NCBI GenBank assembly: GCA_965207375.1 | Contig: OZ242274.1 | Span: forward strand, 1,952,001 to 2,016,000 | Direction of reading: 5' to 3' | DNA: 64,000 nucleotides | From: Nitrosopumilaceae archaeon | GTDB taxonomy: Archaea; Thermoproteota; Nitrososphaeria; Nitrososphaerales; Nitrosopumilaceae | Part shown: positions 1-64,000 of the stretch, piece after piece | Numbering within the stretch: position 1 is the stretch's first letter | Layout: every line of letters begins with the position of its first letter | The notes under the pieces: generated by a model | The model's input: only the letters and a program-made list of their open reading frames with translations | Database searches by the model: none | What the model was told of the DNA's origin: nothing | Position numbers and translations under genes: made by a program

Positions 1-1272
1 ACCGAAAAACAAACATTTCCCACATTAATTGTGTCCCCACTAGTTACCCTGAACAATTGGCAACGCGAAATAGAAAAATTTCTCAACAAAAAAAGTAAAA
101 ATGGAAAAATAAACAGCTCCAAATCCCCATCATCTATAATTATCAGAACAGGTAAATCTTCCAAACTACCAGAGGTCGACTTTTACATTATCAATTACGA
201 GTTGTTACACAAACGAATGAGCGACATATCCAAATTAGGAATTAGAGCAATAGTATGTGATGAGGTACATAATCTTCGTTCTAAAACCACCAAAAAATAT
301 CATGCAATCAAAAAACTAGCCGCATTGTCTTCTGTAAAGTATAGAGTAGGCCTTTCTGGAACACCGATTTATAATCGTGGTTCTGAAATATGGCCAATTG
401 TTGACATTTTAAGGCCGGGTTTGTTGGGAAATTTCAAGGAATTTTGCGAATATTTCTGCTATGTAAATGACAAGGGAAAGGCCATAGTGCTTGAAAATAG
501 AAGAGAATCACTTCGTAATGAGCTACAAAAACATGTAATGTTGCGAAGAAAAAAATCCGACGTCCTAAAGGAGCTCAAAGATAAGGTCAGATACAAGGAG
601 GTAATTGATGCAGATACCGATTACTATTTTACCGAACTAGACAAAATCTGGAAAAGGTTGGAGGAGGAACAAAAACAAGCAGAAACCGCATTTGACAAGT
701 CTGCATCATATCAGCGTGCAATTAAAAGTGAACGCCAAATAGCAGGCGTTGCCAAACTTCCACATGTGATAAACTTTGTAAAAAACATCATGGAGATTGA
801 GGAGAGTGTGGTTGTGTTTTGTCATCACCGTGCGATTCACACATTGCTTCATCAAAGCTTGGAAGAGTTCTCACCTGTGTCAGTAATTGGTGGGCAAAGT
901 GATAAAGAAAGACAGAGAAATATCGATATGTTTCAAGCGGGTCAGTCAAAATTAATGATTGCAGGTCTGCGTGCAGGAAATGTTGGAATTAATCTGACTA
1001 GGGCAAAGTATGTTATATTTGCAGAGCTAGATTGGAGTCCTGCCATACACAGACAAGCAGAAGATCGTTTACACAGAATTGGACAAAAAAATACTGTATT
1101 TGCATACTATTTGATTGGAAATGGAACCCTCGATGATCATGTTGCAAATGTATTGGTCGATAAAAGTTATGAGATTGATGCTATCATGGATGAAAAAATA
1201 GAAACCTATGAAAACAAAGAAAAAGCAAAGCTTATCCTAGCACAAATTCACGACAAAATACGCAACAAGTAA
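1..1272 (+). CDS. SNF2/SWI2-family helicase (5' end outside window)
   Basis: DEVH box, SGTP motif, FCHH, GNVGINLT, DWSP..QAEDRLHRIGQ; frame open back to window edge. Confidence 0.9.
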   Translation, partial: TEKQTFPTLIVSPLVTLNNWQREIEKFLNKKSKNGKINSSKSPSSIIIRTGKSSKLPEVDFYIINYELLHKRMSDISKLGIRAIVCDEVHNLRSKTTKKYHAIKKLAALSSVKYRVGLSGTPIYNRGSEIWPIVDILRPGLLGNFKEFCEYFCYVNDKGKAIVLENRRESLRNELQKHVMLRRKKSDVLKELKDKVRYKEVIDADTDYYFTELDKIWKRLEEEQKQAETAFDKSASYQRAIKSERQIAGVAKLPHVINFVKNIMEIEESVVVFCHHRAIHTLLHQSLEEFSPVSVIGGQSDKERQRNIDMFQAGQSKLMIAGLRAGNVGINLTRAKYVIFAELDWSPAIHRQAEDRLHRIGQKNTVFAYYLIGNGTLDDHVANVLVDKSYEIDAIMDEKIETYENKEKAKLILAQIHDKIRNK

Positions 1273-1908
1273 TCACACAAGCAATCTTGCCCGTATCTCA
1301 TATAACAGCTTGATTATCTCCTCTTTGAGAGGTGCCTCCATGTCTGAGTTTTTTATCTTATAAGTCACATCAGATATCAGATGATGAATATCCCTGCCGT
1401 TTGTATCTGAATCTGTGCTACAATATTTGGGATTTAGTTGATCTGCTCCCCTTGGCAGTATCTCAAATACCTGCTGTATCACATCATGTTTTCTGACTGT
1501 TGTCATTAAAATGAGGTGGTCTTTGCGCAGTGTCTCAACTGTAAACATGACATCATCATGATTCTCATTGAGATATGTAGCAATCTCGACTCCAGTCATT
1601 GAACCAATATCAAGTACACGCAGTATCCTGATGCGCAATGGGTCAGAGCCCTTCCACAGTATCTGCCTTGCAGTCGCAGTAACCTGAAATGACCTGTCCT
1701 GATTCAGGCTAAGCAGTTTTCTTTCCACTAGCGAGGCTAGACAGTCTAAAAGCCGTCCGGTTCCTGCATCTTGCAATATTTCTAGCCGTTTTGCATCGAT
1801 GTTGCCATTGTTTTGAATTCCAAGTGCAAGGATCTTGAGATCATATAGTCCTATTTTATCCATTAGAAAACGATGAAGACGCACAATATATGATGATTGG
1901 TAATTCAC
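1273..1908 (-). CDS. hypothetical protein, probable winged-helix domains
   Basis: 211-aa ORF; wHTH-like segments (LASLVERKLLSL; MTGVEIATYL); true start may be internal. Confidence 0.6.
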   Translation of the reverse strand: MNYQSSYIVRLHRFLMDKIGLYDLKILALGIQNNGNIDAKRLEILQDAGTGRLLDCLASLVERKLLSLNQDRSFQVTATARQILWKGSDPLRIRILRVLDIGSMTGVEIATYLNENHDDVMFTVETLRKDHLILMTTVRKHDVIQQVFEILPRGADQLNPKYCSTDSDTNGRDIHHLISDVTYKIKNSDMEAPLKEEIIKLLYEIRARLLV

Positions 1909-1976
1909 GACATGTTTAGTTTTGGCACACTAGACAGATCATAGGAACAAGTGATACATTTCTATCTGAGCGTATT

Positions 1977-3725
1977 CTACTCGTCGCCAAGCAGTCTCGG
2001 ATTTGATCTGAATTTTTCCTGCAAGAGTTCAAATGCCTTTTTGTTGTTGGTATCTTCTGCCTTGTCTCCAAGTACTCCCCTTATTGCAGCTCCCTTTGCA
2101 GTCAGCACATCGGCAATATACTCATCAAAGGTGTCCTCACCTATAACATAGTGTGAGAACACCCTGTTCTTCTGTCCTATGCGGTGCAATCTATCCTCTG
2201 CCTGTGCGTGTACCGCAGGAGACCAGTCAAGCTCTGCAAATATCACATATGCTGCCTCTGTAAGATTGATTCCAACGTTTCCTGCCCGCAGTCCGCAGAT
2301 TATGACACGGTGGTTTGGATCTGTCTGAAACAGATCTATGGCCTGCTGTCTTGTGGCATCTAGTTGACCACCGATTATCTGAAGAGGTCTGTATTTCCAC
2401 AGTCCATCAGCAATTATCTTGTGCACCCTTCTATGATGGCAAAAAACTACAAATTTTTCGTTGTTATAATCCTCCAACAATTCGTTGAGATAATCCACGA
2501 CATGTGTAGCCTTTGCAAGTCCTGCTAGTTGGCGCTCCTCGATTCGTAGCTCAAGCAAAAGTGAGTTAAACTCTGCAAGCTTGTGTTTTTTATCTGTATC
2601 ACCTTGGGCTTCATCTAGTCTCTTTTTTGCCCTATCTATCTTGAGATACATTTTCTTTATCTTCTCCTCGTACATGTCTCTATCTATAGGAATGGTCTGC
2701 TGAATTCTTGTTTTTTCTGGAAGGTCATCTAGCACATCCTTTTTTCTCCTTCGTATCATTAGATTTTTTTGTAGAAACTCTGAGAGTTCATCCTGTTTGA
2801 GATCAACGGTGCTATACATATCATCAAAATCATAAAACTTTTCTTTAAACTGTTCCTTGGTGCCAAATATGCCTGGTCGAAGCACCTCTGCTATCTCATA
2901 CATCTCCATGCCGTTGTTATATATCGGAGTTCCAGAAAGTCCTATACGATACACGATGGACTTGTGATGAACAAGATCCGTAGATGCGTGGATCTTGTAC
3001 GTGTTTGTACGTCGTATGTTCTGTATTTCATCAAAGACGACCGTCCTTGGATCTGTTGCTAAAATGTCACCTAGGCGCTTGTGTATAAGTTCATAATTTA
3101 TAAGATAAAAGTCAGCAGGTGCAAGAGCCGCTGCCTTACCTGACCGTATAACATTCACATGTGTGTCAACACGTCTGCCTGTAGTGTCAGTAAGTTTAAG
3201 GAATCGCGTTATCTCCCGCCTCCAATTCTCTAGTGTGACAATAGGTGCCACTATTACTGCAGGTATGCTATCTGGTCGCTGTGCCATAAACGCAAGCGTT
3301 TGAACGGTCTTGCCCAATCCCATCTCGTCTGCTACCAAAGCATTTCCATCAGTTTTTAAAAGAAAATCTAAACCGTATTTTTGAAACGGCATTAAAATTC
3401 CTGCAAAGTGTTTTGGATTCGGTGTAACAGGTGCAAGATGTGAAACAACATACTGTATGTGTTTGTCAGATTCCATTCCCATTAGCAATTCATACCACTT
3501 GTCCTTGCCTGCTATTTGTAGAGGGTACTCACTCATTACCATTTTAAGAAGCCGCACGTTCTCACTACTAGCTGCCACCGAAAAAGGATTTGAACCATAC
3601 ATAGGTATGAGGCGCGCAATGATGTCCTCGATCTCAGGTTCGGTCTTTATCTGTATCGTGTCTAGTTTTACATCGCGGCGCAATGCACTTTTCTTTATTA
3701 CCTCCAAGACACCATATGACTTCAT
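1977..3725 (-). CDS. second SNF2-family helicase (full length)
   Basis: ADEMGLGKT Walker A, DEIQ, SGTP, QAEDRLHRIGQ. Confidence 0.9.
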   Translation of the reverse strand: MKSYGVLEVIKKSALRRDVKLDTIQIKTEPEIEDIIARLIPMYGSNPFSVAASSENVRLLKMVMSEYPLQIAGKDKWYELLMGMESDKHIQYVVSHLAPVTPNPKHFAGILMPFQKYGLDFLLKTDGNALVADEMGLGKTVQTLAFMAQRPDSIPAVIVAPIVTLENWRREITRFLKLTDTTGRRVDTHVNVIRSGKAAALAPADFYLINYELIHKRLGDILATDPRTVVFDEIQNIRRTNTYKIHASTDLVHHKSIVYRIGLSGTPIYNNGMEMYEIAEVLRPGIFGTKEQFKEKFYDFDDMYSTVDLKQDELSEFLQKNLMIRRRKKDVLDDLPEKTRIQQTIPIDRDMYEEKIKKMYLKIDRAKKRLDEAQGDTDKKHKLAEFNSLLLELRIEERQLAGLAKATHVVDYLNELLEDYNNEKFVVFCHHRRVHKIIADGLWKYRPLQIIGGQLDATRQQAIDLFQTDPNHRVIICGLRAGNVGINLTEAAYVIFAELDWSPAVHAQAEDRLHRIGQKNRVFSHYVIGEDTFDEYIADVLTAKGAAIRGVLGDKAEDTNNKKAFELLQEKFRSNPRLLGDE

Positions 3726-3880
3726 ATACAGACACTATCAAGGTAGGCTAAAACAATTACGGATGATCATACCATACAACAACCTGGATCACATGTCGAT
3801 CAGATAATATGTTTTGTAAACAGTGTACGATCATTTTCATACATAGAAAACTTCTAAAACCACATGCAAGCACTAGTTGT

Positions 3881-5572
3881 ATGAATCTTAATAGTCCACA
3901 TTTACAAAAAGTAAGAAGAAATGTAGGTGACACAGTATTTCATGAAGGTTATAATCTGTTTGTCAACCGACGTATAAGTGCAATATATGAGGAAGGCAAT
4001 GACCTAACTGCAAAGGTAAAAGACGAAAGAACTTACACCGTAAACATGTCGTTAAGAGACGGAACATATACTCAAACATGTACATGCTCCAAAAGATCGG
4101 AAATCTGCGAGCATGTGATGGCAGTACTGTTTTACGTATACGACAAAACCAAACCAAGGGACGTATCAAACTATACCTATGAGGAATTAGATGACAAATA
4201 TCTCAGTAGGAGGGCAGATGCATATGACCCCGCAGGATACAAGGGTTCATTGTTTGGAGACGTGGAAAAAGATGAAGATAGAGATATCATAGAGTCGCTA
4301 ATGTACAGCATAGGTGATTTCAACAAAAAGCCACCCAAGGTTCTAACTGAGATTGATGCCAAAACGCCGCCTGCACGCAAATGCAAGATTTTTTTGGATT
4401 ATCTGTATGAGGGTTCAAAGGGCAAAAGTGGTAAGATTCCAAACAAAAGCAGGGTGCCGTTTCACACAATTGGAACTCTTGCAACACAGTATGAAAGCCG
4501 TGGACAGCCAAAGAAGGTAATTGACGTATATCAATGCATGTGTGAATACATATCAAATAATATCGCCATAGTGAACGACGCAAAACAGCACTATACCAAA
4601 CAATTCCAACATTCAATTCGCCAGGCATTAGAATCCATACGTAAGACCAAGGCAAGTGACGATGAAAAACGGCATTATGCAAAATACTATTTTACGGCAT
4701 ATATCAATGAGAGAACACCGCGCTTTGCACACATGTATCTGTCTGCAATATACGACATCAGCAAGGATACAGAATATACCAAATACTGCATGTCCCTATT
4801 TGTCTCTGAGTTTGAAGATAAAAAGAAGGTAGGTGTAAAAAATACACGTCGCAGTAAAGATGAGCTTCTTGATGCCATCTGGCCACTTCTTGAAAGGCTC
4901 GGAGATAAACAGGTCAATGACTTTTTGGTAAAGCACCATATGGAAAGCGATGACATGTGTGTAAGACATATCTGGAACTTGGCAGATTCGAATCCAGATC
5001 AAGCAATGGATGTGGCCAAAAAGGCGATGCAAACATTTGCAGATCCAGAACGGTTCATTCGCATTCAAAGCTTTTTGCTAGAAGCAAATGATAATTCAGA
5101 GCATGAAGATTTGCTGCGCCAGCGGTTTGTCAGAACAACAAACTGGTCACACTATGAGATGTTAAAGGAAAAGGCAACCGATTGGGATGTACAGTTAAAA
5201 AAGATTCTCAAGGATCTCACGGATGATAATTGTACACATACGTGCATAGACATACTGCTACGCGAAAAGGGTGCAGATGAGGCATTCAAAGCAGCAATAG
5301 ATAGCAAGGATCTAGACATACTTGATGCTTACAAGTACGAATTTTCTTCAAAGTATCCAGACAAGTACTATACAGAGTATAAACGGCTAGTACCAAAACT
5401 AGCAGCGTCTGCCAACACAGCTCAAGACTTTGAAGATATTTTAAGACACATAGAGGTCATGAAACACATACCAGGATACGTTACAGAGACAGACAAACTT
5501 GTTGCCAAACTAGAGTACAAATATCCGCAGCTAGCAGAGCAGATGGAATCCATACCGATTCATGACAAGTAA
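3881..5572 (+). CDS. SWIM zinc-finger protein with helical C-terminus
   Basis: CTCSKRSEICEH = SWIM CxCx(n)CxH; ATG 3881 preferred over ORF-track 3809. Confidence 0.75.
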   Translation: MNLNSPHLQKVRRNVGDTVFHEGYNLFVNRRISAIYEEGNDLTAKVKDERTYTVNMSLRDGTYTQTCTCSKRSEICEHVMAVLFYVYDKTKPRDVSNYTYEELDDKYLSRRADAYDPAGYKGSLFGDVEKDEDRDIIESLMYSIGDFNKKPPKVLTEIDAKTPPARKCKIFLDYLYEGSKGKSGKIPNKSRVPFHTIGTLATQYESRGQPKKVIDVYQCMCEYISNNIAIVNDAKQHYTKQFQHSIRQALESIRKTKASDDEKRHYAKYYFTAYINERTPRFAHMYLSAIYDISKDTEYTKYCMSLFVSEFEDKKKVGVKNTRRSKDELLDAIWPLLERLGDKQVNDFLVKHHMESDDMCVRHIWNLADSNPDQAMDVAKKAMQTFADPERFIRIQSFLLEANDNSEHEDLLRQRFVRTTNWSHYEMLKEKATDWDVQLKKILKDLTDDNCTHTCIDILLREKGADEAFKAAIDSKDLDILDAYKYEFSSKYPDKYYTEYKRLVPKLAASANTAQDFEDILRHIEVMKHIPGYVTETDKLVAKLEYKYPQLAEQMESIPIHDK

Positions 5573-5762
5573 TTTTCACATCTTGCATGTATTTTTGAAA
5601 CAAGATTTAGGAATTGTTCAAAGATTCACATGGTTTTGACATTATGGTTTTGGCCTGCAAGAGTGTTACTTTTTGAATGGCATAGTAGAGATATAGTTGA
5701 AATTTCAATACAGGTTCAAAATCTCAGCTAGATGCAGGTGAGGCACATTTTTGACATAGGGT

Positions 5763-5847
5763 TAAGAGGCTAGATTTACTGTTTTTTACATTTCAAATTC
5801 TAGGCATGACCCACGCAAACTCGTCATGCCCAGACCTAAACCTCTTA
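5763..5847. repeat. MITE-like repeat family B, copy 1
   Basis: TAAGAGG...CCTCTTA inverted ends; internal similarity to 34242-34322. Confidence 0.45.
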
Positions 5848-5896
5848 CGCTAGACATTTAGTAACAGATTTTAAGTAGATATTTTAGATTCATGTA

Positions 5897-7852
5897 ATGA
5901 AGTCAAATTTTAGACACATAATGTTGTTTATGCTATTACCTTTACTGCTAACATCAACACTGATGGTTAGCTCCTTTATGGATGCAGATGCTACCAAAGC
6001 CAAAGGAGTATCTACAAGCCAGTACGGTTCTGCCACCGCAGGAATCGTTTGCGGTGACCGACTTTGCTCTGAATATCCCGGTGGACGTGCCGAGTTTGAA
6101 CAGACATGGATGACCCCAAAGGTTCAGGATACACAACAAGACCACATGGATGACAAATTGACGTATAATATAGACGATATTTGTGGCACCGTACACGATA
6201 CAAAACACAAAGACCATACAAAACATGACATGGAAGATAAACATGATGCAATAGATGAAAGAATGCACAAAATACACATGAAGATATGCAGCGTGTTGAC
6301 AAATTATAACAGCATGCAAGGTCATGATGAAAGGATGATGTCAGTAAATGAAAAACATCACCTAAAGAAAGTACTAGAGCATCACGAAGAGATGGCAGAA
6401 TACTTTCACATGATGTTAAATCACAAAGAAATGTTGAAAATGTCAGTAAATGAAGGACTATCTCAGGACGTGCTAGACTCTTACAAGGACATGCTAATGA
6501 AATATATCGACATGTTGGAATTTCACATTTTGATTGCATCCTTTCATGATTCGGACCTAAATGCAGGATCAATGCATCATGAAAAAATGAAAGAAAAGCA
6601 CGATGACGATAAAACAATGTCTGAAGGTGAGCATATGCACATCAAGCAGATAAAACAACATCTACAAATGATGGAGGGGCACCAACAAATGATGTTAAAT
6701 CACAAAGAAATGTTGAAAATGTCAGTAAATGAAGGACTATCTCAGGACGTGCTAGACTCTTACAAGGACATGCTAATGAAATATTCAGAAATAAAGGATG
6801 CATATCACAAGGCTACTACCTATCACGATGAAAGACATGAAAAGATGCAAACAGGCGACGAAAAAACAAAGTGGACTGCAGAATATGATGCTGAACCAAC
6901 ACTCAAACTTTCAAGGGCCAACGTACCTGCACAAATTCCACTACACATGGGACACTATGACGGCCAAGATGTCTATTATATAATCACAGATTCTAGTGAT
7001 CCCACCCATGCAGAGGTAATAACAGAAAAGCAGGGATGGAATGTAGAGCTTGCTCCGGTTTTGGAATATACTCCAGACTCTGCCCTCTCAAAGACATACT
7101 TTTTCACCAATGGAATCTCAGGTGACGGGGTTCACAATTATCAAAATCAAGTATTTACAAGCATTCCAGGACAAGATAACTATAGTGCATTGACTTCACA
7201 CATTCACGTGACATGGGCAGATGAAAGCAATGCACGCGTATTGACATCAGAGGCAGAAATACTTTTAGCTGCAGAGGATGGCGAGATAGTCATGTCTGAT
7301 CTTCCGGTAGTTCTCAACATGCCACACATAGTCTGGCCAGGAGGTCAGATGACGGTAGTTGACAGAGTATTAGAGGATGATTCCCCATACGGAGGAGGCC
7401 AAGTTCTAGACATTGACACCGAAGAGATGACTGTAACATTTATCGCACATAGAGGCTGGGGTCCTGACGGCAGAACCATCTACTATATAGTAACTGACGC
7501 AACGCCTAGTGGTCCAGCAGAGATGATGGGCGTGATTCACTCTCCATCATCTGCCAATCTACTTGCCAATGCAGCAGCAGTAGACTTGTATCAATTCAAA
7601 AATGGAATAAAAGGATCAGGTCCATTAGGATTCCAACCAGGAATCGCAACCGGAGCTCCAGGTGATGCAAATTATAGTCCAATGTGGAGAATATTTCTCA
7701 TAGAGTGGCAGAATCAAGATGATGCAGCAGTATTAGAAACCATTGGCGATATCAACGCATACAAAAATGAAGGATTAATCAGTACAAGTATTGCAAAACC
7801 GATGGACAGCGATCATATTGTCAACTGTCCATTTATTGATCCCTTTCAATAG
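5897..7852 (+). CDS. secreted protein with His/Met-rich region and duplicated C-terminal thaumarchaeal domain
   Basis: signal peptide; VCGDRLCSE motif; HM-rich middle; two YYIITD/YYIVTD...NYS repeats. Confidence 0.8.
   Translation: MKSNFRHIMLFMLLPLLLTSTLMVSSFMDADATKAKGVSTSQYGSATAGIVCGDRLCSEYPGGRAEFEQTWMTPKVQDTQQDHMDDKLTYNIDDICGTVHDTKHKDHTKHDMEDKHDAIDERMHKIHMKICSVLTNYNSMQGHDERMMSVNEKHHLKKVLEHHEEMAEYFHMMLNHKEMLKMSVNEGLSQDVLDSYKDMLMKYIDMLEFHILIASFHDSDLNAGSMHHEKMKEKHDDDKTMSEGEHMHIKQIKQHLQMMEGHQQMMLNHKEMLKMSVNEGLSQDVLDSYKDMLMKYSEIKDAYHKATTYHDERHEKMQTGDEKTKWTAEYDAEPTLKLSRANVPAQIPLHMGHYDGQDVYYIITDSSDPTHAEVITEKQGWNVELAPVLEYTPDSALSKTYFFTNGISGDGVHNYQNQVFTSIPGQDNYSALTSHIHVTWADESNARVLTSEAEILLAAEDGEIVMSDLPVVLNMPHIVWPGGQMTVVDRVLEDDSPYGGGQVLDIDTEEMTVTFIAHRGWGPDGRTIYYIVTDATPSGPAEMMGVIHSPSSANLLANAAAVDLYQFKNGIKGSGPLGFQPGIATGAPGDANYSPMWRIFLIEWQNQDDAAVLETIGDINAYKNEGLISTSIAKPMDSDHIVNCPFIDPFQ
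6410..6784 (+). repeat. identical 96-bp intragenic direct repeat (6410-6505, 6689-6784)
   Basis: both copies encode MMLNHKEMLKMSVNEGLSQDVLDSYKDMLMKY. Confidence 0.95.
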
Positions 7853-7898
7853 GGAATCTTTTGGTTAAAGACAAATAGAACCCAAATTGTAATGTATC

Positions 7899-8150
7899 AT
7901 GGATTTTATGCTAGAAGAGGAATTGATTGATCTTTTTACATTTTGCCTGCAAAATCCAGAATCCTCCAAAGTTGCAGAAAAAAAAGCACGAATCACTGAA
8001 ATTGGAAAAGAGATACATGCAGATGGCGGAACAGACGCAATGGAGAACTTTTTCTTTGCAATAAAAAACAGGATAATTGGGGAAATTGAAAAAGACCCAG
8101 AGCCGTTTCGTGCCCTGTGGAATGATATAGATCCCAAATGGAGTCATTGA
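7899..8150 (+). CDS. small hypothetical protein
   Basis: 83-aa ORF, protein-like composition, co-oriented with upstream gene. Confidence 0.7.
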   Translation: MDFMLEEELIDLFTFCLQNPESSKVAEKKARITEIGKEIHADGGTDAMENFFFAIKNRIIGEIEKDPEPFRALWNDIDPKWSH

Positions 8151-8659
8151 TTTTGGATGGAAACGCCACATGTGGTAAAGATGCCATAGTTTTTGAAAAC
8201 GTGTGGAGACAAACAGGGTGAGAACCACATACCGGGTAAAAATCAACTTGGTCAAAATCACTTGTATGTAGTTAAATCTAGCACATGGCAACGTGCAAGT
8301 TTTTGCAATCAGGTAACCACAAAAATACTGCAAAAGGAAAAGATTTGAAAAAAAGAATAAGTTCAGGCTTTTCCGATCCTGAATATCTGAGTGCTGCAGG
8401 TTGGACATACGCCTTTTACCGCAGGTTTTCCATTTTTGAGAGTAGTTGGTGTGACACCTTGAATTTCTCTCTTATCGCGACATTTTACACAATATCCGAT
8501 TGTCATACTTTTTTTTGTACATCATCTTATTAGCAAGAACGTGTAAAATTATTTTTACCATATGGCAAACTGCCGATCTTATTTTATTTCACCAAAATTA
8601 AATCAGTTATCCATATTTTTGCTAAATTACATATAAAATGTACAAATTTTTGTAAAAAT

Positions 8660-9085
8660 CTAACTTGCAGTGATTATGATAACTGACAATTTTGCCAAAG
8701 GCAATTGTGTTGTAAAGTCATCCCAGACAAAGATTTCTGCAGTGTACTCTCCAACAAATTCAGGAGTCCACGAAAGAGAAGGGCTGAAAATCTGGTTTGC
8801 ATCAAGGGTTCCTGAGAACCATCCCAGAGAAATTATTTTTTGATCAGAGTCTTTTATCTGTACTATGTATACAAATGATTGCTTTATGTTTTGGTTGTTT
8901 TGTACATCAGACATTATCTGGACATTCTGGTTTACACCGATTTTATTTCCAACAGGACTATTAAGCTGATTTACCAATCTCGGGTTATCCACACTAGTTT
9001 TGTCTAGTGAGCTTGATGCAAATGCAGGATATGCCTGAGCTGCCCCCATGATAACGATTACGGCTAGTGCCAGAATTATTAACAC
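8660..9085 (-). CDS. secreted Ig-like thaumarchaeal protein
   Basis: signal peptide; FVYIVQIKD...SLSWTP...GEYTAEIFVW pattern. Confidence 0.7.
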   Translation of the reverse strand: MLIILALAVIVIMGAAQAYPAFASSSLDKTSVDNPRLVNQLNSPVGNKIGVNQNVQIMSDVQNNQNIKQSFVYIVQIKDSDQKIISLGWFSGTLDANQIFSPSLSWTPEFVGEYTAEIFVWDDFTTQLPLAKLSVIIITAS

Positions 9086-9136
9086 ATTTTCAGAACGGAT
9101 TTCTTTCCAATAAAGGGTTTGTGTATTTTTGTCATA

Positions 9137-10585
9137 TTACCATTTGAGATATCGAGTCATTTTTCCCCTTTTTGTGATGATTTTATCAGGATTCAGAATA
9201 TCGCCAGGATCTAAAATTTTTTTTAATTTTTTAAACATTTTATAGTTTCTTGAGCCATACTGAGCCTTTACAAATTCTGATCTTGCCAGTCCGTCACCGT
9301 GCTCTGCAGTAATGGTGCCATGTAGTTTGAGTATTTCTTTAAAAAATTCAGCAGATGCGTTTTTCAATAAAGCCTTTGATGGCTTTTTGGCAACTAGTCG
9401 GACATGCAAATTTCCATTTCCTGCATGGCCATACATGACAGTCTTTGTTTTGTATTTGCTGTTAATTTTTTGAATTATCAAAAGCAGCTTGTCAAATTTT
9501 TCAACAGGTACGGCACTGTCTTCTATAACATGCGGTACCAGCCGTTGTTTTGATATGGTACTCAAACTGTAAGACAGTGCCAAATTCCTGTAATTCCACC
9601 ATTTTGCTATTTGGTTTTTGTTGTTTATGCAAAGTATCACCTTTCCTTCTACGATTTTTTTGGTTTTTGTTACTTTTTGTATGACATTTTCATCAAACTC
9701 TACAAACAATAACAGACAGGTATTTTTTGGAAATTCATGTTTAATGTTTTTGATTGTTTTTTTATCTACATATTCAACTGCAGCAGGATTTAATTTTAAA
9801 ATATTCATCAAGTCATTTGAAATAGATTTTTCAGAATCATATGCAATAACAAGTAAGGATTTTTGTTTTGGGATATCTAATATCTTAAATTTTGCAGAGA
9901 CTATTATTCCCAATGTTCCCTCCGAGCCTGCAATCACTTTGTGGGTGTGATTGATATCCATAACCGAATTGAGCATATAGCCGCATGAATTTTTTGAGGT
10001 ATTTGGATACATTGTTGTGTCTATTTGTTTTGCGATTTCAAAAATCTGTTTGCCTGTTCCGTCAGTGTTTGGAAGTTTGATTTTTTTGCCGGTTCCATCT
10101 ATGATGGTGACTTGCAGCATATTATCAACTACGCTACCATATTTTAGAGCATGACTTCCACTTGCATTTGTTCCAATCATGCCACCCATACTACAGTATT
10201 TTCCCACAGATGGATTTGGTGCAAGGAATTTTTTCCTTTTTAGTAGTTTTTTATCCAATATTCCTTTGATTGTTCCGGGTTGCACTATGACAGATTTTTT
10301 CAAAATTTTTATTTTGTTCATATTTTTTAAATCCAAAATAATTCCCTTGCCCAATGCACTGCCAACTAGACCTGTACCTGCACCCCGTGCAGTTATTGAG
10401 ATATTGTTTTTATTTGCAAACTTTACCAGTTGAATTATTTCATTTTCATTATTTGGAAAAACCACCGCCTGTGGCCTGATTTGATAGCAACTAGCATCAA
10501 CTGAATAATAGTTTAAAATTAAATCGTCATCTTGTATTGTGCAATCGAATTTTTTTTCCAGATGCTTTCTGAGTTGTTTGTTCAT
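9137..10585 (-). CDS. FAD-binding oxidoreductase (GlcD/D-lactate dehydrogenase family)
   Basis: RGAGTGLVG, GSEGTLG, GHAGNGNLH, EHGDG, DP..ILNP. Confidence 0.9.
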   Translation of the reverse strand: MNKQLRKHLEKKFDCTIQDDDLILNYYSVDASCYQIRPQAVVFPNNENEIIQLVKFANKNNISITARGAGTGLVGSALGKGIILDLKNMNKIKILKKSVIVQPGTIKGILDKKLLKRKKFLAPNPSVGKYCSMGGMIGTNASGSHALKYGSVVDNMLQVTIIDGTGKKIKLPNTDGTGKQIFEIAKQIDTTMYPNTSKNSCGYMLNSVMDINHTHKVIAGSEGTLGIIVSAKFKILDIPKQKSLLVIAYDSEKSISNDLMNILKLNPAAVEYVDKKTIKNIKHEFPKNTCLLLFVEFDENVIQKVTKTKKIVEGKVILCINNKNQIAKWWNYRNLALSYSLSTISKQRLVPHVIEDSAVPVEKFDKLLLIIQKINSKYKTKTVMYGHAGNGNLHVRLVAKKPSKALLKNASAEFFKEILKLHGTITAEHGDGLARSEFVKAQYGSRNYKMFKKLKKILDPGDILNPDKIITKRGKMTRYLKW

Positions 10586-10586
10586 T

Positions 10587-11912
10587 CTACAAACTTATTC
10601 GGTAATAATCCCATCTTTCCGGATCAAATAACGTCACAAACTCGGCATCCTCTTTGGATTCTATTCTTTTTCGTATTACATCTCTTAGGGCAAAACTTGT
10701 CAGATACTTGAATTTCATGGATTCGGCCTGCATGACAAACATGTGTCTCATTTCACTGCCTCCCCGCATTCCCCAATATCCCATTTTGAGTGCCAACGGT
10801 TCTAGGAAAACTGTATTGTATAGTCCAAAGTTTTTGTCCTGTATTTCCGGGCGAAGTTTGTATGATTCTAATGGTCCGCCTTTTGCAAAGCCTATGATTT
10901 CTCCGTTTGGATTGTCTAGTCTAAGTGTGTTTAAAATAAAACTGGGATTTTTTATCGACTCTTCAAATTCATCTCTTGTAAATTGTAACGGTCTTGGAAG
11001 CTCATCATAAATTGCCAACAATGATTTGATAAAATATTCATTGCTCCTAGTATTCATTTTTTCTATGGTCGGTATTAGTTTGAGATTCTCAAATGCAAAA
11101 TCTGCCTGAATTTTAATTTCCTGCTGTCTGAGATTCATAAAGGATTGCACAGTGTTGAAAAAATTTTGGCGCATATGTTTTGGCAAAGCCTTTAGAACAT
11201 ATTGCGACACATATTCCTCTGAATTTAATAGATCTTCAAAATATGCCACTGAGCTTCGGACAATAACTGCAGGATGCCATGCAGATGCATGAGCATTCAT
11301 TTTTGCCATCTCCATTGCCTTTGCAAAATCACCTAATGCATATCCAGACATCCTATCCACTATGGATAAAAACCACCCCAGCTCTAAAATTTTATTTTGT
11401 CTTGCCTTGTCATGTTTTGTTGTAGGTGACAGCTCAAAACATTTGGCTATGTGACCTTCTGCATCAGTCTTTAGTTGTCCCTTCCACGGATATGTGGTTC
11501 TTAAAATTAACACCTTGATAATTTCAAGGTCAACATTTACTGCATCTAATAACTGTTTTAGATTTTTATCCATTGAAATAAAATTGATCACACTTTGCTC
11601 GTGTGGCTTGTCTACGCTTTTTTGGGGATCAAAGTCATGAAACAGTGCGGCTGTGAACAAGTATTTCATGTCATCTATAGTTAATTCGTTTTTGTTCAGA
11701 TAATATTTCCCAAACAGTAACGTGGTATATGTTACCTCTAATTCGTGATTGATATTGTGATATCCATAATAGTCTGTCCCAAGCCCCTGTGTTTCAAAAA
11801 GATCAATAGTATAGTCTAACATCTTTAGATAGCAGTCATCATCTAATCCACAAGATTCTGCAAGTTCCTTAATCTGATTGCGCATTGCATGAGGGGTTGC
11901 AAATTGCTGCAT
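10587..11912 (-). CDS. HD-domain protein with GNAT-like C-terminus
   Basis: YHNINH...AALFHD HD motif. Confidence 0.75.
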   Translation of the reverse strand: MQQFATPHAMRNQIKELAESCGLDDDCYLKMLDYTIDLFETQGLGTDYYGYHNINHELEVTYTTLLFGKYYLNKNELTIDDMKYLFTAALFHDFDPQKSVDKPHEQSVINFISMDKNLKQLLDAVNVDLEIIKVLILRTTYPWKGQLKTDAEGHIAKCFELSPTTKHDKARQNKILELGWFLSIVDRMSGYALGDFAKAMEMAKMNAHASAWHPAVIVRSSVAYFEDLLNSEEYVSQYVLKALPKHMRQNFFNTVQSFMNLRQQEIKIQADFAFENLKLIPTIEKMNTRSNEYFIKSLLAIYDELPRPLQFTRDEFEESIKNPSFILNTLRLDNPNGEIIGFAKGGPLESYKLRPEIQDKNFGLYNTVFLEPLALKMGYWGMRGGSEMRHMFVMQAESMKFKYLTSFALRDVIRKRIESKEDAEFVTLFDPERWDYYRISL

Positions 11913-11988
11913 TAGTACATCGATCTATTACTATTTTTTAAAGATGTAGAGATTTTGCTTTATAAAACGCCTGATATTATTTGTCTTT

Positions 11989-12366
11989 ATGGGTTTTGAC
12001 GAGTCACTAGTTGAGAAAATTCTACAGTCAGAGCCTACATGGACCATAAACGTGCAAAAAAAACAATATGTTCCAAGCTCTGTTGACATTGTAGAATCTG
12101 TCATACCGGTTAAAAAGCCAAGTATGCGTGGAGGTGTTTATTTTTCTCAAACCAAAGCCTACAAGATACGGTGCTGCATCGAGGACTCATCTGTTGCTAC
12201 TGTTTTGACCGGCACCATGTTAGGTCCCAATACAGAGTTTGTTCCAATAAAACTCACCGCATCTGTTTGTTCATCCAAGTATGTCATTATGGCAAATCTT
12301 ACCAATTATGTTCAAACCAAAAACGACACACAGCTAAATCTCATCATTGTCGATGTTTTTGACTAG
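11989..12366 (+). CDS. hypothetical protein
   Basis: 125-aa ORF with upstream TATA (tttataaa ~11959). Confidence 0.65.
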   Translation: MGFDESLVEKILQSEPTWTINVQKKQYVPSSVDIVESVIPVKKPSMRGGVYFSQTKAYKIRCCIEDSSVATVLTGTMLGPNTEFVPIKLTASVCSSKYVIMANLTNYVQTKNDTQLNLIIVDVFD

Positions 12367-12870
12367 GTCATATTGCGCACGTTGTTGAGGATCTGAAAGT
12401 ATTTCGTATGCTTGGTTGATTTGTGCCATTGTCTCTTTTGCATCTTGCTGTGTACTTTTGTCGGGATGACTTTGTTTGGCCAGTTTACGATATTGTTGCT
12501 TGATCTCTTTTGATGTTGCATCTTTTTGGATGTCTAAGATTGCATACAAATCCGGCAGAGATTCGATATCAAGTGTGTTAAATTTTTCCCAGGGTTTACG
12601 GTTTCTTGAACCCAAATCCTCATAATCATCATTCCAGTCAGAGTGATACTTGTCATAGTCTTTATTTTTTTGAGATTCTAGATTTTTTTCATCATATGCT
12701 GTTTTTTTGCGCAATATCATATCCCTTGCCAGATAGATGAAAATGGCCGCTACTGCTATGATAAATCCGATAAAAATAGTCATTTGATCTTCGGCAGAAA
12801 CTACAACCTCTTGGGCATGTATCGGTAAAATTAAACCAAGCAAAAACACAGCTATGATGATTGTTTTCAT
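12334..12870 (-). CDS. membrane protein with C-terminal DnaJ (J) domain
   Basis: DLYAILDI...HPDK...INQAYEILSDP; N-terminal hydrophobic segments. Confidence 0.85.
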   Translation of the reverse strand: MKTIIIAVFLLGLILPIHAQEVVVSAEDQMTIFIGFIIAVAAIFIYLARDMILRKKTAYDEKNLESQKNKDYDKYHSDWNDDYEDLGSRNRKPWEKFNTLDIESLPDLYAILDIQKDATSKEIKQQYRKLAKQSHPDKSTQQDAKETMAQINQAYEILSDPQQRAQYDLVKNIDNDEI

Positions 12871-12871
12871 T

Positions 12872-13309
12872 TTATGTCAGTCGAAAATCTTCTTTGACCG
12901 TATTTAGAACCAAATGAGTAATGGTGTTCTCTACGTGAGGTATGCTCGATATTCCTTTGACAAATTTGCTCAATTCAGTTCTTCCTTGAAATTTTGCTAT
13001 TACCAGTGTGTCGGTGTTTCCCGTAACATCATAGACTCCACACACATTTTCTATATCCGATAACTTGTCTTCGACCTCTACAATTTTGTCTTTTTTGGCA
13101 ATAATTTCAATGATTGCAGTAAGATTATACCCTAATTGTTCATGATCTAATCTCGCCGTATATCCTTGGATGATCTTTGCCTTTTCTAGTTTTTTTATTC
13201 GAGACAGTACCGTAACTGTGGACAGGCCTAGCTTTAGTGCAAGCTGTCGTGCTGATAGTCGAGAATCTACCACCAAATTTTTAAGAATTTTTTCATTAAT
13301 CTTGTCCAT
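12872..13309 (-). CDS. Lrp/AsnC transcriptional regulator
   Basis: N-terminal HTH (SARQLALKLGLSTVTVLSRIKKLE), RAM domain YDVTG. Confidence 0.92.
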   Translation of the reverse strand: MDKINEKILKNLVVDSRLSARQLALKLGLSTVTVLSRIKKLEKAKIIQGYTARLDHEQLGYNLTAIIEIIAKKDKIVEVEDKLSDIENVCGVYDVTGNTDTLVIAKFQGRTELSKFVKGISSIPHVENTITHLVLNTVKEDFRLT

Positions 13310-13434
13310 TTATGTATATGGTACAACTGAAAATGTATTTAAATTTTTAATTAATTTTTGTACGTGTGTTTATTGAAAAGAGAAAAGATGATAGGCATCA
13401 TCACTTTTTATGTTGTTGATTTTTATGACTATAC

Positions 13435-13662
13435 ATGGAGCAAATTGACAAGCTAGTTTCTAGGGGTAAAAAAATGCTAGATGCGCAAAAATTCGAACTT
13501 GCTTTGGAATTTTTTGAGCAGGCACTGTTACTTGATCAGACCGATCCAGATTTGTGGAACAACAAGGCAGTAGCTTTGAGAAGCATAGGCAGATATCAAG
13601 AGGCAATCGAGTGCTTTAACAAGTCTCTTGAAATTGACCCACGTGACAGACAATCCTCATAA
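13435..13662 (+). CDS. small TPR protein
   Basis: WNNKAVALRSIGRYQEAIECFNKSLEIDP. Confidence 0.85.
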   Translation: MEQIDKLVSRGKKMLDAQKFELALEFFEQALLLDQTDPDLWNNKAVALRSIGRYQEAIECFNKSLEIDPRDRQSS

Positions 13663-13841
13663 TTGGTTAGGGATACACAGTGATTTTAAAAAAGAATGGA
13701 ACCCAACTTGCGTAATCAGACATGACTATACAATAATGGAATTTATGATTTCAATCTTTTTTTATGATTACTAGACGTCATCTAGATATTACAATAACCT
13801 CAACGCTAAAAGACGATTAATCTTAGAAATGCCGTTAAACA

Positions 13842-14369
13842 ATGAGTATAATATTATCAGGATCAGTACATATTTTGATGGATGACAAAGCTGAGCGACT
13901 CATGTCTCAGGCCTATGAACTGTGTGAAGAGGGTTTCTTTGATGATGCATTGTCATGTTATGAACAAGTTCTAAAAATGGATCCAAACAATATATCGGCC
14001 ATAGTGAACAAGGCAACAACATTGCAAAATATAGGATATTGTAAAAAAGCAATTGCAATATTTGACGAGGTACTAAAACTAGAATCTACCAATGTTGATG
14101 CCTTACTAAACAAGGGCGCAGCATTGCACACTTTGGAAAGATTTGATGAGGCCATATCCTGCTATGATATAATTTTAAAACACGATAAAAAATCCGCCTT
14201 GGCCTTTGCTTACAAGGGATTGTCATTGGGAGAAAAAGGGAATCTCAAAGAGGCATTAAAGCATTTCAAAAAGGCGCTTGCAATAGATGGCAACTACAAG
14301 TTGGCAAATATTAGCAAAAAGCGTGCAGAGCAGTTGTTAGAGTCATCAAAAAAATCTAAAACACAGTAA
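13842..14369 (+). CDS. TPR protein
   Basis: about four TPR units; start may be ATG 13878. Confidence 0.85.
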   Translation: MSIILSGSVHILMDDKAERLMSQAYELCEEGFFDDALSCYEQVLKMDPNNISAIVNKATTLQNIGYCKKAIAIFDEVLKLESTNVDALLNKGAALHTLERFDEAISCYDIILKHDKKSALAFAYKGLSLGEKGNLKEALKHFKKALAIDGNYKLANISKKRAEQLLESSKKSKTQ

Positions 14370-14529
14370 CGTCGCCGGGTGCAGGCTCTTTTTTGATGTT
14401 TGAATCGTGTTGATTTTGCAATTCACCATGTTTTATCTTCTGATGCTGTCGTAACTGCTCAATGTCTGAAAACCCTTGATGACAAAGATAGCATTTAGGC
14501 TTGTCTTCATCAACTAGTGGCAACACCAT
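14356..14529 (-). CDS. small C2H2 zinc-finger protein (57 aa, below ORF-track cutoff)
   Basis: manual translation MVLPLVDEDKPKCYLCHQGFSDIEQLRQHQKIKH... Confidence 0.75.
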   Translation of the reverse strand: MVLPLVDEDKPKCYLCHQGFSDIEQLRQHQKIKHGELQNQHDSNIKKEPAPGDVTVF

Positions 14530-14592
14530 GTTTGATGTTTCATTTGCCCGTATTTAAAATCAGACTACAACTTTAATTATATATTTGCTGTA

Positions 14593-15705
14593 ATGATTGA
14601 AATTTGCATGTTGGAAAATATAGTAAACAGCTCTGATGCATTAGAAAAGGCAATTGCAGGAGAAGAGTTGACATTTGATGACGGAGTTGAGCTAATGAAT
14701 TACGATAATCTTCACATGTTAGGTGCAGTAGCCGATGACTTGCGCCAAAAAACGGTTGGAGAGACGGTGACTTTTGCTGCCTCATATTATATGAATTACA
14801 CAAACGTTTGTGCAGCTAGTTGTCAAATGTGTGCATTTTACAGAAAAGGTGACGAAGACGATGCATATACTTTGACGCCAGAACAAATTGAACAGCGTGT
14901 AGGTATTGCAAAACAAATGGGGGCAACTGAGGTTCACATAGTTGGAGGATTTCATCCAAAACTTCAACTAGATTACTATGAAGACATGATGCGTGCAATC
15001 AAATCCAAGCATCCCGAATTAAATATCAAGGCATTTACTGCAGCAGAAATTTTCTTTTTGTCAAAATTAACAAAAACTTCAGTTAAGGAAATACTTGCAC
15101 GTCTCAAAGATGCAGGATTAAACTCAATGCCGGGTGGAGGAGCTGAACTATTCCATCCAGATATTAGAAAAGATATCGTTCGTGGTAAATGTTCTGGTCA
15201 ACAATGGCTTGACACAATTGAACAGGCCCACAAATTAGGAATAAAAAGCAACGTCACAATGCTGTATGGGCACATTGAAAAGCCCGAACACGTTGTAGAT
15301 CACCTAATCAAAATCCGCAAATTACAAAAAAAGACAGGAGGATTCATTACATTAATTCCTCTAAAATTCAGTCTTGACAATACAGAACTTGAGGTCAGAC
15401 ATCAAGTAACTCATGAATGTTCTAGCGTATATGATTTGAAAATAATAGCACTCTCAAGATTAATGCTTGCTAATGTACTTGACAACATTTCAGTATACTG
15501 GGTAGCATACGGTAAAAAGCTTGCACAGGTGGCACTGTCTAATGGAGGCAATGACTTGGTAGGCACGGCGTTTTCTGAAGAAATTTACCGTGCTGCAGGA
15601 AAGCCTACTGATTCATCAGTTGATGAGCTAGCAACACTTGTAAAAGAGATCCAAAGAAGGCCGGTACAGCGCGACACGTTCTTTAATCAAATCAAAACAT
15701 TCTAG
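14593..15705 (+). CDS. mqnE: radical SAM enzyme, CofH/MqnE family (aminofutalosine synthase-like)
   Basis: NYTNVCAASCQMCAF CxxxCxxC; PGGGAE; YWV..GKKLAQVAL. Confidence 0.7.
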   Translation: MIEICMLENIVNSSDALEKAIAGEELTFDDGVELMNYDNLHMLGAVADDLRQKTVGETVTFAASYYMNYTNVCAASCQMCAFYRKGDEDDAYTLTPEQIEQRVGIAKQMGATEVHIVGGFHPKLQLDYYEDMMRAIKSKHPELNIKAFTAAEIFFLSKLTKTSVKEILARLKDAGLNSMPGGGAELFHPDIRKDIVRGKCSGQQWLDTIEQAHKLGIKSNVTMLYGHIEKPEHVVDHLIKIRKLQKKTGGFITLIPLKFSLDNTELEVRHQVTHECSSVYDLKIIALSRLMLANVLDNISVYWVAYGKKLAQVALSNGGNDLVGTAFSEEIYRAAGKPTDSSVDELATLVKEIQRRPVQRDTFFNQIKTF

Positions 15706-15776
15706 TGCACGTGTCAAATTTATGCAAATCTTTTTGATTTAACGAGTTTTATAACACATGTTATTACGAGTCAAAG

Positions 15777-16061
15777 TTACATGCCCACATCTGGCTTTTT
15801 TTCCACTTTTTTGGGCCCTCCCTTTCTTTTCCTACGAGCTCCAAATGAGACCAAAACAAGTAAGAATCCCACTCCAATCAAAATGCCTGCAAGTGTATTC
15901 ATGTCCTCATTTTCTTGCTGTTTTAATAGAAGTTCCAAGGTCTCCTCTTCGGTCATTCCGGTAGTGCCAACAGGTACAGATGAACTAACGGATACAGATA
16001 AGGAAAATCCTACAACTAACATTGCTAGTCCTCCTGCTAAAATCCTCTTGTCAATTAACAC
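15777..16061 (-). CDS. small two-TM membrane protein
   Basis: two hydrophobic helices, basic C-terminal tail. Confidence 0.7.
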   Translation of the reverse strand: MLIDKRILAGGLAMLVVGFSLSVSVSSSVPVGTTGMTEEETLELLLKQQENEDMNTLAGILIGVGFLLVLVSFGARRKRKGGPKKVEKKPDVGM

Positions 16062-16169
16062 AAGATAATTTAAAATTGATTATATATAGAGTGTTTGTGG
16101 TGCAGTATGCCACAAATTCATCATATAACTGAGGCAGGCATTGTTGCAATGCAGTAGCAAAAAAATATT

Positions 16170-17327
16170 TTAAAAATAATCGGATAGTGTTTTTTGTTTT
16201 AGGAGCCTAGATATGCTGCCGTGTGCAAGCCATTTCTGTTTACTAGTGTTTAGCTTGGCACATGCAAATCGAAGAGCATGATCAAAGCTGTCTAAAATTT
16301 GAGGGGTTTGTTTCATTGCAAGTCTAATTCCCTCTCTGACCTGCCATACACCTACCGGAATTGCATATTCGGGTTGAATTTCTCGTAAAATCAAGACACC
16401 TGCCTGCATTTTTTGTTTGACCAGATATTCTACAACCCCAAGCTTTGCGGCAAAAAATGCACCAGCAGTAACCGGAGGATGATCAATGCCTCTAGCATCC
16501 TCATAATCAGAGCCAAATCCAAGCGTACCATTAGAATACCAGGCCTCAATCAGCTCATATATCCACAGGCGTGGTAACAAAATCACAGAAAACAAATTAC
16601 CCAAATGAGAAAATTGGAATACTCTGTAATGATCAATTACAGAGAAATTCAAAACTTCTTTCATCAAAGAATCTGAGATTATACCATCAGTTGCAGTAAT
16701 ACTCCATCTGGTGGGAACAAGTTTTCTTTTTTTACCCATCATTCCAATACTAAAGCATTTTTGTATTTTTGAAATCTCAATTCCAGAATTATATAGTTTC
16801 AAAACTGCGTCTTTTGCTTTTAGATCCGTATCATAGTATACCTTTTCGATGTAATGTTCAGATGTTGTTCCCGAATAATTGGCAGATTTTATTTCTCCAA
16901 TTGGTCCAAATGGTGCACTTTGGCCATCAAGGGATACTGCAGGTGAGGTTGCTTTGGTAAATTGTAATTCAGAATCAATGGGTTTAGACGCCATTGCCAC
17001 TTCTTGCAAATCTTCAATATATCTTCCATGGGGATTATCTACGGATATTTTTTGTGTTCCTCTGACCAAGTTTAATCTGTAATTTACTATTTCCTCAAGG
17101 CTTTTACCAATCCATTTTTCTGGTGTGTCAAGTAATGCGGTATCACCATGTATGGGTGGAACCATCGGTCCTGCTAATACCTTGGGATAGCTATACGATC
17201 CAACAAAAACAGATGGAGGGCTAGTACCGTTTATGTTATCTGAAGAAAAAAGATTTCCATATTTGGATAAATTATCACGCCATTTTGTCTCAATTGCAAT
17301 TCTAATGTCACGGGCATTTTGAGGCAT
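16170..17327 (-). CDS. nreA: Nre-family archaeal DNA repair protein
   Basis: SPPSVFVG..YPKV, LVPTRWSITA, PVGVWQVRE; C-terminal PIP box QKTLSDYF. Confidence 0.88.
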   Translation of the reverse strand: MPQNARDIRIAIETKWRDNLSKYGNLFSSDNINGTSPPSVFVGSYSYPKVLAGPMVPPIHGDTALLDTPEKWIGKSLEEIVNYRLNLVRGTQKISVDNPHGRYIEDLQEVAMASKPIDSELQFTKATSPAVSLDGQSAPFGPIGEIKSANYSGTTSEHYIEKVYYDTDLKAKDAVLKLYNSGIEISKIQKCFSIGMMGKKRKLVPTRWSITATDGIISDSLMKEVLNFSVIDHYRVFQFSHLGNLFSVILLPRLWIYELIEAWYSNGTLGFGSDYEDARGIDHPPVTAGAFFAAKLGVVEYLVKQKMQAGVLILREIQPEYAIPVGVWQVREGIRLAMKQTPQILDSFDHALRFACAKLNTSKQKWLAHGSISRLLKQKTLSDYF

Positions 17328-17557
17328 GATTAAGGATAATTTCTGATGCTATTAACTTGCAGGGTTTACGATTCTTCAGCATCATCACTCATATGAAAAA
17401 TCCCTCGGCTACGTGCCAGATCCTATACAGTGAGCATTTGCAGATCAGGTCATCTTTACGAGATACATATTCAGGTCGCCTCTGATTTTATGCTTAGTTT
17501 TTGAACATACAGGAAAATTTTGTGCTTGAAAAATTTACGATCAGAGTTTGTCCAATT

Positions 17558-17643
17558 GCAAGTGTCAACGTCGCGCCTGAATTAATTCTATTTTTTGAAA
17601 TTTCATGTCTAAATTATCATAAATTCAAAACATTAACAGATAC
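17558..17643 (+). mobile_element. IS66-derived MITE (family C)
   Basis: GCAAGTGTCAACGT...ACATTAACAGATAC ends; core nearly identical to 42736-42825. Confidence 0.65.
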
Positions 17644-17783
17644 AATAAATTCAAGGTATTAATTAAACAATCTTACATTATTTTTATTGAATCATTTAAT
17701 TATCTATATCGTTTCATGATATCTGTGAAAGCATTATCTCTAGTTTTCATGGTATCTGCCGCGTGTAGATGCTACATTAGGAA

Positions 17784-17792
17784 CCCCCCCCC
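17784..17792 (+). repeat. C9 homopolymer in the 5' region of the secreted-protein gene
   Basis: gaaCCCCCCCCCgta in AT-rich context. Confidence 0.9.
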
Positions 17793-17815
17793 GTACATTA
17801 CACTGTATAGTTTTC

Positions 17816-19831
17816 ATGGCAGCTGCCACAGGATTGTTATTATTTACACCGACTTTAGCAGATGCCCATTCTCCAACTGATGATGAATTTTTATGCAAAA
17901 GTGACAAATTGATGGCGCAGTTTGGAGCGGAACTGACCCATCCCCTTAATCCAGATGGTACAATAGACTACACTGCCTTCATTTTGTCAGGAGGACATCA
18001 AGGTCAACTTGGTGTTTACACCGACGCTGATGGTATAACCTACACATGCATTAATTATTTTGACAGTGCATTACAGTTTTACAGGGAATTACGAGTACAA
18101 TATAACGGACGTACAGACACATACATTACACCACCTGGCCAAAATTACCATGACGGAATAGAACGAATTGACATTTTCCATCATAATGGCTCTCTAAAAC
18201 AATCTATACTATATGAGGCAAAAACCATTCTAGGTGTTGAAGATGAAGACGATCCAAATAGTAACCCAAATCAAGGCGTGTTTATGAAACTAGAACATCA
18301 TGAAGATGGCACACTCAAAGAAATAATCAATCTTGAGGACGGTGAATCTCCAAGTGAAATAAAATTCAAAGAGGGCGGAAATATTGCAACAGAAGTTATC
18401 AAACGTGACTTGAAGGCAGAAAACACCACAAGGACAGATGAAAACGGTAATTTCCTATTACCTCAAAATAAAACCACATGGCATGATAACGGAATCCAAA
18501 AGAGTTATTATGAAATATTTCCAGACGGTAAAGACTTGAGTATCGAGTGGAATGAACGTGGAACTATGACCAAATATGTCAAAACATATTCCAATGATGT
18601 GGTGTATGTTTTACTAGAAACATCTCATGCGAATTTCATAAGCGCTCAAAATATTGCAGATATTTCAAAACCTGCCCTTGTGGCTGTTGTACGTGATGAC
18701 CTTAGAAGGTATTACTCAATTATTGATGTGGATACCCAGAGAGCAGCTATACACGGGAATATTAGGAATTTTGTAGAAGGTCACCTTCATGATTTGAATC
18801 ATGTACATCTTACCCATAATATAAACACGGTAACCGCTGCAATTGCAAATGGCATTTATAATGCGATTGTTATTACAGAAGCAGACAATAATCGTGGCAA
18901 AAACTATGTTGCTAGTCTTGCAGATGGTTTTGTAAGTACAGGAATTGCAAATATTGATGATAATGCCAGACTTAATCAACTCTTGACTCTGCATGACCAT
19001 ACAAACATTGACGGATTGGGTCACGTCACTTACCTCATATACGGCATAAATATGCAGACCCAATTATACCATGACGGCTCTACAGGTACTGAACTATGTT
19101 ATTCTGAAAATAGAGCAGCTATAACATGCACTGATGATTCTAGGGCAGAATATTTTGAATTTCTAGAGCGTATGATTCCAAGAACAGGCGGCAGCACTCA
19201 TGACACGGCATCTGCAAAATATGACCGTAACTTGAGTAACGAGATAACACCAGAGTTGTTAATTGCTGTACCAGGTTATGTAGATACATCTTTACTCAAT
19301 GAAGTAAGATATACAAAATCGCTATTGGAACACGGTAAATCAATAGCAAATGGCCCTAATGATCATGAGACTTGGAACAAGGTACTAGCAGCATTTGGAC
19401 ATTTGGATCAAGGCAAAATGACAGCAGCTGAAGCCCAAGTCAATGCTGATACATACGGAGGCCCATTATGGTCAAGAATTGCAGCAGCAATTAGCGAGTT
19501 AGAATCAGATACACCTGCAGGCATTAACGCAGAATCAATAGAACAGCAACCTATACCGGATTCAATACCTGATTCTATACAAGATACACAAGTTAAGCCT
19601 GAACCAGCAATAGACCCAGAACTAATTGAGGATGTAAAGTACCTTGCATCTATGACACATCACGGTGAGCAGCACGTTGAGCGATGGAACAGGGTTTTGG
19701 CAGCATTTGGGATTTTACAACATGATAACCCAATTACAGCTGCCGAGGCTGAAGCAAATTCAAAGAAATATTCTAGTCCACTCTGGCCTAAAATTGCAGA
19801 GGTTTTGAAAGTAATAGAGAATGCCAGCTAA
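17816..19831 (+). CDS. secreted protein with MORN/YwqK-like repeats and a duplicated C-terminal helical domain
   Basis: hydrophobic N-terminus ending ADA; repeats FHHNGSLK, HHEDGTLK, WHDNGIQK, WNERGTM; two WN(K/R)VLAAFG domains. Confidence 0.75.
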   Translation: MAAATGLLLFTPTLADAHSPTDDEFLCKSDKLMAQFGAELTHPLNPDGTIDYTAFILSGGHQGQLGVYTDADGITYTCINYFDSALQFYRELRVQYNGRTDTYITPPGQNYHDGIERIDIFHHNGSLKQSILYEAKTILGVEDEDDPNSNPNQGVFMKLEHHEDGTLKEIINLEDGESPSEIKFKEGGNIATEVIKRDLKAENTTRTDENGNFLLPQNKTTWHDNGIQKSYYEIFPDGKDLSIEWNERGTMTKYVKTYSNDVVYVLLETSHANFISAQNIADISKPALVAVVRDDLRRYYSIIDVDTQRAAIHGNIRNFVEGHLHDLNHVHLTHNINTVTAAIANGIYNAIVITEADNNRGKNYVASLADGFVSTGIANIDDNARLNQLLTLHDHTNIDGLGHVTYLIYGINMQTQLYHDGSTGTELCYSENRAAITCTDDSRAEYFEFLERMIPRTGGSTHDTASAKYDRNLSNEITPELLIAVPGYVDTSLLNEVRYTKSLLEHGKSIANGPNDHETWNKVLAAFGHLDQGKMTAAEAQVNADTYGGPLWSRIAAAISELESDTPAGINAESIEQQPIPDSIPDSIQDTQVKPEPAIDPELIEDVKYLASMTHHGEQHVERWNRVLAAFGILQHDNPITAAEAEANSKKYSSPLWPKIAEVLKVIENAS

Positions 19832-20395
19832 CAAGCAATCAATGAATTTTTAAAAATCAAGGTTTACGTAAAACATACTGTATCGTCAAACTCTAGACAT
19901 GGCATTAACAATTACAAAAAGAATAACATTTCAGAATACATCTGATCAAAAATCATTCAAAAACACGTTTGCATCATATATTAAAAACAGGGATCTTAGT
20001 GTACACATCATATGGAATTAAAGACTGCATTCCTTGATTTTGAGGATATGCCACCTGAGATACAAGAGTGGTAAAGACCGAACTTGACAACGAATCTGCA
20101 ACAGGATTAGAACAAATACTTGACATAATTTACATGCAAATATACACAATTGCAACAGTGTGTCACCTCTAGCATTTATCGACTAGATGGTTTGTTTCCC
20201 AATCTCGATTTTGTGTGTGAATATTTGTTACTAAAATCTTAACGGCTAGGCAGCACGACAGGTTTTTACTCTTTTATGATGTTTATGTCCAAAACATCAT
20301 TAATTTCAAATCAGCATAGTTGTCTAATTTGTGCCACTAGACTATTTTGAGAAAATATCAGATAGAACTATGCACGGCATATACTATAATTATAA

Positions 20396-21334
20396 TTGAA
20401 AACAATACAAAAACAATTGCAAAGAATTGTATCTTTTCTACCAAGTGCTACGGAATTAATTTACGCACTAAAAGTGCAAGATATGCTACTAGGAGTAACA
20501 CACCAATGTCAGTATCCAAAAGATGCAAAATTCAAACCTAAAATCATCGATACCGTAATAGACTCGAAAAATTTGAACAGTCATCAAATTGACGAAATCA
20601 CATGCAAGATGTTCAAAGACGGAAAAGACATCTTTGTTTTAAATAAAAAAAATATCAAAAAAGCAAATCCAAATCTGATAATATCACAAAACACATGCAG
20701 TGTCTGTGCAGCTCATACTAGTCAGGTTCAACAGGCAATAAAAATACTAGATGTAAAACCAGAGATTTATTCAATGGATCCTCACAATGTAAAAGAAATA
20801 CTTGAAGGAATAATTGAGATCTCAGAAATATTAAAAATAAAAGAAAGAGGTACTGTACTCAAAAAAGAATTAGAGTGTAGAATCAAAAATGTTAAAAAAG
20901 TAAAAATTCAAAACAGGCCAAAAATTGTCGCAATAGAATGGATTGAACCACTTTTTACTGCAGGGCATTGGATTCCTGAAATGATCGAGATTGCAGGAGG
21001 TACAAATCTCATAAGCAGTGCAAAAGAACATTCACAAATGATTAGCATACAAGATATACTACAGGCAAATCCAGAAATCATTGTTTTGATGCCTTGTGGG
21101 TTTGATGTGAAAAAAACAAAATCAGAGTATGAAAGATTCCTAAAAAACGATATACGATGGAATAGACTTGAAGCAGTAAAAAACGGCAAAGTGTTTGCAA
21201 CAGATGCCAATTCATTTTTTAGCAAACCAAGCATTAGAACCATACAAGGAATAGAGATTCTAGCAAAAATCATACACCCAAAAGAATTTGCAGTAACATC
21301 TGTGCCAAAAAATTCCTATACTAAACTAGGCTAG
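20396..21334 (+). CDS. cobalamin/iron-siderophore ABC substrate-binding protein (BtuF-like)
   Basis: RIVSFLPSATE, AGHWIPEMIEIAGG, AVKNGKVF, KPSIR. Confidence 0.85.
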   Translation: MKTIQKQLQRIVSFLPSATELIYALKVQDMLLGVTHQCQYPKDAKFKPKIIDTVIDSKNLNSHQIDEITCKMFKDGKDIFVLNKKNIKKANPNLIISQNTCSVCAAHTSQVQQAIKILDVKPEIYSMDPHNVKEILEGIIEISEILKIKERGTVLKKELECRIKNVKKVKIQNRPKIVAIEWIEPLFTAGHWIPEMIEIAGGTNLISSAKEHSQMISIQDILQANPEIIVLMPCGFDVKKTKSEYERFLKNDIRWNRLEAVKNGKVFATDANSFFSKPSIRTIQGIEILAKIIHPKEFAVTSVPKNSYTKLG

Positions 21335-21505
21335 GTCTATCGCTCTTGAGTTTCGTCAAGATCATCGACTTCGTAAGTTTTACGATTTGGCCTAGTAGGG
21401 ATGTAAATAACTGTCAATATTTACAGTGCTTGTAAATCACACATATGGAACTTGGTTGGAAAAAGTTTGCCTTTTTGGTAATTATATTATAGTTGCAGAT
21501 AAAAG

Positions 21506-21979
21506 CTAAAATTTACACTCAGTTTTTAGCGATTTTATCGTAGTCCAGTAGGTAAAACAAAGAATTCCGATTGCAGTTATTCTAATCGGCATTTCATAAT
21601 TGGTCAAAAAGGCAGAGGTGGTAGCACCTACGGCTCCAAATGTGGAGATCACTGCAAATCCGATTGGTCCACAACTGCATGCACCTGCGGCTGCACCAAT
21701 AATAGAGCCGAAAATACCTCCGCCTATTTTTCTAGACGAGCTATGAAGCATTTTGATTCTGTACAAGTTTAGAGACATTACCAATCCAGACAAGGCAGAC
21801 AGAATTACAATCAAGGAGAATCCAAACTCTGTATTTGTTGGCAGATGTGCTACCACATAAGGCTCCAAGAAGACATACTCTGAAATAATCAAAAGAGGAA
21901 TCAAAAGTCCAACAAAAATCACTGTTGCTAAAATTACAAACAGTGGATTTGAAAATACTAGTTTTAAAACAGATTCCAT
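21506..21979 (-). CDS. membrane protein with CSC motif
   Basis: multiple TM helices, GACSCGP; abuts DsbA gene. Confidence 0.75.
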   Translation of the reverse strand: MESVLKLVFSNPLFVILATVIFVGLLIPLLIISEYVFLEPYVVAHLPTNTEFGFSLIVILSALSGLVMSLNLYRIKMLHSSSRKIGGGIFGSIIGAAAGACSCGPIGFAVISTFGAVGATTSAFLTNYEMPIRITAIGILCFTYWTTIKSLKTECKF

Positions 21980-22642
21980 TTAGATCATCGAATCTAATAC
22001 CTGTTGAAATACAGAATACGGTTGTGCTCCAATTATTTTTTGTTGACTCTCAGATCCTACTATGACAAACGTAGGCGTTGCATTTGCACCTTCCTTTGTG
22101 GCCTCTACCATATTGAATTGTACACGTTTTGAGTATTTTCCAGAATCAAGGCAGCTGTTAAACAGTTCCATATCTAGTCCAAGAGAAAACGCAAAAGCTT
22201 TGAGTCGTTCAGTATTTGCCCAACCACCATCAATTTGTGATTCTTGATTGTTGTAAAGGATCTCATGGTATTGCCAATACATTCCTTGATCTTCTGCACA
22301 ATACGTTGCCTGTGCAGCTTTTGGAGAATCTCGTCCTAAAAATGCAAGGTCGACAAAAATGAGATTTGCTTTTCCAGATTCAATGTAATTGTCTTTGATT
22401 AGGGGTTTGGTATTATGAAACCAATTATAACATTGATGACATTGATAATCACCAAATTCAACTATTGTAACAGGGGCATCAAGGTTGCCCAAGATTGGCG
22501 AGCCCATAGCAGTGGATATAGTTCCGTGTTGTCTTTGCATGTCAAGATTGATACTTTCAGGGTCAGACATCAAGGCAGAGACAGCTATTCCTGTCACGAT
22601 TGCAATGACAATACTGCCTACAATTACTCCTTTCTTGCTCAT
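21980..22642 (-). CDS. DsbA-family thioredoxin-fold protein
   Basis: EFGDYQCHQC, ATPTF, GAQPY; N-terminal anchor. Confidence 0.9.
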   Translation of the reverse strand: MSKKGVIVGSIVIAIVTGIAVSALMSDPESINLDMQRQHGTISTAMGSPILGNLDAPVTIVEFGDYQCHQCYNWFHNTKPLIKDNYIESGKANLIFVDLAFLGRDSPKAAQATYCAEDQGMYWQYHEILYNNQESQIDGGWANTERLKAFAFSLGLDMELFNSCLDSGKYSKRVQFNMVEATKEGANATPTFVIVGSESQQKIIGAQPYSVFQQVLDSMI

Positions 22643-22685
22643 GTATGGTAGATTTCAAATGGCTTTAAAAAATTTATTCCAAATA

Positions 22686-22786
22686 CAGCTAAGCGAAATG
22701 CGGGTAAAATAGGCCAAAATCTACTCCAAAATGCAAACAGAACAATAGGGACTGGGTAAGAGTTTGGATCACATTTTGCTTAACTG
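22686..22786 (+). mobile_element. MITE family A, copy 1 (101 bp)
   Basis: CAGCTAAGCGAAATG...CACATTTTGCTTAACTG terminal inverted repeats. Confidence 0.8.
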
Positions 22787-22998
22787 ACTAGTTCATTTAG
22801 AATAGATAATCTACAAGTCTGTTTTGCTGATGTGCCTGTTCCATCATTTGAAAGATAATGGAACATTACATCATGTATGTTTTAGATATGGAGACAGAAA
22901 TTAGATCAGCAGGTACAAATTTCTTGGTAAGCAAATGGTGGTATGTAACTAGGTTAAAGCTTCAAAAAGCCAAACAATTACAAATATTAGGTAAAATG

Positions 22999-23072
22999 TG
23001 GACCCGACGGGATTTGAACCCGTGACCTATTGATTTTCAAACAATCGCTCTACCAAGCTGAACCACAGGCCC
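22999..23072 (-). tRNA. tRNA with GAA anticodon but Ala-type acceptor stem (G3:U70, A73)
   Basis: folds GGGCCTG/CGGGTCC-A; D arm GTTC/GAGC; anticodon arm ATTGT-TTGAAAA-TCAAT; T arm ACGGG-TTCAAAT-CCCGT; upstream TATAAA. Confidence 0.8.
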
Positions 23073-23152
23073 ACAAAGATTTTATACTTTATACACGTAA
23101 TAATGTTGATTTTCAAACAATAAAGGCTGAATGCTGAACTAGCCTGTTTTTT

Positions 23153-23434
23153 TTAATTTCCGTCTATGATTCTAAGCTCATTCCATTTTAGATCAATAGC
23201 AGCATTACCTCTATAATCCCATAAATCCTCACCGTTGATAATTAGGGTAATTTCACCTGTCTCTCCTGGCTTTAATTTCTCAAAGTTTATTGTGTGATTC
23301 ATAGGTAGGTCATAGATTAATTCTAAATCCTGTATTATATTTCTGTCATCCTCGTTCCTTGCCTCAATGATAACCTCTAATGTCTCCTTGTCATGAATGT
23401 CTAGCCTAAGTTCATCTAACGGTTTACCACCTAG
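23153..23434 (-). pseudogene. start-less 93-codon frame, foreign gene remnant
   Basis: LGGKPLDELRLDIHDKETLEVIIEARNED...LKPGETGEITLIINGEDLWDY...; preceded by in-frame TAA. Confidence 0.45.
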
Positions 23435-23680
23435 TTAGGGGGTCAAGACCTTTGATTTGGCATAGTTTTACTTTCATCTGATTATTCTATGTGTCTGGAT
23501 TGATTTTAGTGCCTTATTCGTTTTGTCTTCTGTACTGCCTGCACTGGTTTATTTTGGCTTTGCAAAGATGGTCTTGTGTTGTTTTACCTTTGTGCGTTTT
23601 TGTATGACATTGCATCTACCTTGACATAATCAGTAGGTAGAAATTCACCCACTATCGTGCATTTGCATCGTACGGCATTT

Positions 23681-23781
23681 CATCTAAACGAAATGTGGGT
23701 AAAATAGGCCAAAATATATTCTAAAATGCAAAGAGAATAATAGTGGAGGGATAAGAATTTGGGCCACATTTTGCTTAGCTG
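23681..23781 (+). mobile_element. MITE family A, copy 2 (101 bp)
   Basis: CATCTAAACGAAATGTGG...CCACATTTTGCTTAGCTG. Confidence 0.8.
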
Positions 23782-23989
23782 AAATATGGGCAAGTCAAAC
23801 ACTCCAAATTTTAGATCATAGGAAGGTTTGGATAGATACAAAAAGTAACTATACCTTATAACTCTAACAGTGTGCTAGCACGTAAAAGATGTCATGGTCG
23901 TTTTGTCTTGTATTGCTTGAATTTTGATTGACATAAAGATTCAAGATTTAGATGTCAAGACTTGGCAATCTGGTGTAAAAAAACCAAGG

Positions 23990-24169
23990 TTATTTTCTAC
24001 GAAACAGCCTAGTTAATTTTTCGACTGCGGCATCTAACGGACAGGATTCGCATGAGGTTCCCATATGTTGATCTAGATGTTTTTCATATTTTTTCTTTGA
24101 ATCAAAGACGGCATTGCATTTTTCACAGTATACTTTTGAGATGTCTTGGCCATCAGATGAATCTGCCAT
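23990..24169 (-). CDS. small C2H2 zinc-finger protein
   Basis: CEKC...HLDQH plus CESC; start MADSS preferred. Confidence 0.7.
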   Translation of the reverse strand: MADSSDGQDISKVYCEKCNAVFDSKKKYEKHLDQHMGTSCESCPLDAAVEKLTRLFRRK

Positions 24170-24331
24170 GACATATAATTGCAGATTGTGCTTATAAAGA
24201 AACCTTTCCAAAATTCGAATATGTCCTGCATAAAACAGCAGATAAACAGATCTTGGAGGTTTTACAAAATAATGAAAACATACAGTGTGATTTGACAAAT
24301 TTCTTGCAAGGTAGAGGTCACAGTTAGGACA

Positions 24332-24700
24332 TTATATGTAGTGTATTTTTACGTGGTTTTGGTATTCAATCTCATACTGGGTAACATATCCGCAATGGGT
24401 GCAGGTGAACATTTCCTCTACATTTTTGGTTTCTCGTTCTATTTGTTTGCCGGTAATAGATTTTACAACTATGATGTTGCCTTGTGTGATTACAGCAAAG
24501 TTTCGAATTTCACCGATGGATTCTAAATATTCTTTGATGGCAGTTACGACCTCGGCAGGAGAGATAATCTCAGATTCTTCAATTGGTGCTAGAACAAATT
24601 CATGTAGTTTCAATGCAGGTAGAGCCCCCACATTATCTGCCACATATACTAGTAATTCGTGTTTGATGGATTCTATATCCCTACAGTCCACAGTAATCAT
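24332..24700 (-). CDS. protein with C-terminal C2H2 zinc finger
   Basis: CTHCG...HVKIH. Confidence 0.8.
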   Translation of the reverse strand: MITVDCRDIESIKHELLVYVADNVGALPALKLHEFVLAPIEESEIISPAEVVTAIKEYLESIGEIRNFAVITQGNIIVVKSITGKQIERETKNVEEMFTCTHCGYVTQYEIEYQNHVKIHYI

Positions 24701-24958
24701 AAAAAGAATTTATTAAAATCGATATTTTAGTCAAGCTATATAGGCAGTTAACCAACTAGTAGATCATCAGTACAATATTAGTCAAAAAAATGCAAATCAG
24801 AACGGATCAACAAGGTCTAGATTGTAGATAGCACAATCCTACCTAAAATTCTTCAAAATAGTGCAAAATGACCCAGATTAGACTAATTCATCAGAATTGT
24901 TTACATAACGTAAATTCTATTCCTTTTTGAAATTACTATACATGTAAAGTACAATACA

Positions 24959-25390
24959 GTGCCTCAACATACTTTAGTTACTCTATCAACACTCAAAATT
25001 GAGTTGAGGGATTCAGAAACCTTTGGAGTAGAAAAAGGTCACGGAGACAAAGTAATCAATTGGCTAAATGATACTGCTAAAAAAGAAGAGTTGAAGTTTG
25101 AGGCAAGAAAATACGGATACAATATAAACACAGAGAACTTTGGGGCATTTGAGATGTTTTCATGGATAGGTGACGTACATCATGCAAGAAAGCTCATTTT
25201 AAAGGCAGGTAAAAGATTCAAAATTAAAACCATAGAAGGCGGATACAAAACTAAAGAACGCACCTTTGCTATGAATAAAACAGATTACGCAATGGTAAGA
25301 CGCGGCAGTAAAATAATCGGACATTTACAATTTGAGGCACCCAGATTCGGTAACGGACAATGGCTAGTCAAACAGGAAGAAAGAAGGTAG
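24959..25390 (+). CDS. hypothetical protein
   Basis: 143-aa ORF, operonic with next gene. Confidence 0.7.
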   Translation: MPQHTLVTLSTLKIELRDSETFGVEKGHGDKVINWLNDTAKKEELKFEARKYGYNINTENFGAFEMFSWIGDVHHARKLILKAGKRFKIKTIEGGYKTKERTFAMNKTDYAMVRRGSKIIGHLQFEAPRFGNGQWLVKQEERR

Positions 25391-25396
25391 GGACTC

Positions 25397-26272
25397 TTGG
25401 TAAAAATCGGCATAATTGGGATAGGTATGCTTGGAAATGCAGTGGCACAGCATTTGATTGAATCAGGACATCAGGTTTGCGTATACAACAGAACAAAGAG
25501 TAAAACACTACAGTTAGAGTCACAAGGTGCAAAAGTATGCAATACACCAAAAGAGATAGTAGAAAATTCAGAATTAGTAATCACCATAGTCAAAGATGCA
25601 GATGCAGTAAAACATGTTGCATTTGAATCAGACGGTATCATAAAAGGATCCCATCATGGATTGGTAGTAGCAGATATGAGTACAATTAATCCCATTCAGT
25701 CAAGGCAGATATCGCAAAAATTCAAGGATTCTGGAATTGTAATGCTTGATACACCGGTTATGGGCGGTCCCAATGTAGCAATATCAGGCGATTTGATAAT
25801 GATGGCATCTGGAGACGAGTCTGCCTTTAACAGGTTCAAGCAGGTCTTTGAAACAATTGCAAGCAAGGTGTTTTATTTGGGAAAAAATGGAACGGCCCAT
25901 TCAGTCAAGCTTGCAATGAATTTGCAAATTGCAATGTTGGCACTTGCATTATCAGAAGGAATTACTCTTGCAAGAGGAGCAAATATTGATCCCAAGATAT
26001 TTTTAAAAATTCTAAACTATACATATTTTAAAACAGGGATGAGTCAAAACAAGGCGTTTAAGATGATAAAGGATCAATTCAGTCCTACATTTACACTAGA
26101 AAACTTGAAAAAAGATTTGCATACGATTAATCAAACCTCAGAATCGTTTGGGATATCCCTGCCAATGGCCAAAGAAGCAGAAAAAATTTACAGTCAGGCA
26201 ATTAAAAATGGATTTGGAAATCTAGATTATACAGGAATTTTGGCACATATCAAACAGATTTCAAAATCATGA
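25397..26272 (+). CDS. NAD(P)-dependent beta-hydroxyacid dehydrogenase (3-hydroxyisobutyrate DH family)
   Basis: GIIGIGMLG, YNRT, DMSTINP, DTPVMGG, KLAMN. Confidence 0.9.
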   Translation: MVKIGIIGIGMLGNAVAQHLIESGHQVCVYNRTKSKTLQLESQGAKVCNTPKEIVENSELVITIVKDADAVKHVAFESDGIIKGSHHGLVVADMSTINPIQSRQISQKFKDSGIVMLDTPVMGGPNVAISGDLIMMASGDESAFNRFKQVFETIASKVFYLGKNGTAHSVKLAMNLQIAMLALALSEGITLARGANIDPKIFLKILNYTYFKTGMSQNKAFKMIKDQFSPTFTLENLKKDLHTINQTSESFGISLPMAKEAEKIYSQAIKNGFGNLDYTGILAHIKQISKS

Positions 26273-26465
26273 CGCATGCTTTTGGCGTTTTAGGTACAAA
26301 CGATATGTCACAGACGTAACTAGTATCAGTATTCCTGCAACGGCTGACCATACTGCAAACGGGGCAACATCGGCATATGTCATGTCGTATGGTGTATTTG
26401 GATAATACTAAAGTTTTGATTTTTTACAAATAAACATCTAAATAGATTTGATTGAAAGCAAAATT

Positions 26466-26672
26466 ATGCCAGAAATCATTTGTGAGGAGTGTGGAAAAAG
26501 ATTGTATCATGAAAATGAGACTACTTTGACAATTGAGAATACAATTCACAAGAAATTCTGTAGGAAAAAACCCGGCGATACACAAAGTTACATGCACAGG
26601 GATGCAGCACATCAGGATACGTTTGATTCTGAAAGGCAGGCAGACGCAGATGGAACACCTGTACTAAAGTAA
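26466..26672 (+). CDS. small putative zinc-binding protein
   Basis: MPEIICEECGK...HKKFC. Confidence 0.6.
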   Translation: MPEIICEECGKRLYHENETTLTIENTIHKKFCRKKPGDTQSYMHRDAAHQDTFDSERQADADGTPVLK

Positions 26673-26736
26673 ATTCTGCATCAAGACTCTTACAATATAT
26701 GTTGGTAAAATTCATAGTATTGCATTTTGGTGCTAC

Positions 26737-27091
26737 TCACTTACCTGTCGTTTTCTTGTTTTTATTCCCAATTTTCTTCTTTTCTGGCATCTTGCGTGAT
26801 GATACAATGTGTGTATTATCATAAAATTGGAGTCTCTTAGTAAGATCAGATGTAATAATTTTCAAATTGTGTATGTCGTTTTCAAATTCTTTTATTGTAT
26901 GATTTAGCTCTTTTTCTCTATTATCTTTTATCTCTATTATTTGGTTGAGTTTTAGATTCTTAGTTAGTTTGTCTTTGTAGAGTTTTTTGTAATCTGTCAA
27001 TGTATGGTTTGGCTATTTGACCTCATTTAGATCCTGTTGCCAAAAATTTGATCGTAAATAATCAAAATCTGGGCATGGCGTTAACGGTTAT
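26737..27091 (-). pseudogene. IS66-family transposase 5' remnant with terminal repeat
   Basis: coiled-coil N-terminus ending YDNTH..SS..KKTTGK like the 43354 transposase; DNA paralogous to 45142-45540; end ATAACCGTTAACGCCATG. Confidence 0.7.
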
Positions 27092-27127
27092 ATCACATTA
27101 CGTTCACATAAAATTTTCAATAATAAT

Positions 27128-27390
27128 CTAATCTTTACCATAGATAGACTTGTGATCACAAATTCTGAGAAATTCTATCATATTGGAATTCCAATTAACA
27201 TTGTAGATTATTCTATGTTTTCTTCCAAGTTCATACACAAATATTCTCATATGTTGCTTGTATTTGTCAAGTCTAGCAGGATTTTCTGATGTTAGTATCT
27301 CAAGTATTGCATTCTCTGCAGTTTTTTGAATTGTCAAATCTAGATTTGCAAATTGTTTGATAAACTTGGGACGTCTATCTGGAATCCAAA
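27128..27390 (-). CDS. RelE/ParE-family toxin (start codon unclear)
   Basis: WIPDRRPKFIKQFANLD...HRIIYNV...IEFLRICDHKSIY. Confidence 0.7.
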
Positions 27391-27393
27391 CAC

Positions 27394-27522
27394 TTACGCT
27401 GATCGTAACTCTTCAAGAAATTCTTCAATAGAAGATGTCTTTCTGTCATTTGACTTGTAAAATTCCTCAATGTCCATTATTTCATCATAGGTCAAATCGT
27501 CGGTATGCTCTGTTTTTGACAT
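27394..27522 (-). CDS. putative acidic antitoxin (42 aa)
   Basis: MSKTEHTDDLTYDEIMDIEEFY...SIEEFLEELRSA directly upstream of the toxin. Confidence 0.65.
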   Translation of the reverse strand: MSKTEHTDDLTYDEIMDIEEFYKSNDRKTSSIEEFLEELRSA

Positions 27523-27694
27523 GTCTTAAATGTAACAACTCGTGTTGAAAAGAGTATTACTGATTTAGTTAGTGTTGTAACCCTGCCTAAATTCTATTTC
27601 AAACATACAAAATTACGCATGAAATCAGAGTTAGGACACTGACTAAATTTACCTTTACGTATAATTATATCTCAGAAGATTTCAATCAAGATAA

Positions 27695-28915
27695 TTGGAG
27701 AGACGCGAATTTGATCTAGTTGTAGTAGGAGGAGGCCCTGCGGGATCATCTGCTGCATACGCTGCATCAAAAAGAGGCATAAATACGGCACTGTTGGAAA
27801 AAGAAGAGTCTATTGCACACTCTGTGAGAACAAGCGGTGTCACATGGATTGAGGACATTGAAAACTTTGGAATTCCAGAGGATTGCTACAATCCCGTGAA
27901 AAATTTCGTATTTTATTCTCCCAATAATAAAGTAAGCATAAAAGATGACATTGCACGCTCTGCAGTGCTAGACGTAAGAAAAACATACCGGTGGTTGGCA
28001 GAGGAGGCAAAAAGACAAGGTGCTGAGATTTTTGTAAATACAAATGTAAAAGATGCAATAAAAAATGATTCAGGAGAAATAACTGGAGTTAAGGCAGTTG
28101 CAAAAGGAAAAAAGACGGAATTTTACGGTAAGATCATAATAGATGCAAGCGGATTTCAATCAACAATTGCAAAGTCTATGGGAAAGGTACAACAATGGAG
28201 GCGATTTGGGGCAGGTGCAGAATACGAGGCCAGGGTAGAACATGTCCAAGCAGACACATGGTGTCTCATGGTTGGACAAAAATACTCACCTGCAGGATAC
28301 GCATGGATATTTCCACTAGGAGACCACACCGCACGTATAGGTGTAGGTATAGGAAAGCCAGAATCTCCCGTAGACCCTGTACAACAATTAGACGAATTGA
28401 TCAAAAACAAAAAAGGTCCAATCAAGGATTTGGGAAGAATCGAGCCCATAGAGTTTCACTACGGATTAATACCAAATGACGGACCCATACGAAAAACAGT
28501 TTATGACAATTTGATTCTAGTTGGAGATTCAGCAGGCCAGGCAAACCCACTGGTACTAGAAGGAATTAGATACGCCATAAGGTTTGGACGCATGGCAGGG
28601 GAGGTTTGTGCAAAGGCAATAAAGGCAAATGACACCTCTGAGAAAACCCTATCAGAGTATGAACGAAACTGGAAAAAGGCCATAGAGTCAAAGATAAAAT
28701 CTGCAGCAAAGGTGCAAGACAGGTGGATTGGCCTCACAGATCAAGAGTGGGACAGGGAGCTGGACATCATCTGTGAGTTAAAACCTGAGGAATTTTTAGA
28801 TTTTATCAAGGCAGATTTTGGATTATCAAGCATGGCAAGGCTTGCAACAAACCATCCAAAATTACTAGTCAGGCAATTATTTGCAATTGTCAAAAACATG
28901 GGAAAAAAATCATAA
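27695..28915 (+). CDS. geranylgeranyl reductase family (digeranylgeranylglycerophospholipid reductase-like)
   Basis: VVGGGPAGS, GYAWIFP, VGDSAGQANPL..EGI. Confidence 0.88.
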   Translation: MERREFDLVVVGGGPAGSSAAYAASKRGINTALLEKEESIAHSVRTSGVTWIEDIENFGIPEDCYNPVKNFVFYSPNNKVSIKDDIARSAVLDVRKTYRWLAEEAKRQGAEIFVNTNVKDAIKNDSGEITGVKAVAKGKKTEFYGKIIIDASGFQSTIAKSMGKVQQWRRFGAGAEYEARVEHVQADTWCLMVGQKYSPAGYAWIFPLGDHTARIGVGIGKPESPVDPVQQLDELIKNKKGPIKDLGRIEPIEFHYGLIPNDGPIRKTVYDNLILVGDSAGQANPLVLEGIRYAIRFGRMAGEVCAKAIKANDTSEKTLSEYERNWKKAIESKIKSAAKVQDRWIGLTDQEWDRELDIICELKPEEFLDFIKADFGLSSMARLATNHPKLLVRQLFAIVKNMGKKS

Positions 28916-28938
28916 ACAGCTATTTTACAGGTACAGTA

Positions 28939-29163
28939 ATGATGAGTGAACCTCCAAAACCCGTATCAGGAGATGAAATATGCCCTGTTTGCAACAAGCC
29001 AAAAAGCCAGCACAGACCAGAGCAGATGCTGAATTGCTCAAAAAAACTCTTAGAGTAGGAAAATAAAAGATACTGTAGTGTGTGCGGATTGACACAGCCA
29101 GAAGAAGGAATTCACGACAGGTGTGGAAAATGTGGGGAAAAATATTCTTTTGTTAATGAGTGA
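28939..29163 (+). pseudogene. small zinc-ribbon gene with in-frame TAG at 29056-29058
   Basis: CPVC..H..C-stop-ENKRYCSVCG...RCGKCGEKY continues in the same frame. Confidence 0.65.
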
Positions 29164-29341
29164 AGGTATCTTTTTGAGGGTAAGTGCAATACCTCTCCAA
29201 GAAGGCATAGTCTGCAAAAAAATGCCGTACACATGTCTTAATCTCCCAGCCATGACAACTTAAGTCACTCAAGATTGACCCCGAGGTAATAGTTATTGAT
29301 CTTTTTATCTTAACTATTTTTTTTGACATACATGTTTAGTC

Positions 29342-29695
29342 ATGGTAGACCCGCTAGTACAACGACTCGAAAAAATACGCTCATTTTCTGAATCTGCCAA
29401 GAGACGTGCCAGTTTATACTCAGATATTACAAGAATAGAGGATAAAAACACGGCTAGATCTTTAGGCAGTGTACAAAGGGCATCTGCACCCGGAAAAAAA
29501 CTGCAAAAAATTGGATTTATCATGTTATGGGTGCCAGAGCCTACCATGGTAACTGCTGCCATCGGTGGACCCATGATTTTGGCAGGCAAATACATTGAAA
29601 AAAAATACAACGGCTCGACTATTGCAGATATAGGACAGGAAACAAAAAATACCATGACATCAATTAATGATTTTAAGAGCTCAATTCACTCTTAG
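29342..29695 (+). CDS. hypothetical protein
   Basis: 117-aa ORF with hydrophobic PEP..IGG segment. Confidence 0.65.
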   Translation: MVDPLVQRLEKIRSFSESAKRRASLYSDITRIEDKNTARSLGSVQRASAPGKKLQKIGFIMLWVPEPTMVTAAIGGPMILAGKYIEKKYNGSTIADIGQETKNTMTSINDFKSSIHS

Positions 29696-29724
29696 TTTTT
29701 ATTTTGCGACTGTGACATTATAGT

Positions 29725-30216
29725 ATGCCAACTAGAGTTCAGGTAATTGCCCCAATTGCAGTTGCTGCCTTTATCGTTGGTGTCGTCGGCTTGCTGTCAA
29801 TTCCAAGTGATGCAAAACTCGAATCCGTAGAATTTCCGCGCGGTACAATCAAAGTAGATGATCACGTTTTAGAGGTTCAAATTGCAGATAATGAGCCACG
29901 TAGATTGCGTGGATTAATGTTCCAGGAACAGCTGCCTTTAGATCAAGGCATGTTATTTGTATTTGATAAACCAGGCGTCTATTCTCTGTGGATGATTAAC
30001 ATGCAGTTTTCTCTAGATATGATTTGGTTTGACGAGTCAGGAAACGTAGTTCATATTGAAACTGATGTTCAACCGTGCCAAAGTGCAGTTGAGACTATGA
30101 CGTGTCCTAGTCAAATTCCTACTGCATTTGCAAGCTATGTGCTAGAGGTAACATCAGGATTTGTAGAACAGTTCAACATAGATGAAAATACAAAATTAGA
30201 AATCATCTCGATATGA
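29725..30216 (+). CDS. DUF192-family protein
   Basis: RGLMFQ..GMLFVF..WM..M.F.LD..YVLEV. Confidence 0.88.
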   Translation: MPTRVQVIAPIAVAAFIVGVVGLLSIPSDAKLESVEFPRGTIKVDDHVLEVQIADNEPRRLRGLMFQEQLPLDQGMLFVFDKPGVYSLWMINMQFSLDMIWFDESGNVVHIETDVQPCQSAVETMTCPSQIPTAFASYVLEVTSGFVEQFNIDENTKLEIISI

Positions 30217-30244
30217 TTTTGCAAAACCTTATCAATCCAAAGTT

Positions 30245-30883
30245 TTGTCTCGTATTGTGAATAGATACGGTATAATTTTTGCATCAGTTGGCGTTACAAT
30301 TGCTGCAATAGTTGCAGTGTATATTATTTCATATATGAATTCTGATTTTGACGCACAGGCACTAGATTTTGACTATACTATTAATTCTAAAATTGCCGAA
30401 AAACTAGAGGATAAAGGCATTTCAATGTCATTGGCTGTCAAAATATCTACCCCGTCTGGAATCAAAAAGTATTGTATGTTTTTTGAGGATGCAGTAAAAC
30501 AGGGCCAGATACAATACTGCACATCTACTGAGCTGTTGGATCAGGGAGACAATTTTGTCGGCAATATCCACATGATTGGAACAGTCCAATCCCCAAAGCT
30601 TGTAATTGTCGTCTTGGAAATCCCATTTGGAGAAACTGACAATGTAATTCCAATTTTTGATACCGTAATTGATGTCACCGTATGTGACTGTTGGGAACAG
30701 GAATCTCCCGGAGGCTTTGCAGATGTTTCTGATTGGATTAACGCATTAAACGAGTTTCATAGGCATGCAAATGTGGGAATTACCACCAAATCAAGCGTGA
30801 TTGCTTTGGAGGATGAGAAAATTCAGAGTGAATTAACCACAACGCATACCGGTAAACTTTGGAAATTGTTTGTGGCCAAATAA
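30245..30883 (+). CDS. membrane-anchored hypothetical protein
   Basis: N-terminal TM helix, several Cys. Confidence 0.7.
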   Translation: MSRIVNRYGIIFASVGVTIAAIVAVYIISYMNSDFDAQALDFDYTINSKIAEKLEDKGISMSLAVKISTPSGIKKYCMFFEDAVKQGQIQYCTSTELLDQGDNFVGNIHMIGTVQSPKLVIVVLEIPFGETDNVIPIFDTVIDVTVCDCWEQESPGGFADVSDWINALNEFHRHANVGITTKSSVIALEDEKIQSELTTTHTGKLWKLFVAK

Positions 30884-30913
30884 TTTAGATATCTAAAATA
30901 GATTGTAATTGGT

Positions 30914-31669
30914 ATGTTTGAGTATGTCTGGCTTGTCCCATTGGGTGTAGCAGCAGGGGTTTTAGGCTCGATGACAGGATTAGGCGGTGGAATAATCATA
31001 GTTCCGATACTGACGTTTTTTGGATTTGCCCCAACACAGGCAGCAAGCAACAGTCTGTTTGCCACATTTAGCAACGCTGCAGCCTCTACTGTCTCTTATT
31101 CCAAGCAAAAAAGAATCAACTATTCAGTTGGGCTAAAACTTGGATTATTAAGCATTCCAGGAACAATTCTGGGTGCCCTTATTTCTGCAGATGTAACTGC
31201 GGGAGTTTTTCAGTTATTGTTTAGTTTGGTGTTGATTGTATCTGGCATCTATATTTTCTTGCGAAAAAACATTGCAGGTAAGCAAAAAACTGCATCTGCT
31301 GCGATTTTGGTTTTGGTAATTGCATCTAGTTTTTTTGCAGGTATCATTTCTAGCTTCTTTGGAATAGGTGGAGGTATTGTCTTTGTACCTGTAATGGTAG
31401 TTGCAATGGCAATGTCTATGAAAAAAGCTGCGCCAACCTCTCAATTCGTATTGCTTTTTGCATCATTTTCTGGACTAGTTACACATTCTATATTGGGACA
31501 TCCAGACTTTCTTCAGGCATTGTATCTTGCAATTGGTGCATTTGCAGGAGGTATAATTGGGGCAAGGCTGTCAATAGAAATTAAAGAAAGATATCTTCAG
31601 GTTTTAATTTCGGTTGTACTATTTGTTGCTGCAGTTAAGATGATGTTTGACTCTTTTACGCTGTTTTAG
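30914..31669 (+). CDS. sulfite exporter TauE/SafE family
   Basis: two G(L/I)GGG repeats, about 8 TM helices. Confidence 0.9.
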   Translation: MFEYVWLVPLGVAAGVLGSMTGLGGGIIIVPILTFFGFAPTQAASNSLFATFSNAAASTVSYSKQKRINYSVGLKLGLLSIPGTILGALISADVTAGVFQLLFSLVLIVSGIYIFLRKNIAGKQKTASAAILVLVIASSFFAGIISSFFGIGGGIVFVPVMVVAMAMSMKKAAPTSQFVLLFASFSGLVTHSILGHPDFLQALYLAIGAFAGGIIGARLSIEIKERYLQVLISVVLFVAAVKMMFDSFTLF

Positions 31670-31780
31670 AGTCTAAAACATCCCACGTCAGATCCGCAGT
31701 ATTTATCAAGATGCAGATATAGTTGGCTTTTGTCATAAATACAGAAAGATTAAAGCAATGCCACAATTAGAAAAATTAGT

Positions 31781-32188
31781 TTGTCAGATAAAGAAGAAAT
31801 CATCAATATAGTTGAAGCATTTTTTGAGATAGGCAAAACAAAAGACCTCTCACCGCTGAGAACGATTCAATTAGATGATTCTAGATTTTCTAGTTTTAGC
31901 GACGTTCCGCCCCTTGATCTAAAAGATTTTAACACGACAATTGCATTAGAGGAGCTAAGATTTGTTAGCATTTCAGATTACAATTACAGCATTACAAATC
32001 CAAAAATTAGCATATTTGGAGATGCTGCAATAGTTGCATTTGAGCTGATGCAAAAAGGAATGCTAGTAGACAACAAGGCATTCACAGGTGAACACATAAT
32101 TATCAATGGACGGGCAACATTTGTTCTAGTAAAATATGACACTTGGAAAATAGTACACATTCATCTCTCAAAAACAGGTGACAGTTAG
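31781..32188 (+). CDS. NTF2/SnoaL-like protein
   Basis: FGDAAIVAF...RATFVLVK..WKIVHIHLS. Confidence 0.8.
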   Translation: MSDKEEIINIVEAFFEIGKTKDLSPLRTIQLDDSRFSSFSDVPPLDLKDFNTTIALEELRFVSISDYNYSITNPKISIFGDAAIVAFELMQKGMLVDNKAFTGEHIIINGRATFVLVKYDTWKIVHIHLSKTGDS

Positions 32189-32189
32189 A

Positions 32190-32990
32190 TTATTTTTTTG
32201 ATTTGGGTTCTTTGCAAAGTTTTTGATACATAGAATATGCCTCATCAACAGTTGCGTTGCCGTGAACAATTGCCTTTACGGCACGAATCATTGCAACCGG
32301 ATAGTCAGACTGCCAGATGTTTCTACCCATGTCGACGCCTACTGCGCCTGCCTTTACTGCATTGTATGTTAGATTCATGGCATCGCGTTCCGGTATTTTT
32401 TTGCCGCCTGCAACAATGACTGGAACCGGGCAAGAGTCCACAACCTTTTCAAAATGGTCACAGTGATACGTCTTGACAATGTGGGCACCTTGCTCTGCTG
32501 CAATTCGGCAAGCCAAAGACAGGTATCTTGCATCCTTTCCTAGTTCTTTGCCTACTGCTGTCACAGCTAAAACAGGAGTGCCGTATCGTTCTGCCTCGTT
32601 GACGAGTCTGCCTAAATTAACAATTGTCTGATTTTCATATTTTGAGCCTACAAATATAGACATTGCCAATGCACTAGCGTTGAGACGAATTGCGTCCTCC
32701 ACATTTACAGTTATTTGCTCTTGGGACAAATCCTCTCCGATGATGCTTGCACCTCCGGATACACGCAGTACCATGGGTACAGAGGTATTTGGGTCAACAG
32801 ATGTCCTTTGTATTCCCCTAGTCAGCATTAAAGAATCACAGTATTTTAACAGTGGAAGAATTGTTTTTTTTGTATTTTCTAATCTTTCGGTGGGGCCCAA
32901 AAAGTATCCATGATCTACTGCCAACATCAATGCACGATTATCATGCGGTTTTATTATACCTGCAATTCTATTTTGCAATCCCCAGCTCAT
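32190..32990 (-). CDS. lsrF: class I aldolase/thiolase, LsrF family
   Basis: AVDHGYFLGP, VKTY Schiff-base Lys, AGGKK, DMGRNIWQ. Confidence 0.8.
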   Translation of the reverse strand: MSWGLQNRIAGIIKPHDNRALMLAVDHGYFLGPTERLENTKKTILPLLKYCDSLMLTRGIQRTSVDPNTSVPMVLRVSGGASIIGEDLSQEQITVNVEDAIRLNASALAMSIFVGSKYENQTIVNLGRLVNEAERYGTPVLAVTAVGKELGKDARYLSLACRIAAEQGAHIVKTYHCDHFEKVVDSCPVPVIVAGGKKIPERDAMNLTYNAVKAGAVGVDMGRNIWQSDYPVAMIRAVKAIVHGNATVDEAYSMYQKLCKEPKSKK

Positions 32991-33150
32991 TTGTCATCGA
33001 TTTTGACATGCCTTTCTTAAGCCTTTCTTATTGAGTTTCTGTCTTGTCTCAATTTGCCCCTAGTGCAAATTGCCAATGTGGTATATCCTAAATATGACAA
33101 ATCACACATGACACCACCACATGTTTGGTCTTTTAATCAGCAAAATAAAA

Positions 33151-33225
33151 CGGGCCCGACCGGATTCGAACCGGCGACCTAACGCTCCGCAAGCGTTCGC
33201 ACTATCCATGCTATGCAACGAGCCC
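33151..33225 (-). tRNA. tRNA-Arg(GCG)
   Basis: GGGCTCG/CGGGCCC-G; AACGC-TTGCGGA-GCGTT; GGTTCGAATCC. Confidence 0.93.
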
Positions 33226-33484
33226 AAAAAGGTTACAATCTTTAGGCTTAATGTGGATTGCGATTAAAATTCTAAACGTCTTTATGTTTGTTAAAAGACT
33301 TGGCTCAAATGTTACTGAAATACATGTTGTGATAATTTTGTGTGCACGTGCTCTGAATTTTTTGTATCATGTTTTGTATTGCCCTCTGTAAAATATGCAC
33401 ATATAGATTCATCCACATGTGTGTTTGCCAAAAATCATGCATGTTGAAACAATTTTAGACGGTATGGATAATTTTATCAGCAGA

Positions 33485-34216
33485 TCATGCTTCTTTTTGT
33501 GCCTTTGCTACAAAAACATAATTCATGATTAGGCCTGCAATGATGCCTCCAAGAATTGGGGCTGCCCAATATAACCAATGAAATTCCCAGAATCCTGAAA
33601 TGAGTGCAGGACCAAAGGTTCTTGCAGGATTTACAGATGCTCCAGTTAATGGAACACCTACCAAGTGAATTAAAAATGCCATTCCACCAATAGTAAAGCC
33701 GTGCCATCCAGGAGATGCCTTTTTGTGAACGGCAGTCATAAAAATTACTGTAACTAGGAAAAATGTCAAAATTGCTTCTACTGCAAATCCTGAGCTAACA
33801 CTGTTATTGAGAAGGTCACTAGGTCCGCCTTGAGTTGCAAAGTTTACCTTGGCACCAAGTTCTGGCAATATTACTTTAAGTGATGCAGCAGCTGCTACTG
33901 CACCAATTAACTGGAAAGCGATATACATCACGCCGTCGGTAATACCTATTTTACGTGTAATCATCATCGGAATTGTAACTGCAGGGTTGATGTGAGCACC
34001 TGAGACATGTCCAAATGCGTAGATCATCAATGCTATGATACCTCCATGGCCCAAAGAAATGAACAGGACAGATATGGTTGTTAATTCTTCACCAAAAGAT
34101 GCGATGGCCAAAATTACAGACAGTGGTCCAAAAAATACTAGAGCATAAGTTGAGATCGCCTCTGCAAGCCATGCTCTCGGATTAGTCATTATACGTTCAG
34201 CCAAAAAATGTTCCAT
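33485..34216 (-). CDS. MIP-family aquaporin
   Basis: SGAHINPAVT and NPART motifs; start may be 34189. Confidence 0.93.
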   Translation of the reverse strand: MEHFLAERIMTNPRAWLAEAISTYALVFFGPLSVILAIASFGEELTTISVLFISLGHGGIIALMIYAFGHVSGAHINPAVTIPMMITRKIGITDGVMYIAFQLIGAVAAAASLKVILPELGAKVNFATQGGPSDLLNNSVSSGFAVEAILTFFLVTVIFMTAVHKKASPGWHGFTIGGMAFLIHLVGVPLTGASVNPARTFGPALISGFWEFHWLYWAAPILGGIIAGLIMNYVFVAKAQKEA

Positions 34217-34241
34217 TTAAAACATTCGAACTAGATATGCC

Positions 34242-34322
34242 TAAGAGACAGGGTTTGCCGATCACTTATTTTGATTCTAGGCACTGTTGACATAAACTCA
34301 CCATGTCGAATCTAGCCTCTTA
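34242..34322. repeat. MITE-like repeat family B, copy 2
   Basis: TAAGAG...ATCTAGCCTCTTA; right end is the reverse complement of the 5763 left end. Confidence 0.45.
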
Positions 34323-34402
34323 CTATACCATCAAGATTTTCTAAAATACTAGACAAGACAATATTAAAAAATAATTAATTAGGCATAATACAAACACAGA
34401 AT

Positions 34403-34864
34403 ATGATTAAAGAGGGTGCAAGTGTACCAAAATTTGTAGTAAAAGACGCACGTGGAAAAACCGTAAAATCTTCAGATTTTAAGGGCAAAAAGCATGTATT
34501 TTATTTTTATCCAAAAGATTTTACACCGGGATGCACTACAGAGGCAGATGAATTCTCAAGAGATTATCAGAAATTCATAAAGGCAGGTATTGAAATTGTC
34601 GGTATTAGTCCAGATGACGTAGATTCACACAAAAAATTCTGTGACAAGATGAATATCAAATATCCTCTTTTGGCAGACACTCAAAAAGAGATATCCAAGT
34701 CCTTTGGAGTATGGGGGCTAAAAAAATTCATGGGTAAAGAGTACATGGGAGTTGTACGAAGTACGTTTTTGGCAGATGAGAAAGGTAAAATCTTCAAAGT
34801 ATTTCCAAAGGTAAAGCCTGCAGGTCATGCCAAAGAGGTTCTAGAATCATTTGATATAAAATAA
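34403..34864 (+). CDS. bcp: peroxiredoxin (BCP/PrxQ)
   Basis: FYPKDFTPGCTTE. Confidence 0.9.
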   Translation: MIKEGASVPKFVVKDARGKTVKSSDFKGKKHVFYFYPKDFTPGCTTEADEFSRDYQKFIKAGIEIVGISPDDVDSHKKFCDKMNIKYPLLADTQKEISKSFGVWGLKKFMGKEYMGVVRSTFLADEKGKIFKVFPKVKPAGHAKEVLESFDIK

Positions 34865-34885
34865 GTAAAAAGAAGTTTTTGGGGG

Positions 34886-35893
34886 TTAGAAACCCTTTGG
34901 CAACGTACCCCTAGACTGTGGTTTTTCTTCTGCCGGTGATTCTTGTGGCTTGAAGCCTTTTGGTAAGGTTCCACGAGTTTGAGAGGTTTTAGCTTGTGCT
35001 TGTGCGGCTGCTTGTGCGGCTGCTGCGGCATCTGCTCTTTGTTGTTCTAATCTTGCAAGATAATTTTTTTCGTAATTTTCAAGCTGCTCTTGTTTGGATT
35101 TTTCATCACGGGTACTGGTTTCAACCTGTGGTGGTGGAGCCTGTTGTGATGTTTGTTCCATGCCTTTTGGCAAAGTTCCTTTTGGTTTTGGAGACTCTGC
35201 AGGTGGCGGAGCACTTTGTGTTTCTACTGCAACACCGTCAGCCTTCATATCGTATCCTGTGAATGTTTTCTCAGGTGGATGATATGCCAATCTTGCCCTT
35301 GTTGCAAAGTATTGGTTTGAGGGCTGCGTATAGCCTGCAACCGTAGCCTTTTGTGAGTGCCAGCTCGTTGTTGTAACTGTACCTACAGGAGCAGTTCTTC
35401 TAACAAAGTATCGGTTTGGTGCTGGAGTATATCCTGTTACCTTTGCACGATACTGGTGAAAATCAGTCATGGCTGCGTTTTGATACGCATGCTCTAATGC
35501 CTGATTGACAGTGGTCGGAGAAGTGTCTGCCTGTTCTGGAGCAGTTTGTTGAGGCGTAGGTGGCTCCATTCCCTTTGGCAGTGTTGGTTTTGGTTTGGCC
35601 TCTGCCGGTGGTGGAGTTGGTTTTGTCTCTGCTGGTTTTGTTCCCTTTGGCAGTGTTGGCTTTGGTTTGGCCTCTGCCGGTGGTGGAGTTGGTTTTGTCT
35701 CTGCTGGTTTTGTTCCCTTTGGCAGTGTTGGCTTTGGTTTGGCCTCTTCTGGCTTTGCAGGTTTCTGTGTTGGTTTTGGTGGTTGTTTTGATTCAATTTG
35801 TGCAGATAGATTTGATAATTTCTTTTCTAATGCTGCAATCTTATCTTCAAGATCTTTTTTAGTCTGGCGTGTGCTTGTCTTCTTAGTAGCCAT
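34886..35893 (-). CDS. Pro/Thr/Lys-rich low-complexity protein with TLPKG motifs
   Basis: start MATKK preferred; coiled coil, six TLPKG motifs. Confidence 0.8.
   Translation of the reverse strand: MATKKTSTRQTKKDLEDKIAALEKKLSNLSAQIESKQPPKPTQKPAKPEEAKPKPTLPKGTKPAETKPTPPPAEAKPKPTLPKGTKPAETKPTPPPAEAKPKPTLPKGMEPPTPQQTAPEQADTSPTTVNQALEHAYQNAAMTDFHQYRAKVTGYTPAPNRYFVRRTAPVGTVTTTSWHSQKATVAGYTQPSNQYFATRARLAYHPPEKTFTGYDMKADGVAVETQSAPPPAESPKPKGTLPKGMEQTSQQAPPPQVETSTRDEKSKQEQLENYEKNYLARLEQQRADAAAAAQAAAQAQAKTSQTRGTLPKGFKPQESPAEEKPQSRGTLPKGF
35569..35747 (-). repeat. 72-bp tandem repeat (~2.5 copies)
   Basis: ccctttggcagtgttgg at 35571, 35643, 35715. Confidence 0.9.
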
Positions 35894-37182
35894 GTAAATT
35901 TTATACAATATACATAGTTTATTTACATTTTGATGAAGGAGGTACAAACTCTTGCCTATATTCTAGACACAGCATATGAATCGATGCGTAAATTTTGAAA
36001 AATTTGGACAAAAGCACATCTAATTAGATTTTAACGCGATCTACTCTCATATTGATCGTATATGCCAAAGATAAGAGATACGATCATATCAGATATTATA
36101 TGCGGCAAACAAAATATGTGATTTTTTTTTGTTTTGGCCAAGATGTTAGCATCATGTTCAGATTTGTGTCATTTTAGGAATTTCATGTCAAAAGTTACCA
36201 TAATTTCAAAACAACGCTAGTTGTCTTTAAACGACTGTCTAGATGTTGCAAGACTGTAATACAGTAAAGCAAAATTAATCTAAGATTTTTCAAAAAAACT
36301 AACAAGATTTTATGTGCCATATATTGTGGATAGGCCAAGTTATACAAATGTTGAGATTAATATGCAGGGTATAGTTGCAACGTCTGTTTGATTTTACAGA
36401 TTGTTTTTTGACATACTCTATCGTGTGGTGTGTTTTTAAATCAAATTAATAAAACAACTAGTGTTAAATTTTTGCCAATGAACATATTTTGGTATGAGTA
36501 CAAAATCCACATGGGCATGTATAGGATGTTTAGTTTTTATCTCTGAAATATCCTGCTAGTAATTTTAACTGCAATTACTTAATTTTACATTTTGTACATT
36601 TGATCATGTGATAGAATCTGGTTTTTTGGAGGATGTACTTTTGGATTTGTTCCTTGAAATTAATTTTCTTTTGCATGTCGTGTTTTTTATGACATGAAAA
36701 TTGAGCTTACAAAATATATCATCATAAAATGTTGTAACTTTTCTAAACACATGCAGGTATTGCAGTGTCATCCTGCAATATTTATTTCGTTTAACAGATA
36801 ACTGTTTTTAATTTAATTTATTTTTATGAATATTCTTGCTAAAATCACGTTACAGTTTGCTTGATCATAAGAGATATCCAAGTTACGTCTTGTTTGGATC
36901 ACTATGATTTGAAAAATTGATTTGTCTAGTTATCATCAGTTATAGGACATGGCATAACAACAAATTTAAAATTTACAAAATATATTTTATGTGCAATTTG
37001 ATCAATTCAAAATAAAATTTTGATTAGAAACTAAAAATTGAGTATTTTTGATTCAAAATTCGATTATACACAAGATCTAATCTCAACATTGCTAGACTAA
37101 AATTATATTGTAGTGAGTCAAGGTTGCCAAAACACGACTACAATATTGAGACAATTTGCAAGATAAGATAGTGTTGAATTTG

Positions 37183-37305
37183 TGGTCCCAAGCGAAGGAA
37201 TTGAACCTTCGACAACCCGGTTTCTGTATGCCTGATATGCTGTTTTACGGTCAGCCAGAGCCGACATCTACAGCCGGAAGCTCTACCAGGCTGAGCTAGC
37301 TTGGG
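37183..37305 (-). tRNA. tRNA-Tyr(GTA) with ~46-nt intron at 37/38, CCA encoded
   Basis: C1:G72 acceptor CCCAAGC/GCTTGGG-A-CCA; CTGT/ACAG central BHB helix. Confidence 0.92.
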
Positions 37306-37406
37306 ACAGATTTTTGGATGTACCATTGTATTAAATAACTATCGCAGATTCATTTCCGATCTTTTTTCAAGAACTGTTAAATACTAAATTCAGGATCGAT
37401 GATCCT

Positions 37407-38015
37407 GTGGCCAAACAAGAATTAACCAATGGCTATGTATGTTATCCATATAATCATACTCACGACTCTATCGAATTAAAAGAGTCTTGGGAAAAGTCTC
37501 GCAATATTGAATCGATGTATTTTGTAACGGCTACATTTTCTGGCAATAGCAAACCGTACTTTACAAACAGTTCCAATCACTATCTTCTTGCCAGATTCAA
37601 AGATAGTAACATTTTATCTGATGACGTTTCAAATCATAAGCAAAAAGAGGAATCGTTTGTTTTTAGTATAGACGATGATCTTTTTGAGCGCGAGGTTGAT
37701 GGAACCATGAACTTTGTGTCAGTATATTATCTAGAATATGGAGAATCCGGAGATGATGTTTCTGAAATTGCAAATGTTGTGGCAAAAAGAGAAAAGATAG
37801 CAAGGGCAGGAGTAGGCCACATGGATCTTTACTGTACAGAATCACCAAAATTTACTTTTCCTTACAGTAACAGCATTGTTGTTTTAGAGGTATCTAGTGA
37901 GAAAAGTCATCAAAGTGTAAACAAATATTGTGAAAAAACTAGATCAGATGTAAATCGTAGAGGATACTCGTTAACTAATTTGGTCGGATTGTCAATTCTT
38001 GAAAAACTAAAATAA
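37407..38015 (+). CDS. hypothetical protein
   Basis: 202-aa ORF. Confidence 0.75.
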   Translation: MAKQELTNGYVCYPYNHTHDSIELKESWEKSRNIESMYFVTATFSGNSKPYFTNSSNHYLLARFKDSNILSDDVSNHKQKEESFVFSIDDDLFEREVDGTMNFVSVYYLEYGESGDDVSEIANVVAKREKIARAGVGHMDLYCTESPKFTFPYSNSIVVLEVSSEKSHQSVNKYCEKTRSDVNRRGYSLTNLVGLSILEKLK

Positions 38016-38050
38016 AAAGGTTAAATATTCCACAAAAACCTGAGAACAAT

Positions 38051-38461
38051 ATGAGCAAGCCAATGGATTTAGGTTCTTTAAAAATAGGTTCTTACATCTT
38101 GCTGCCCGTAGGTGATCAAGCCACAGGAGAACCATGTAGAATTTCAGAATATGACACATCAAAACCCGGAAAGCATGGTGCTGCTAAAGCACGAATTGTA
38201 GGAGTCGGGGTGTTTGACAATCAGAAAAGACCACATGTTGGTCCGGTCAGTATGCAGGTACATGTACCACTAATCGACAAGAGGACCGGTCAGATCATCT
38301 CCATTATAGGTGAGACATATCAACTAATGGATTCTGAAACTTTTGAAACAGTTGATGTGTCACAAATAGATGATGAAATAAACGGAAAATTAGAAAACGG
38401 CCAAAATGTTGAATATTGGAAGGTAATGAATAGAACCAAAATCATGCGAATTAAAAACTAG
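38051..38461 (+). CDS. eif5A: translation factor aIF5A
   Basis: SKPGKHGAAKAR hypusination motif. Confidence 0.95.
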   Translation: MSKPMDLGSLKIGSYILLPVGDQATGEPCRISEYDTSKPGKHGAAKARIVGVGVFDNQKRPHVGPVSMQVHVPLIDKRTGQIISIIGETYQLMDSETFETVDVSQIDDEINGKLENGQNVEYWKVMNRTKIMRIKN

Positions 38462-38996
38462 TCATATTACCAATACGTTCTGTGTCAGCAAAATGCAATT
38501 ATGGCACTATCAAGTCAGCAAATTATCAATTTGAAGGTTCAGAGTTTAGAAAATAATCCAGTCATTTAATTATAGGATACGGCACATAGGCATATAGTTC
38601 TACATCAAATATGCCAATAACACAGGTTTAGTAAAAGACTGCAGTCAGGTTACAGTCTATCTTTTTTTGACACGCAAAATATGATATCTTCCAAGGATGC
38701 AGGATTCAAGAAATACAAGACACTACAGTAAGCTGACACAAAAACAGAGACTAGACAAAAGATGCTTGCTGCAAATGTATACTGTATTTGATTCTATACG
38801 TAGTTTGAGTGCTTTTTGTACGAGTGTCACCATCATGTTCAGAATTTAAGATTTTATCAAAAACAGAACTGCATCTAGTTTGGCAGAAAACTTGTGCTAC
38901 ATATGAAAAACACAATACGATACAGACGTGACGATCTTGTAAATTTTCTATCACTTGTACAATAGAGTAATTAATCAGGGCAAAATTCGATAATTA

Positions 38997-39722
38997 ATGC
39001 AAAGAGAAAAATTTCCCGAAGCTCAGGTTTTTGATATTAATCAAAAGGAGTTGAAAAATCCAATAATATTTGCAGGATTTGTGGGTGCAGGACTAGTAGG
39101 CCCATTAGCAGTAGGTCAAATAATTAAGGAATTAGAAATGGAGGAAATAGGATACATGAGATCAAAATATCTTCCACCATCAACCGTATTTTTACGAGGC
39201 CGGTTGAGACATCCGTTTCGATTTTATTCAAATAAGGAAGGTACAATATGCGCAGTAATTTGCGAGATTACACTAAGAATGAAAGGACTATACACGATAG
39301 TTGCAGAGATATTAGACTGGGCAAAATCAAAAGGATCAAACGAAATAATAATTTTAGACGGAGTTGCAAGTGATGAGCACGACGATAAAGCATACTGTGC
39401 AGCAGAAGAGGATCTGTGTAGAGTAATGGCAGACAAGGACATAAGCTTGATTCCACAAGGATTTATCACAGGAATTCCAGGAGGAATTCTAAATGAGTGT
39501 CTGGTAAGAGATATTCAAGGTATAACATTGCTAGTCAAAGCAAATAAAGAACAAACGGATCCAATTGCAGCAATTACGCTAATTAAAGCAGTAAACAGAT
39601 TGTACGAAACAAACATCAACGTAGATGATCTCAAAAAAGAGGAAGAGAAAATCGAAGAATTTCAGGAATTGTCTCAAAAATACACAGAGCATAGAGAAGA
39701 GTTATCAGGAATGTACATGTAA
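38997..39722 (+). CDS. PAC2-family proteasome assembly chaperone
   Basis: AGFVGAGLVG, GFITGIPGGIL, DP.AA. Confidence 0.85.
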   Translation: MQREKFPEAQVFDINQKELKNPIIFAGFVGAGLVGPLAVGQIIKELEMEEIGYMRSKYLPPSTVFLRGRLRHPFRFYSNKEGTICAVICEITLRMKGLYTIVAEILDWAKSKGSNEIIILDGVASDEHDDKAYCAAEEDLCRVMADKDISLIPQGFITGIPGGILNECLVRDIQGITLLVKANKEQTDPIAAITLIKAVNRLYETNINVDDLKKEEEKIEEFQELSQKYTEHREELSGMYM

Positions 39723-39759
39723 GCAAATTCTTTTATGGTTACTAGAGGGTTTTGAGTCA

Positions 39760-40776
39760 ATGGTTCTATCATACAAAAAAGCAGGAGTAGACATTTCAAA
39801 AATTAAAAAAAGTCAGGCATCAATAGGCAAACTGATAAGATCTACACACAAACTACAGAAACTAGCAAGGATAGAACATGGATTCGGACATTATGCAGGA
39901 ATCATAAAGGTTGCAGGAAAAATGTCAATTGCGACACATACAGACGGGGTGGGCACCAAGGTCCTAATTGCAAATGCCATGAAAAAATACGATACCATTG
40001 GAATAGATTGTGTAGCAATGAATGTAAATGACATTATATGTATTGGTGCAACTCCGATTGCTTTTGTAGATTATATTGCAGCCAACAAAAACGATGAGGT
40101 AATTTTTAGACAAATCGTAAAAGGTTTGGTTGCAGGAGCAAAAAAATCCAAAATGCCAATTGTTGGAGGAGAAACTGCAATTATGCCGGATCTAATTGCA
40201 GGCAAAGGGTTTTCATTTGATCTGGCAGGAATGGTTACAGGTTATGTAAATAAGGAGATGATCTTGGGAGACAAAATAAAACCAGGAGACGCAATAATTG
40301 GCGTAAAAAGTACTGGAATTCACTCCAACGGCTATTCACTGGCAAGAAAGGCACTAAAAAAATACTCTATAAAAGACAATGTCCGAGGAGTCGGAAACAT
40401 AGGCTCTGCACTGCTCAAACCAACTCAGATCTATACACAGCCAGTATTAGAAATAATTGATAAATGCAGTGTCAACGGATTGGCCCACATAACAGGTGGA
40501 GCATTTACCAAACTGTTGAGATTAAAAAATATAGGATATGAGATAGATGTCTTACCAAAAATGCCCCCAATAATGAAGCTAATTGCAGACCAAGGAGTAA
40601 AAGACGAGGAGATGTACAAGACGTTTAATATGGGAGTGGGATTTTGTGTTGTTGCCTCAAAGGAGCAAATAGACAGGATTCAGTCCATATTCAAAAGGTA
40701 TAAAATCCAGAGTCAGCAGATTGGCAGAATTGTTGCAAGGAAAGGAGTCACAGTAAACTCTAAAAAAATCGCATAA
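39760..40776 (+). CDS. purM: AIR synthase (phosphoribosylformylglycinamidine cyclo-ligase)
   Basis: SYKKAGVDI, TDGVGTK, GGETA, HSNGYSL, HITGG, FNMGVG. Confidence 0.95.
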   Translation: MVLSYKKAGVDISKIKKSQASIGKLIRSTHKLQKLARIEHGFGHYAGIIKVAGKMSIATHTDGVGTKVLIANAMKKYDTIGIDCVAMNVNDIICIGATPIAFVDYIAANKNDEVIFRQIVKGLVAGAKKSKMPIVGGETAIMPDLIAGKGFSFDLAGMVTGYVNKEMILGDKIKPGDAIIGVKSTGIHSNGYSLARKALKKYSIKDNVRGVGNIGSALLKPTQIYTQPVLEIIDKCSVNGLAHITGGAFTKLLRLKNIGYEIDVLPKMPPIMKLIADQGVKDEEMYKTFNMGVGFCVVASKEQIDRIQSIFKRYKIQSQQIGRIVARKGVTVNSKKIA

Positions 40777-40850
40777 TGTACAATACAAGGTTGATTTTTT
40801 ACAAATAATCCATCCTTATATTGCCCAATTCATGACCAAAATATGGAAAA

Positions 40851-42143
40851 ATGGCAGCAGAAGCACACTTTATTCAGATTATCATAGGCGTGGGAATACT
40901 CTTGTTTGCAGCCAAAATAATGGCAGAGATATTTCTTAGATTAAAACTTCCAATTGTCCTAGGCGAATTACTAGCAGGTATGATTATTGGTCCGTTTGCA
41001 TTGGGATCATTTCTGATTTGGGACGGAGAGCACATTTTGCATATAGGACCAGAAATTAAGACGCTAGGAGAGATAGGCGCAATAGTCATTTTATTTATGG
41101 CAGGCCTTGAGATGACACCCAAGGAATTCCTAAAGGGTGGAAAGGCTTCGTTTACTGTTGGAACACTAGGTGTAGTGATCCCATTTTTTGCAGGTTTGAT
41201 GGTGTTCCAATTTTTTGGATACGATGCACTTCAATCTATGATGATTGCAACTGCGCTTACTGCAACAAGTATTGCAATTTCAATTCAAGTGCTAAGTGAA
41301 TTTGGAAAAATAAAAACGCCAGAGGCCAGATTGATTATCGGTGCAGCAGTAGTAGATGATATTTTAGCCATTGCGGTGCTGTCAGTTGTTTCATCAATTG
41401 CAGCAGATGGTCAGGGGGTAGAAAACATAGACATAACAGAGGTTACAATTACAATTCTCAAGGTACTTGGATTCTTTGCCGTAATGTTAGTTGCAGCAGT
41501 ATTTTTGGTGCCAAAATTTGTAACACCAAAGCTGTGGAAGGCAAAGGGAAGTGTGGAAGGCATTGCGACTGCGGTTTTTTTTGGGGCAGCAGCATTGGCA
41601 GGCTCCATCGGGCTATCGCCAATCGTCGGCGCCTTTGCGGTGGGAATGGCACTGTCAACTACCAAAGTGTTTGAAAAGGTCGAAAATTATATTGAAAAGG
41701 TAGGCCTCATATTTGCACCCCTATTCTTTGCAATAATAGGAGCTCAAGTGGACTTTACCAGCGTAGACTTGAATGTTTTGATGTTGAGTGGAGTCGTAAT
41801 AGTCATAGCAGTGGTAACAAAATTATTTGGTTGTGGACTTCCTGCTGCCTTGTTTCTCAAAAATAAAAGACAGGGAATGCGTGTTGGAATAGGTATGATC
41901 TCCAGAGGAGAGGTCGGATTAATTGTTGCAGGTGTGGGGGTTTCATTGAGCATATTAAACTCAGAGGTATACTCTACAATTGTCCTAATGGTGGCAGTCA
42001 CAACAATAATCACGCCAATTTGGTTAAAAATGGAATACCGAAAAGAGTTGCAGAAACAAGGAGACGGACTGCCAGCTACACGTCAAGACCCAGATGAGGA
42101 AGACGGTTCAACAGGTGACAAGGTCACGCATCAAACGAGATAG
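40851..42143 (+). CDS. CPA2 cation:proton antiporter
   Basis: LFMAGLE, ATSIAI, AVVDD, SRGEV. Confidence 0.92.
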   Translation: MAAEAHFIQIIIGVGILLFAAKIMAEIFLRLKLPIVLGELLAGMIIGPFALGSFLIWDGEHILHIGPEIKTLGEIGAIVILFMAGLEMTPKEFLKGGKASFTVGTLGVVIPFFAGLMVFQFFGYDALQSMMIATALTATSIAISIQVLSEFGKIKTPEARLIIGAAVVDDILAIAVLSVVSSIAADGQGVENIDITEVTITILKVLGFFAVMLVAAVFLVPKFVTPKLWKAKGSVEGIATAVFFGAAALAGSIGLSPIVGAFAVGMALSTTKVFEKVENYIEKVGLIFAPLFFAIIGAQVDFTSVDLNVLMLSGVVIVIAVVTKLFGCGLPAALFLKNKRQGMRVGIGMISRGEVGLIVAGVGVSLSILNSEVYSTIVLMVAVTTIITPIWLKMEYRKELQKQGDGLPATRQDPDEEDGSTGDKVTHQTR

Positions 42144-42257
42144 TCCAATATACGTATAAGATCAAGTTTTACCATCAAAATAACATAGTAATTTCATAAA
42201 ATACTGCCAAACTAGGAGCAAAGCCACTATTGCAAGTCTGATATACACATGAGCCGA

Positions 42258-42692
42258 TCACAGATGCAGTTCAAATGATACTGCGTGTTTTGTAAAACCC
42301 ACATGTGTATAAAATTCATGGGACTGTTTTCTATTCATGCCAGACTCTAGTCTTATTCTATAGCATTTGTCTTTTGCAAGTTCTATACATGCACAGATTA
42401 GCTTGCCTCCAATACCTTGTTTTTGATATTTTTCAGACACTACCAGCTCAGGAATGTACAGTTCGGTTTTTGTATGATTAAGGCGCCTAAGATACATAAT
42501 CGATACCATTCCAAGTAAAATATCACCACGTGTGGCAACTAAAATATCAGAGTCAGCAGAGATTATACAGTCAAGTACCATTTGAGAAAATTGGTCTACA
42601 TTATTATCTGGTTTTGGACGTCCCAGATAGTATAACAGATCTAGTATTGCATGTATGTCGTTTTTTGAGGCCTTGCGTATTATACACTCCAC
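42258..42692 (-). CDS. GNAT acetyltransferase
   Basis: VVSEKYQKQGIGGKL motif A; GTG 42692 preferred because the longer ORF starts inside a MITE. Confidence 0.82.
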   Translation of the reverse strand: MECIIRKASKNDIHAILDLLYYLGRPKPDNNVDQFSQMVLDCIISADSDILVATRGDILLGMVSIMYLRRLNHTKTELYIPELVVSEKYQKQGIGGKLICACIELAKDKCYRIRLESGMNRKQSHEFYTHVGFTKHAVSFELHL

Positions 42693-42735
42693 AATGTAAG
42701 AATACAGTTTGGATAAAAATAGTTTTAAAAATTTG

Positions 42736-42825
42736 GTAACTATTAACGTCATACCTAGATTTTGCTCTATTTTTTGAAATTTCATGCCTAAAATACCATA
42801 AATTCAAAATAACGTTAACAGATAC
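42736..42825 (+). mobile_element. IS66-derived MITE (family C)
   Basis: GTAACTATTAACGT...ACGTTAACAGATAC inverted ends. Confidence 0.7.
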
Positions 42826-43166
42826 GAATCATCTATACCCAGATTCTGCATCGGCATATCAAGCAGTCAGTATCCCAACATGTCGCGCCGAACACAATAG
42901 TAAATGTTTGAGAATTTCTTTGCAACACTTTCGTATATTTCCAGTCTTTTGGCAATTTCCCAAAATATCTTTTCAAACTTTTGTGTCACCTCCTTACCTG
43001 TAAGTTCTGTAGTCATTTCTATCTTTTTTATGATACTATCATACATCTCATCTGTGTCAGAAGGAATTTGTGGTTCATCTACCATGTATCTACCTGTATC
43101 AGTTATGGTAACCTTTGCATCTCCAATATCATACTGTTCTAGTATCGTAACATCAGATGATTTCAT
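42826..43166 (-). pseudogene. 5' fragment of a type II/IV secretion (FlaI/VirB11-like) ATPase
   Basis: YMVDEP...YYCVRRDMLGY*LLDMPMQNLGIDD resembles the YY..RD..GYG.ID.LM.D..IED motif; cut off at the MITE. Confidence 0.6.
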
Positions 43167-43319
43167 ATCTGCACGCAAGAGTCTATAGTCCAATGATATC
43201 ACAGAAATATTTTGTATAAAAGGAACAAGTTTCTGGTTTTTGAAATGTCAGCTTGGTTTGTGCTATACAAGATACATTGACCTACAGTAAATTCTATTTC
43301 TTGTTACAATACATTTTGC

Positions 43320-44814
43320 GTACTTGTTCACCTATTTTTGAGCATTTTTGGCCCTAAATGTACCGAACCAGCTCTACTAGATAATCCTGTCCCAGATTCT
43401 TCCAGGTAGTAACACACGTATACAGATTGCCTCTACGCTCCATACTTTTTTCAGATCTGAGACATCCACGTATTCTCCTGCACACGACATACTCACGCAG
43501 GCTCTGCTCTGCAAGATTGCTTGTAGATGGTATACGAGGGTCTATGACAAACCGGAACATGTCAGGTATGGCCCGTGACAGTTTTGCTACAAATTTACCC
43601 ACAATTTCATCATTGGCATACCTTTTGACAAGGTTACGTGTTCTTTTTTCCAATTGTACAGCATATGATTCTCTGTAATCAGGTGGTTTGTCTAGGACAT
43701 GTTTGCCGTCATGGTATATTTTCTGTAGGCATTGTAGTGTATTTTTTGCAATTTTAGAATCTGGATTCTTTTGTGATATTGTTTTGATTTCACGTATTAG
43801 GTGCGCGTTACATCTCTGGATGATATATCTGCGGTATGGAGGCCATCCGTCACAGGTTATGATTATATCTTGTGAGTCACCTATTATTTCCTTGAGTACG
43901 TTTGCTCCCCTGCTGGGATTAATTATATAGAAATTCTCACTTGTAATTGGATTATGAAACGTCCACAACCATATAGTCTTTCCATGCAGTCGCTCTGATG
44001 TCTCATCTGCTATCAGAATCTCGGCTTCCTGTATCTTTTCTTTTATCTCATTTGCAGGCACAAATAACGCATCAGAGACTGTATCTATGATGTTTTGAAT
44101 ACCTCCTTCAGATATTTCGATTCCACGTCTTTTCATGGCCTCCTTGTTCATACGTACCGGCATGTGATGTATGTGGTTATCCATTATCTCCTTTATCACT
44201 TCATTTCCAAACTGACCTTTTTTTGGAATGTCAACCTCGGGTGTAATGTCAGTAGCTCCACAGCAGTTGCAATGATACCCATGAATCTTGTGCTTGCAAG
44301 TATGTGGAGGAGGAGTTTTTACAATATCAGTTATTATCCTGATTTTGGTGTCTGTATGGTGTATGTCTTGAGAACCACACTTGGTACACGTGTCTAATTT
44401 GTGCTCTTTTTCTTCATCTACTTTGACCTTGCGGGCTACACCTGTGCGACCAGGTTGTCCTCCCTGTTTTTTTCCAGTAGATTTTTTGTTCTCTGCACGT
44501 ATTTTGCGGTCCTGCTTGCGTGTAATGGAATCCTTAGATGGAGGAGTATTGGAATTGTCATGATAGTTGTCACGTTTGGTAAGCTCTTGAATTTTTTTAT
44601 CTTTTTGTAGTAGGAGGTCATCTTTTTGTAATATGATTTTTTGTAAACTTGATACTAGAGATTCAAGAAGAAGGACTTTTCGGTGTTCCTTTTTGTATGC
44701 ACTTTTCCAGTTGATGGTACTCATTATACAACTTGTGAGTCAGAATGATTTAGATCTGATGGTGATCAAAATTTGAACAAATGGTGAAATTGTAGACACC
44801 ACGTGAACAAGTAC
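43320..44814 (-). mobile_element. intact IS66-family (ISBst12-type, single ORF) insertion sequence, 1495 bp
   Basis: TIR GTACTTGTTCAC/GTGAACAAGTAC; 8-bp TSD CATTTTGC at 43312-43319 and 44815-44822. Confidence 0.93.
43354..44724 (-). CDS. IS66-family transposase
   Basis: NSNTPPS, GGQPG, CxxC zinc ribbon, ADET, CDG, QRCNAHLIRE, SNLAEQSLR. Confidence 0.93.
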   Translation of the reverse strand: MSTINWKSAYKKEHRKVLLLESLVSSLQKIILQKDDLLLQKDKKIQELTKRDNYHDNSNTPPSKDSITRKQDRKIRAENKKSTGKKQGGQPGRTGVARKVKVDEEKEHKLDTCTKCGSQDIHHTDTKIRIITDIVKTPPPHTCKHKIHGYHCNCCGATDITPEVDIPKKGQFGNEVIKEIMDNHIHHMPVRMNKEAMKRRGIEISEGGIQNIIDTVSDALFVPANEIKEKIQEAEILIADETSERLHGKTIWLWTFHNPITSENFYIINPSRGANVLKEIIGDSQDIIITCDGWPPYRRYIIQRCNAHLIREIKTISQKNPDSKIAKNTLQCLQKIYHDGKHVLDKPPDYRESYAVQLEKRTRNLVKRYANDEIVGKFVAKLSRAIPDMFRFVIDPRIPSTSNLAEQSLREYVVCRRIRGCLRSEKSMERRGNLYTCVTTWKNLGQDYLVELVRYI

Positions 44815-44874
44815 CATTTTGCAATCCATAATTATTTCAAGATATAAATTATAGATACACGTAACATTACACAC

Positions 44875-44975
44875 GGTAGGTTTACCTAGCTAGGTAAGGT
44901 GTCGCCCTGAAGCGGTTGCCTCAGAGAGGCGATTGTGTCACGAGCACATCGTGGGTTCGAATCCCACACCTACCG
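44875..44975 (+). tRNA. Ser-type (long variable arm, G73) tRNA with GAA anticodon and 14-nt BHB intron (44913-44926)
   Basis: GGTAGGT/ACCTACC-G; TCGCC/GGCGA stem; BHB CTGA-AGC / TCAG-AGA; V arm TGTG...CACA; GGTTCGAATCC; upstream TATAAA 44843. Confidence 0.85.
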
Positions 44976-45141
44976 CTAGAATCTATAACTATATTAATTT
45001 TCAAGACTATATCACGCCTGAAACCATGACACGAAAATACACGTAACAGATCGACTTTCTGAAGTTACTTTGATTTTTAGATGATCCATGAAACTAGACA
45101 GTTAATGCTAAAGAATCGAAAGTGGGAATATTACATATTTT

Positions 45142-45940
45142 GTAAGTGTTAATGTCATGACTAGGTTTTGACCATTTACAATCAAATTTTTGGCAACATG
45201 ATCTAAATGAGGTCAAATAGCCAAACCATACGTTGACAGATTACAAAAAACTCTAAAGACAAACTAACTAAATCTAAAATTCAAACAGATAATGGAGGTA
45301 CAAGATAACATGTTGCAAAAAAAGATGTCATAATACAAAAAAAGAATGACACAGAAATAAATCTAAAAAATACAGTAAGATAACTAGAAAATGATGTACA
45401 CAATTTAAAAACTATTGTCACTGATCTTAATAAAAAACTCCAATTTTATGATAATACACATACTGTATAATCACGCAAGATGTCAGAAAAGAAGAGAGTT
45501 GAGAATAAAACTGAGAATAAAAACAAGAAAACGACAGGTAAATGAGGAGCACCAAAAGGACACGAAGGTGCAACAAGCCAAAACCTACAAAATTCAAACA
45601 ACACACGCCAGCAAAATGTCCAGAGTATGGTTATGAAGATCTTGAAATTAACGAAACACAGATACGCGACATTACAGACGTACCACAACCAGTACTGCAA
45701 CAGTCTGAAACAACACGTAGTAATCACAAAAAAGATTGGAATCATAAATTCCATTATTATGGCGTCGTCATGTCTGACTACACGGGTTTGCGTTCCATTC
45801 TTTGTTAAAATCACTATACACACCGATACAACAAATCTCTTTAAATTCTCGAATCTTGAAATGTATGTAATTTCGACTGCTAGTAGCAATGAAATGTATG
45901 CTCCCAATGGTTATCAGGTGTTCACGATGTTAACATTTAC
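45142..45940 (+). mobile_element. decayed, internally deleted IS66-family element
   Basis: ends GTAAGTGTTAATGTC / GATGTTAACATTTAC; frameshifted transposase pieces (CPEYG..., QIRDITDVPQP); paralogous to 26737-27091. Confidence 0.7.
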
Positions 45941-46057
45941 AATTTTTTTGAGAACAGATAACTATTCAACATAACGACTTAAGACCACGTACGATATCGT
46001 GTTTTTTATTATCAAAAAAAAAAGAAAAAAAATTCCAGTTGCATTTACGCTGTAGAC

Positions 46058-47386
46058 CTAGGAATCAAATTCCAGTTGGCCTGTTTCTGCAACATACTTG
46101 CCTAGACTTATCCAGTTAGAGCCATCAACTGACCATATCTCATAATCAGATATTGCCAAGTCACCAAACTCGTTGAAGATAACCTTGCCTATTGAACCTG
46201 TATGCTCTGCTGCAATATCTGGCAGTGCACTTTTCAGGACATCAGTCTCAATAGAGTCGGTAGATTCAATTGTCTTGCCTAGCACCCAAAGTGAGTCATA
46301 TGCAGAATATGCATAGTTTGAAGGTGCAGAGCCTTTTACAGATTCAAAATGAGCTTTTACGTGCTCGTATGTTTCGTTGTCTGATGCAGCAAACTGTGTT
46401 GTAATCAGATTTACATCATTTGCAAAACCTATAGCTAATGGATCATTAGTTATTGCATCGTCATTTGAGGATGCATCAGAGCCAAACCATTGGACTGTAC
46501 GTAACAATTCAGAGCTCCCGGCGAAGTTCATCAGATGAACAGCTTCTGAGAAGCTAATCATCAAAATTGCAATATTATCGATGTTGTATCCTTCGTTCAT
46601 GTACTGTTGTACCTTGGCATCAATCAAATCCACCTCATTTGAAAATGTTGTACCCTCAGGCGAGTATCGGATTCCTTCATCTACGACAATGCCTAACATT
46701 TCTGCATTATCCCTAGATGAGGCATACAAGCCATCACCCCACACGTCTGCTCTGTACACAGCTATGACAACTTGTATGTCATGATATTGTAACAGCTCAG
46801 CTATTACTACTCCTTGTTGTGTGTCATCAGGTACAAGTCGAAATATGGTGTCATCTATTGCAAGCTTGGGGCTTGTGCTAGATGGACTCAACAATATGAT
46901 TCCATTAGAATCTGCATATGGTTTGATGTTTCTTAGCTCAGAGCTTGACTGAGTGCCCAAAATAAAGTTTACACCTTTTGAGTTTAGCGATTGAATTTTT
47001 TCAAGTGCCACTACAGGGTCAGTCTGCGTGTCCTCTATTATGAGGTTTACACTCCAGCCTGCATCCTTGTCTTGGAGATACTTGTTAAAATCTTCTGCGG
47101 CAAGCTCTACTGCAATATTACTGTCATGTCCATGACTTGCAATATCACCAGTTGCAGGAAGCATAACACCGACATTTACGATGTCAGGCAAAGACATTGA
47201 TTCAGACATCATGTCAGTGTCAGACATTTGGTTTTCCATGTCAGTGTCAGACATTTGGTTTTCCATGTCAGTGTCAGACATTTGGTTTTCCATCATGTCA
47301 GGTGAGTCCTGAAATAGCGATACGGCAGCTATGGCGCCACCAGCTATAATTACAGCTGCAATTATCAAAACGATAGACGTTTTCAT
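46058..47386 (-). CDS. livK: branched-chain amino-acid ABC substrate-binding protein
   Basis: VGVMLPATG, EDTQTDP, SPSSTSP, FRLVPDD, AYDSLW; adjacent permeases and ATPases. Confidence 0.8.
   Translation of the reverse strand: MKTSIVLIIAAVIIAGGAIAAVSLFQDSPDMMENQMSDTDMENQMSDTDMENQMSDTDMMSESMSLPDIVNVGVMLPATGDIASHGHDSNIAVELAAEDFNKYLQDKDAGWSVNLIIEDTQTDPVVALEKIQSLNSKGVNFILGTQSSSELRNIKPYADSNGIILLSPSSTSPKLAIDDTIFRLVPDDTQQGVVIAELLQYHDIQVVIAVYRADVWGDGLYASSRDNAEMLGIVVDEGIRYSPEGTTFSNEVDLIDAKVQQYMNEGYNIDNIAILMISFSEAVHLMNFAGSSELLRTVQWFGSDASSNDDAITNDPLAIGFANDVNLITTQFAASDNETYEHVKAHFESVKGSAPSNYAYSAYDSLWVLGKTIESTDSIETDVLKSALPDIAAEHTGSIGKVIFNEFGDLAISDYEIWSVDGSNWISLGKYVAETGQLEFDS
47210..47293 (-). repeat. 27-bp tandem repeat x3 (MENQMSDTD)
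   Basis: catgtcagtgtcagacatttggttttc at 47210, 47237, 47264. Confidence 0.93.
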
Positions 47387-47412
47387 TAGATGGAAGAAAT
47401 TACACCTATACT

Positions 47413-48417
47413 TTAAGTATTGTCATATTTTGTGATTTTTTGTGGTATTAGTCCATGTGGCCTAAATATCAACACGACAATCATTATTGCTCCCAATAGC
47501 AAATAATCAAGCCAAATTATATCAAACGGCAGGTATCCATCAAAGGCATCATTATAGTAGATTATCAGTTTTCTTATGCCAATAAAGAGCAAGGTTCCTA
47601 CAAGGACACCGCGGTTATTTGCCATACCGCCTACTATTACCATCACAAATGGCAGAAACGTCCAGTTGAGACGGTTGTATCCAAGTGCCACTACTCCTTC
47701 TACATATCCGGCGTACAGAAGGCCTCCAATTGCGGCAATGGCACCTGCTACCATCATTGTCTTTATTTTTATGCGAATGATGTCCTTGCCAAGGCTTGCC
47801 AAGGCCGTTTCGTCATCACGTACGCCACACAATAGTCGCTTTACAGGCGAGTTTGTCAAGCGCGATACCAAGAAAAACACCACGCCTGCAATACCTAGCA
47901 GTATAAGACTAGATGCCAGAAATCTGTATTCATCAGGAACTATGACAAAGTCCGGTATTGCCATCCCCAAAGTTCCACCGACTAGACCCTCATAGTTTGT
48001 GCCAATAATGCGTATCATCTCACCAAAGGCAAGCAACACTATTGCAAGATAGTCACCTCGCAGTCTGATAGCAGGATATGAGGATACCGCACCAAGGGCT
48101 GCCCCTGTTGCCATGGCAACTAGAATAGTTACTCCAAATACGGCTACTGCGGTACCTGGCTCAGATGCAATGTGTGTGTTGATGGCAGATACTAGGGCAA
48201 AGTTATCATGTATAGGATCAAGACTGCTATCCAGTATTATACCATACAAAAACATTGGAACTATGGCCATCACAAATGCACCTGCACCTACAGCAAGTAC
48301 CTTTCCAAAGTTTGGAACACCAGCAAATCCAAACTCTAGGTTTAAGCTAAGGTTGATGATCAAATATATGGAAAATATTGCAATTAGATCTGCAATAAAA
48401 ATAAGCTCAGCTGCCAC
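47413..48417 (-). CDS. livM: branched-chain amino-acid ABC permease
   Basis: RLRGDYLAIVLLAFGE, RDDE.A, RPHGL. Confidence 0.85.
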   Translation of the reverse strand: MAAELIFIADLIAIFSIYLIINLSLNLEFGFAGVPNFGKVLAVGAGAFVMAIVPMFLYGIILDSSLDPIHDNFALVSAINTHIASEPGTAVAVFGVTILVAMATGAALGAVSSYPAIRLRGDYLAIVLLAFGEMIRIIGTNYEGLVGGTLGMAIPDFVIVPDEYRFLASSLILLGIAGVVFFLVSRLTNSPVKRLLCGVRDDETALASLGKDIIRIKIKTMMVAGAIAAIGGLLYAGYVEGVVALGYNRLNWTFLPFVMVIVGGMANNRGVLVGTLLFIGIRKLIIYYNDAFDGYLPFDIIWLDYLLLGAIMIVVLIFRPHGLIPQKITKYDNT

Positions 48418-49318
48418 GTACCTTCGCTCCTAACTTGTACACCAAATGTATCAGACCCTGTGGCGAGATCATCAACGTCACAATAATGAATAAAAATGGA
48501 ATGAGTAACTTGTATGGAATAATCCAATATCCAAGCGTTTGTGCAAGTACGTTTGTACCCAAAATTTCAGCCATGCCAACTATAATTCCTCCTAGTATTG
48601 CACCCCATATGTTGCCAAATCCCCCAACAATACTGCCTGCAAATACGGTAGGTAAAATTAGCGCTGCAAGACTTGGATCTCCTTGAAACCAGACAGACAT
48701 CAGTACGCCTGCTATTCCACCCAAGCCCCCACTTACAAACCACGACACACAAAATACCCTACCAGTATTGATGCCAAAGACTTGGGCTAAAGCAGCATTC
48801 TCAATTGATGCCCTCATAGATACGCCAAATTTTGTATGGTATAATAACCAGTACAATATTGCAGAGATGCCAATTACTGCAATCAATGATGTTACAAGCA
48901 CTCCAGGATATCCAAATACAGTATAGTCAAAACTGCGCAGCGTAAAGTCACGTGCCGTAACTTGGTATCCTTGCTGTATGGTATCTGCCAATATGTTAAT
49001 TACACCTATCATGAAAATATCAAAGGCAAGTGTTGCAATGATTAGCACCAAATATGAACTGCGCTTTTTCTGCAATATTCGGATTATACCATAGTACAAA
49101 AACAGGGCAGTGGCACCAGATACTAAAAATGCCAAAGGCAGTGCAGAATACGGTGTCAGTCCCCAAACCTTGGTAGCTATAAACGCCATGTACATTCCAA
49201 GTATTGCAAAACTAGTATGTGCAAAATTTGGTACACCTGTTACCTTGTATGTCAGTGTGAGACCGATACACAAAACGGCCATGACACATGCATAAATGAT
49301 GGCATCTGCTAAAATCAT
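48407..49318 (-). CDS. livH: branched-chain amino-acid ABC permease
   Basis: GLTLTY..GVPNFAH, TKFG..MRA, IVGGFGN, PQGL. Confidence 0.85.
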   Translation of the reverse strand: MILADAIIYACVMAVLCIGLTLTYKVTGVPNFAHTSFAILGMYMAFIATKVWGLTPYSALPLAFLVSGATALFLYYGIIRILQKKRSSYLVLIIATLAFDIFMIGVINILADTIQQGYQVTARDFTLRSFDYTVFGYPGVLVTSLIAVIGISAILYWLLYHTKFGVSMRASIENAALAQVFGINTGRVFCVSWFVSGGLGGIAGVLMSVWFQGDPSLAALILPTVFAGSIVGGFGNIWGAILGGIIVGMAEILGTNVLAQTLGYWIIPYKLLIPFLFIIVTLMISPQGLIHLVYKLGAKVRGS

Positions 49319-50007
49319 GGGCCCAAACCTAGGTATTTTTGTCCAAGAGATTCATCATCTAACAGCTGTTGTGGGTCTCCTGCATACTGGATGGTACCAG
49401 ATGACACAAGAATGCAGTAATCTGCTATACCAAGCGCTGCCTTTACGTTTTGTTCTACTATTACTGTACAGTTTTGCAGATCGTGTTGTATCTGAGTTAT
49501 TTTGTCTAGTATCATTTTTGCATTTTTAGGCGACAGGGCAGCAGTTGGTTCATCATACAGACACACCTGTGGTTTTTTTTGGATCATCATGGCCATTGCA
49601 AGTAGTTGTCGCTGTCCACCTGAGAGCTTTGATGCCTTTGTGGTACTATATGACTCTAACATTTCAAACATGTTAAACGTATATTCTAAATCAGGCTTTT
49701 CAGGATGCGCTGCCATGATCAAATTCTCATGTACGCTTAGCTCTGAAAACACGTTATGAGTTTGAGCCATGTAAGATATGCCAAGTTTTGATAGTTTGTG
49801 AGTAGATATTCCGGTTATATCGGTATTGTCGTACAATATTGTACCAGAATACACATCACACAGATTCACAATTGAGCGCAGAATAGTTGATTTGCCTGAA
49901 CCGTTAGCACCAATTATTGTTGTAATGTTTTTGCCTACCTCCAAGTCTACCCCGTGTAAAATCTGATGCTTGTCGTATCCACTGTATAGAGATTTTACAG
50001 ATATCAT
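49315..50007 (-). CDS. livF: ABC ATPase
   Basis: GANGSGKST, LSGGQRQ, DEPTAALSP, VEQN. Confidence 0.85.
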   Translation of the reverse strand: MISVKSLYSGYDKHQILHGVDLEVGKNITTIIGANGSGKSTILRSIVNLCDVYSGTILYDNTDITGISTHKLSKLGISYMAQTHNVFSELSVHENLIMAAHPEKPDLEYTFNMFEMLESYSTTKASKLSGGQRQLLAMAMMIQKKPQVCLYDEPTAALSPKNAKMILDKITQIQHDLQNCTVIVEQNVKAALGIADYCILVSSGTIQYAGDPQQLLDDESLGQKYLGLGP

Positions 50008-50009
50008 GA

Positions 50010-50747
50010 TTACTTCAAATATGACGATATAACTATGGGGTTTTGCATTATTTTTTCCGGCGTGTCTTGCGCTATAATTTTGCCCTCACTCATAACATAC
50101 ACATAATCTGCATATTGCAGTGCAATGTCTAGTCTGTGTTCTATGACACAAAATGTAATGTGTTGTGTGAGGCAAATATCGGTAATTTTTTCAAATATCT
50201 GATGTGCAAGATTTGGTGCAATTCCTGCTATTGGCTCATCTAAGAGTACGGTACTACAGTCAGCCATTAGTGTTTTTCCAAGCTCTAACAACTTTATCTG
50301 TCCGCCTGATAACTCGTATGCCAGATTATACTTTAGATGTGTAATGCTTAAGGTATCAAGGATTTCGTGTGCCCGTTTTAGGTTCTTTGTTTGCACTTTT
50401 TTGTATCGTCCCATTAGTGCGGTTAAAAAAGAGTATCCAGGATTCTCTGCTGCCAACAGCAAATTATCTAGTACCGACAGACTGCTAAAGAGTCGGGGTT
50501 TCTGAAATGTTCTCATCATGCCTGATTTGAATCTCTTGTGCATCGGATACTTTGTGATATCAGTGTCGTTTAGTGTAATGCTGCCTGCATCTATGTCGTA
50601 GAGTCCAGATGCGGCATTGATAAGAGTGGTCTTGCCTGAGCCGTTTGCGCCAATCAGGAGGTTTATCTTGGATTTTTGTAGAGATAATGTTGCTCCATCA
50701 AGTGCTGCCACCCCGCCAAAATGTTTGTGTATGTTTTGAGCATGCAT
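50010..50747 (-). CDS. livG: ABC ATPase
   Basis: FGGVAAL, GANGSGKTT, RTFQ, LSGGQ, DEP.AG, IEH. Confidence 0.85.
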   Translation of the reverse strand: MHAQNIHKHFGGVAALDGATLSLQKSKINLLIGANGSGKTTLINAASGLYDIDAGSITLNDTDITKYPMHKRFKSGMMRTFQKPRLFSSLSVLDNLLLAAENPGYSFLTALMGRYKKVQTKNLKRAHEILDTLSITHLKYNLAYELSGGQIKLLELGKTLMADCSTVLLDEPIAGIAPNLAHQIFEKITDICLTQHITFCVIEHRLDIALQYADYVYVMSEGKIIAQDTPEKIMQNPIVISSYLK

Positions 50748-50874
50748 TATGATGTGTTGATTGCCAGATGTTTAATAGTATTTTTATAAAGTATGCTTTT
50801 AGCCAAGTGGCAATGCAGATCAAGAACATCATAATTGCAGAATAGTTCAGAAATCAGACAGGTGTATGTACGGT

Positions 50875-51741
50875 TCAGGGTTTTTTGGCAATTATCAGAT
50901 CAACTTTGTACCTGATCTCGGTGCGCGTGTTAATTTTCAGATTCCAAGGAATAAAGCTTGGATTTTTGGTTTTTGAAATAATTTTTAGATTCATATCACA
51001 TAGATGATTTCTCAATGTTTGTGCATTCAAAGGATGCCTTACAGAAAGTGAACCGCGTCTGTCATCATAGGGGGTAGACAAGAGTAAAAATCCCTTGAAT
51101 TGCCTGTACAAAATAGAAAGAAAAATTTTAGGCTCCACAATGTCTAACAGATTCAAAGATATTACGGTATCAAATTTTAGATTGCCAAATGGATGATTCA
51201 GTGAATCAGATACAAAAAAATCAGCAGTTACATGAAACTTTTGTTTTGCATGCAAAAGTGCAGCAAAGGATTGATCAATTCCAAATGCTACATCAGTATG
51301 TCTTGAGATGTGTTTTGTTACAAGTCCATTGGAGCAGCCATGTTCTAAAACCATGCCTGTAGAGATTTTGGATGCTTTATTTTTTATAACAGAGTAAAAT
51401 TTTGTGTTTTTGCTATTAAGATATACATTTGCCCAATGCTGTTCATGACCGCTTTTATCTGCAGCAGATTTTGCATGCAATAAAGCTTTTTTTATAAAAG
51501 ATTTTAGTTTTAAATTTTTGGATTTGTGATACATCATATTGCCGTGTAATTTTCGTGCCTTCAAATAAGAATCAAAGGTATTCCAAAGTATGGGAATTTT
51601 CATAACAATTGGAAACACCAATGAACAATCATGACAGCGTAAAAACCCTTCATGGATTTCTTTATCTTCTTCTAAAATTTCCAATTCCAATTTACCGTTG
51701 CACCCCACACAGAAAAGAAAATCCAAGCTAAATTGATGCAT
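50875..51741 (-). CDS. SAM methyltransferase with N-terminal Trm112-like zinc domain
   Basis: CVGC...CHDC..FPI..IPIL; VLEHGCSNG. Confidence 0.75.
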   Translation of the reverse strand: MHQFSLDFLFCVGCNGKLELEILEEDKEIHEGFLRCHDCSLVFPIVMKIPILWNTFDSYLKARKLHGNMMYHKSKNLKLKSFIKKALLHAKSAADKSGHEQHWANVYLNSKNTKFYSVIKNKASKISTGMVLEHGCSNGLVTKHISRHTDVAFGIDQSFAALLHAKQKFHVTADFFVSDSLNHPFGNLKFDTVISLNLLDIVEPKIFLSILYRQFKGFLLLSTPYDDRRGSLSVRHPLNAQTLRNHLCDMNLKIISKTKNPSFIPWNLKINTRTEIRYKVDLIIAKKP

Positions 51742-51821
51742 GTAAATAAGGAAAATTTGAGTTTAATACATATTTTTGATTCAAGATAATATTAAATGGT
51801 GTTTTAAATCCAATTTGGAAC

Positions 51822-53009
51822 ATGGGAGAGTTTAAGGAATTTGCAGAGGCCCTATTTGGACAGTTATCTGTGGAATTAAACGAAGAAAAAGAGATTGCAG
51901 AGCTAGCAGCAAGGGCAAGAGAGGACCTAGGAGAAATTCAATTCAGAAAACTTGAAGATATTGCAAATGAGGTTTTACCTGCCTACAAAGAAAAGATAAA
52001 AGAATTCACAGGCATAGAAATTGCCGACAATATAAAAATTAAATTCCCAGAATTAGAAGAATTAAAAAGAATCAAAGGGGATAAGGTCTTTGCAGATGGA
52101 GCATCAAGACAATTCGTTACAGAACTGTTTGAGGCAGTAGCAAAAGAAGACTATCACAAAATAGCAGAGATGATGGAAAAAGACACTGCCAAATATCTGG
52201 TATATTCTACTTATGCAATTCAGTACATATCAAAAATTACCACCACATACGGAGATTATCTAGATTCGGTGATTTATTTGAATAAATTTATTCTGTCAAG
52301 ATATCCTCAAATTATCTTGCACAAACAGGGCAAACCGTATGAATCTAAATTCGATGACGTAAACTCTGGATATCTAGGTGCTGTAAAGATGACAGTATTA
52401 GAAGAGTTGATACATTCTACACAGAAAAATTTGCATCAAATCAACATAGAGGCAGCATCAAAGGTAAATAAAATCAACGAGGAATTAGCAGGCACAATTC
52501 TTGCATTAGATACACACACAATAAACAAGCTTACAGAATACTGTCAGCTGCAGGCAGTACCAGACGATTTCCCATTTGCAAAAAAGGCAAATTTGTTTTT
52601 CTTTTTGAATCCAGATCATTTCCTAATTGAGCAAATAGGACCTGATGTAATGACATTTACACATGTAGAAATTGATCCAAAAATTGCAGAATCTATTCCT
52701 ACTCTACTAGATATTTACAAAAGATGGTTGATTCCAATTCAACAACATCACGCAGCCTTTACAGTAATGGAGGGAATGGCAGCATTTGCAATTGAAGGCA
52801 TTTTAAAAGATGATCCAGATTTTCAGAACTATCTTACAACGTTTATGGGAACCGACATCTCTGCATATCAGGTAAGAAAAGGCATAGGCAAGGACTTTAT
52901 CAAGGCAGTCTATAAAAAGTACAAAAAAGACACATTCAAAAAAATCATCAAAGAGCCTCCCTCTACTAGGGATTTGAAGAATCCGCAGGCATATCTAGAA
53001 AATCACTAG
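51822..53009 (+). CDS. conserved hypothetical protein, zincin-like
   Basis: EELIH...MEG pattern. Confidence 0.7.
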   Translation: MGEFKEFAEALFGQLSVELNEEKEIAELAARAREDLGEIQFRKLEDIANEVLPAYKEKIKEFTGIEIADNIKIKFPELEELKRIKGDKVFADGASRQFVTELFEAVAKEDYHKIAEMMEKDTAKYLVYSTYAIQYISKITTTYGDYLDSVIYLNKFILSRYPQIILHKQGKPYESKFDDVNSGYLGAVKMTVLEELIHSTQKNLHQINIEAASKVNKINEELAGTILALDTHTINKLTEYCQLQAVPDDFPFAKKANLFFFLNPDHFLIEQIGPDVMTFTHVEIDPKIAESIPTLLDIYKRWLIPIQQHHAAFTVMEGMAAFAIEGILKDDPDFQNYLTTFMGTDISAYQVRKGIGKDFIKAVYKKYKKDTFKKIIKEPPSTRDLKNPQAYLENH

Positions 53010-53020
53010 GAAGTCAAATT

Positions 53021-53836
53021 TTGAATGAGCAAAAAATAGCACACTGGCTTGAGATTTCAAACGATTCTAGACTCAGCCTAGTGGAAAAATGCCTCAACCT
53101 TGCAAAGTTAGTTGAATATCAGGATTTAGACATAACAAAGTATGCAAAGAAGATCAAGGAGATAGGGGATGCACTGCATGAAACCATCAACGAAATAAAA
53201 AACCCGACGTATCTAATTTCAATGCTAAATGAACATCTCTTTGATAATTTTGGACTAGTAGGGGATGAGGACGATTACTATAACCCCAAGAATAATTTCC
53301 TCAATGAAGTAATTGACAAAAAATCAGGATTGCCAATTACAGTATCAATAATCTATGTTGAAATTGCAAAATACATAGGACTTGACATGCAGCTAGTTGG
53401 ATTTCCAAGTCACGTCCTAGTAAAATACAAAGATGAGTTAGTGTTAGATCCGTTTTATGGTGGAAGGGTGGTACAAGTAGAAGACATGCAACAAATTCTT
53501 GATATGAATTTTGAAGGGACCTTAGAATTTTCTCCCGAATTTTTAACTGCAATATCGACTAGGCAGATACTGGTTCGCATTATTAGAAATCTAAAAAATT
53601 CATACATGCAATCATATGCTTTTGAAAAGGCACTGCTTTGTGTAGACCTAGCAATGACGCTAGAAAAGGATGTGGCAATAGACATCAGAGACAGGGGCAT
53701 AATTGAGGAAAGATTATCTCATTATGATTTGGCATTAGAACATCTAAAACAGTACCTAGAGGCTAGTCCTAATGCAGAGGATGCAGATTTTGTTTTGGGT
53801 TTGATACAAAATATTAGAGAAAAGATCAATCAATGA
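53021..53836 (+). CDS. SirB1-family protein (transglutaminase-like plus TPR)
   Basis: YYNPKN.FLN.VI..K.GLPI, GFPSH, DPF, RNLK, RDRG. Confidence 0.85.
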   Translation: MNEQKIAHWLEISNDSRLSLVEKCLNLAKLVEYQDLDITKYAKKIKEIGDALHETINEIKNPTYLISMLNEHLFDNFGLVGDEDDYYNPKNNFLNEVIDKKSGLPITVSIIYVEIAKYIGLDMQLVGFPSHVLVKYKDELVLDPFYGGRVVQVEDMQQILDMNFEGTLEFSPEFLTAISTRQILVRIIRNLKNSYMQSYAFEKALLCVDLAMTLEKDVAIDIRDRGIIEERLSHYDLALEHLKQYLEASPNAEDADFVLGLIQNIREKINQ

Positions 53837-53999
53837 TGGAACTAATATCTTGGCCCTTTTTGATCATGTCAATCTCATGACGTGCAATTTTATTTCTCAT
53901 TGCCTTTTTGAATATGTTTACCTCTTCGCGAAGTAAAGCAACCTCATCTTCTAGCTTGGCCACTCTTTCATAAATGGTCTCAGCATCGTCTGAACTCAT
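53826..53999 (-). CDS. small coiled-coil protein (57 aa, below ORF-track cutoff)
   Basis: MSSDDAETIYERVAKLEDEVALLREEV... Confidence 0.65.
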   Translation of the reverse strand: MSSDDAETIYERVAKLEDEVALLREEVNIFKKAMRNKIARHEIDMIKKGQDISSIID

Positions 54000-54522
54000 G
54001 TTGAAGTAGTAAAGAAATTATCTTAAAAAGCTAACCATTGGCAAAAAGCCCCCTAGACATCAGGGCTCAAATTGACGATTAGGCGTACATGATGCGCAAA
54101 ATTTGTGTTTTGTGCAGTATTTGGGGGCACAATCTAGGTTTTGATATAATCAGGTACATGGGTATTGTAGGGCTTTTGGATATTTTGCTCAAAAATTTTT
54201 CCCAATAACTTAGTCAAAATAGATTGGCACATGCTTGGGTCATAGATTTTGCAGGTATGAAATTTTTACATGTGTTCAAAAATTAGGTACAGAATTTATC
54301 ATAATTTTCCTAGTTTAGGCAGGTTGTGCTACTGTTAGTAGTTTTGTTATTTTAGTTAAAGCACCTGAGCTAAATTTTGAATTTCCTTGTTGTGTCAATC
54401 TACCACAGACAATTCGGAGAAAATTATGTCCTGCTTGCCACTAGCACTTAATTCAGAAGAACTGAAAATATTAAAACTTAATATAATTTCAAATGTATTG
54501 TATGGTATAGTCGTGTATGACT

Positions 54523-54552
54523 CTTTGGGGCGATCTGGGATCGCGCCCAAAG
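54523..54552. other. GC-rich hairpin
   Basis: CTTTGGG-GCGATC-TGG-GATCGC-G-CCCAAAG, 13 bp with one bulge. Confidence 0.7.
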
Positions 54553-54578
54553 CAAATGGATGCACGCCTAGCATTTCA

Positions 54579-55130
54579 TTATTCTTGAATGTTTTTTCTA
54601 CAATCTATTTCAACTATGCCCTTTTGTTCTAGTCCTCGATTATTGGCCCACGTAACAATATCTGATAAAATATACGAATTTCATTTATAGGCATATGTAA
54701 TTCCGTTGTCCTTTAGAAAATCTACACAATCAGAATCACATTCAAAGACAATGTCTGATATGATGTTATTGTGGGAATAAGCAAAGGCCTCTATGTTTTT
54801 ACGTATTTCGTGAAATAGTACACGATTGTATGTTTGGAAATTTTTTTTGCTTTTGGACTGTTTTTTATTTTTACTCTTTTTATTTTTAAATTTTGCAATT
54901 ATATCATCGCGATCTATTCTAATGCAGAATCCGGTTATCTTCTTGCCGTCAAATTTCAAGGCAGATGTGATGTTACTACGGTTTGTATTGTTTTTAGATA
55001 TTTGATTGAAATTCAATCTCTTTGCAACAGAATTGATTTTTTCAGGTGTTCCAATAACAATGCCCATGAATCGATAATTACCCTGATCCGGATTGTCTGA
55101 TACATCTATTCCTGCAACAAGTGATACCAT
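54579..55130 (-). pseudogene. DUF3800-like (RNase H-fold) gene with in-frame TGA at 54681-54683
   Basis: N-terminal AGIDVSD; frame continues after the stop as NSYILSDIVTWANN... Confidence 0.55.
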
Positions 55131-55271
55131 GGTACATCAATCATGTTTTTCGCTTAACATTGCCACAAACACATCAATATCTTTATCGTTAAAATCTTTT
55201 TTTCATCTCGTTTAGTATAATTTTTTGTAACTAATCGATTTTATAAAGTGCCATACAACATCTTCTCACAC

Positions 55272-55574
55272 CTACAAATCAACAATTAATGAATAAATAA
55301 AATCACCATATTCGTCATCTGAGAAATTCACAGTTTCAAACTTTTTTTTATCAATTGCAATTTTAAGAGATTCCAAGTGATAACACCACTCCTTTCCGTG
55401 TAATCTAGAAAAGTAAAATCCAGCACAGGAACAAAACTCCAAATCAACATCTACCCAATATTCCCCACCTGCTCCAACAACGGTCCAGATGCGACGATTG
55501 CTAGGTTCAAAAACATGTAACTTTACACGTCTGTTTTCAACGGCGTCTGTGATTTTCTCAGAGTGGTCCCTCAC
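55272..55574 (-). CDS. small SWIM zinc-finger protein
   Basis: FCSCAGF...CYHL. Confidence 0.8.
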   Translation of the reverse strand: MRDHSEKITDAVENRRVKLHVFEPSNRRIWTVVGAGGEYWVDVDLEFCSCAGFYFSRLHGKEWCYHLESLKIAIDKKKFETVNFSDDEYGDFIYSLIVDL

Positions 55575-55605
55575 AACAGATTAATCACCTCTCCAAATTA
55601 TATTC

Positions 55606-56358
55606 TTGATGGTCACAAGCAGGATTGTTCCCTCAAAGCCTGCATTGCTAGTACAGGATGAAAAAAAATACCTAGTTGTGTCAGACTTGCACATTGGATT
55701 TGAATCAAAACTTGCAGCAAACAATGTCTTTATCGGAAAAAACTCCACAGTACAGGAGACAATTTCAGAAATCACAGACATTATAAAACAGCAAAAACCG
55801 GATTCGCTGATGCTTTTAGGAGACATAAAGTCAAGCATAAAATCAATCACAAATGCAGAATGGAGTGATGTTCCAATATTTTTTGAGGAGATGAAAAAAA
55901 TGCTAGAGGTGATTTTAATTCCTGGAAATCACGATTCAAACATACAGAAATTAATCCCAGAGGACATCACACTAATCAGCCCGTCAGGACTCGTACTAGA
56001 CAACGCACTGTTTACCCACGGACACACGATACCGTCTGAGAATTTTTCACATGTAGAAAAAATCATAATGGGCCACATACATCCGGTATTTTTTGATGAC
56101 GAATCCGTACTAAATGGACAAAGAGTGTGGATCTCATTAAAATCACAAAAGGAGGATATCTTTCCATCAGCCAAAGGTCAGCTTGAAATTTTGCTAGTAC
56201 CCTCATTTAACAAATATCTTTACGCAACACACAAACAAAAATACAAAAAATCAATCTCCCCAATAATACAAAAAATCAAAAAGGTACAGTCTGCAAAAAT
56301 TGTGACACTAGATGGCTCCATTATAGGAGATGAAAACATACTAGAGAAGATAATCTAG
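55606..56358 (+). CDS. calcineurin-like metallophosphoesterase
   Basis: DLHIG, LGD, GNHD, HGH, GHIHP. Confidence 0.9.
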   Translation: MMVTSRIVPSKPALLVQDEKKYLVVSDLHIGFESKLAANNVFIGKNSTVQETISEITDIIKQQKPDSLMLLGDIKSSIKSITNAEWSDVPIFFEEMKKMLEVILIPGNHDSNIQKLIPEDITLISPSGLVLDNALFTHGHTIPSENFSHVEKIIMGHIHPVFFDDESVLNGQRVWISLKSQKEDIFPSAKGQLEILLVPSFNKYLYATHKQKYKKSISPIIQKIKKVQSAKIVTLDGSIIGDENILEKII

Positions 56359-59300
56359 TTGTAATCAAAGTATGGCTCTAGTGGTTTTTTGGTGGTTTCG
56401 TTGTTTTGCAGCCACTCTAGCGTCTTTACAAAGGACTCTGCTAGCTCCAGTGTGGTCAGTACCGGAATGCCCAGCTCCAGTGACTTTCTTCGTATTTGAA
56501 ACTCATCCTCAAGCATTCCTACATATTTTTCAAGTGTGGCAGTACTTGGAATATTGATAATAAAATCAATCTTGCGCTCGTGTAACAGGTCAGCAATATT
56601 GGGCTTTCTTTGGGGCTCGCTGATTTTGTGTACTACCTGAATTTGCCCTATCTTTTCCTCAAAGAACTCAGCAGTATGCTCAGTTGCAAGTATTTTAAAT
56701 CCAAGGCTTTTAAGCAGGGCAATTGTATGAAGCAGCTTTTCCTTGTTTTGACCTCCCCCAACAGTTACTAGGGCAGTTCCCTTTGATGGTAGGTTGTATC
56801 CAACAGATGTCAGTCCCTTTGATAATGCATCATAAAAGCTAGAGCCAAAGCAGGCAGCCTCTCCTGTGGACTGCATTTCAACTCCTAAAACAATGTCTGC
56901 ACCATCAAGCTGCATAAAGGAGAATTGTGGTACCTTGATTCCATATGTGTGAATTTTTTTCCAAGCATCATCTGCAATTGAGGGCAACGCATTTCCCAAA
57001 ATTGCCTTTGATGCCAAATTAATCAGGTTGGTGCGTACAAGTTTTGAGACAAATGGCATAGAGCGAGATGCCCTAATGTTTAGTTCTATGACATACACCT
57101 GATTATCATGTACCAAAAATTGCAGGTTAAAAGGCCCCCGAATGTTAAAGGTGGTTGCTATCTTTTTTGTATAATCAGTTACCGTTTCTAGGATTTTGTT
57201 ATTTAATCTCCAAGGCGGAATACACATCATGGCGTCCCCCGAATGCACACCTGCACTGTCAATATGCTCCACAATGGCGCCAATTACAACATTTTCTCCG
57301 TCGCATACCCCATCTACATCTAACTCTAGTGAGTTTAGCATGAACTTTGAAATTACAACCGGATGATCCGGTGAAAGCATGGTTGCGTTTTGAACGTATG
57401 TTTTGAGTTCATCTTGTGACCAAACCACCTTCATTGCAGCTCCGCTGAGCACGTATGACGGTCGTACAATTACAGGATATCCCACATTTTGTGCAAAGGA
57501 TTTTGCTTCAGCCGTAGTTGAAAACGCCTGCCAGGGAGGCTGTTTGATGTGAAGTTTATCAAGCTCACCGCTGAAAATGGAGCGGTTTTCTGCGCGGTCG
57601 ATATCGCATGCAGAGGTTCCCAAGATACAAACTCCAGAGTCTGCAAGTTTTGGAGTAAGATTGTTGGCAGTTTGTCCTCCTACACACGTAACTACGCCTT
57701 TGGAATCCTCAAATTCTGCAATATCTAAGATTCGCTCATGTGTCAGCTCCTCAAAATATAGTCTGCTGCAGATATCATAATCAGTAGATACTGTTTCAGG
57801 ATTGCAGTTTACCACAGATACGTTTTTTTCTCCGTTTTCCTGCAAGCCCCAGACCATGTTGACTGTGCCCCAGTCAAATTCAACGCTGCTTCCGATACGA
57901 TACGGTCCTGCACCTAAGACCAAAATGCCTTTTTGTTCATCGGTAATTGTAACGTCGTTGTGGCTTCCGCCATAAGTCATGTATAGATAGTTAGTCTTTG
58001 CAGGCCATTCGGCTGCCAGCGTATCAATCTGCTTTACCACAGGAACAATGCCGTGTTTTTTTCTGATTGCTCGAATTTGATCTGCCTCTTTTTTGGTGGC
58101 CCTTGCAATCTGCTTGTCAGAAAAGCCCATCTTCTTGGATTGAGCAAGCAGTTCTGGTATAAGCTCCTTTTGGGAAAGTGACTTTGCAATATACACGATG
58201 TTTTTTATTTTTTCAATAAACCAGGGATCAATTGAGGATAGATTGTGGATTTTCTCAACATCTAGTCCCATGGATAGTGCGATAGATACGTAATACAGGA
58301 TTTGATCGTCCATCTTTGATAGGTGGTTTTCTATCTCTTCTTCGGTGTAGGTTTTAGTATCAAAGCGATTTAAAACTAGGCCGTCGTTTCCTATATCCAA
58401 CATGCGAATTGCCTTTTGCAGTGATTCCTCAAAACTTCTACCTATGGCCATGACCTCGCCTACAGATTTCATGGTCGGGCCAAGTTTGCGGTTGACTAGT
58501 TCAAATTTTCCAAAATCCCATCGCGGATGCTTACATACGATATAATCCAAAGATGGTTCAAAGCATGCAGTTGTGGATTTTGTGATGCGGTTTTCAAGCT
58601 CGGCCAAAGTGTAACCTAGGCCAATTTTTGCAGACATGTATGCCAAAGGGTATCCTGTGGCCTTGCTGGCAAGAGCAGATGAGCGTGAAAGTCTTGGGTT
58701 AATTTCGATTGCCACATATCTTGCAGAGTCAGGATCTAATGCATATTGAATATTACATTCTCCAACGATACCAACATGTTTAGTGGCGCGCAGTGCAGCA
58801 GAACGCAACATGTGATACTCGTAGTTGTCAATTGTTTGCGACGGTGCAACCACTATATTGTCACCTGTGTGTGCCTTCATTGAAAGGACATTTTCCATGT
58901 TGCACACAATTACGTTGTTTCCTGCATAATCCTGCATTACCTCATACTCGATTTGTTTCCAGTGTCCGATATATTCCTCAATTAGGACCTGGCCTACAAG
59001 TGATGCATTAATTCCACGCTCAATTATCTCGTGTAGCTCTATTTCATTGTGAGCCACACCTCCTCCCTTTCCACCTAGAGTATATGCGACCCGTATGATT
59101 ACAGGATATCCTAGCTCCTCAGTTGCTTTTTTTGCATCCTCAAAGTTTCCAACGGTGCGGCTTTTGAGAACAGGAACGTTACATTGAATCATTGAGTCCT
59201 TGAACAATTGTCTGTCTTCGGTTCTTTTGATTCCAGGAATCTGTGTACCCAAGACTCGAATTCCGTATTTTGATAAAATGCCCGATTCGTCTAGTTTGAC

Positions 59301-59597
59301 GCCACAATTTAGGGCAGTCTGACCTCCATAGGCCAACATGATTGCATCGGGACGTTCAGATTCGATTATGGATTCAACATACTTTGGGGTGACAGGCAAC
59401 AAATAGACCTGGTCTGCAAATCTGGTATCGGTCTGGATGGTGGCAACATTTGGATTAATCAGGATGCTTTTTAGGCCGTCTTCATGAATTGCCTTGAGAC
59501 ACTGGCTACCAGAATAATCAAACTCGCCTGCCTCCCCGATTTTGATTGCCCCACTTCCCAGAACTAGGATTTTGTTTAGGTCCTCGTGTTTTGGCAA
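56355..59597 (-). CDS. carB: carbamoyl-phosphate synthase large subunit
   Basis: GEFDYSG, two ATP-grasp halves, MGS domain. Confidence 0.97.
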   Translation of the reverse strand: MPKHEDLNKILVLGSGAIKIGEAGEFDYSGSQCLKAIHEDGLKSILINPNVATIQTDTRFADQVYLLPVTPKYVESIIESERPDAIMLAYGGQTALNCGVKLDESGILSKYGIRVLGTQIPGIKRTEDRQLFKDSMIQCNVPVLKSRTVGNFEDAKKATEELGYPVIIRVAYTLGGKGGGVAHNEIELHEIIERGINASLVGQVLIEEYIGHWKQIEYEVMQDYAGNNVIVCNMENVLSMKAHTGDNIVVAPSQTIDNYEYHMLRSAALRATKHVGIVGECNIQYALDPDSARYVAIEINPRLSRSSALASKATGYPLAYMSAKIGLGYTLAELENRITKSTTACFEPSLDYIVCKHPRWDFGKFELVNRKLGPTMKSVGEVMAIGRSFEESLQKAIRMLDIGNDGLVLNRFDTKTYTEEEIENHLSKMDDQILYYVSIALSMGLDVEKIHNLSSIDPWFIEKIKNIVYIAKSLSQKELIPELLAQSKKMGFSDKQIARATKKEADQIRAIRKKHGIVPVVKQIDTLAAEWPAKTNYLYMTYGGSHNDVTITDEQKGILVLGAGPYRIGSSVEFDWGTVNMVWGLQENGEKNVSVVNCNPETVSTDYDICSRLYFEELTHERILDIAEFEDSKGVVTCVGGQTANNLTPKLADSGVCILGTSACDIDRAENRSIFSGELDKLHIKQPPWQAFSTTAEAKSFAQNVGYPVIVRPSYVLSGAAMKVVWSQDELKTYVQNATMLSPDHPVVISKFMLNSLELDVDGVCDGENVVIGAIVEHIDSAGVHSGDAMMCIPPWRLNNKILETVTDYTKKIATTFNIRGPFNLQFLVHDNQVYVIELNIRASRSMPFVSKLVRTNLINLASKAILGNALPSIADDAWKKIHTYGIKVPQFSFMQLDGADIVLGVEMQSTGEAACFGSSFYDALSKGLTSVGYNLPSKGTALVTVGGGQNKEKLLHTIALLKSLGFKILATEHTAEFFEEKIGQIQVVHKISEPQRKPNIADLLHERKIDFIINIPSTATLEKYVGMLEDEFQIRRKSLELGIPVLTTLELAESFVKTLEWLQNNETTKKPLEPYFDYN

Positions 59598-59598
59598 T

Positions 59599-60741
59599 CT
59601 AGTTTTGCTCCATGAGTTTTTTTAATCTATCAAAAATAAATTTACAGTCATAAGGTCCAGGAGAGGCTTCGGGATGAAACTGCACGGCGATAGTTTTTTG
59701 GCTCTTGTGCTTTATGCCTTCAACTGTCTTATCATCTGCATTTGTAAACCACAAATCAAATTCGGAATCGCAAAGTGAGTCCGGATCTATGCAATAGCCA
59801 TGATTCTGACTTGTAACATATACCTGGTCATTTTCCAAATCTATACACGGTTTGTTTTGACCTCGGTGGCCATATTTGAGCTTGTATGTTTTGGCATTTC
59901 CTGCAAGGCCTATAATTTGTGCGCCAAGACATATTCCCAAGGTAGGTATGTTTTTTGCCATAAGTGTCTTGGCAGTTTGAATCGTATCTGGACAGTGCTC
60001 AGGGTCGCCTGGACCATTGCTAATTACGACTCCTTTTGGATTATACGACAGAATCTTCTCAGCAGAAGTATTCCATGGAACTTTGATTACCTTGTATCCC
60101 AGCTCCCTTATGTTTCGTAAAATGGCATTTTTTGCACCAGTGTCTACCACAACAACGGATTCAGAGTCGCTGCCAAACTCTTGGATTGTTTTAGTTGATA
60201 CCGTATCCATAAACCGTTCAGAATTGTAATGCTTTGCATTTGCAAGCAGTTGTTTTATTGGTGTTTCATCAATTGGATCATCAGATACTGCAAGTGCTCC
60301 CATCATTACACCCTTGGTGCACAGTTTTTTTGTTAGTGCACGGGTATCAATTCCAGATATTCCAGGTATTTTTTCATTGTATAGCCATTCATCTAGTGTA
60401 AGTGAGAGATTCCAATGACTTGCAGTAAGTGATAGTTCGTGTACTATTAAACCACGGATTTGAATTCTGTCAGACTCTAGTGTTTCAGATATTCCATCAG
60501 AATCTTTTTTTGTAGGATCAGGCACCCCGTAATTTCCAACCAACGGATAGGTCAGTGTAAGTATTTGGCCGCTGTATGACGGATCAGTCAACGTCTCGGG
60601 ATATCCCACCATCCCAGTATTGAACACAACCTCACCTGAAACGATAGTAGGATAGCCAAAGCCCATTCCTTCAACAACGGTGCCGTCATCGAAGATCAGC
60701 TTTGCAAACTTGTTTGCATGGTTGGATTTTTTTGTAGTTAT
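59599..60741 (-). CDS. carA: carbamoyl-phosphate synthase small subunit (start probably upstream of the first ATG at 60666)
   Basis: KLIFDDGT, GEVVFNTGMVGY, GICLG, QFHPE. Confidence 0.93.
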   Translation of the reverse strand: MTTKKSNHANKFAKLIFDDGTVVEGMGFGYPTIVSGEVVFNTGMVGYPETLTDPSYSGQILTLTYPLVGNYGVPDPTKKDSDGISETLESDRIQIRGLIVHELSLTASHWNLSLTLDEWLYNEKIPGISGIDTRALTKKLCTKGVMMGALAVSDDPIDETPIKQLLANAKHYNSERFMDTVSTKTIQEFGSDSESVVVVDTGAKNAILRNIRELGYKVIKVPWNTSAEKILSYNPKGVVISNGPGDPEHCPDTIQTAKTLMAKNIPTLGICLGAQIIGLAGNAKTYKLKYGHRGQNKPCIDLENDQVYVTSQNHGYCIDPDSLCDSEFDLWFTNADDKTVEGIKHKSQKTIAVQFHPEASPGPYDCKFIFDRLKKLMEQN

Positions 60742-61047
60742 TGTGACCCTCGTGAACTGCTTTTGATTTGTGATTTAAATTTTATGAGTCTTGATCGCTG
60801 ATCGGGGAGGGTCTAGCGTAATTATACACAGTATGCCAATTATTTCAGATCTAAAAAGAATGAAGAGGTCAGATATAGGCATGAATTTGTTGGAGTTCTT
60901 TTGTTTAATAGGCCTAGTAAAATTTTCTAGATCGCATCTTGGTATAAGAGTCAGACCTAAAATTTCTCAGACAATAACACAACCTACCTAAACTAGTGAA
61001 AAGTGTGATAAATTTTGTGCTTAAAATTTGGATTACGCTACTAGCTA

Positions 61048-61108
61048 CCAAAATGCAAAGAGAATAATAGTAGCAGGGTAAGAATTTGGGCCACATTTCG
61101 CTTAGCTG
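61048..61108 (+). mobile_element. MITE family A, 5'-truncated copy
   Basis: CCAAAATGCAAAGAGAATAATAG...CCACATTTCGCTTAGCTG. Confidence 0.75.
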
Positions 61109-61265
61109 ACAAAAGTTATAGAATTATAATCAAGGCATACATCGATATATTTGGAGACGATTTCAAAGCATGCAATCCAGAAAACTTTCAACAGTTAACG
61201 CAGAAGAGCAGTTATCTCAAGTACTATCACGTGTTTGAATTATAATCACTGAAATTAATACAAGT

Positions 61266-62459
61266 CTAGAGTGCCCTGAACTGGTCACTCCATTTGTGAT
61301 ATGCTCTAATCATGTCTAATGAGACGCTTGGCTTTCTTTCTGCCATAATGCTTCTAAAATTGGCCATAGATATTGGCTCTGGTTGTGGTGGCTCCTCACC
61401 GTCTACTGGTTCATGATAATCAGGGGAGCTAAACAGTTGGTGTACTGCATGCAGCTGCGCACTTTGACATACATCCTTGATGTCACTTGCGCTGTATCCG
61501 TCAAACAGCTTTGCAAGTTCCATAGAGTTTACAGCGTGATCTTTGCATAATGGATCAGTATACAGATCAAATAGATTCTCTCGTGCCTCTTGGTTTGGCA
61601 GATTAACATAGATTCTCTTTTGAAATCTTCTCAAAAATGGAGAATCCAGACTCCAAGGTTTGTTTGTAGCACCTATGACGTATAATTTCAGATCCTTTCC
61701 TTTGTCGTTGATGCCGTCCATCTCAGTTAGAAACTGGTTTTTGGTGCGAACCTCTCCTCCGACCTCGCTGTTTCTTGAACCTAGTAAAGAGTCGACCTCA
61801 TCAACAAATAGAATCACAGGTTTGTTTTCTTTTTCGGCATACCCTCTTGCCATGCCAAATATTTTAGAGACATTTTTTTCTGCCTCGCCTAGCCATTTAC
61901 TCATCATAGATGCAGCATCTACATTGATAAAGTATCCATCAATTTCACTTGCAGTGGCTGCTGCAAGAATTGTTTTTCCACAGCCTGGCGGGCCGTACAG
62001 GAGCATTCCACGAGGCCATCCTAGTGGGAAAAGATCAGCCCGTTTAGTAGGATATACAATCGATTCACGTAATGCATTTTTTGCATCATCTAGTCCAATA
62101 ACTTCGGTCCAGCTAATATCAGGTTTTTCTTTTAGTATTAAATCTTCAAAATCGTTGTTTGCCTCCTGCTGGCCTAGAGATTTTTTTTGCTCCGCAGGAG
62201 AGGCGTTTGGATCAACTACAGGATCTGCACCATGTGCCTCCTGCAATGCCTTTATCCTATTATGATACGAATTTGTTCTTTCCTTGTAAATTGGGTTTAA
62301 TTTGCTTGCAGGGTACAGACGCATCAGTTTTACTAGTGTGTCAATTGCCTTTTGATAATTGGTAATTGCCATGCCTCGGGCACCTTGTGAATCGAATTTT
62401 ATTGCATCAGAGGCATACTTGCTTGCACTATTTTCTAATTCTTGTGGAGCCATACTCAT
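61266..62459 (-). CDS. cdvC: Vps4/CdvC AAA+ ATPase
   Basis: N-terminal MIT domain, GPPGCGKT, SKWLGEAEK, DEVD, RRFQKR. Confidence 0.92.
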   Translation of the reverse strand: MSMAPQELENSASKYASDAIKFDSQGARGMAITNYQKAIDTLVKLMRLYPASKLNPIYKERTNSYHNRIKALQEAHGADPVVDPNASPAEQKKSLGQQEANNDFEDLILKEKPDISWTEVIGLDDAKNALRESIVYPTKRADLFPLGWPRGMLLYGPPGCGKTILAAATASEIDGYFINVDAASMMSKWLGEAEKNVSKIFGMARGYAEKENKPVILFVDEVDSLLGSRNSEVGGEVRTKNQFLTEMDGINDKGKDLKLYVIGATNKPWSLDSPFLRRFQKRIYVNLPNQEARENLFDLYTDPLCKDHAVNSMELAKLFDGYSASDIKDVCQSAQLHAVHQLFSSPDYHEPVDGEEPPQPEPISMANFRSIMAERKPSVSLDMIRAYHKWSDQFRAL

Positions 62460-62538
62460 TTAGATTACCTAGGTTTTACTATAGATCTTTGTTGGTATGC
62501 TACGGTGTAAACCAGTATAACAAAAATGGTTAAATTAT

Positions 62539-62934
62539 TTACACTTGGTTTGGACGATTTTGTGGTTTGTGGGGCATGTCAAAATCCACCTTTGCAGCAA
62601 CTCGTGCCTGAATGGCCCGGATATGAGAGATTGACTCTTCAGCAGACAGTACTAGCTCCTCAATGTCGTCGTCTATATCCTCAATAGAGCGAGCCGATGA
62701 ATTTATCATATTTACAAATTCTTTGAGCAGTTCATGAAAGTCTTTTTTGTCCTCGTATTTGGTGAGAAGATAATCTGCCAGGTGCAAGATTTCGCTTAGA
62801 TCCTGTAGTTGTTCAGGAGTTAGGCGGTCAATTTTGGGATGATCAGAATTTATTTTCTTTTCAATTTTAGAGGAGAGCAATCTTACCTTTTCTAGGTCTT
62901 TTTTAAAATTACGTTTGGGGGACAAAATAGTCAA
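62539..62934 (-). CDS. hypothetical helical protein
   Basis: 131-aa ORF overlapping the upstream gene by 4 nt. Confidence 0.7.
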   Translation of the reverse strand: MTILSPKRNFKKDLEKVRLLSSKIEKKINSDHPKIDRLTPEQLQDLSEILHLADYLLTKYEDKKDFHELLKEFVNMINSSARSIEDIDDDIEELVLSAEESISHIRAIQARVAAKVDFDMPHKPQNRPNQV

Positions 62935-63482
62935 ACATTGCTGTTTCTTGGGGTTTGTAAATTAGGGTATTGCTTGCTAATTTTAGAGTCAGCCATCAAC
63001 TTTGCTTCATCTAAGATCAGGCAGGATTCAATGTTTGAGATACCAAAATCACAGGTGGCACTAGTAAGAATGGCAGAATCTGTCACAATACTTCCCAGAG
63101 TAGTAGATAATTCACACAGTTGCTGACTGCAGTCTGGCATCAGCTCAAATAGGCTTGAGCTAAGAGTTCGTATGGCAGGAATTGTAGGCGCAAGTGCTGA
63201 TGGAATGTTACACAGTTCACAAATGTCTGATATTTTTTTATGAATTTGCTCCAAAGATGCCACGGTTTGGTGTATTAGTCGCTCTTGATCTAGGTACTTG
63301 TCTGAAATCAAGTCATCTGCATGTGTCGAATTGATTTTTTTTAAATCAAGACCCTTTAATTCTAATTGTGAGACAATTTTATCAATTAATACTATACAAA
63401 ACCCCAGTCTGGGCCGCAATGTTCCTGCATGAGATATTGGGTTTTGAGAAATTACGGTAATCTGAAAAGATTGCTTTGGCAT
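62931..63482 (-). CDS. divergent ESCRT-III/CdvB-like protein
   Basis: SLEQI..LAPTIPAI..LMPD..ILDEA...YPNL pattern of thaumarchaeal CdvB paralogues; two genes from cdvC. Confidence 0.6.
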   Translation of the reverse strand: MPKQSFQITVISQNPISHAGTLRPRLGFCIVLIDKIVSQLELKGLDLKKINSTHADDLISDKYLDQERLIHQTVASLEQIHKKISDICELCNIPSALAPTIPAIRTLSSSLFELMPDCSQQLCELSTTLGSIVTDSAILTSATCDFGISNIESCLILDEAKLMADSKISKQYPNLQTPRNSNV

Positions 63483-63863
63483 GAAAAATAATTCAAAATT
63501 TTGTATTTGAGTTTCATGTATTACAGGTTATAGTAACCACAGTAACAAGATGGTGTAGTTACATTTTGGATTTTTTTGATAATCTATCGAATCAGGATAT
63601 GCAACAGGCAGATATCTACAATCAATATCTTTGTTCTCACACAAAAACGATAGCCCACAGACAGCAAAATACAATATTTTGAATGAAATAAAGTTGTACA
63701 AAATCACATCTACAAACTTTCAAAGAGATAAACATCAGAACAGACTAGTCTAGGCAATCATGTGCAATATCCATAAAAAATGACAGAGTTAGAAAAAAAT
63801 CACATTTTCAAAACAGGCAGGGTGTAAATTCGATGAATTTTGTTTTTAATATGATCACATATG

Positions 63864-63962
63864 CAGCTAAACAAAATGTGGGCAAAATAGGCCAAAATCT
63901 ACCCCAAAATGCAGAAAGCAATAGGGACAGGTTAAGAATTTGGGCTACATTTGGCTTAGCTG
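63864..63962 (+). mobile_element. MITE family A, copy 4 (99 bp)
   Basis: CAGCTAAACAAAATGTGG...CTACATTTGGCTTAGCTG. Confidence 0.8.
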
Positions 63963-64000
63963 TGTAAATTGTCAGAGTTTTATTCTAAAGAATCCATGAA

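What the first reader, a model, noticed from the sequence alone, without database searches (positions are those of the whole stretch)
22999..23072. tRNA with alanine identity (G3:U70, A73) but anticodon GAA
Seen: the minus strand folds as GGGCCTG/CGGGTCC-A, giving G1:C72, G2:C71, G3:U70 and A73. The anticodon loop is TT-GAA-AA on an AT-rich stem with a U31:U39 mismatch, and position 20 is U. Established: G3:U70 is the major AlaRS determinant. Inference: it would be alanylated and read UUU/UUC, or it is a virus-derived or degenerating tRNA.
Basis: partly seen in the sequence, partly recalled or inferred. Interest (0 to 1): 0.75.

Follow-up and report, generated by a model that had tools for sequence, protein, structure and literature searches.

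The report
Alanine-type tRNA with phenylalanine anticodon
A well-formed extra tRNA gene that bears the mark for loading alanine but would read phenylalanine codons belongs to a mobile, multi-copy gene family in ammonia-oxidising archaea, and each copy sits beside a short matching antisense sequence that may keep such a mistranslating tRNA in check.

Summary
Window 22999-23072 (-) is a clean cloverleaf (Rfam tRNA 63.2 bits) with G3:U70, A73, anticodon GAA, A37 and a U31.U39 non-pair. It is not the genome's tRNA-Phe, which lies 54 kb away and shares 44 of 74 bases with it. It is one of about 8 paralogues in this genome and sits in a 1.3-kb insertion missing from a same-genus genome. Similar genes turned up in 12 of 401 genomes of the family. 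They share an alanine-type acceptor stem and compensatory changes in all four stems. The 31:39 position is usually unpaired. Anticodons seen were GAA, CAG, AAG, GAG and GAU. Every intact copy has, about 49 nt upstream, a copy of its own anticodon arm. Read on the other strand, this copy gives a TATA-like box, a seed complementary to the tRNA's anticodon arm, a hairpin and a T-run, which looks like a small antisense RNA gene. My best reading (0.42) is an accessory, alanine-accepting tRNA that misreads hydrophobic codons and is gated by its own antisense RNA, like a toxin-antitoxin pair. No expression or charging data exist. Rivals are an integration-site relic, a mobile-element tRNA-Phe, another RNA role, or a decaying pseudogene.

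The parts
22999..23072 (-). tRNA-shaped gene 'T': alanine-type acceptor stem (G3:U70, A73), anticodon GAA, A37, U31.U39 non-pair
   Evidence: scores 83.7 bits with the family model R1
23073..23105 (.). 33-nt A/T-rich spacer with two opposed TATA-like boxes. One lies about -33..-25 from the tRNA 5' end on the minus strand. The other lies about -26..-19 from the start of the antisense seed on the plus strand.
   Evidence: read; the promoter function is inferred
23106..23121 (.). 16-nt exact direct copy of the tRNA's own anticodon arm (5' stem strand, loop and first bases of the 3' strand), 49 nt upstream of the tRNA
   Evidence: longest exact match 16 nt, against 8 or fewer for ordinary tRNA genes of the genome
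23104..23154 (+). predicted small antisense RNA gene: 5' seed complementary to the tRNA anticodon arm, hairpin (about 23124-23145) and a run of eight T (23147-23154)
   Evidence: 17 modules of 6 genomes show the same layout; no transcript evidence
23153..23434 (-). remnant of a reading frame (93 codons between stops) that ends just before the module; paralogous to the stretch upstream of two other family copies
   Evidence: no Pfam match
22783..22988 (.). copy of a roughly 200-bp dispersed repeat that starts 10 nt after the tRNA 3' end
   Evidence: 9 further places in the genome at 82-88% identity
22681..22787 (.). copy of a roughly 105-bp inverted-repeat element (MITE-like; about 50 places in the genome), direct repeat of the copy at 23680-23787
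23680..23787 (.). second copy of the same MITE-like element, on the other side of the module
22643..23989 (.). 1,347-bp intergenic stretch holding all of the above. In a same-genus genome the two flanking genes (DsbA-like, zinc-finger ORF) are only about 45-135 bp apart.

Best explanation
The feature is one intact member of an accessory, mobile-element-associated family of tRNA genes found sporadically in this archaeal family. Members keep a full tRNA fold and the acceptor end of tRNA-Ala (G1:C72, G2:C71, G3:U70, mostly C4:G69, A73). They carry anticodons for hydrophobic amino acids (here GAA for Phe; elsewhere CAG, AAG and GAG for Leu and GAU for Ile). Their anticodon stem is usually weakened by a non-pair at 31:39. 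Each gene forms a module of about 170-200 bp with a divergent small antisense RNA gene whose 5' end is complementary to that tRNA's own anticodon arm. Proposed mechanism: the tRNA is transcribed, processed and loaded with alanine by AlaRS, which ignores the anticodon. It would then put alanine at UUU/UUC codons, which is harmful. The cognate antisense RNA pairs with the loop and 5' strand of the weak anticodon stem and so blocks decoding. The pair would then work like an RNA-RNA toxin-antitoxin or addiction module carried on mobile DNA. What is shown: the structure, the family, covariation, the accessory location, and the matched upstream copy with its hairpin and T-run. What is inferred: transcription of both RNAs, alanylation, decoding, toxicity and neutralisation.
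For: The gene is a well-formed tRNA.

It belongs to a family. There are about 8 copies in this genome. In 401 genomes of the family, a pattern fixing G1-G3, U33, A35, A37, a T-loop and U70-A73 hit 12 genomes at 24 distinct places, with 0 hits for the reversed control.

There is RNA-level selection. In 18 aligned genes from 11 genomes, 93.0% of cells pair against 70.8% in shuffles, and 16 of 21 pairs show changes on both sides, including 5 of 7 acceptor pairs and 4 of 4 D-stem pairs. G3:U70 is kept in 17 of 18, and 31:39 is unpaired in 16 of 18.

G3 does not simply follow from U70. A search that left positions 3 and 70 free still returned mostly G3:U70 genes.

Other anticodons occur on the same scaffold, found with a covariance model. 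They are GAU, GAG, AAG x3, CAG and GAA, so 7 of 8 new members have A35.

The location is accessory and lies beside provirus-like, conjugation-like or IS genes in relatives.

The upstream copy is specific. The longest exact match between gene and upstream DNA is 11-16 nt at offset -48/-49 in the family, against 8 or fewer in ordinary tRNAs of the same genome, apart from one 11-nt match at a different offset in an intron-bearing tRNA-Gln call (68 genes examined). It tracks each gene's own variant in G000, G004, G017, G019, G197, G660 and G672.

On the antisense strand, all 17 modules examined give a seed, a hairpin and a T-run with a TATA-like box about 19-35 nt upstream. The cognate duplex averages -26.6 kcal/mol against -10.6 for non-cognate pairs and is the best in 17 of 17 rows.

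In G004 the four copies share only the module, and within it the anticodon arm and its copy vary together while the rest of the tRNA is nearly invariant.

From papers (passages read): AlaRS relies on G3:U70 and not on the anticodon (abstracts of PMC6451123 and PMC6055181). In yeast, tRNA-Ala with a GAA anticodon slowed growth in single copy and gave no transformants in multicopy. The CAG version was among the most harmful, CAU had no effect, and U34 versions were mildest (PMC10543346). This matches the anticodons seen here, which include no U34 and no CAU.
Against: There is no transcript, 5'-end, charging or proteome evidence. No RNA run was listed.

RNAalifold found no consensus structure for the antisense RNAs, so their hairpins are supported one at a time only. 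The T-run was also used to delimit them.

The cognate-best result follows partly from how the copy was defined.

The patterns fixed parts of the loop (and also G3 and U70). Model R1 was trained on GAA genes. Conservation of A35 and A37 is therefore only partly unbiased.

The 31:39 non-pair is not universal. By my reading of the 24 places, 19 have it, 3 have fully paired stems and 2 have a mismatch elsewhere.

G3:U70 alone does not prove alanylation.

Several modules lack a T-run directly after the tRNA. Several paralogues in this genome are decayed.

Partial 3' copies and nested partial duplications in G197 fit a recombination-site history.

The tRNA also carries A73 and GAA, which PheRS could use.
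Confidence: 0.42

Rival explanations
1. Integration-site module. The tRNA-like gene is mainly a DNA attachment site carried by, or targeted by, integrative elements. The upstream copy is then a recombination scar or a second recombinase-binding site, and the RNA itself has no role in translation.
For: The module lies in an insertion. In G017 it lies at the edge of a block with terminase and primase genes. At C1 1.407 Mb and in G387 it lies beside conjugation-like genes (T2SSF, HerA/TrwB-like). Partial 3' copies with shared downstream sequence exist at C1 1437788-1437829 and 800941-800970. G197 has nested partial 5' duplications. The four G004 copies share only the module and have different flanks. 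Thaumarchaeal integrated elements use short att sites (8-26 bp, median 17), and 39 of 68 lie in tRNA genes (PMC6563490, passages read). The 11-18-nt copies fall in that size range.
Against: No tyrosine recombinase lies near any copy in this genome; the only Pfam PF00589 hits on C1 are at 151 kb and 307 kb. Compensatory changes between the two acceptor strands and in the D stem need selection on the RNA. A DNA site gives no reason to keep G3 rather than A3 opposite U70. The two copies flank only about 60 bp, far too little for an element. The hairpin and T-run next to the copy, at a fixed distance, are left unexplained.
Confidence: 0.2
2. A mobile-element-supplied tRNA-Phe. PheRS charges it through GAA and A73, and it serves codon supply or survives a host nuclease that cuts the normal tRNA-Phe anticodon loop. 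G3:U70 is tolerated.
For: It has GAA and A73. A37 and an altered loop and stem differ from the host tRNA-Phe, which has G37. It is linked to mobile elements. G3:U70 occurs in ordinary-looking non-Ala tRNAs elsewhere.
Against: The same scaffold carries Leu anticodons (AAG, GAG, CAG) without the long variable arm. From established knowledge, not tested here, archaeal LeuRS needs that arm. The whole top of the acceptor stem equals that of tRNA-Ala, and G3 is kept in 17 of 18. This reading does not explain the matched antisense copy.
Confidence: 0.12
3. A structured RNA with another role: a decoy for an anticodon-directed enzyme, an alanine donor outside the ribosome, or a copy-control or incompatibility RNA pair of mobile elements.
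For: The fold and loop are conserved. Pairing with the matched upstream copy is specific to each gene. Defence-type neighbours occur at some copies: DUF3800, an HD protein, PIN, a DNA methylase, BrxC/D.
Against: No conserved protein partner lies next to the module; the neighbours differ from copy to copy. Conservation of U33, A35 and A37 together with a full tRNA core points to the ribosome.
Confidence: 0.1
4. A decaying duplicate of a tRNA gene with no function; its features arose by chance.
For: Some paralogues are clearly broken (C1 1355323, 1444064 and about 1233022). This copy sits among repeats and next to an ORF remnant.
Against: The cloverleaf and all tertiary positions are intact. The family has compensatory changes and occurs in several genera, with 0 control hits. 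The 16 of 16 identity with the upstream copy would not be expected to survive unconstrained decay.
Confidence: 0.06

Closest known systems
Canonical tRNA-Ala of the same genome (anticodons UGC, GGC, CGC)
   Same: The top of the acceptor stem (G1:C72, G2:C71, G3:U70, C4:G69) and A73 are the same. The 3' part is very similar (26 of 30 identical to two of them). The tRNA core is complete.
   Different: The anticodon is GAA instead of NGC, with A37. Position 31:39 is not paired. The gene is accessory and multi-copy. It has the upstream anticodon-arm copy, which the tRNA-Ala genes lack.
Canonical archaeal tRNA-Phe(GAA) (this genome: C1 1921024-1921100, minus strand)
   Same: Anticodon GAA and discriminator A73.
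   Different: Only 44 of 74 positions are identical. The host tRNA-Phe has G37, C3:G70, a G/C-rich fully paired anticodon stem and an encoded CCA. No orthologue of the target occupies the matching site in the same-genus genome G001, and BLAST of the unit against the four same-genus genomes gave only generic tRNA-level similarity.
Mistranslating tRNA-Ala anticodon variants (engineered in yeast; natural human variants)
   Same: Alanine identity is combined with a non-alanine anticodon. In yeast the GAA and CAG versions are harmful (PMC10543346, passages read; PMC12084884, listing and abstract start only).
   Different: Those are single mutations of housekeeping genes or laboratory constructs. 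This is a conserved, diversified, mobile family in archaea with a usually weakened anticodon stem and a linked complementary sequence.
Bacterial tRNA-ProA / ProRSx deliberate mistranslation family
   Same: It is a natural tRNA family whose anticodon does not match its charging identity (PMC10404621, listing and abstract start only; details recalled).
   Different: That system depends on a dedicated synthetase paralogue and places proline. Here the host AlaRS would suffice and no linked protein gene is conserved.
RNA-based toxin-antitoxin pairs (type I antisense antitoxins; type VIII such as CreTA, recalled)
   Same: A compact two-RNA module on accessory DNA, specificity set by base pairing, and several diverged, mutually specific copies per genome.
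   Different: The supposed toxin would be a tRNA. The antisense gene does not overlap its target; it carries a copy of it. Neither toxicity nor neutralisation has been tested. Searches listed no paper describing such a pair.
tRNA-gene attachment sites of archaeal integrated elements
   Same: A tRNA-shaped sequence at the edge of provirus-like or conjugative blocks, with partial copies nearby and short repeats of att-site size.
   Different: It is not a housekeeping tRNA. No integrase lies beside it. The repeat flanks only the promoter and the 5' half. The RNA fold is under selection.

Membership tests
tRNA (Rfam RF00005) | Score at or above the curated gathering score, with a full-length cloverleaf | tested here: met
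   63.2 bits against 29, model positions 1-71 of 71; ARAGORN also calls it
tRNA-Ala (by identity) | G3:U70 wobble pair with A73 and G1:C72, G2:C71 | tested here: met
   Read; kept in 17 of 18 family members
tRNA-Ala (by identity) | Anticodon NGC reading GCN codons | tested here: not met
   The anticodon is GAA
tRNA-Ala (by identity) | Charged with alanine by AlaRS | not testable with these tools
   Inference from the general rule (abstracts of PMC6451123 and PMC6055181). One search shows G3:U70 in ordinary-looking non-Ala tRNAs, so the rule is not proof.
tRNA-Phe | Anticodon GAA and discriminator A73 | tested here: met
tRNA-Phe | Likeness to the genome's own tRNA-Phe, and orthologues in relatives | tested here: not met
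   44 of 74 identical, with A37 in place of G37. BLAST of the unit found only generic tRNA similarity in 40 relatives. The syntenic site in G001 is empty.
RNA toxin-antitoxin module | Two tightly linked genes, the antitoxin specific for its own toxin | tested here: inconclusive
   Linkage and cognate complementarity are met in 17 modules. The antisense gene is predicted only, and RNAalifold gave no consensus.
RNA toxin-antitoxin module | The toxin harms the cell and the antitoxin relieves the harm | not testable with these tools
   The only support is by analogy: yeast tRNA-Ala(GAA) and tRNA-Ala(CAG) are harmful
att site of an integrated element | Direct repeats that bound a mobile element, with an integrase gene in or beside it | tested here: not met
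   No PF00589 hit near any copy in this genome. The repeat pair spans about 60 bp. Mobile-element genes do lie next to copies in relatives, so a link with integration remains possible.

The most novel reading that the evidence does not exclude
The module is a new kind of toxin-antitoxin pair in which the toxin is itself a transfer RNA. This would be an alanine-charged tRNA built to misread abundant hydrophobic codons (Phe, Leu, Ile). It would be held silent by a dedicated antisense RNA that pairs with its deliberately weak anticodon arm. Several mutually specific variants would stabilise, or compete among, mobile elements of ammonia-oxidising archaea.
Probability: 0.3. Interest if true: 0.92.

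Novelty: new variant of a known kind. Interest (0 to 1): 0.8.

Why it matters
Natural tRNAs whose charging identity and anticodon disagree are rare, and they bear directly on how the genetic code is kept, bent or used as a weapon. This one is not a single odd gene. It is a conserved, diversified family in widespread marine and soil nitrifiers, it carries exactly the kind of anticodons that make tRNA-Ala harmful in yeast, and it has a built-in complementary partner. If the partner is a real antisense RNA, the module offers a simple, testable case of regulated, deliberate mistranslation, or of a tRNA acting as a toxin. It would also provide a set of naturally orthogonal tRNA/antisense pairs. Even under the plainest reading, annotation pipelines will label these genes 'tRNA-Phe', 'tRNA-Leu' or 'tRNA-Ile' and so miscount the tRNA sets of these genomes.

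Tried and rejected
Expression: no RNA holder was listed for the locus. The only reads laid were DNA contigs.

BLAST of the 216-nt unit against 40 relatives gave only generic T-arm similarity.

I looked for an integrase. Pfam on ORFs around eight loci of this genome and five loci of relatives, PHROGs and a whole-genome PF00589 search gave none next to a copy.

One G3:U70 hit, L360, has a poor anticodon stem. Absence from viruses therefore cannot be claimed.

Of its 119 loci, only two Nitrosopumilus-type loci (L468, L554) have the upstream copy. An apparent 17-nt copy in L450 is simply a neighbouring paralogous tRNA, and L464 looks like chance. A Methanosarcinales locus (L470) has an alanine-type acceptor with GAA but no upstream copy.

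RNAalifold on the 17 predicted antisense RNAs gave no consensus structure.

I considered and dropped the following explanations of the upstream copy:
- Target-site duplication or a minicircle insertion: the spacing of about 60 bp is too small.
- A retro-copied 5' tRNA half: the A-run is on the wrong side.
- A split tRNA or intron arrangement: the copy lacks the acceptor strand and I saw no bulge-helix-bulge.
- A terminator of an upstream gene: the flanks differ among the G004 copies and the T-run is on the other strand.
- A diversity-generating retroelement or CRISPR-type arrangement: I saw no repeat or template features of either kind.

The closeness of a canonical tRNA-Phe 18 kb from the G017 copy looks coincidental, because host genes lie between them.

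Supplementary tables of PMC6563490, which list the target tRNAs of integrated elements, could not be seen. They may already list some of these genes as targets.

Full report
1. THE OBSERVATION

The minus strand of window 22999-23072 is a 74-nt tRNA. ARAGORN reports tRNA-Phe (GAA) at 22998-23072. Rfam's tRNA model gives 63.2 bits against a gathering score of 29, over its full length. From the sequence, the acceptor stem is G1:C72, G2:C71, G3:U70, C4:G69, C5:G68, U6:G67, G7:C66 with A73. The loop is U32 U33 G34 A35 A36 A37 A38. The anticodon stem has four A/U-rich pairs and a U31.U39 non-pair. The usual tertiary positions are all present. The strand folds better than its shuffles, at -26.2 against -17.75 +/- 2.87 kcal/mol, and 3 of 200 shuffles fold as well. 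DNA contigs of two public runs cover 22898-23370 without a difference.

2. IT IS NOT THE GENOME'S tRNA-Phe

A scan of the whole assembly finds an ordinary archaeal tRNA-Phe at C1 1921024-1921100 (minus strand). That gene has C3:G70, G37, a G/C-rich anticodon stem and an encoded CCA. The target shares 44 of 74 positions with it. The target's 3' part is closest to tRNA-Ala, at 26 of 30. By eye, G3:U70 in contig C1 occurs only in the three tRNA-Ala genes and in the family described next. The register of three genes was ambiguous in the script.

3. A FAMILY IN THIS GENOME

ARAGORN, BLAST and a family covariance model find eight related genes on C1, at 234287, 823191, about 1233022, 1341226, 1355323, 1407365, 1444064 and the target at 1974999. 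Six have GAA and two have AAG. Three are visibly damaged: the acceptor 3' strand at 1355323, A1 and a short D arm at 1444064, and a 5' deletion at 1233022. Two further 3' fragments lie at 1437788-1437829 and 800941-800970.

4. AN ACCESSORY LOCATION

In the same-genus genome G001 the DsbA-like gene and the zinc-finger ORF that flank the target are about 45-135 bp apart. In this genome the gap is 1,347 bp. That gap holds the tRNA, a remnant of a reading frame, a 200-bp dispersed repeat and two direct copies of a 105-bp MITE-like element that has about 50 places in the genome.

Pfam found no integrase beside any copy in this genome. A whole-genome search for PF00589 found hits on C1 only at 151 kb and 307 kb.

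In relatives the genes lie beside mobile DNA:
- In G017, next to a block with a terminase large subunit and primase genes.
- At C1 1.407 Mb and in G387, next to T2SSF and HerA/TrwB-like genes.
- Often beside IS transposases.

5. THE FAMILY IN RELATIVES

BLAST of the unit found nothing beyond generic tRNA similarity in 40 relatives, so I used patterns.

-. A pattern with G1-G3, U33-GAA, a T-loop and U70-A73 hit 12 of 401 genomes of the order, against 6 reversed-pattern control hits in 5 genomes. The cloverleaf-like hits were in G000, G017, G019 and G387, all in one family. The other hits looked like chance or coding sequence.
-. A pattern that left positions 3 and 70 free hit 17 of 401 genomes of the family, against control hits in 2 genomes. 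By my reading, the cloverleaf-like hits are in G004, G017, G019 (3), G197, G387 (2), G429, G509, G660 and G672, all with G3:U70 and A73. Two exceptions are G630 (U3.U70) and G513 (C3:G70, U73).
-. A pattern that left positions 34 and 36 free, but fixed G1-G3, A35, A37 and U70-A73, hit 12 of 401 genomes at 24 distinct places with 0 control hits. By my count the anticodons are GAA 15, CAG 4, AAG 3, GAG 1 and GAU 1.
-. A covariance model built from 18 genes found no further member in this genome. In five other genomes it found eight new members, with anticodons GAU, GAG, AAG (three), CAG and GAA, plus one gene with an odd loop. Seven of the eight keep U33, A35 and A37.

These searches are samples. 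Incomplete genomes may lack tRNAs, and the patterns fix part of what is then counted.

6. SELECTION ON THE RNA

On the 18-gene alignment, 93.0% of cells form standard pairs against 70.8% in column shuffles (0 of 500 shuffles reach the observed value). Sliding the partners gives 37-51%. Sixteen of 21 pairs have changes on both sides, including 5 of 7 acceptor pairs, 4 of 4 D-stem pairs and all 5 anticodon-stem columns. G3:U70 is kept in 17 of 18, and the 31:39 column pair is unpaired in 16 of 18.

Compensation between the two acceptor strands, about 60 nt apart, cannot be explained by a DNA site.

G3 is not forced by U70. Most of them have perfect anticodon stems.

Among the 24 places, I read 19 with a 31:39 non-pair, 3 with fully paired stems and 2 with a mismatch elsewhere. 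The weak stem is therefore usual but not universal.

7. THE UPSTREAM COPY

About 49 nt upstream of each family member lies a direct copy of that member's own anticodon arm. For the target it is 16 of 16 nt, at window 23106-23121.

Over all 68 ARAGORN calls of the assembly, the longest exact match between a gene and its 110 upstream bases is as follows:
- 11-16 nt at offset -48/-49 for six alanine-type genes that ARAGORN called (five GAA and the AAG gene at 234 kb); the GAA gene at 823 kb has only 7.
- 13 nt for a serine-type GAA gene.
- 11 nt for an intron-bearing Gln call.
- 8 nt or fewer for all the rest.

The copy follows each gene's own variant in G004, G017, G019, G197, G660 and G672 as well. 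The real tRNA-Ala genes lack it.

In G004 the four copies share only about 165-200 bp, running from an A-run about 100 nt upstream to the tRNA 3' end, and have unrelated flanks. Within that unit the tRNA outside the anticodon arm is nearly invariant. The anticodon arm and its upstream copy differ at many positions, and they differ together.

G197 shows nested partial duplications of the 5' half.

8. READING THE COPY ON THE OTHER STRAND

In all 17 modules examined, the complementary strand gives the same four elements in order:
- a TATA-like box about 19-35 nt upstream of the copy;
- a stretch complementary to the tRNA's loop and 5' stem strand (and in G004 the whole arm);
- a hairpin of 4-8 pairs whose sequence differs between genera;
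- a run of 5-9 T directly after the hairpin.

For the target this is window 23104-23154 (+). The identity with the tRNA ends close to where an archaeal start site would fall. This would explain why the match stops 2-3 nt after the loop in most modules.

Predicted seed-tRNA duplexes average -26.6 kcal/mol for cognate pairs against -10.6 (sd 4.5) for non-cognate pairs, and the cognate pair is best in 17 of 17 rows. This follows partly from how the copy was found.

RNAalifold gave no consensus structure for these RNAs, because the hairpins do not align in register. The T-run was also used to delimit them. The antisense gene is therefore a prediction.

9. HOW IT MOST LIKELY WORKS

Shown so far: an accessory tRNA gene family under selection for a tRNA fold, an alanine-type acceptor end, U33/A35/A37 and a usually weakened anticodon stem, each gene linked to a complementary sequence that has the layout of a small RNA gene.

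Established elsewhere: AlaRS relies on G3:U70 and does not touch the anticodon (abstracts of PMC6451123 and PMC6055181). In yeast, tRNA-Ala with GAA slowed growth in single copy and gave no transformants in multicopy. [quoted passage not shown] The anticodons seen here (GAA, CAG, AAG, GAG, GAU; none with U34, no CAU) fit the harmful set.

Inference: the tRNA is loaded with alanine and would place it at Phe codons (elsewhere Leu or Ile codons). The antisense RNA pairs with the exposed loop and the easily opened stem and blocks it. The diverged, mutually specific variants within one genome are what addiction or competition modules on mobile DNA typically look like. I put this at 0.42.

10. RIVALS

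An integration-site module (0.20) is supported by the neighbours, the partial copies, the att-size repeats (PMC6563490, passages read) and the different flanks in G004. It does not explain acceptor and D-stem covariation, the retention of G3, the 60-bp spacing, or the hairpin and T-run.

A mobile-element tRNA-Phe charged by PheRS (0.12) fits GAA and A73. It does not fit the Leu anticodons on a short-arm scaffold or the antisense copy.

Another RNA role (0.10) and plain decay (0.06) are less likely.

A caution applies to all readings. G3:U70 alone therefore does not prove alanylation. In that sample the upstream copy occurs only in two Nitrosopumilus-type loci.

11. COMPARISON AND NOVELTY

The gene is a tRNA by Rfam's test. 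It meets the acceptor-end definition of tRNA-Ala but not the anticodon. It meets the anticodon of tRNA-Phe but not likeness or orthology.

The closest known things are engineered or sporadic tRNA-Ala anticodon variants, the bacterial tRNA-ProA family, RNA-based toxin-antitoxin pairs, and tRNA att sites.

Searches listed no paper that describes an archaeal alanine-identity tRNA family with non-alanine anticodons, or a tRNA paired with an antisense copy of its anticodon arm. The library lacks most subscription journals, and supplements were closed.

I rate it a new variant of a known kind. The boldest reading still open is a tRNA that acts as a toxin with an RNA antitoxin (probability about 0.3).

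12. VERDICT

The finding is real, and it is more interesting than a single odd tRNA. The function rests on inference until transcripts and charging are measured.

Noticed in passing
G000 C1 1677242-1677326 (+) and C1 349757-349842 (-): Two serine-type tRNA-like genes (long variable arm, shared acceptor stem) carry non-serine anticodons: GAA in a loop identical to that of the host tRNA-Phe, and UAU. Both have a partial copy of themselves upstream (13-nt and 10-nt exact pieces, and a roughly 75% identical 46-nt copy). SerRS also ignores the anticodon (recalled), so the same phenomenon may exist on a second scaffold.
   Followed up: partly
window 44875-44976 (+): ARAGORN calls a 102-nt serine-like tRNA with a 14-nt insert and anticodon GAA. 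Rfam at gathering threshold does not report it, and the family model R1 gives 36.6 bits. No upstream copy was seen.
   Followed up: partly
window 22681-22787 and 23680-23787; about 50 places on C1: A roughly 105-bp element with terminal inverted repeats (MITE-like) is spread through the genome. Copies flank the target module and also lie on both sides of the family copy at C1 823 kb.
   Followed up: partly
window 17816-19831 (+) and paralogues near C1 234 kb, 1341 kb and 1355 kb: A family of roughly 670-740-residue proteins without Pfam or PHROGs matches lies next to several family copies, on either side and either strand.
   Followed up: partly
G000 contigs C2-C4 (2.1 Mb in all, about 37% G+C): These contigs carry tRNA genes of a different style, in small arrays (several Arg-CCT, Thr, Arg-TCG), unlike the intron-bearing archaeal set on C1. 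They may belong to another organism than C1.
   Followed up: no
L073 (G197 C1 about 541137-541330, minus strand): One family gene is interrupted by a nested duplication: an intact 5' half, 34 unrelated bases that begin with a fragment of another anticodon-arm variant, then a second copy of positions 6-43 (37 of 37 identical) joined to the 3' half.
   Followed up: partly
L057 1294-3628 (G017 C1 about 33.3-35.6 kb): The terminase large subunit of the provirus-like block is split into an N-terminal ORF and a C-terminal ORF, with a 220-residue ORF between them.
   Followed up: no
L441, L452, L515, L540 (Streptomyces records, one titled as a plasmid): tRNA genes with an alanine-type acceptor stem (G3:U70, A73) and anticodon UAA, which would read the rare UUA codon. 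They have no upstream copy.
   Followed up: no
L470 (record titled uncultured Methanosarcinales archaeon): An alanine-type acceptor stem with anticodon GAA and A37, a fully paired anticodon stem and no upstream copy. The alanine/GAA combination may therefore occur outside this archaeal family.
   Followed up: no
window 37186-37305 (-) and 33151-33225 (-): An ordinary intron-bearing tRNA-Tyr (49-nt insert in the Rfam alignment) and a tRNA-Arg (GCG). They are the only other Rfam hits in the window.
   Followed up: no

Follow-up and report, generated by a model that had tools for sequence, protein, structure and literature searches.

The window, a 64,000-nucleotide stretch of a Nitrosopumilaceae genome of 4.3 Mb in four contigs, contains on its forward strand at 44875–44975 a class II, intron-containing tRNA gene with anticodon GAA and discriminator base G73, identified with Rfam RF00005, ARAGORN and a parse of its stems. 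The gene scores 43.8 bits against RF00005 (gathering threshold 29; E = 2e-08; model positions 1–71), and ARAGORN, run so as to allow introns, reports at the same coordinates a tRNA-Phe(gaa) that has a 14-nt intron, i(37,14); it was missed both by a fast-filter Rfam scan of the whole window and by intron-blind ARAGORN. The acceptor stem GGTAGGT/ACCTACC pairs at seven of seven positions and is followed by U8, the D arm reads ACCT-AGCTAGGTA-AGGT, the anticodon stem TCGCC/GGCGA and the T arm GTGGG-TTCGAAT-CCCAC, and G73 is the G at 44975, with CCA not encoded. Every stem pairs, and U33, the 7-nt anticodon loop, the D-loop GG and the TTCGAAT T loop are all kept. The variable region (44933–44950) is 18 nt long with a TGTG/CACA stem that can be extended to 5 bp, so that the class II assignment, this stem and G73, all part of the original prediction made from the window sequence, are borne out by the stem parse. 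The fold has a z-score of −5.2, with 0 of 200 shuffles equally stable, a value for which alone the minimum-energy fold of the whole gene was used, as this fold is not a cloverleaf (the intron and the arm pair otherwise). Upstream of the tRNA, at −33 to −21 (44842–44854, forward strand), lies a TATA-like A/T-rich box, ATATAAATTATAG, which we read from the sequence as a putative archaeal promoter; the housekeeping tRNA-Phe gene of the genome has a similarly placed TATA-like box.

The 5' exon (44875–44912, positions 1–37) ends in G34, A35 and A36 at 44909–44911 followed by G37, as placed by the sequence, ARAGORN and the fold of the anticodon arm, and the 3' exon (44927–44975, positions 38–73) comprises the variable arm and the T arm. 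Between the two strands of the anticodon stem there are 21 nt, equal to a 7-nt loop plus 14 extra bases, and the 14-nt intron is assigned to 44913–44926, the canonical 37/38 site, by ARAGORN, by the arm fold and by the same position in a homologue (L295, below); the ARAGORN drawing cuts one base earlier and gives an identical mature sequence. Archaeal splicing motifs of the bulge-helix-bulge type consist of a 4-bp helix and two 3-nt bulges on opposite strands, with the cuts made within the bulges. Folded alone, the anticodon arm forms a 4-bp helix CUGA/UCAG (44907–44910 / 44921–44924), separated by a 3-nt AGA bulge (44925–44927) from the anticodon stem on which it stacks, and A44910 pairs with U44921, in keeping with the earlier claim that A35 forms a Watson-Crick pair with an intron T. 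On the 5' side the minimum-energy fold favours a 1-nt bulge together with a G-C and a C-G pair, and a 3-nt AGC bulge is possible. The motif had been described as textbook; the helix and the 3' bulge stand, while the 5' AGC bulge is not the form preferred by the fold, and for this reason the modelled motif is relaxed and not textbook on both sides. The predicted spliced loop is CUGAAGA, which together with the intron boundaries agrees with what had been proposed (CT-GAA-GA). The 5' exon contains the complete anticodon (G34, A35 and A36), which thus reads GAA regardless of where exactly the cut falls.

The candidate is a real, intact tRNA gene. Contigs assembled from runs X1, X3 and X4 (two studies, which may include the source) show 0 differences over 44787–45060, and a contig from run X5 (a third study) has five differences over 44866–45005 and keeps both GAA and the intron; one of the five, C>T at 44969, still allows a G-U pair. 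The housekeeping tRNA-Phe of the genome (C1:1921024-1921100; class I, A73, CCA encoded) is matched in 22 of 24 family relatives at 85–99% identity, and the housekeeping tRNA-Ser(GGA) (C1:44747-44848), which bears an intron at 37/38, in 24 of 24 at 78–98%, with 22 of these matches full-length and intron-containing. A full-length match to the candidate was found in 1 of 40 relatives, at 73% identity. It is 64% identical to tRNA-Ser(GGA) and 64–69% identical to the four housekeeping Ser tRNAs (GGA, UGA, GCU, CGA), and it matches best with a different odd tRNA from its own genome. Because conserved orthologues of tRNA-Phe and tRNA-Ser(GGA) sit elsewhere and the candidate is present in 1 of 40 relatives, these comparisons place it as neither a mutated tRNA-Ser(GGA) nor the tRNA-Phe of the lineage, the latter being an identity that the original prediction had named as a way in which it could fail.

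That prediction had also allowed for a single G-to-A change from Ser(GGA), for editing or for a sequencing error, given that GAA is one base from GGA, and had proposed position 44910 and a separate Ser(GGA) gene as points to check. The A at 44910 was confirmed, with no other letter in the contigs of four runs from three studies, and a true Ser(GGA) gene exists at the position given above. Further, the loop of tRNA-Ser(GGA), CUGGAAA, is two changes away from CUGAAGA, and homologues in other genomes retain GAA. We therefore give a negligible chance to the view that the anticodon stems from faulty sequencing, or from a recent point mutation or RNA editing of the tRNA-Ser(GGA) of the genome, and regard the conflict between a serine-type body (long arm and G73) and a Phe anticodon as real.

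Genomic setting and homologues of the tRNA

The tRNA gene lies beside the remains of a mobile element. An IS66-family insertion sequence (43313–44815, reverse strand; Pfam DDE_Tnp_IS66, 1.7e-34; transposase ORF 43354–44724) ends 59 nt upstream of it; nine further full-length copies at ~99% identity are present on C1. On the far side of the insertion sequence is the N-terminal remnant (111-aa ORF, 42867–43202, reverse strand) of a T2SSE/VirB11/FlaI-like ATPase, truncated at the IS66 end, and the segment 42828–43283 has 82% DNA identity to the start of an intact 486-aa ATPase gene at a paralogous locus. Genome comparison placed two dispersed repeats on the other side of the tRNA: a short repeat of 53–62 bp just downstream (45034–45095; 18 other copies on C1), and one of ~580 bp (45136–45718) with 12 copies in all, namely seven near-full-length copies (78–82%), one of ~560 bp and four shorter matches.

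At the paralogous locus (C1:1369943-1372514), from which IS66 is absent, the order is the intact 486-aa T2SSE ATPase, a 5'-half copy of the tRNA (positions 1–44, 93% identical, with the same flanks), a 634-aa TraG/HerA-like ATPase, a 5'-truncated copy of the tRNA (positions 26–94, 83%, with loop CUGAGG and an insert), an N6_N4 DNA methylase and a ScaI-type endonuclease. The genome thus contains two truncated copies of the candidate. Recoding of UUY in the element genes was considered and set aside, as conserved Phe residues of the 486-aa ATPase, the one protein compared, align with Phe in PDB 2oap and its Walker A motif is normal.

Homologues in other genomes have similar neighbours. In G004, a member of the same genus, the loop of the copy is 6 nt long and its acceptor stem contains one mismatch; IS66 adjoins the copy, and homologues of both ATPases (T2SSE and TraG/HerA-like) lie within 6 kb; G080 contains two broken copies. 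The closest intact homologue (L295, in a genome record titled Nitrosopumilus sp.) has GAA, a 14-nt intron at the same position and A73, and its neighbours are an IS240/SWIM transposase, an N6_N4 methylase and an HNH nuclease. A TraG-like gene adjoins another class II GAA tRNA (L058), and members of one IS240/SWIM transposase family neighbour four different odd tRNAs. In three genomes of the candidate's genus (G001, G003 and G004) the sequence downstream of the orthologous Na/H exchanger gene shows no homology to the window from 42144 onward and no tRNA; since synteny is lost in these genomes, the empty-site comparison gave no clean insertion boundary. From the flanking IS66 and ATPase remnant, the paralogous locus, the neighbourhoods of homologues and the exchanger-side comparison, we conclude that the candidate is accessory cargo of a conjugative-element-like module, of which a stub is left here amid housekeeping genes.

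Class II tRNAs with non-serine anticodons in other genomes

Two further class II tRNAs with G73 and a non-serine anticodon are present in the same genome, one with GAA, no intron and a variable arm of exact Ser geometry (C1:1677242-1677326) and one with UAU (C1:349757-349842). Pattern scans followed by ARAGORN identified intact class II GAA tRNAs in at least eight of 201 sampled family genomes (G000, G004, G023, G124, G160, G192, G200 and G209, which alone has five copies). In G005 (L034, and two at L082), G171 (L067) and G080 the copies are decayed or uncertain, and were not counted as intact because ARAGORN did not call them. The denominators include three unpublished genomes (G094, G108 and G109), none of which was positive.

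A scan of 185,579 species, each represented by one genome, gave 31 loci, of which 16 are in records titled Nitrosopumilus, Nitrosotalea, Nitrosopumilaceae or Thaumarchaeota; sequence of the same kind is also found in a 17th record, which bears the title Leptonemataceae. Six loci are in DPANN-titled records and one is in a Methanosarcinales-titled record, and four of the former, together with the latter, are class II GAA tRNAs in which the same site carries a 21-nt intron. The remaining loci were rejected as chance matches or other tRNAs. Viral contigs yielded seven matches, one of which (L310) is an intact class II GAA tRNA with G73; genes for an MCM helicase and a Dam methylase lie on the same 35 kb contig. 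A stretch of 15 bases from the D and anticodon arms matched 70 viral-contig loci and at least 119 metagenome-contig loci; a downstream T-loop motif was found at 0 of the 171 examined, and these were dismissed as chance matches.

Other anticodons, too, are found on bodies that have G73 and a D loop of the Ser type; among the matches listed they are UAU (G002), GAU (two in G160), CAA (G077, two in G115, and G160), UAA (G059 and G021), UUC (G001) and CCU (G004); these counts are lower bounds, with 150 of 542 pattern matches listed. G73 is present in 11 of 13 class II genes read with these six anticodons. Two copies in G150 have A73, and a class II tRNA of G209 with anticodon GAG has G73 and a longer D region.

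The structure of the class II GAA tRNAs is maintained, as judged by comparison of 28 non-duplicate sequences. Of their acceptor, anticodon and T-stem positions 459 of 476 (96%) pair, compared to a mean of 327 (sd 6.6) when stem partners are shuffled among the 28 sequences, with 0 of 1000 shuffles reaching 459; as the set was picked by patterns and ARAGORN, which favours intact structures, and relatives are non-independent, these numbers describe maintained structure and are not a probability. Up to six pair types occur per stem position and the acceptor stems are completely diverged. The loop is CUGAAAA in 20 sequences and CUGAAGA in four, and N73 is G in 26 and A in two (L295 and the G023 copy). 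On this sequence evidence the candidate is one of a group of class II tRNAs, associated with mobile elements and bearing non-serine anticodons, that recurs in archaea of the Nitrosopumilaceae type. Four DPANN genomes were checked for a class I tRNA-Phe (G219, G220, G221 and G222), and one with an intron in the T arm was found in two of them, G220 and G221; the Rfam scan of G219 listed only 11 tRNAs. Since a class I tRNA-Phe coexists with the class II gene in these two genomes and in the candidate's own genome, the class II GAA gene of the latter is, by this comparison, an extra gene distinct from the tRNA-Phe of the lineage.

Several of the odd tRNAs are preceded, 45–100 nt upstream, by a same-sense partial copy of their own body that co-varies with the tRNA. 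In five class I GAA variants of the genome (including one in the window at 22998–23072) the copy corresponds to the anticodon stem-loop, and in four class II odd tRNAs to the 5' strands of the variable arm and anticodon stem, where it lies inside a hairpin. Upstream self-copies were found neither at the candidate, where IS66 takes up the sequence from 59 nt upstream, nor at the housekeeping tRNAs.

Maintained structure bears on whether the gene is used in translation at all. It may be an intact relic of decaying cargo, or its transcript or gene may serve as a tRNA-like integration target, a decoy or a regulatory RNA; we consider such a non-translational status possible and on balance rather doubtful. 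It would agree with the broken or truncated state of several sister copies, with a flanking element reduced to a 111-aa ATPase fragment cut by IS66, with the lack of synteny and of any tRNA past the Na/H exchanger gene in the three same-genus genomes, and with a bacterial precedent, the available text of PMC5389517 reporting no activity in E. coli for allo-tRNA(UAU) genes situated close to transposons. Set against this, all stems of the candidate pair and the X5 variant keeps its pairing, the landmarks listed above (U33, the 7-nt loop, the D-loop GG and the T loop) are intact, and a TATA-like box is in place at −33 to −21. The family-wide compensatory changes, together with the loop CUGAAAA or CUGAAGA in 24 of 28 sequences, suggest selection on a decoding tRNA.

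Charging identity and possible consequences

To our knowledge, a long variable arm is unknown in tRNA-Phe. LeuRS, for its part, does not read the anticodon. Compared feature by feature, the candidate has the long arm and G73 of a tRNA-Ser and lacks a serine anticodon (NGA or GCU), and it has the G34, A35 and A36 of a tRNA-Phe and lacks both A73 and a class I body orthologous to the lineage's tRNA-Phe. Its D region is 17 nt long, as in the four housekeeping Ser tRNAs, compared to 19 nt in the Leu type. The pair C30-G40 stands where all four housekeeping Ser tRNAs have G30-C40, a weaker serine element, and the variable arm consists of one unpaired nucleotide, 5 bp, a 5-nt loop and two unpaired nucleotides, compared to none, 5 bp, a 4-nt loop and one in the housekeeping Ser tRNAs. 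Once spliced, the candidate would have exactly the same loop, CUGAAGA, as the housekeeping tRNA-Phe. One SerRS N-domain match is present in the genome, at ~891 kb on C1, and PheRS alpha has one strong match at ~911 kb on C1 plus a weak one (23.7 bits) to the same family elsewhere on C1; a search of the genome found no dedicated SerRS or PheRS paralogue.

In the available text of the review PMC9976931, serine identity is described as resting on the variable arm independently of the anticodon, with G73 a strong element for both bacterial-type and archaeal SerRS and an antideterminant for archaeal LeuRS. The same source places GAA at the centre of Phe identity in each of the five systems studied, lists A73 as strictly conserved, and reports that PheRS mischarges a yeast tRNA-Tyr whose anticodon has been changed to GAA. 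We propose, at roughly even odds, that the spliced candidate is charged with serine by an anticodon-blind SerRS and reads UUY codons as serine. The reasons are its class II body, its 17-nt D region, the presence of G73 across unrelated acceptor stems, and the many anticodons, including those for Leu, that are borne by G73 bodies; a single anticodon-blind synthetase would best fit one G73 body found under so many anticodons. Observations that run against serine charging are the C30-G40 pair, the divergent geometry of the arm, A73 in L295 and the G023 copy, and the Phe-identical loop, as well as the decay of sister copies (in G004, two in G080, and two truncated in the candidate's own genome).

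It is also possible that PheRS charges the tRNA through its GAA anticodon, and that the gene is then an element-borne extra tRNA-Phe in an odd body, which may increase the supply for UUY decoding of A/T-rich element genes or replace a host tRNA-Phe attacked by a tRNA-targeting nuclease. The role of GAA as the core of Phe identity, the mischarged yeast tRNA-Tyr (PMC9976931, in its available text) and the loop shared with the housekeeping tRNA-Phe all point this way, and A73 in L295 and the G023 copy would complete the set G34-A35-A36-A73. Six extra class I GAA tRNAs with A73 occur in the genome, five of them of one family, and members of this five-tRNA family share paralogous islands with the class II copies, which suggests selection for GAA decoders as such. 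We nevertheless think charging with Phe unlikely, in view of G73 in the candidate and in 26 of 28 class II GAA tRNAs, the Leu anticodons (CAA, UAA, GAG) on G73 bodies of the same kind, the normal tRNA-Phe that coexists in the candidate's own genome and in two of four DPANN genomes checked, and a long variable arm that is foreign to tRNA-Phe.

Under the serine reading, the gene would be transcribed from its own TATA-like promoter at −33 to −21, and the splicing endonuclease would excise 44913–44926 at the relaxed bulge-helix-bulge. The mature 87-nt tRNA, with CCA added, would be charged with serine by the genome's single SerRS via the long arm and G73, would pair with UUC and UUU, and would compete with the normal tRNA-Phe. 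Because serine in place of phenylalanine is a harsh substitution, steady expression would be costly. The outcome would probably be low-level or conditional Phe-to-Ser mistranslation, with the tRNA acting as toxic or regulatory cargo of the element, and not a change in the genetic code.

Natural tRNAs in which charging identity and anticodon are discordant are rare, and the CUG-clade yeasts, nev-tRNAs and allo-tRNAs have changed the view of genetic-code ambiguity; the papers searched yielded none from archaea. What is notable in the present mismatch is that it occurs in a canonical 7/5 cloverleaf (7-bp acceptor stem, 5-bp T stem), in the candidate's case with an archaeal splicing intron, and in many independent copies with compensatory changes, that the Phe anticodon is favoured, and that the tRNAs travel with conjugative-element and transposase genes. 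If they are serylated, archaeal mobile elements would encode deliberate Phe-to-Ser (and Ile- or Leu-to-Ser) mistranslation; if they are charged with Phe, an archaeal PheRS would accept a class II substrate with G73 and the rules of Phe identity would need revision. Annotation pipelines call such genes tRNA-Phe from the anticodon alone.

The anticodons found on G73 class II bodies (GAA, UAU, GAU, CAA, UAA and GAG, with single cases of UUC and CCU, among the matches listed) lead us to a wider conjecture, which we offer as a long shot. Mobile elements of ammonia-oxidising and some DPANN archaea might carry dedicated serine-charged tRNAs, mostly for codons of hydrophobic residues, as RNA toxins or as addiction or anti-defence modules that act through conditional proteome-wide mistranslation; the upstream leader hairpins, with their partial copies of the tRNA body, might then check maturation, and the extra class I tRNA-Phe(GAA) genes found alongside might be competing antidotes.

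Comparison with known systems

The housekeeping Ser tRNAs of the same genome resemble the candidate in being class II, in G73, in a 17-nt D region of the CTAG...GGTA type and in the 7/5 branch, and Ser(GGA) also has its intron at 37/38; they differ in G30-C40, in the number of unpaired bases in the arm, in their Ser anticodons and in being conserved in relatives. The housekeeping tRNA-Phe shares GAA and the identical 7-nt loop, and is otherwise a conserved class I gene with A73 and an encoded CCA, whereas the candidate is class II, has G73 and is accessory. Missense suppressors derived from tRNA-Ser in yeast and human (PMC6827378, PMC6125640) are a functional parallel according to the available text of these papers, in that a changed anticodon leads to mistranslation because SerRS ignores the anticodon, and many of them are toxic. 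However, they are laboratory constructs or rare alleles one mutation away from tRNA-Ser, while the candidate is part of a diverged natural family associated with mobile elements.

Class II tRNAs with Phe or other non-Ser, non-Leu anticodons in archaea were not found in the open-access article texts searched. In the available text of PMC5389517 the word 'archaea' occurs only in the reference list, and in that of PMC6563490, on integrated elements of Thaumarchaeota, tRNA genes are mentioned only as integration targets.

Bacterial allo-tRNAs, as presented in the available text of Mukai et al. (NAR 2017, PMC5389517) and of the review PMC7609411, are similar to the candidate in joining Ser-type identity features (long arm, G73) to a non-serine anticodon. 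Their favoured anticodons include UAU, which is also found in the present set, and their genes lie near transposon-related and toxin-antitoxin genes, with intact and decayed copies mixed. When active allo-tRNAs were expressed in E. coli, Ser was inserted at Leu codons and the cells died (PMC5389517; PMC7609411). In the same available text, however, the defining trait of allo-tRNAs is an 8/4 or 9/3 acceptor/T branch, whereas the candidate and its set have 7/5; they are bacterial and intronless, whereas the candidate is archaeal with a splicing-endonuclease intron; and a Phe anticodon was seen once among them, whereas GAA dominates the present set. An 8-bp acceptor stem of the tRNA-Sec or allo-tRNA type was considered and rejected for the candidate: a −1:73 pair is possible, and as T at −1 recurs in the tRNA genes of the genome that were inspected with their flanks it is uninformative.

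The nev-tRNAs of nematodes (Hamashima et al., NAR 2012, PMC3333845) are likewise class II tRNAs whose anticodons (Gly CCC, Ile UAU) belong to neither Leu nor Ser. By the available text of that paper they are charged by an anticodon-blind synthetase for class II tRNAs, decode against the standard code in vitro and have low expression. Unlike the present tRNAs, they derive from tRNA-Leu and are leucylated, eukaryotic and nematode-specific, and the available text describes no link to mobile elements. The Leu identity of such tRNAs (A73 plus LeuRS elements) is also lacking in the candidate, with its G73 and 17-nt D region. As both the 8/4 or 9/3 branch and Leu identity fail, the present tRNAs are members of neither group; by analogy, and with the same even chance as the serine reading of which this forms part, they may work as allo-tRNAs and nev-tRNAs do and represent an archaeal 7/5 counterpart of both.

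Serine-type tRNAs with non-serine anticodons

The intron-containing class II tRNA of the window (anticodon GAA, G73; positions 44875–44975, forward strand) is accompanied in its source genome by further class II/G73 tRNAs with non-serine anticodons. A second such gene with anticodon GAA lies at C1:1677242–1677326 (L023:7243–7326), is without an intron and displays a variable arm of exact serine geometry. It is flanked by transposase genes and preceded by a hairpin with a 7-bp stem, the loop of which repeats the 5' strands of the variable arm and anticodon stem of the tRNA itself. Another class II/G73 tRNA, at C1:349757–349842 (L072:3002–3085, reverse strand), carries the anticodon UAU (Ile AUA), has an acceptor stem identical to that of the intronless GAA gene and adjoins a split IS240/SWIM transposase gene. 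The congeneric genome G002 has a homologue of this tRNA, likewise with UAU.

Additional class I tRNA(GAA) genes

Besides the housekeeping tRNA-Phe (class I, A73; C1:1921024–1921100), the genome harbours a five-gene family of additional class I tRNAs with anticodon GAA and A73, located in the window at 22998–23072 (reverse strand) and at C1:1341225, 1355322, 1407365 and 1444064. These display 76–92% identity to one another, while the housekeeping gene is dissimilar. At about –49, upstream of every member, the anticodon stem-loop of that gene is repeated (0–1 mismatch per 14 nt), and these repeats co-vary across the paralogues; the 5' half of each gene likewise recurs upstream, in degenerate form. 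A sixth extra class I GAA tRNA, at C1:823190, is unrelated to this family. Members of the five-gene family and the class II copies occur in shared paralogous islands. The island with the truncated tRNA copies includes C1:1435231–1437469, a paralogue (85% DNA identity) of a 671-aa open reading frame of the window (17816–19831, forward strand) that has no Pfam match.

Genomic surroundings

The genome is rich in repeats, and further copies of three repeats of the window all lie on C1: an IS66 element (43313–44815) with nine more full-length copies (about 99%), a 53–62-bp repeat (45034–45095) present 18 more times, and one of about 580 bp (45136–45718) with 12 other matches, seven of them near full length. 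The window also encodes an intron-containing tRNA-Tyr(GTA) (37186–37305, reverse strand; intron 46–49 nt), orthologues of which, likewise with an intron, are widespread in the family, and a periplasmic-binding protein (46058–47386) whose relatives on contig C3 of G003 and contig C2 of G004, both of the same genus, are tandem repeats in very long open frames of 1168 to 4896 aa. The three smaller contigs of the source genome, C2, C3 and C4 (0.43–0.93 Mb, GC about 37%), have tRNA genes of their own, including clusters of tRNA-Thr (C3, about 493 kb) and tRNA-Arg (C4, about 791–807 kb). The tRNA-Ser(TGA) at C4:187578 differs from the serine tRNAs of C1 and is, we presume, eukaryote-like in appearance.

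Class II tRNA(GAA) in other archaeal records and a viral contig

Class II tRNA(GAA) genes interrupted at 37/38 by a 21-nt intron were found in records titled Woesearchaeota, Nanoarchaeota and Methanosarcinales (genome_contigs loci L281, L290, L299, L300, L306; L338, L339); the discriminator is G73, or A73 in the case of L306. Two genomes with such a gene also possess a class I tRNA-Phe, whose T arm contains an intron. A 35-kb contig predicted to be viral (L310/L318) likewise carries a class II GAA/G73 tRNA that is intact (L318 c9042–9128). This contig, whose completeness is estimated at 40%, encodes in addition an MCM helicase, a Dam methylase and an HNH nuclease.
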